Assembly (NCBI RefSeq): GCF_004010195.1
Contig: NC_057719.1
Span: 13,107,078-13,127,077 of the forward strand
Source: Chiloscyllium plagiosum
Lineage: Eukaryota
Reading direction: 5' to 3'
Length of the DNA stretch: 20,000 nucleotides
The first letter of the stretch is position 1, and every line of letters begins with the position of its first letter. Made by a program: the position numbers and the translations under genes. Under the pieces are notes generated by a model. The model saw only the letters and a program-made list of their open reading frames with translations, did not search any database and was not told the origin of the DNA. Below, piece by piece: positions 1 through 20,000 of this stretch.

Positions 1-105
1 TGGTACCTAAGATGGCCCCCTAAGTGATAACTTGTAAATGTTTCACTGAACGCATGTGAGTACATGTGACAACAAAGTGAATTCAATTCACTTTTATTCA
101 CTTCA
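1..105 (+). mobile_element. 3' end of a non-LTR-type element, related to the tail at 14784-14955
   Basis: CCTAAGAT...GAGTACATGTGACAACAAA followed by an (AATTC)n-like tail parallels CCTAAGAT...GAGTATTCGTGACAGTAAA + (CTAATT)n at 14858-14955. Confidence 0.5.
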
Positions 106-359
106 ATTAAATCCATGCCCCGGTCATTGAAGGGAAAAGTGTCTTCCTGTCGACACTATATACACCCCTCATAATTTTATACATCTCATCATGACCCCTC
201 TGCTTTGAGGAAAACAACTACAGTCTGTGCAATCTCTCTCAATAACTGAAACTCTCCAGGCCAGGCAGTATCCTGGTAAATCTCTTCTCCACCCTCTCCA
301 GTGCAGAAATGTCCCCCCATGATGTGGATTCTTGAACTGCACACCATGCTGCAGCTGTG

Positions 360-499
360 CTGAAGTGGATACTGCAGATGTTGGGGATTAGAGCCAAGAT
401 TGGAGTGGTGCTGGAAAAGCACAGCAGGTCAGGCAGCATCCAAGGAGCAGGAAAAGCGACGTTTCGGGCAAAAACCCTTCATCAGGAATGAGGCCATTC
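360..499 (-). mobile_element. Short Penelope-derived terminal (pLTR-like) insert with hammerhead motif
   Basis: Flanked by an 11-bp near-perfect duplication CTGCAGCTGTG (349-359) / CTGTAGCTGTG (500-510). Highly similar to 19805-19922 and, inverted, to 18980-19050. Confidence 0.8.
453..490 (-). ncRNA. Minimal type-I hammerhead ribozyme motif
   Basis: Minus strand reads CATTC-CTGATGA-A-GGGTTTTTGCCC-GAAAC-GTC-GCTTT: intact CUGANGA/GAAA core, GGG/CCC stem II, palindromic ACGT helix III, GUC site. Stem I is weak. Confidence 0.7.
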
Positions 500-2569
500 C
501 TGTAGCTGTGGCCTAACCAACATTTTATACAGTTTCAGCATGTCCTCCCTGCTCTTAAACTCTCTGCCTTGACTAGTAGAGACGAGTATACCATATGCCT
601 TCTTAACTGCTTCATCTGTCTGCCCTGTTACCTTAAAGGACTGGTGTACATACACACCAAGCTCCATCTGATCCTTGGCACTTCCCTGGGTTCTACTATT
701 CATCACATCTTCCTTGTTTTTCTACATAATTGAAACATGGTTGTCATTTTTTTATTCCCAGCCCCAATCCATCTTGAGATTTCTTCTGTAAAACATACTG
801 CATTCGTCAAATTTGTAAAGAAGTTAGAAAATTGTTTCAACTGCAATCTAACAGAATTTGTAATGATATTCAACTTATCCCCACACAGCTTGTTCCATTC
901 AATATACCTACAATAAACTTAATATTTACGAAATGCATTCTACGTCAGCTATACAGACTGATGGTGAAAACGATTTAAATTATATGACATGCCCTAACCC
1001 CACTTTAGATAATGAAGGACTTGCCCTTACTGGTTAAATACAAGTCTCATTTATATTATGGTAATTGAAGGTCTATTATTTATTATGCGCTTTTAAGTGA
1101 CAAGAGATCTCACCTGATCTGCTGCAATTGACAATGGAGCTGTTATTTATGATGTACAACCCTATTGTCTGAGGGATCCCATTATTTAAAATATAATCCA
1201 TTAAAGTGCACTGCAAATATTGTCATTTTGCCAGGCTTTCCCCATAACTTTCCACAGTGAGAGAGATATTCCTCAACAATCTCAAATATGTTCACAGGCT
1301 GTTTTCACCGGAAGCTGTGACTGGGCTGCTTAAACAGTATTATAATGAGTTGAACAACGATAGGCGAGAGAGAAAAGTGGTAATGAATAATTATGCTAAT
1401 TTCTTGAAATAAAATGTGTTGTCGTTACTCAGTAGGCTAAACTGATGAATAATTAATCTATCTATAATGTCTTTGGTGAGCATTTAAATTAGACAAATAG
1501 AGCACATATCTGGATGATTGAAATTCAGAGTGACAGTAGTCTCTGGGCAGTATTGAGGAGCAGCTGCCAATGTTTCATAGGCTTTTTTTTGAAGCAGAAA
1601 ACTAGATTTCTTCTTGATAAGGTAACGAGAGCCACTTCCCTCTCCTCGGTTTCCTGCATACAACCAGGCTAGGAAATAATGCACCTGATCTCCAGTTCCA
1701 TGCAGAATTTCAAATTGAGGAGGAACCCCTGGCAACAATAATGCTTCCTTCAACTTCCTGTTGGCTTCTTGTTGATACGGCGATGGGGAGTTTGGGGATC
1801 TCATTGTCTTCTTCCTTTGCCCAAATGTTCCCCTGTTTTAATGTAAGTGATGGCCCATGCTGAAGAAGATATGAACAAAATGGAGTCCATTAAACACACT
1901 GCACCATTCACCAATATCACCATTAACTCATGTGATATCATAGACTTTATAACTTAATAATTGTTCATGGATCGAATGAATCAACAAAAAGATAAACTGT
2001 TACACACGGAAAGAAGTGACAATAACTCTGTCTGGAATAAACTGTTAAGGGACTAAGATAAGCTGTTAGATACAGATTGAAAACAATTAGCCATGTCTTG
2101 GAAATGAAGAAATTGAGATTACATAAACTGCCCTGTCATCTGCTTGATAACTGGCTGCTTTATTGCTATAAGGACAAGGATTGTATTTAAAGAGTTAATC
2201 ACATGAAAGCTGTGTTTTCAACAGACACTTACAGCCAAATGTAACAAGGAACAGGAAAGCTACTTCTGATAAGGAAGTAAGTTGCAGTCTCAAGGGATCC
2301 AGAAGAGTGATCAATATGTTGGATGAAAGGACTCTAAAGAATCATCAATCCTACCACATCTTGGACCTGAAGGATGAGAATCTGTATAAGAATCGGAAAG
2401 TATAACTCCCCTTCAGCAGAACTCTTGTGAACAACCTTGCATAAGGATTGGACCCTGGACACATCCAGAGACAGACACTGTTGGTGGAATTGTAGCTAAA
2501 TTCCATCATTAATTGGGTAATAGCCAAGTTGTGTTGTGAGGTTTAACTTTCTTACTTGAGAGATCTTAT

Positions 2570-4735
2570 TCCTGATAAGTGAAAAAAGGGAGTTAGGTTG
2601 GAAGCTAAAAGGCAGGATGAGCCGAATAGTAGTCTCAGGATTGCTACCAGTGCCATGGGCTAGTGAGGCTAGGAACAGAGAGCTAGTGTAGCTGACCACA
2701 TGGTTGCAGAGATTGTGTAGGAAGGAGGGCTTCAGACATATGGATCATTGGGATACCTTCTGGGGAAGGTGGGACTGTACAAAGAGGACGGGTTGCACCT
2801 GAACTGGAGGGACACTAATACCCTGGGTGGGAGGTTTGAGAGGGCTCTTCAAGAGAGCTTAAACTAGTTTGGCAGGGCTACAGATCAGAAGATGGAGTAG
2901 CTGGTGAACGGGCAGATACAATGTGCGTGAGTCTGAAGGATAGACAGTGATAATGCAAAGTTGCAGTCAGTGTGGATGGATTGAAGCGTGTCTATTTTAA
3001 TGCAAGAAGTTTCAGAAACAAGGGTGATGAACTTATAGCATGGAATCAGTACTTGGAACTACAATGTTGTGGCCATTACCGAGACTTGGATATCACAGGG
3101 GCTGGAATGGTTTTTGGATGTTCCAGGGTTTAGATGTTTCAAACGGAATAGGGAGGGAGGTAAATGAGGTGAAGGAGTGGCATTGCTGATCAGGGATAGT
3201 ATCACAGCTGCAGAGAGGGGGGTTGTCGAGGAGGGTTTGTCTACAGAATCAGTATGGTTGGAAGTCAGAAACAGGAAAGGAAAAGTCACTTTATTGGGAG
3301 TTTTCTAGAGACCCTCCAATAGCAACAGAGACATGAAGGAGCAGATTGGGAGGCAGAGTTTGGAAAGGTGTAGCAGTAACAAGGTTGTTGTCATGGGTGA
3401 CTTCAACTTCCCTAATAATGATTGGAACCTCCTAAGTGCAAATAGTTTGGATGGAGCAGATTTTTTCAGGTATGTCCAGGAAGAATTCCTGACTCAATAT
3501 GTAGGTAGGCTGACTAGAGGGGAGGCCATATTGGATTTGGTGCTTGGCAACGAACCAACTCAGGTGTCAGATCTCTCATTGGGAGACCATTTCGATGATA
3601 GCGATCGTGACTCCCTGACCTTTACTATAGTCATGGAAAGGGACAGGAGCAGATCATATGGGGAAATATTTAACTCAGGAAGGGGGAATTACAATGCTAT
3701 TTTATGCTGTGGAGCATAAAATGGGAGCAGATATTCTCAGGGAAATGCATGACAGAAATGTAGAGGTTGTTTAGGGACTACTTGCTGCGAGTGCTGGATA
3801 GGTTTGTGTCACTGAGACAAAGAAGGAATGGTAGGGTGAAGGAATCTTGGATGACAGGAGATGTGGAACATCTAGTGAAGAGAAAGAAGGGAGCTTACTT
3901 AAGGTTGAGGAGGCAAGGATCAGACAGGGCTCTAGAGGGTTCCAAGATAGCTAGGAACCAACGAAAGTATGGATATAGGAGAGTTACAAGGAGGCATGAT
4001 AAAGCCATGGTGAGTAGGATTAAGGAAAATTCCAAGGCATTCTACATTTATGTGAGGAACAAGAGGATGGCCAGCGTGAGAGTAGGGCTGATCAGGGATA
4101 GTGGAGGGAACTTGTGCTGGAATCGGAGGAGTTGGGGAAGTCCTTAATGAATACTTTGCTTCAGTATTCACTACTGAGAGGGACATTGTTGTTTGTGAGG
4201 ACAGCATGAAACAGGTGACGTGTTAGAATAGGTGGATGTTAGGAAGGAGGATGTGCTGGAAATTTTGAAAAATATGAGGATAGATAAGTCCTCTGGGCCA
4301 ATCGAGATATACCTAAGATTACTGCGGGAAGTGAAAGAAGAGATTGCTACGCCTTTGGCAATGATCTTTGCATCCCCACTGTCCACTGGAATAGTATGAG
4401 ATGATTGGTGTGTGTCAAATGTTATTCCCTTGTTCAAGAAAGGGAAGAGGGATATTCCTGGGAATTACAGACCAGTCAGTCTTACATTGTTGGTGGGCAA
4501 ATTACTGGAAAGGATTTGGAGAGATAGGATTTATGATTATTTGGAAAAGCATAGTTTGACTGGACATAGTCAGCATGGCTTTGTGAAGGGCCGGTCATGC
4601 CTCACAAGCCTTACTGAATTCTTTGAAGATGTGACTCTTGGATAGGCACATGGATGATAGTAAAATGAAGGGTATGTTGCTTAGTTTGATCTTAGAGTAG
4701 GATAAAAGTTCAGCACAACATTGAGGGCCGAAGGG
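2570..4735 (+). mobile_element. CR1-clade LINE, 5'-truncated and internally deleted (ORF1 esterase end, ORF2 APE endonuclease and RT start, 3' UTR)
   Basis: ORF1: RIVVSGLLPVPWASEARNR...EGFRHMDHWDTFWGR...DGLHLN. ORF2: VYFNARS, VAITETW, VVMGDFNFP, AILDLVLGNE, NVIPLFKKG..PGNYRPVSLT, SQHGFVKGRSCLT. Many stops and frameshifts. Jumps at ~4633 directly into CR1 3'-end sequence. Confidence 0.95.
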
Positions 4736-4889
4736 TTAAAGTCAACTCACAACACTCATCCATCTCAACTTTAAATCCCTGCCTTGGTTCCCTTGCTTTA
4801 GGTTCCTTACCTGTTGCCTACTGCCTGGGATGTGGTCACAAATGGGCACGTGTTTGAATTGTTGTCATTGATAATTAGTACTGGCCAGC

Positions 4890-4938
4890 CCCTGGACCCG
4901 CAATGTTAACTCTGCTTTCCCTCCACAGATGCTGCCAG
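4890..4938 (+). mobile_element. PLE-derived short element, part 1 (continues at 5466-5488 and 6414-6450)
   Basis: GGACCCGCAATGTTAACTCTGCTTTCCCTCCACAGATGCTGCCAG looks like a decayed GAAACGTT hammerhead-family tail. The GATGCTGCC motif is shared with the other PLE pieces. Confidence 0.6.
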
Positions 4939-5076
4939 GCTTTCTGGCTGTGTTTGGTCTGCTTGTCGTGGTTTGTTCTTGAGGAATCTGCGCACTGTGT
5001 TTTTTGAGTATCCGTTCTTCTTGAATACGTCGTATAGGTGGTTCTCCTCTGTTTTTCGAAGTTCGTCTGTGCTGCA
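4936..5076 (-). mobile_element. Penelope-like element ORF fragment (RT thumb/linker), inverted
   Basis: CSTDELRKTEENHLYDVFKKNGYSKNTVRRFL matches the CS...E..L..NGY motif of PLE RT C-termini. Confidence 0.85.
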
Positions 5077-5465
5077 GGATACACGAACACCAGCTAGCCA
5101 CAAAAAGACACGACCCTCTCTCCCTCGTAGCCCTACACAAAGATGAAAAAACCCACCATTTCGACTGGGACAACACATTTATCTAAGCAAAGACATGCCA
5201 GAGAATTCCTAGAGGCCTGGCACTCCAACCACAACGCCATAAACAAGCACATAGATCTAGATGCCATTTATCAACCTCTCAGAAAATGAACAGGAAATGA
5301 CATCACCACAAACCCCAGGAACCACATCCAGGAGAAAGATATAAATAGAAAGCAGGAGACAACAGCTTTACTTCACTTGGAGGTCGCCACTGATGATGTT
5401 ACCTAGCCAGGTAATGAAACGTCTGGATATCAAACCTACAGCTCAGCGAGCAAACCTACACCCTA
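5076..5465 (+). mobile_element. Penelope-like element 3' end: GIY-YIG endonuclease C-terminus and UTR with hammerhead
   Basis: RIHEHQLATKRHDPLSLVALHKDEKTHHFDWDNT, a small deletion, then RHAREFLEAWHSNHNAINKHIDLDAIYQPLRK*. Confidence 0.9.
5387..5426 (+). ncRNA. Minimal type-I hammerhead ribozyme motif
   Basis: CCA-CTGATGA-T-GTTACCT-AGCC-AGGTAAT-GAAAC-GTC-TGG: 3-bp stem I (CCA/TGG), 7-bp stem II, intact core, ACGT palindromic helix III. Confidence 0.85.
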
Positions 5466-5488
5466 ATGTTTGTTTTTGTTTCAGATTT

Positions 5489-6413
5489 GACCTGGAAGAG
5501 GGCACTGTTGATATGATCAGCAAGATGTCATGAAGATTGGTGGAGTAACAGAAAGCATAGGGGACTGTCAAAGAATACAGGAGAATACAGATAGATTGGA
5601 GAGTTGGGCGGAGAAGTGGTGGATGGAGTTCAATCCGGGCAAATGTGAGGTGATGCATTTTGGGAAGTTTAATTCTAGAGTGAATTATACAGTAAACGGA
5701 ACAGCCTTGGGAAAACTTGATGAGCAGAGTCATCTGGGAGTTCAGGTTGCTACACAGGTGGATAGAGTGGTCAAGAAGGCATATGGTATGCTTGCCTTCA
5801 TTGGACGGGATATTGAGTATAAGAGCTGGCAGGTCATGTTAAAATTGTATAAGACATTGGTTCGGCTGCATTTAGAATACTGTGTACAGTTCTGGTAGCA
5901 TATTACCAAAAGGATGTGGACATTTTGGAGAGGGAGCAGAGGATGTTGCCTGGTATGGAAGGTGCTAGCTATGAAGAGAGGTTGAGTAGGTTAAATTTGT
6001 TCTCATTAAAAAAAAATGAGATTGAGGGGGAATCTGATTAAGGTTTTCAAAATCATGAAGGGTATAGACAGGGTAGATAGCGATAAGCTTTTTCCCAGGG
6101 TGAGGGGAAAATAACGAGAGGTCACGCTTTCAAAGTGAGAGGTGAAAAGATTAAGGGGGATACACACGGCAAGTACTTTACGCAGAGATGGTGGGTGTCT
6201 GGAATGCGTTGCCAGAAGAGGTGGTAGAGGCGGCATGGTAAATTCATTTAAGATGCGTCTGGTCAGATGCATGAGTAGGTGGGGAGCAGAGGGATACAGA
6301 TGCTTAGGAATTGGGCGACAGGTTTAGACAGTAGATTTGGATTGGCTCAGGCTTGGAGGGCCAAAGGGCTTGTTCCTGGGCTGTAAATTTTCTTTGTTCT
6401 TTGTTCTTGTTCT
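5489..6413 (+). mobile_element. 5'-truncated CR1-clade LINE (RT C-terminus and 3' UTR)
   Basis: KIGG...WAEKWWMEFNPGKCEVMHFG...LKLYKTLVRLHLEYCVQFW; (TTGTTCT)n tail; ATTT on both flanks. Confidence 0.95.
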
Positions 6414-6740
6414 ATTTCCAGCATCTACAGTTCTTAGTTTCATTTCAACTATCTATATTGTTAGATGCTGTTAGATCCACAAATCCCCAAATCCGATGGA
6501 GGTGTAGCATAATAGGTTCCTGTTGTTTTCGAGAATGTCAACAGATTTGAAGAATTGCAACATGGCAGCATTCAGCAGTAAAACAAAAGATTTATGTTCT
6601 CTGATGTTTTTGGAGAACAGATGATCATCAGTGTCCACATTTACCCAAACGTTTGTGTTATCACTAGTTATTCTAACTTTCCCTATGAAGGCCATTCTAT
6701 ACCCAGGATCCATTCTCATCCAATTAGCACTGTGTACCAC

Positions 6741-6912
6741 GAGGTCAAAACATTGAACGTTTTCAAGAAAGAATTAGACATAGTCTTCAGGACCAAGGGG
6801 ATCAAAGAGTATGGGGAGAAAGCAGGAACAGGGTATTGAGTTGGATCAAATACAATGGGGGAGAACACTTAAAGGGCCGAATGGCCTAATCCTGCCCTAT
6901 TTTCTGTGTTTC
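6741..6912 (+). mobile_element. CR1 3'-terminal fragment
   Basis: TLNVFKKELD..KGIKEYGEKAG followed by the AAGGGCCGAATGGCCTAATCCTG terminal motif. Confidence 0.8.
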
Positions 6913-7372
6913 AATTACCCCACATTTGTATGTTACTATTTATCTCCTCACTGACTGCATTCAGCAGATGTTCAGTCAATGCAACTTCCAACAAGTATGT
7001 TGAGAGTTATTTAATGTGAGAGGCGTGAGGCTTCATAAGATGGCTACATTTTAAACTGTTTCCTTTAATTCAATGTAAAATGGAGTAGTGTGACTGTCCT
7101 GTAGTTCTACCCAAAAATAATGGTGTGTGCCTTGGCTGCCACTGGGGGAATGGGGAGCAGGGTAAATCCTGATTGCAACTCTCATGCCAGCTTTCATGCC
7201 AAATGCAAATAAGTAACAGCTGGCTTTGCTACCGTCTCATAACAATGCAGTACAACCCTGAATCACTTTGGGATATATCGAACTCCTAATTACAACACAC
7301 ATTCTTTTTTGAAAAAAAGGACATACAGACATGAGATAACTGTGAATGTAACTTCAGCGGCTGTCTGGAGAC

Positions 7373-7440
7373 AGAGAGAAAGAGAGAGAGAGAGAGAAAA
7401 AGAGAGAGAGAAAGAGAGAGAGAGAAAGAGAGAGAAAGAA

Positions 7441-7473
<33 letters not shown>

Positions 7474-7482
7474 AAGAGAGAG
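7373..7482 (+). repeat. Interrupted (GA)n polypurine microsatellite
   Basis: About 110 bp of A/G only, GA runs punctuated by AAA. Confidence 0.97.
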
Positions 7483-7636
7483 ATGCCAGCTAGACAACAA
7501 GCCAATAAAACAGAAACACAATGGATTTCAACTCGTCTGCAATGTCAAGAAACTTGAAATTGACTGTTTAACTATCAGTGCGCCACTACCTACTCTTCAT
7601 GAAAGACTGGAGAATGATCCATATATAGAGTCATAG

Positions 7637-7955
7637 AGCATGGTAGCGCAGTGGTTAGCACTGCTGTCTCACAGCGCCAGGGAGCTGGGTTCAATTCCCG
7701 CCTCAGGCAACTGTCTGTGTGGAGTTTGCACATTCTCCCCGTGTCTGTGTGGGTTTCCTCTGGGTGCTCCGGTTTCCTCCCACAGTCCAAAAATGTGCAA
7801 GTTAGGTGAATTGGCCATGCTAAATTGCCTGCAGTGTTAGGTGAAAGGGTAAATGTAGGGGAATGGGTCTGGGTGGGTTGCTCTCCGGAGGGTCGGTGTG
7901 GACTTGTTGGGCCGAAGGGCCTGTTTCCACACTGTAAGTAATCCAATCTAATCCA
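7637..7955 (+). mobile_element. HE1-type tRNA-derived V-SINE, near full length
   Basis: A box TGGTAGCGCAGTGG, B box GGTTCAATTCC, V-domain GTGTGGAGTTTGCACATTCTCCCCGTGTC...CCCACAGTCCAAA, CR1-like 3' end GGGCCGAAGGGCCTGTTTCC, (AATCT/C)n tail. Confidence 0.92.
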
Positions 7956-7968
7956 AACAAATGCTATG

Positions 7969-8286
7969 GTTCAACTCATCCGTGCTGACCAGACTTCCCA
8001 ATCTGACTTTGGCCCATATTCCTTTAAACCCTTCCCATTCATACACACATCCAGATGCCTTTTGAATGTAAACACACCAGCCTCCCCCACTTCCTCTGGC
8101 AGCTCATTCCACACGGACCACTGTCTGCATGAAAAAGTTACCCCTCAGGTCCTGTTTAAATTTTTCCTTCTCACCTTAAACCTCTGCCCTGTAGCTTTGG
8201 ACTCCCCCACCCGATAAAAATGACCTTGTTTGTTCATCCGACCTTTTGCCCCTCATGTTTTTTAGAAACCTCTGTCAGGTGACCTC
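7969..8286 (-). mobile_element. CR1 3' fragment; its tail (TAGAGTCATAGAG, ~7626-7638) is separated from it by the SINE
   Basis: Reverse complement aligns by eye to 14395-14730. Confidence 0.85.
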
Positions 8287-8772
8287 TTTTCCACTAGTTA
8301 TGTTGGCTTCCCCTTTAAGGCTCGCTCATTTATTGTGCGTCACTGGCTTGATGCAGATGGCTGTCATGTCTTAATCACTGCAGAATGATCTCTGCTCCAT
8401 GAAATTCTCCGAAATCTTCGACTAGCCAAATTGGTGCAATCATGAGGCTTGATTGATACATGGGCTGAGTTAATAAGCATGTACTGTGGTAGAGAGGCTT
8501 GGATCTCATCAGGCTGCAACTCACTCCTCTCCTTTATGCAAAAAAAAGGAGCGTTCTTGACAAATTACAGACCTGTCAAAGCTCTCTACTAGAGATGAAA
8601 ACAAAATAACATAAACTGGGGTTTAACACAAAAAGAAATGTAACATAAACTGCCTGGAATGTGTCAGTAATTGCGACTAAAAGGTAAATATTCTGATTCT
8701 GGGCAATTCTGATGGAGGGCTGATGCATGTCTTGTCAACACGTTTTTTTTAATGTAAGAATGATTACCCGAG

Positions 8773-9153
8773 ATAGAATCACAGAGTTCAAAGAGGCCAT
8801 TTGGCCCATCATGTCTGTGCTAACATTTTTTTGGCATAGGCTGCTTCTTCCTCGTTTCCATGCAACCTTGTTCCCCTTCAAGTAATTACCATTCTGTTTT
8901 TGGGCAGTGTATTCCAGATTTTAACAAGTCTCTGCTTCGATAAAATGAACATTTTCTCGTGTCGCCTTTGTCACCTTAGCAATCGTAAATCTGAGGAGTC
9001 TTGTTAATGTCCCTCCCAGATCAGGGAATAATAGTTTCTCCATACTTTGTCTGTCAAAACAGATAATGAACACATCTATCAAACCTCCTTTTAATCTCTG
9101 CTGTTTGAAGGAGACCAGTCCCAGCTTCTCCAGTCAGTCCAATAACTGAAGTC
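8773..9153 (-). mobile_element. Old, diverged CR1 3' fragment
   Basis: GAGGCCATTTGGCCCATC terminal motif and ACATCTATCAAACCTCC...AAGGAGACCAGTCCCAGCTTCTCCAG match CR1 3' motifs in reverse. Confidence 0.65.
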
Positions 9154-9279
9154 TTATTTGATTACCAATTTAAGAGAATCAGTCAAGCTTGTAACCTTGC
9201 TCATTAATGCTTGATAGCAACGATATACGCTCATAAGCAGTGACATGTTCATATAAAGCAGGAGGAGGACGTGCAAAGA

Positions 9280-9358
9280 AGAAACAAAATAGGAGATCTG
9301 GCATGGAAAAAATGCTGAAGAAACTCAGCAGGTCTGGCAGCACTTGTAGAAAGAGAGC
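9280..9358 (-). mobile_element. PLE-derived short element piece (resumes ~9972-10010 after a CR1 insertion)
   Basis: TGCTGAAGAAACTCAGCAGGTCTGGCAGCA is similar to the GCTGGAAAAGCACAGCAGGTCAGGCAGCA family motif. Confidence 0.6.
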
Positions 9359-9973
9359 TGCTTGCCTTCATTGCTCAGTTCTTTGAGTAGAGGAGTTGGG
9401 ATGTCAAGTTGAGGTTATACAGGACATTGGTGAGACCTCTTCTGGAATACTGCATCCAGTTTTGTTCACCCTGTTATAAGAAAGATGCTATTCAGCTGGA
9501 GCGAGTTCAGAAGAGATTTACCAGGATGTTGCCAGTATGGAATGTTTCGGTTATAAGGAAAGACTAGATAAACTGGGACTTTATTCACTGGGGCACAAAG
9601 AAGTTGAGAAGTGACCTTAAAGAGGTTTAGAAAATCATGAGGGGTACAGATAGGGTTAATGTTCAGTGTCTTTTTTCCTCGGATGGGGGAATTCTTAAAA
9701 TGAGAGGAGAGTGATTTAAAAAAGAATGAGGGGCAAATGTTTCACACAGAGGGTGGTTGGCGTGTGGAATGAACTTCCTGAGGAAGTGGTGGGCGTGGGT
9801 CCAATTACAATGTTTAGAAGACATTTGGAGAAATATATGAATAGGAAGGGTTTGAAGGCATATGAGCCAGGAGCAGGCAGGTTGGACTAGGTTAGTTTGA
9901 GATTATGTTCAGCATGGTTTGGTTGGACCAAAGTGTCTGTTTCCCTGCTGTATATCTCCTCCAGGATTCTATG
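9359..9973 (+). mobile_element. 5'-truncated CR1 LINE
   Basis: LYRTLVRPLLEYCIQF...LERVQKRFTRMLP; 3' UTR similar to 14640-14770. Confidence 0.93.
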
Positions 9974-10049
9974 TTTTGAGTCTGGTGTGACTTTTTTTTT
10001 CAAAACTGAAAGAATGTGATTTTTAAAAAATTACTTGGGAGCTTGGGGT

Positions 10050-10215
10050 GCCTGTGGTTCCCTGTTGCTACCCCCATGGCAATCCTTGGCTGATTGGAAT
10101 TGACTTGTCATTCATCATCCCTTTTTCTCCTGTCATTTAAATTGTCGTGACTGTTATTTGTCATTGAGTGCGTTTGTGCTGATGAATACAACAAGAGAAG
10201 TTTTGGGAAAGTGCC
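10050..10215 (+). mobile_element. Decayed PLE-like terminal fragment with hammerhead remnant
   Basis: TTTGTGCTGATGAATACAA at 10173-10191 after a GATTGG...CCCTTTTTCTCCTGT..TAAATTGT segment. The GAAA half is degenerate; assignment is from recalled similarity. Confidence 0.4.
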
Positions 10216-11121
10216 TCAGTTCTAGTAATAGTCTATTAATGGTTTTTAATTCTACGCTTCCATCACAGTGCTTCATACAATGCTGTGTGTTAGTGTGTGT
10301 ATCAGTCTTGGGCATGTGCTACCAGCTAATTTACTCATAAACACAGTAAAGAGTTGCGATCCCAACATGGATCCGTGCAGAAGAATACAAGTCACATCCT
10401 GTCGACTTGTGTTTCTGTTCCTTTCTGCTCTCTGCCGCTCAGCTAATTTCCTGAACAGGAAAATATTTATTTATTCAAAAGCGGGCCAACATTTAAACAA
10501 GAATTGTTTTAAAGATTAGCCTTATAGAAATTAAATTTGCATACGTTTTACTGGATTTAAAATTCATGTTCAACCCTTCGATATGTGAGACATTGTGAAA
10601 CACCACAGTTTGACAAATGATTTAATTGCCATAATTTTAAGAATTCAGAATGTTTAACCGCTGGAAAGAAACTTTGTATTTCCAAATGATTACATTTTAA
10701 AGCACTTTAAATCTTGCATGAAAATTTAATTGTTTCCAATAGAATCTGCCTCAGCTGCATATAGATGTAGAAATTTTTCAAGCATGGTAAACTCTAAGCT
10801 CCCTTTTGAAACATAAACTCTGCCAGGCTGCTATTACAATACCCTTCGTTCCACACACTGACTGAACACATTCCTCCTTATCGAGGCACTTTGATAGTAT
10901 AGGAATTCCGACAATTTGTTCCTTTTAACTATGCCCCTTGCCAGTCAAATCGAGGATGAGCGATTCCTTTGTCCCTCCTTATTGCCTCCCATCATGCTCT
11001 TGATGCCCCTGAAGTTTCCATCATCCTGTCATCTCCTGTGCCAACTGGAGAAGGAAGATCATAGCAGTCAGATACTGTCTTCACTTCTTGATGAGATCCA
11101 TCCTTAATGCCAATCTTACCG

Positions 11122-11448
11122 TAGAATAGAATAGAATCCTGACAGAGATCATTCACCCCAGTGAGTCCACAGTGAACCTCCGAATAGCAGACCCCTTCCC
11201 CACCTGCATCCCTGTAACCCTGTATTCCCCATGGCTAATCCATCTAGCCTGCACACTATGGGCAATTTTTAATGTCCAGTCTACATAATGACACATCTTT
11301 GGACTGTGGGAGAAAACCAGAGCACCCAGAGGAAACCTGTGCAGGCACAGGGTGAATGTGCAGACTCCACACAGTCACCCAAGGGTGGAATCGAACCCAG
11401 CTCCCTGTTGCTATGAGGCAGCAGAGCTAACCACTGAGTCACCGTGCC
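11122..11448 (-). mobile_element. HE1-type V-SINE
   Basis: Reverse A box/B box (CTAACCACTGAGTCACC, GGAATCGAACCC), V-domain and (TAGAA)n tail. Confidence 0.9.
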
Positions 11449-12027
11449 AACCATAACAACATGGCACAAAGCACACTTTAAATGCAATCTCCACTTAATG
11501 TGGAATCTTTTAAACATCCTCCCTAAACAAGAGCATATACTCTCGCCAGTTGCTGAGTGAGATTCCAAATGCAAGAGCTTGTATCTGGTGATCACTCCAC
11601 CAATGAATTCCCCTGCGTCTTGTGGAGCTATGTTGTGATGTGTTGGGGTGACCATTCCCCATCTCTGTGAGGGGAAATGTGACCATTAGGATGAATAAAC
11701 ACTGCAATGTTACCTGGGCAAAGTTAGTTCCTGTTGTTTTCCATGACATGGAAGTGAACAGTGAGCTCCTTTTTACAGCTTTCCGAGGAAAATTGAGTAT
11801 TGTTTATTTCGCTGAATATGTGTTGACTTTGAATCACATCGAACATGTCCTCAACTAACACTTTGATTATTAGGCAGCAGAAATTAAGAACGCTCATTTG
11901 AAAAGGGTTGCTGAGGAATTGCTAGGTGAAAAAAATTGGCAAAGAAACAGTCGGTGGGTCCCGAATGTGAATTAGAGGCAGCACTCCTCAATGTCCCATC
12001 ACTGTGCTATTGGTGTGCTGAGAAACC

Positions 12028-12148
12028 TAGAACATAGAACATAGAAGATAGAACATGACAGTGCAGTACAGGCCCTTCGGCCCTCGATGTTGCACTGACC
12101 TGTGAAACCAATCTGAAGCCCATCTAATCTACTTTATTCCATTATCAT
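12028..12148 (-). mobile_element. CR1 3' terminal fragment
   Basis: (TAGAACA)n tail followed by ACAGGCCCTTCGGCCC. Confidence 0.85.
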
Positions 12149-12260
12149 GCGAAAACTGAATCCGTATGACCCGACCCTCCACACACAGCCTCATGTGAAT
12201 TGTGCATCTTCTGCCATATACAGTGAATGGATATGTGTGTACATTGGGAAATGCAAAAAT

Positions 12261-12335
12261 GAGTCATAGACGTCCAGAGCACAGAAAAAGGCTCTTCAGA
12301 CATTCGAGCCTGCACTGGTCAAAACCAATCAAACT
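12261..12335 (-). mobile_element. CR1 3' terminus (host element; remainder at 14956-15257)
   Basis: GAGTCATAGA tail, CAGAAAAAGGCTCTTCAG terminal motif; continues with TAATCCCATTTTCC at ~14961. Confidence 0.75.
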
Positions 12336-13008
12336 ATCGGAGATGGCAGTGGAGTAACTGTCGAAGATGGCGGTGGAGTAACTGTCGGAGATGGTGGTGG
12401 AGTAACTGTCGAAGATGGCGGTGGAGTAACTGTCGAAGATGGCGGTGGAGTAACTGTCGAAGATGGCAGTGGAGTAGCTGTCGAAGATGGCGGTGGAGTA
12501 ACTGTCAGAGATGGCGGTGGAGTAACAGTCGGAGATTGCGGTGGAGTAACTGTCGGAGATTGCGGTGGAGTAACTATCGAAGATGGCGGTGGAGTAACTG
12601 TCGAAGATGGCGGTGAAGTAACTGTCGAAGATGGCGGTGGAGTAACAGTCGGAGATTGCGGTGTAGTAACTGTCGAAGATGGCGGTGGAGTAACTGTCGA
12701 AGATGGCAGTGGAGTAACTATCGAAGATGGCGGTGGAGTAACTATCGGAGATGGCAGTGGAGTAACTGTCGGAGATGGCGGTGGAGTAACTGTCGGAGAT
12801 GGCGGTGGAGTAACTGTCGGAGATGGCGGTGGAGTAGCTGTCAAAGATGGCGGTGGAGTAACTGTCGAAGATGGCGGTGAAGTAACTGTCGAAGATGGCG
12901 GTGGAGTAACTGTCGGAGATGGCGGTGGAGTAACTGTCGGAGATGGCGGTGGAGTAACTGTCGGAGATGGCGGTGGAGTAACTGTCGAAGATGGCGGTGG
13001 AGTAACTG
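12332..13008 (+). repeat. Minisatellite, 28 x 24 bp, consensus AACTGTCG(A/G)AGATGGCGGTGGAGT
   Basis: Units start at 12332+24n up to 12980, with a 5-nt partial at 13004. No indels; substitution variants only. Confidence 0.98.
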
Positions 13009-13221
13009 GCAGAGGCTGGATGCCCAGAGCACGGACTTTGCCAGTCGGCCGTGAGGTGGTTGGTGGGGCCTGGGCACAACTCTGGAGGTCGCAGGCATTA
13101 TGGAGGTGGCCGGGGGGTCGGAGCTGCACTACAGCTGGGCTCTGTCAGCCTGTGGTGAGGCAATTAGTGAGCCCACAGATGGCGGTCAGCAGAGAGTCAG
13201 CAGCGCGGAGGCATGGGGATT

Positions 13222-13830
13222 GAGAGATGGAGCCCAGGGTGGGCGAGAGATCAGGCCCATGGGGGAGAGAGATCAAGCCAGTGTGGGGAGAGATCAAGCC
13301 CAGTGCAGGAGGAGAGAGATCAGGCCCAGCGCAGGGGAGAGATCAGGTTCAGGGAGGGGGGAGAGAGATTTGGCCCAGGGTGGGGGAGAGATCAGGCCCA
13401 TGGGGGAGAGAGATCGAGCCCAGTGTGGGGAGAGATCAAGCCCAGTGCAGGAGGAGAGAGATCAAGCCCAGTGCAGGAGGAGAGAGATCAGGCCCAGTGC
13501 AGGAGGGGAGAGATCAGGCCCAGCGCAGGTAAGAGATCAGGTTCAGGGAGGGGGGAGAGAGATTTGGCCCAGGGTGAGGGAGAGATCAGGTCCAGGGTGG
13601 GGAGAGGTTGAGCCCAGTGTTGGGGGTAGAGAGATCAGGTCCAGGGTGGGGAGAGGTTGAGCCCAGTGTTGGGGGTAGAGAGATCAGGCCCAGGGTGGGT
13701 GGGGAGAGGTTGAGCCCAGTGTTGGGGGTAGAGAGATCAGGCCCAGGGTGGGGAGAGGTTGAGCCCAGATTTGGGGGTAGAGAGATCAAGCCCAGGGTAG
13801 GGAAAGAGAGATATAACCCAGGGTGGGGGT
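13222..13830 (+). repeat. G-rich VNTR (~21-28-bp units, core GAGAGATCAGGCCCAG) with higher-order repeats
   Basis: Recurrent GAGAGATCA(G/A)GCCCA. A multi-unit block starting ~13249 recurs at ~13391, and a two-unit ~49-bp block is repeated four times in 13582-13790. Confidence 0.93.
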
Positions 13831-13889
13831 GAGTGGGATCGAGGCCTGTGCCTGGGCAGAGCGATGGATCCCTCGTGGGGAAAGCCCAA

Positions 13890-14783
13890 ACAGCGAAGAA
13901 GGTAACCTCAGAGTACAACGGGATGTTGATCAGATGGGCCAATGGGCTGAGAAGTGGCAGATGGAGTTTAATTTAGATTAATACGAAGTGCTGTAGTTTG
14001 GGTAAGTAAATCTTAGCAGGACTTATACACTTAATTGTAAGGTCCTAGCGAGTGTTGCAGGACAAAGAGACCTTAGAGTGCAGGTTTGTAGCTCCTTGTA
14101 AGTGAATTTGCAGGTAGATAGGATAGTGCAGAAGGCGTTTGGTATATTTTCCTTTATTGGTCAGAGTGTTGAGTACAGGAGTGGGGAGGTCATGTTGCAG
14201 CTGTACAGGACACTGGTTGGACCACTTTTGGAATATTGTGTGCAATTTTGGTCTCCTTCCTATTGGAAGGATGATGTGAAACTTGAAAGGATTCAGAAAA
14301 AATTTGCAAGGACGTTTGCCAGTATTGGAGGATTTGAGCTATAGGGAGAGGTTGAATAGGCTAGGGCTGTTTTCCCTGGAGCGGAAGCTGAGGGGTGACC
14401 TTATAGAGGTTTATAAAATCATGAAGGACATGGATAGGGTAAATAGACAAAGTCTTTTTTCCTGGAGTGGGGGAGTCCAGAACTAGAAGGCATAGGTTTA
14501 AGGTGAGAGGGGACAGATAGAAAATAGACCGAAGGGGCAGCTTTTTCACGTAGAGGGTGGTATGGGTATGAAATGAGCTGCTAGAGGAAGTGGTGGAGGC
14601 TGGTACAATTGCAACATTTAAGAGGCATTTGGATGGGTATATGAATAGGAAGGGTTTGGAGGGATATGGGCCGGGTGCTGGCAGGTGGGACTAGATTGGA
14701 TTGGGATATCTGGTCGGCATGGACGAGTTGGACCGAAGGGTCTGTTTCCGTGCTGTACATCTCTATGACTCTCTGAATCTATA
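13890..14783 (+). mobile_element. 5'-truncated CR1 (HER1-type) LINE, relatively well preserved
   Basis: DQMGQWAEKWQMEFNL...VMLQLYRTLVGPLLEYCVQFWSP...LRGDLIEVYKIM; (CTCTATGA)n-like tail. Confidence 0.96.
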
Positions 14784-14955
14784 ACTGCAGGCCCACGGCT
14801 AAAGAAAAACTGTAATGTTGAACTTTTAACTTTTTTCCTTACTCTTCTACTTTTTAACCTAAGATTTTGTACTAGGATGAGGCCAAGAATGATGACTTTG
14901 TCCCTGTGCTTGAGTATTCGTGACAGTAAAACCTAACTCTAATTCTAATTCTAAC
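14784..14955 (+). mobile_element. 3' end of the composite element
   Basis: T-rich segment, GTGACAGTAAAA (degenerate poly(A)-signal-like), (CTAATT)n tail ending in AACT. Confidence 0.65.
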
Positions 14956-15257
14956 TCTTTTAATCCCATTTTCCTGCATCATAGTCCTCTCTGCCTTGAC
15001 ATCGCAAGTTCACAACTAAATACCTCTTAAATGTTGTGGGGGTCTCTGCCTGTACCACCCTTACAGGAAATGAGTTCCAGATTCCCATCACACCCTGGGT
15101 GAAAATATTTCCCCTCATGTCCCCTCTAAACCCCTTACCTTAAATCTATGCACCCGGTTGTTGATCCCTCCACCAAGGGAAGAAGTTTCTTCCTGCCTTC
15201 CCTGTCTATAACCCTCATAGATTTAAACATCTCAATCATGTCACCCCCTCACTCTCC
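14956..15257 (-). mobile_element. CR1 3' fragment (host of the composite element)
   Basis: GAGTTCCAGATTCCCA...CCCTCATAGATTTAAACATCTCAATCATGTCACCCC is the reverse of the GDMIEMFKSMR motif. Confidence 0.88.
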
Positions 15258-15309
15258 TTAGCCTGTATGCAGGTGATGTGTCATCCATCCATCTTTCTAC
15301 TTCTAGCTG

Positions 15310-15690
15310 TGATGTGGAGGTGCTGGCATTGGACTGGGTGGACAAGGTTAAAAATCACGCAACACCAGGTTATAGTCCACAGGTTTATTTGGAAGCACTA
15401 GCTTTCAGAGCTTCATCAGGTGGTTGTGGGACAGGAATGTAAGACACAGAATTTATAGCAAGCGATTACAGCGTCATGCAACTGAAATGATATATTGAAC
15501 AGACCTGGATTGCTGTTAAGTCTCTCACTTTTTAGAATGATAACTGAGCTGAGATGTCACTTTATTTTTTACAAAATCTTAAGTTATCTGGAGAACGTGA
15601 CTCAAAAGAAGTTTTAGCATTTACATATTAATGAACCGAAACTTGCAACCTATTCTAATAGGTGCAAGATTTAAAGCAATCTAGGTTTGT
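15310..15690 (-). mobile_element. Penelope-like terminal fragment of another family, with collapsed hammerhead
   Basis: Minus 15420-15398 reads C-CTGATGA-AGCTCT-GAAAGCTAG: core and AGCT palindrome retained, stem II largely lost. Confidence 0.65.
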
Positions 15691-15768
15691 GGGACTAGTT
15701 TAGTTTGGGATTATGTTCAGCACAGACTGGTTGGACTGAAGGGTCTGTTTCCATGCTGTATGACCTCT
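15689..15768 (+). mobile_element. CR1 3' terminal fragment
   Basis: Highly similar to 9881-9952 and 14685-14757. Confidence 0.85.
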
Positions 15769-16623
15769 CCGTCCTGGTCAGTCATTGAATCATAAGGATT
15801 GAAAGAGGCTGTCTCGACCACCAATGTTACACTAATTCGACATTAGCCCCTCATTCCAGCACTTAATGCCCTGAATGTTATGAAGGGTGCCTATGTGCGG
15901 TGGAAACATTTGGTCTCATATACCCAGCTAATGAATTTGTCATGAAACTTTATCAAATACCTGCTAAGTGCCTGAGTAAATCATATCCGCTGGCAGACAC
16001 ACCAATTTAATTCCATTTCTCAAAGGACTCGTGAGATTTGACCTGTTGCTTGTACAGATTGTTCTGAGTGAGCTGTCATCATTTGCTTGTGTATATTCTA
16101 AAGAGTTTGTTATGCTTCATATGAATGGTATTTTGTTTCTGCTTGAAGTATTTCATGTCATTTTGTTGAAAGACTTTTTAATGGAAAGAAGTTTACAAGG
16201 TGATGTTACTTTAGCTAATCTTCCTGCGCAGCAGTAGGCTTTCATTAGTCTTTGCTGCTTTCAACTATTTTGTTCTGATTGACTGCCTCTGGCTCCTGTA
16301 TATTCAGTTCAATTAGCAGCAGAGAAATTGTCTCCTTGATATGAGGAAGTCTCAGCCTTCCATTCTTTCGTAAATCTGATCTTTACAGTTCATTGTGATC
16401 AGCGACCAAACACAATCAATCACTCAACCATTGGGAAGATTCATACTATACCATTGTTACCTTGAGAACTAGTGTTCTAACGTGGAAGAAAATGGATCTG
16501 TTTTTTTTCTGTTCTGTGAAGGTCTGACCCTTTTTCAATTGGCAAAATTCATTTTGTGTTCGAAACAATGTTTACAACACATCCTCTGATTTCAGATTAG
16601 TATCCAGCAAATTGGGAGAAAAC

Positions 16624-17350
16624 TGTTAAGGGGCTTGCTGGTTTGAATTTACAGTTAACCTGAGAGACAGAGCCAGAGAAGGTTCTTCAGAGGAAAGGGG
16701 TCCATAACAGCAGAGGTGCTGTTACTAGTAGTCTCTCAGTGGTTCAGGCTGCTGAAGAAGTCCTGAGATGCTCATAAGATAGTGAGATGACAGCTGTGGG
16801 ACTATCAGAGAGGAAGACATCCTACAGGTCTGTTGAAGACATAAGTTTAAGGAACCCATGTTACATAATAGTGAGCTGAGTTAGCCATTTGTTTTTAAGG
16901 GTCTCAGGGACAGACATTAACTGAAGAAAGCAGAATACATCCAGTACGCAGGAATTTGTTCAAAGAAAACTAATTACAGATGTGCCAGCTGAGAAGCTTT
17001 AACAGGAAGGTGAGTAGTTTGACTCTTCATTGAAATTCAGGTGTCTGTCAAGGCATTGCTGGGATTAAAGGGATGAATCTTTCTTTCTGATATTTATAAT
17101 GAGATTGTTCCAATAGGTCTTTTCAAATACAATATAGGTTGTGTCTTGTTCTTTTATGTAATACATGTTTATGTTTGCGTGTGTAATAAAATTTGATGTT
17201 AAAAATAAATTGGTGGCCTCTGGTTTAAACATATTCAGTGACTGAACACCACAGAAACATTAAAAAGGAGAATAATGTTTATGGTCTATCAAGCCAGGTC
17301 TGAATCTGGGGTCTGACTTCTCCAGAATTACCATCAGCTAGGACCAAAGT
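16624..17350 (+). mobile_element. Possible diverged solo LTR
   Basis: Non-coding; AATAAA signals at ~17185 and ~17204; 3' segment TCTGGGGTCTGACTTCTCCAGAATTACCATCAGCTAGGA resembles LTR ends recalled from shark repeats. Termini and TSD not confirmed. Confidence 0.35.
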
Positions 17351-17394
17351 ACAATCAGTCTATCTGTCACTATAAACATTGGAATTTTGTTCCT

Positions 17395-18030
17395 CTGGTG
17401 TAAAAGTCAAACACTGACCTCTTCTGTGCATACATCTCAAGTACAAGTTGACCCTTGACTTTCAGCTAAAATATCCAAACTTTTTGTAACCACCAACCTC
17501 TTGTCACTTGAAGTCAAATTTGTCCGGGTACAGACTACTTATAGAATAACAGAACAGCACAACATCAAAGGTGGATGTTCAACTCCTGGTGTTTGACCGT
17601 GCCTGCATTTTGCAAGCATACACCGTCTTCGAATCCTGCCTTTGAATATCGCAACATGGACGAAGAAAAAAGGAGCCCAGTTCAAACTTAAAGTTGTTGC
17701 AATTGCAGAACGCTGACATAACTGTGCAGCAGCGAGAGAATTCAAAATTTCAGTTAAGATCACCACTCGGCCAGATGTCGAAGAATAAATGAGCCAGTGG
17801 AGGAAAGACTAGCATGCGGCTGTTAGAAGGAATTGAAGTTGTAAAATATGGCAATGAAAATGGCCAAGGTGCACTCTCAGTTTCTAGAGGATCTATCCAA
17901 ATCTTCACCCTAAATCAAGCGAGAACATGAGGCATTGCTGATTTCAAAGCCAGCCTGTGATGCTTGCCAGGAATATGGCAGGAAACAATTTTGACGGAAG
18001 ACTAGGATTTCACAATGTTTCCCAGCCAAC
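17395..18030 (+). mobile_element. pogo-family (Tc1/mariner superfamily) DNA transposon relic
   Basis: 17681-17760 translates FKLKVVAIAER*HNCAAAREFKISVK (Brinker-type DNA-binding domain). 17931-17963 gives GIADFKASL*C (CENP-B/Tc5 HTH FKAS motif). Confidence 0.7.
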
Positions 18031-18083
18031 CTTTTCAACAATCAGCAGTGTTTACATGGGTAACACTAGGCTAACTTTTAGAT

Positions 18084-18161
18084 CAAATTCAAATGTTTTC
18101 CATCTGCCATAGCTGCATTTGAACTCAGTTCCCCAGAACATTAGCCTGAGATTCTAGATTT
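18084..18161 (-). mobile_element. tRNA-derived SINE head fragment (DeuSINE/SacSINE-like)
   Basis: CCATCTGCCATAGCTGCATTTGAACTCAGTTCCCCAGAACATTAGCCTG contains a reverse B-box-like GAGTTCAAATGC. Confidence 0.5.
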
Positions 18162-18563
18162 TAATAGGGGAACTGGAGGTTTGCAACCGTGAGACTATTG
18201 TTTAAGAAAGGGGCGAAGGAAATCCTAGGAAACTGCCGACCCATTAGCTTGATGTCAATGCTGGGAAAACTGATGGAGGCCAGATTATGGGATAAGGTAA
18301 ATATACACTTAGAGAAAACTCAGTTAATACTAGACAGTCAATGTGGCTTTGTCAAGAAAAGGTCATGTTTGACGAATTTGATTGAGTCCTTTGATGAGGC
18401 AATACAGGCAGTGGATAGGGGAAGTGATGTAAGTGTTGTATATTGGGACTTTCAGAAAGCATTTGATATGGTGCCACATGGCAGGTGGATTAGTAAATTA
18501 GAAATGTTTGGGATTGATGGGTTCTTGGCAACATGGATGAGAGGTTGGCTAACTGATCAAAAA

Positions 18564-18629
18564 GGAGAAAGTGAGGACTGCAGGTGCTGGAGATCCGAGC
18601 TGAAAATGTGTTGCTGTGCTTTTCCAGCG
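18564..18629 (-). mobile_element. 66-bp PLE-derived insert with 14-bp TSD
   Basis: TAACTGATCAAAAA (18550-18563) / TAAATGATCAAAAA (18630-18643). Confidence 0.75.
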
Positions 18630-18976
18630 TAAATGATCAAAAACACAAGGTAGGTATAGATGGGCATGTCTCAGACTGAAAACAATTTGAACGTAGTGTT
18701 CCTCAGGGATTGATGTTGGGACCCTCGCTTTTTCTGATTTCTATGAACAATTTAGAGATAAGTGTTGAGGGTAAAATCTCGAAATTTGCAGATGATACTA
18801 AGCAGGGAGATTAGTCAATTGTGACGATGATGCTGAGTGACTTCAGAGAGACATGGACAAATTGGCAGATGAATTTCATTGCAGAGGAATGTGAGGTAAT
18901 GCATTTTGGTAGAAGAAACAAGGAGAGACAATACAGGCTCAATGGTACAACCCTGAGGGGAGTACAGGAGCAGAGG

Positions 18977-19065
18977 AAGGAGGGCTCATGCCCGAAACGT
19001 CAATTCTCCTGCGCCTTGGATGCTGCCTGACCTGCTGAGCTTTTCCAGCAACACATTTTCAGCTC
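18977..19065 (+). mobile_element. PLE-derived insert with truncated hammerhead
   Basis: AGGGCTCATGCCCGAAACGTCAATTCTCCTGC...GATGCTGCCTGACCTGCTGAGCTTTTCCAGC; the CTGATGA box is missing. Confidence 0.8.
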
Positions 19066-19431
19066 ATTCTCTGAAGGTGGCCAGGCAATGTGAAACAGTT
19101 GTTATGAACTGTTATAGGATCCTTGAGTTAACAAATAGAGGCATAGAGTATAAAAGCAAGGAAGTGATGCTGCACCTGGACAAATCACGGGTCAGATCAG
19201 TTTTGAGTACCTTATTTAAGGAAGGATGAGTATGCCAGGGCTTTCAGTGAGGGAGATGTAATGAACAGAATCATTGCTGGTGTGTCTTTGGTTACTGAGT
19301 TGATCATTGTCAGTAAGGTTGATTGAAGTGTGTTTTTTTTTAATGACTCTGACGATGAGGGATGTGATGGGGAGAGCTGCTGGTGAGTTCTTGAGGCTAA
19401 GGCCATCAGACAACAAGTCTTGACTACAGCA

Positions 19432-19747
19432 AGCTCACAGCGTGAGGGACTGGGGTTCGATTCCAGTTGCCTTGGGTGACTGTCTGTGTGGAGTTTGCAC
19501 ATTCTCCCTGTGTCTGTATGTGTTTCCTCCGGGTGCTCTGGTTACCTCCCACAGTCCAAGGATGTGTGGGTTAGGTGAACTGGCCACGCTAAATTGTCCA
19601 TAGTGTTCAGGGATGTGTAGGTTCGGTGCATTAATCAGGGGTAAATGTAGAGCAATAGGATCCGAGTGGGTTACTGTTCGGAGGGTCATGTGGACTTGTT
19701 GGGCTGAAGGGCCTGGTTCCACACTGTAGGGATTCTAATATTCTATG
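19432..19747 (+). mobile_element. HE1-type V-SINE, 5'-truncated
   Basis: B box GGTTCGATTCC, V-domain and CR1-like end; similar to 7670-7940; A box absent. Confidence 0.9.
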
Positions 19748-19790
19748 AAGCTGCATATAGACCCTTACTATGCAAACACCCATGTGCATA

Positions 19791-20000
19791 GAGGTAAAAA
19801 CAATGACTGCAGATGCTGGAAACTAGATTCTGGATTAGTGGTGCTGGAAGAGCACAGCAGTTCAGGCAGCATCCAAGGAGCAGCGAAATCGACGTTTCGG
19901 GCAAAAGCCCTTCATCAAGAATAAAGGCAGAGACCCGGAAGGGTGGAGAGATAAGCTAGAGGAGGGTGGGGATGGGGAGAAAGTAGCATAGAGTACAATG
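19791..20000 (-). mobile_element. Penelope-like element terminus, runs off the window
   Basis: Similar to 372-488. Minus 19918-19891 reads TTGATGA-A-GGGCTTTTGCCC-GAAACGTC, a hammerhead with a C3-to-U change. Confidence 0.85.

Follow-up and report, generated by a model that had tools for sequence, protein, structure and literature searches.

A putative non-autonomous, Rex1-related retroelement with two minisatellites inside a CR1 copy of the shark Chiloscyllium plagiosum

Described LINE derivatives and VNTR composites

Bipartite non-autonomous LINEs, such as RIME, NARTc, Bov-A, RTESINE and the Vingi derivatives, carry no ORF and no Pol III head; they combine the 5' terminus of a LINE with a LINE-type 3' terminus, and are presumed to be transcribed by Pol II (PMC5786205). 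The only clades that this 2018 survey lists as sources of ORF-less bipartite derivatives are RTE, Ingi, Vingi and R2 (PMC5786205), and such elements are also treated in PMC7245038. The insertion described here occupies positions 12332..14956 of a 20,000-nucleotide stretch of C. plagiosum DNA (the window) and appears to share this organization. It differs from the bipartite LINEs in pointing to Rex1 and in having a long, GC-rich body that is prone to form minisatellites.

Rex1 elements are described as ending in a conserved UTR followed by an oligonucleotide repeat (PMC6274825), and a sea-anemone Rex1 ends in a hairpin, AATAAA and (CTAT)n (PMC3472496, supplement). The shark element likewise has a microsatellite 3' end and the order hairpin, AATAAA-like signal and microsatellite, with a hairpin that does not stand above shuffles, and the likeness of its tail to Rex1 3' ends appears to be one of architecture only. 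With the elasmobranch consensus sequences ScyCan_Rex1-2, ScyCan_Rex1-3, HypSab_Rex1-6 and LeuEri_Rex1-1 it shares a AAGATGGCG-type 5' motif with a GGCGACT-type second half, as well as T-rich and GC-rich 5' regions that are sometimes tandemly repeated (PMC13343379, tabulated consensus starts). Unlike these elements, it has no endonuclease or reverse transcriptase (RT) frame, and it contains several 5' motifs, one of which lies just before the 3' end. Rex1 can have non-coding passengers, as exemplified by the tRNA-headed SINE2-5_NV that accompanies Rex1-24_NV in a sea anemone (PMC3747384). Both this pair and the shark pair HE1/HER1 resemble the present case in the use of a borrowed CR1-group LINE 3' end (PMC3747384, PMC3472496), but SINE2-5_NV and HE1 have tRNA-derived Pol III heads, of which the shark element has none.

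SVA, LAVA, PVA and FVA are described as hominoid-specific, L1-mobilized elements with a CT-hexamer/Alu-like 5' region and a VNTR of 30-50-bp units (PMC4432496). The first-pass annotation of the window had compared the locus to SVA, and the outline is indeed shared, in that both are non-autonomous non-LTR elements in which a tandem repeat lies at the 5' end and a GC-rich VNTR with higher-order structure in the centre (PMC4432496). The analogy stops there: the shark element contains no CT hexamer, no Alu-like part and no SINE-R/ERV-derived part, most of its units measure 21-27 bp (dimer period 49 bp) instead of 30-50 bp, and its 5' array appears to have grown at the locus. The hallmarks of L1 mobilization in SVA are a poly(A) tail and a long target-site duplication, whereas the shark tail consists of four CTAA(C/T)T units without poly(A) and the duplication measures about 6 bp. 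Because both the CT-hexamer/Alu-like region and the L1 hallmarks are missing, the element is not a member of the SVA group. In the literature searched, which takes in few subscription papers or Repbase Reports, we found neither a non-autonomous Rex1 element lacking a Pol III head nor a shark VNTR composite; the family may already be deposited in Dfam or Repbase.

Layout of the insertion

LINE and SINE fragments are dense across the window, and the CR1, HE1-like and Penelope-like labels given to the surrounding repeats are presumptive. A minus-strand CR1 is split at 12337/14953. Its 3' terminal piece (12261..12337, minus strand), recognized by alignment to the 3' ends of in-window CR1 copies, and its upstream continuation (14953..15260, minus strand) were aligned separately to in-window paralogues. 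On the best reference, the paralogue at 9790-9965, position 108 is the last one covered by the right piece and 103 the first covered by the left, an overlap of 5-6 nt; the pieces meet at 96 and 92 on the nested CR1 copy described below and at 103 and 92 on the copy at 6230-6415, and a fourth in-window reference copy is too short for the right piece. Since the separately aligned halves meet or slightly overlap, the host CR1 is contiguous. This was one of the points on which the proposal of a non-autonomous insertion of about 1.7 kb into an older CR1 could have failed, and the proposal is supported, the insert amounting to 1733 bp once the nested CR1 is removed.

AACT had been reported at both breaks, correctly so on the left, and on the right it lies at 14953-14956, one base away from where it had been placed. 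The likely target-site duplication extends to AACTAT (12332..12337) and AACTCT (14953..14958), both read on the plus strand and equal at five of six positions. The left copy is also the start of the first array unit and the right copy overlaps the last tail unit. As both AACT copies thus fit the adjoining repeat units, the duplication is not cleanly told from microhomology.

Read 5' to 3' on the plus strand, the element consists of 28 copies of a 24-bp unit, a spacer, a second minisatellite (minisatellite 2), the nested CR1, a T-rich stretch and a microsatellite tail, and each of these modules had been proposed from the sequence beforehand. The array at the left end (12332..13008, plus strand) is confirmed by TRF, with 28.2 copies and 92% matches. 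Its 28 units contain AAGATGGCG, exactly so in 13, and we take this motif to be a YY1 site. In the consensus unit the motif begins 2-3 nt past the left duplication, which is the expected place of a 5' terminus. The GC-rich spacer of about 210 bp is found at 13009..13221 (plus strand, 64% GC) and includes a further AGATGGCGGT at ~13177. It is followed by the G-rich VNTR, minisatellite 2 (13222..13830, plus strand), for which TRF reports periods of 26, 49, 102 and 194 between 13222 and 13846; parsed by hand, its units are mostly 21-27 bp, and higher-order duplications are present as near-identical blocks (137/141 and 49/49 aligned bases). A linker (13831..13889, plus strand) leads to the nested CR1.

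The nested copy (13890..14782, plus strand) aligns with other CR1 copies in the window and proves to be a separate, 5'-truncated, plus-strand CR1 as proposed. It is bracketed by AAC at 13889-13891 and 14783-14785, and the minisatellite-2 motif resumes 5 bp past it; taken one at a time, the AAC (3 bp) and the unit of 11 bp that follows the nested CR1 carry little weight, with uncorrected p values of 0.02-0.05 in 42 comparisons. The resumed body (14783..14874, plus strand), a dispersed repeat, begins with a minisatellite-like unit, CAGGCCCACGG, at 14788-14798 and continues as a T-rich stretch. Because the nested CR1 lies inside the element, the element is older than that insertion. The nested copy differs from the family majority at at least 36 sites in 679 bp (at least 5.3%). 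The majority sequence is a blend of subfamilies, and this distance may overstate age if the copy belongs to a minor subfamily. A CpG-decay clock gave no reading on the nested CR1, as there is no CpG transition among the 36 differences listed. Read depth leaps from tens to 10^5-10^7 across this copy, and among the joints listed for the DNA reads none connects 13889 to 14784, the form expected before the nested insertion. Reads from CR1 copies dominate the joint and loose-end tables.

The rest of the element forms its 3' end. A decayed copy of a Rex1-type 5'-terminal motif, matching at 13 of 17 positions (14875..14897, plus strand), is joined to a 3' terminus (14898..14956, plus strand) that is a dispersed repeat and contains a weak hairpin, GTGACAGTAAA at 14920-14930 and the four CTAA(C/T)T units at 14933-14956, so that the T-rich segment and microsatellite tail are both present as described earlier. 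The tail hairpins are no better than those of shuffles (z -1.06 to +0.41).

The age of the 24-bp array bears on the history of the whole. One non-CpG singleton change is observed among the units, where about 30 would be expected at the divergence of the nested CR1, and six of the seven non-CpG variant types are common to several units. Of 56 CpGs the units have kept 49, in a window whose CpG observed/expected ratio is 0.32. Units 18 and 1 do not differ at any position, and the A that belongs to the left duplication is present in both. The single private change, the shared variants, the retained CpGs and the identity of units 1 and 18 together indicate that the array was probably expanded, or homogenized, in place after the insertion, and by its sequence it seems to be considerably younger than the nested CR1. 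Minisatellites can originate between short direct repeats. The array runs from the AACT of the target to an AACT within the element, and slippage between the two could have seeded it.

The open frames of the element are repeat-derived only, and none encodes an endonuclease or RT. None of three frames scanned matches a Pfam family, and a 201-amino-acid spacer/VNTR frame has no protein match among 4478 candidates; the two protein matches of a 72-amino-acid spacer frame were rejected, both being unrelated repetitive proteins. The element is non-coding, and hence is not an autonomous Rex1 LINE, which would have an AP endonuclease and RT frame. Pol III boxes had been said to be absent, and a pattern search bears this out, with no A box in the element's own sequence (12332-13889 and 14784-14958); B-box-like matches fall in the minisatellite units and at one linker site. 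A SINE-like repeat elsewhere in the window does yield an A/B pair, at 7644/7689, with these patterns. ARAGORN detected no tRNA in the element, and Rfam gave no 7SL or other relevant match.

Terminal motifs and dispersal of the tail

As a reference for terminal motifs we used Table S2 of PMC13343379, which gives vertebrate CR1-group consensus sequences in 1,004 rows, with the first 400 nt of each. By hand tally, AAGATGGCG occurs in 54 of these rows (34 Rex1, 19 L2, 1 Crack, 0 CR1 and 0 Zenon), and in 52 of the 54 it is at or near the 5' end (PMC13343379). It also starts 18 of the tabulated L2 rows, two of them from skate, and starts none of the 16 whale-shark CR1 rows in the table; the sole whale-shark Rex1 row there is without its 5' end (PMC13343379). 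In a stingray Rex1 the motif is followed by GTAACTGGC, as it is at 12988-13010 of the window, and this 9-mer is present in only two Table S2 rows, one being an unclassified newt row (PMC13343379). Only one row of the table, a skate Rex1, contains the 11-mers CAGGCCCATGG of minisatellite 2 and CAGGCCCACGG of the resumed body, which stand there in tandem, and a T-rich 12-mer occurs in two rows, both of them Rex1 5' regions (PMC13343379). Four tail motifs are absent from the first 400 nt of the tabulated rows, and 3' ends lie outside that scope (PMC13343379).

A two-part motif was drawn from catshark and stingray Rex1 rows (AGATGGCGCC, 5-7 nt, GGCGACT; PMC13343379, Table S2) and scored over 39,948 window positions, allowing for CpG decay. 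Its best match in the window is at 10-32 (15/17, reached by 1 of 2000 shuffles), in a second tail discussed below, and the second best is the first unit of minisatellite 2 (13225, 14/17). The copy at 14875 scores 13/17, tied with seven others in the top 10 (25 of 2000 shuffles), and array units reach only 12/17 (158 of 2000). These matches suggest that a decayed Rex1-type 5' terminus precedes the GTGACA end of both tails, at a distance of about 25-35 nt. Within the element, Rex1-type motifs lie at its start, middle and end, all on one strand. Since GTAACTGGC, the two-part motif, the 11-mers and the T-rich motif were picked after the rows had been viewed, their counts express rarity and are not independent tests, and all Rex1 matches are short, covering 9-17 positions.

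Bipartite LINEs start with the 5' terminus of their parent, and the shark element does so for Rex1 at the level of motifs only. A possible YY1/Pol II-type 5' end had been suggested for it, and a Pol II-type motif is supported. AAGATGGCG matches Rex1 and some L2 5' termini; YY1 is unmentioned in the main text of PMC13343379.

Dispersal was assessed by aligning the reads of three DNA runs (one from an organism A, two from a relative B) and one RNA run to 13831-15330 at 80% likeness, a stretch that begins with the linker and leaves the 24-bp array, the spacer and minisatellite 2 outside. As depth is not copy number, only ratios of depth were used. Mean depth over the linker (13831-13880) is 12.8, 23.8 and 31.6 in runs X1, X10 and X12, compared with 2487, 776 and 1767 over 14831-14880, and 865, 285 and 695 over 14881-14930, in the same order. 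Depths at near-unique positions are 19.4, 15.2 and 23.8 (15259) and 35.4, 4.55 and 11.6 (15275). Relative to the linker, the 50 bp just before the microsatellite are thus covered 68, 12 and 22 times as deeply; the whole tail stands at about 20-170 times the near-unique level, and the linker at 0.4-5 times.

The tail is part of a dispersed family in both organisms. The further claim that the modules recur together at other loci was not confirmed, as in the three DNA runs, at a likeness of 80% or more, the linker looks close to single-copy, and consequently no second full-length copy was seen. The difference in depth means that most tail copies do not have this linker upstream at 80% likeness. 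Possible explanations are truncation, variable bodies or the small size of the segment compared, 59 bp at the edge of the stretch. A diverged relative's 3' end lies at the edge of the window (1..105, plus strand), where the Rex1 5'-motif match at 10-32 is followed by a 3' terminus that resembles the element's and by a tail of ATTCA type. That this tail is related to that of the element, as had been claimed, depends on how the two are compared: with plain scoring the score is reached by 84 of 1000 shuffles and is not significant, whereas with transition-tolerant scoring, which was chosen after the plain scoring, it is significant, being reached by 2 and 10 of 3000 shuffles (single-base and doublet, respectively) and by none of 780 real window segments.

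Proposed origin and alternatives

Our preferred reading, to which we give somewhat better than even odds, is that the locus holds an ORF-less, Pol II-type derivative of Rex1 that was copied in trans into an old CR1, and that its minisatellites grew later. The layout, the contiguity of the host, the motif matches, the dispersal of the tail and the youth of the array are observed, and the driver, the promoter and the succession of events are what we infer. A plus-strand, non-coding retroelement would have been derived from a Rex1-type LINE and mobilized by it in trans. Its transcript would start at the Rex1-like 5' motif, probably from an internal Pol II promoter. The terminal cassette would be what the reverse transcriptase of the LINE recognizes; in it a second, decayed 5' motif precedes a LINE-type 3' end that contains an AATAAA-like signal and closes with a microsatellite. 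Target-primed reverse transcription into the old CR1, at a site where tail unit and target share AACT, would have left the duplication of ~6 bp. A different CR1 would later have landed in the body of the element. The first ~24 bp would then have expanded by slippage to 28 copies, possibly seeded by the AACT of the target and the AACT 24 bp inside, and the GC-rich body would have expanded as well.

The element might instead represent a multi-copy family of VNTR composites with a fixed set of modules (array, spacer, central VNTR and tail), convergent on primate SVA, which we think unlikely. All modules do share one polarity within one duplication, and reads of both organisms cover the linker, in one run at as much as ~5 times the depth of a single contig. 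Arrays of this kind can also be family traits; in Table S2 an internal tandem array comes after the 5' motif of a lamprey Rex1 consensus, and one L2 consensus carries two tandem copies of the motif (PMC13343379). A near single-copy linker beside a tail 12-68 times deeper speaks against such a family, even though the linker comparison concerns 59 bp at the edge of a stretch that leaves the arrays and spacer outside. The apparent youth of the array relative to the nested CR1 also argues against it, and protein searches with the spacer frames, a weak test, found no second copy.

A comparably low probability attaches to the proposal that there was never one element, and that a 5'-truncated copy of the tail family, a CR1 and a separate minisatellite insert were brought together by successive insertions or rearrangement. 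The low linker depth would fit, as would the lack of a joint across the nested CR1 among the joints listed, the fact that AACT at either end also belongs to the adjoining repeat units, and the individually weak AAC and 11-bp unit. Against it stand the contiguity of the host halves, which overlap by only 5-6 nt, the same-strand Rex1-type motifs at start, middle and end, and the return of the minisatellite-2 motif 5 bp past the nested CR1. Least probable, in our estimate, is a single element as in the preferred reading whose parent and driver was an L2 (or Crack) beginning with AAGATGGCG. L2 elements, too, end in microsatellites. The L2 and Crack rows that carry the motif (19 and 1, two skate L2s included; PMC13343379) are also in its favour, but the second half of the motif, GTAACTGGC, CAGGCCCA(C/T)GG and the T-rich 12-mer fall in Rex1 rows of Table S2, with the unclassified newt row as the sole non-Rex1 exception, for GTAACTGGC (PMC13343379).

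Returning to the Rex1 reading, the locus is probably one old nested retro-insertion, a variant of the known non-autonomous LINE derivatives, in which the link to Rex1 is the gain and the analogy to SVA is loose. A broader proposal, which we offer as a tentative one with well under an even chance, is that sharks harbour an undescribed group of ORF-less, Pol II-type retroelements parasitizing Rex1, each with a Rex1 5' start, a minimal cassette of 5' and 3' ends and a GC-rich body that breeds VNTRs. If this is true, Rex1 would be a fifth LINE clade beside the four that the 2018 survey names as sources of bipartite ORF-less derivatives, and a VNTR-bearing non-autonomous retroelement convergent on SVA would exist outside primates. 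Confirmation would give a name to some of the repeats in shark genomes that are as yet unclassified, make the 5' motif of ~25 nt and the 3' end of ~50 nt candidate cis-signals for Rex1 mobilization, and provide a case of minisatellite growth from a retroelement's own 5' end at an insertion junction. These results are of value mainly to transposon specialists, within the limits set by a single locus and short motif matches.

Several minor matches and coverages were also recorded. A 19-nt tail motif had seven metagenome matches, all over 19-21 nt only, which were rejected as chance; it had no match in viral contigs, and longer tail patterns had none in viral contigs or GTDB genomes. A sub-threshold Rfam match to U6 in the nested CR1 (E 0.24) was likewise taken as chance. 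In the RNA run the tail bins have mean depths of 1.3-4.1 and the linker 0, a coverage too low to read. We do not regard the long open frames across the 24-bp array as genes, since they follow from a unit length that is a multiple of three. Contigs of organism B, inspected for an empty insertion site, stop before the right junction, and where they match the window (15071-15330) they have 14 differing letters in ~260.

The 5' motif in published consensus sequences

In the first 400 nt of each CR1-group consensus sequence in PMC13343379 Table S2, AAGATGGCG marks the 5' ends of numerous Rex1 sequences, of a smaller number from L2, and of a single Crack sequence, and is absent from the CR1 rows. 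The main text of that paper mentions neither YY1 nor promoters.

A relative of the element and CR1 remnants

Positions 1-105 represent the 3' end of a diverged relative of the element, the putative non-coding Rex1-type retroelement that splits an older, minus-strand host CR1. The top match in the whole window to the two-part 5'-terminal motif of elasmobranch Rex1 consensus sequences falls inside this copy, whose tail is of the ATTCA type. Directly adjoining it is a minus-strand CR1 fragment (about 106-300) that is 78% alike to the host CR1 at 15175-15247. Like the element, the relative lies next to CR1 sequence, a possible hint that certain targets are preferred.

At 12024-12148, about 110 bp left of the host CR1 3' end, a further CR1 3' end lies on the minus strand and carries (AACATAG)n as its tail. 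Long, decayed CR1 coding fragments are found at 2740-4630 and 18170-19250, the latter broken by two short repeats (~18570-18630 and ~18980-19065).

Other repeats and a candidate exon

An AG-to-GT flanked stretch at 1298-1379 carries a 27-codon open frame and could be a host exon; a search of this frame against PDB returned nothing below E 0.84. Three copies of a SINE-like repeat, presumably HE1-like, occur at 7638-7947, 11248-11447 (minus strand), and 19434-19739. These are mutually 76-78% alike, and A and B boxes are located at 7644 and 7689. Short repeats that are 85-88% alike (371-489, 18981-19054, and 19806-19922) are ones we take to be Penelope-type tail ends. A (GA)n microsatellite of 58 copies spans 7368-7483.
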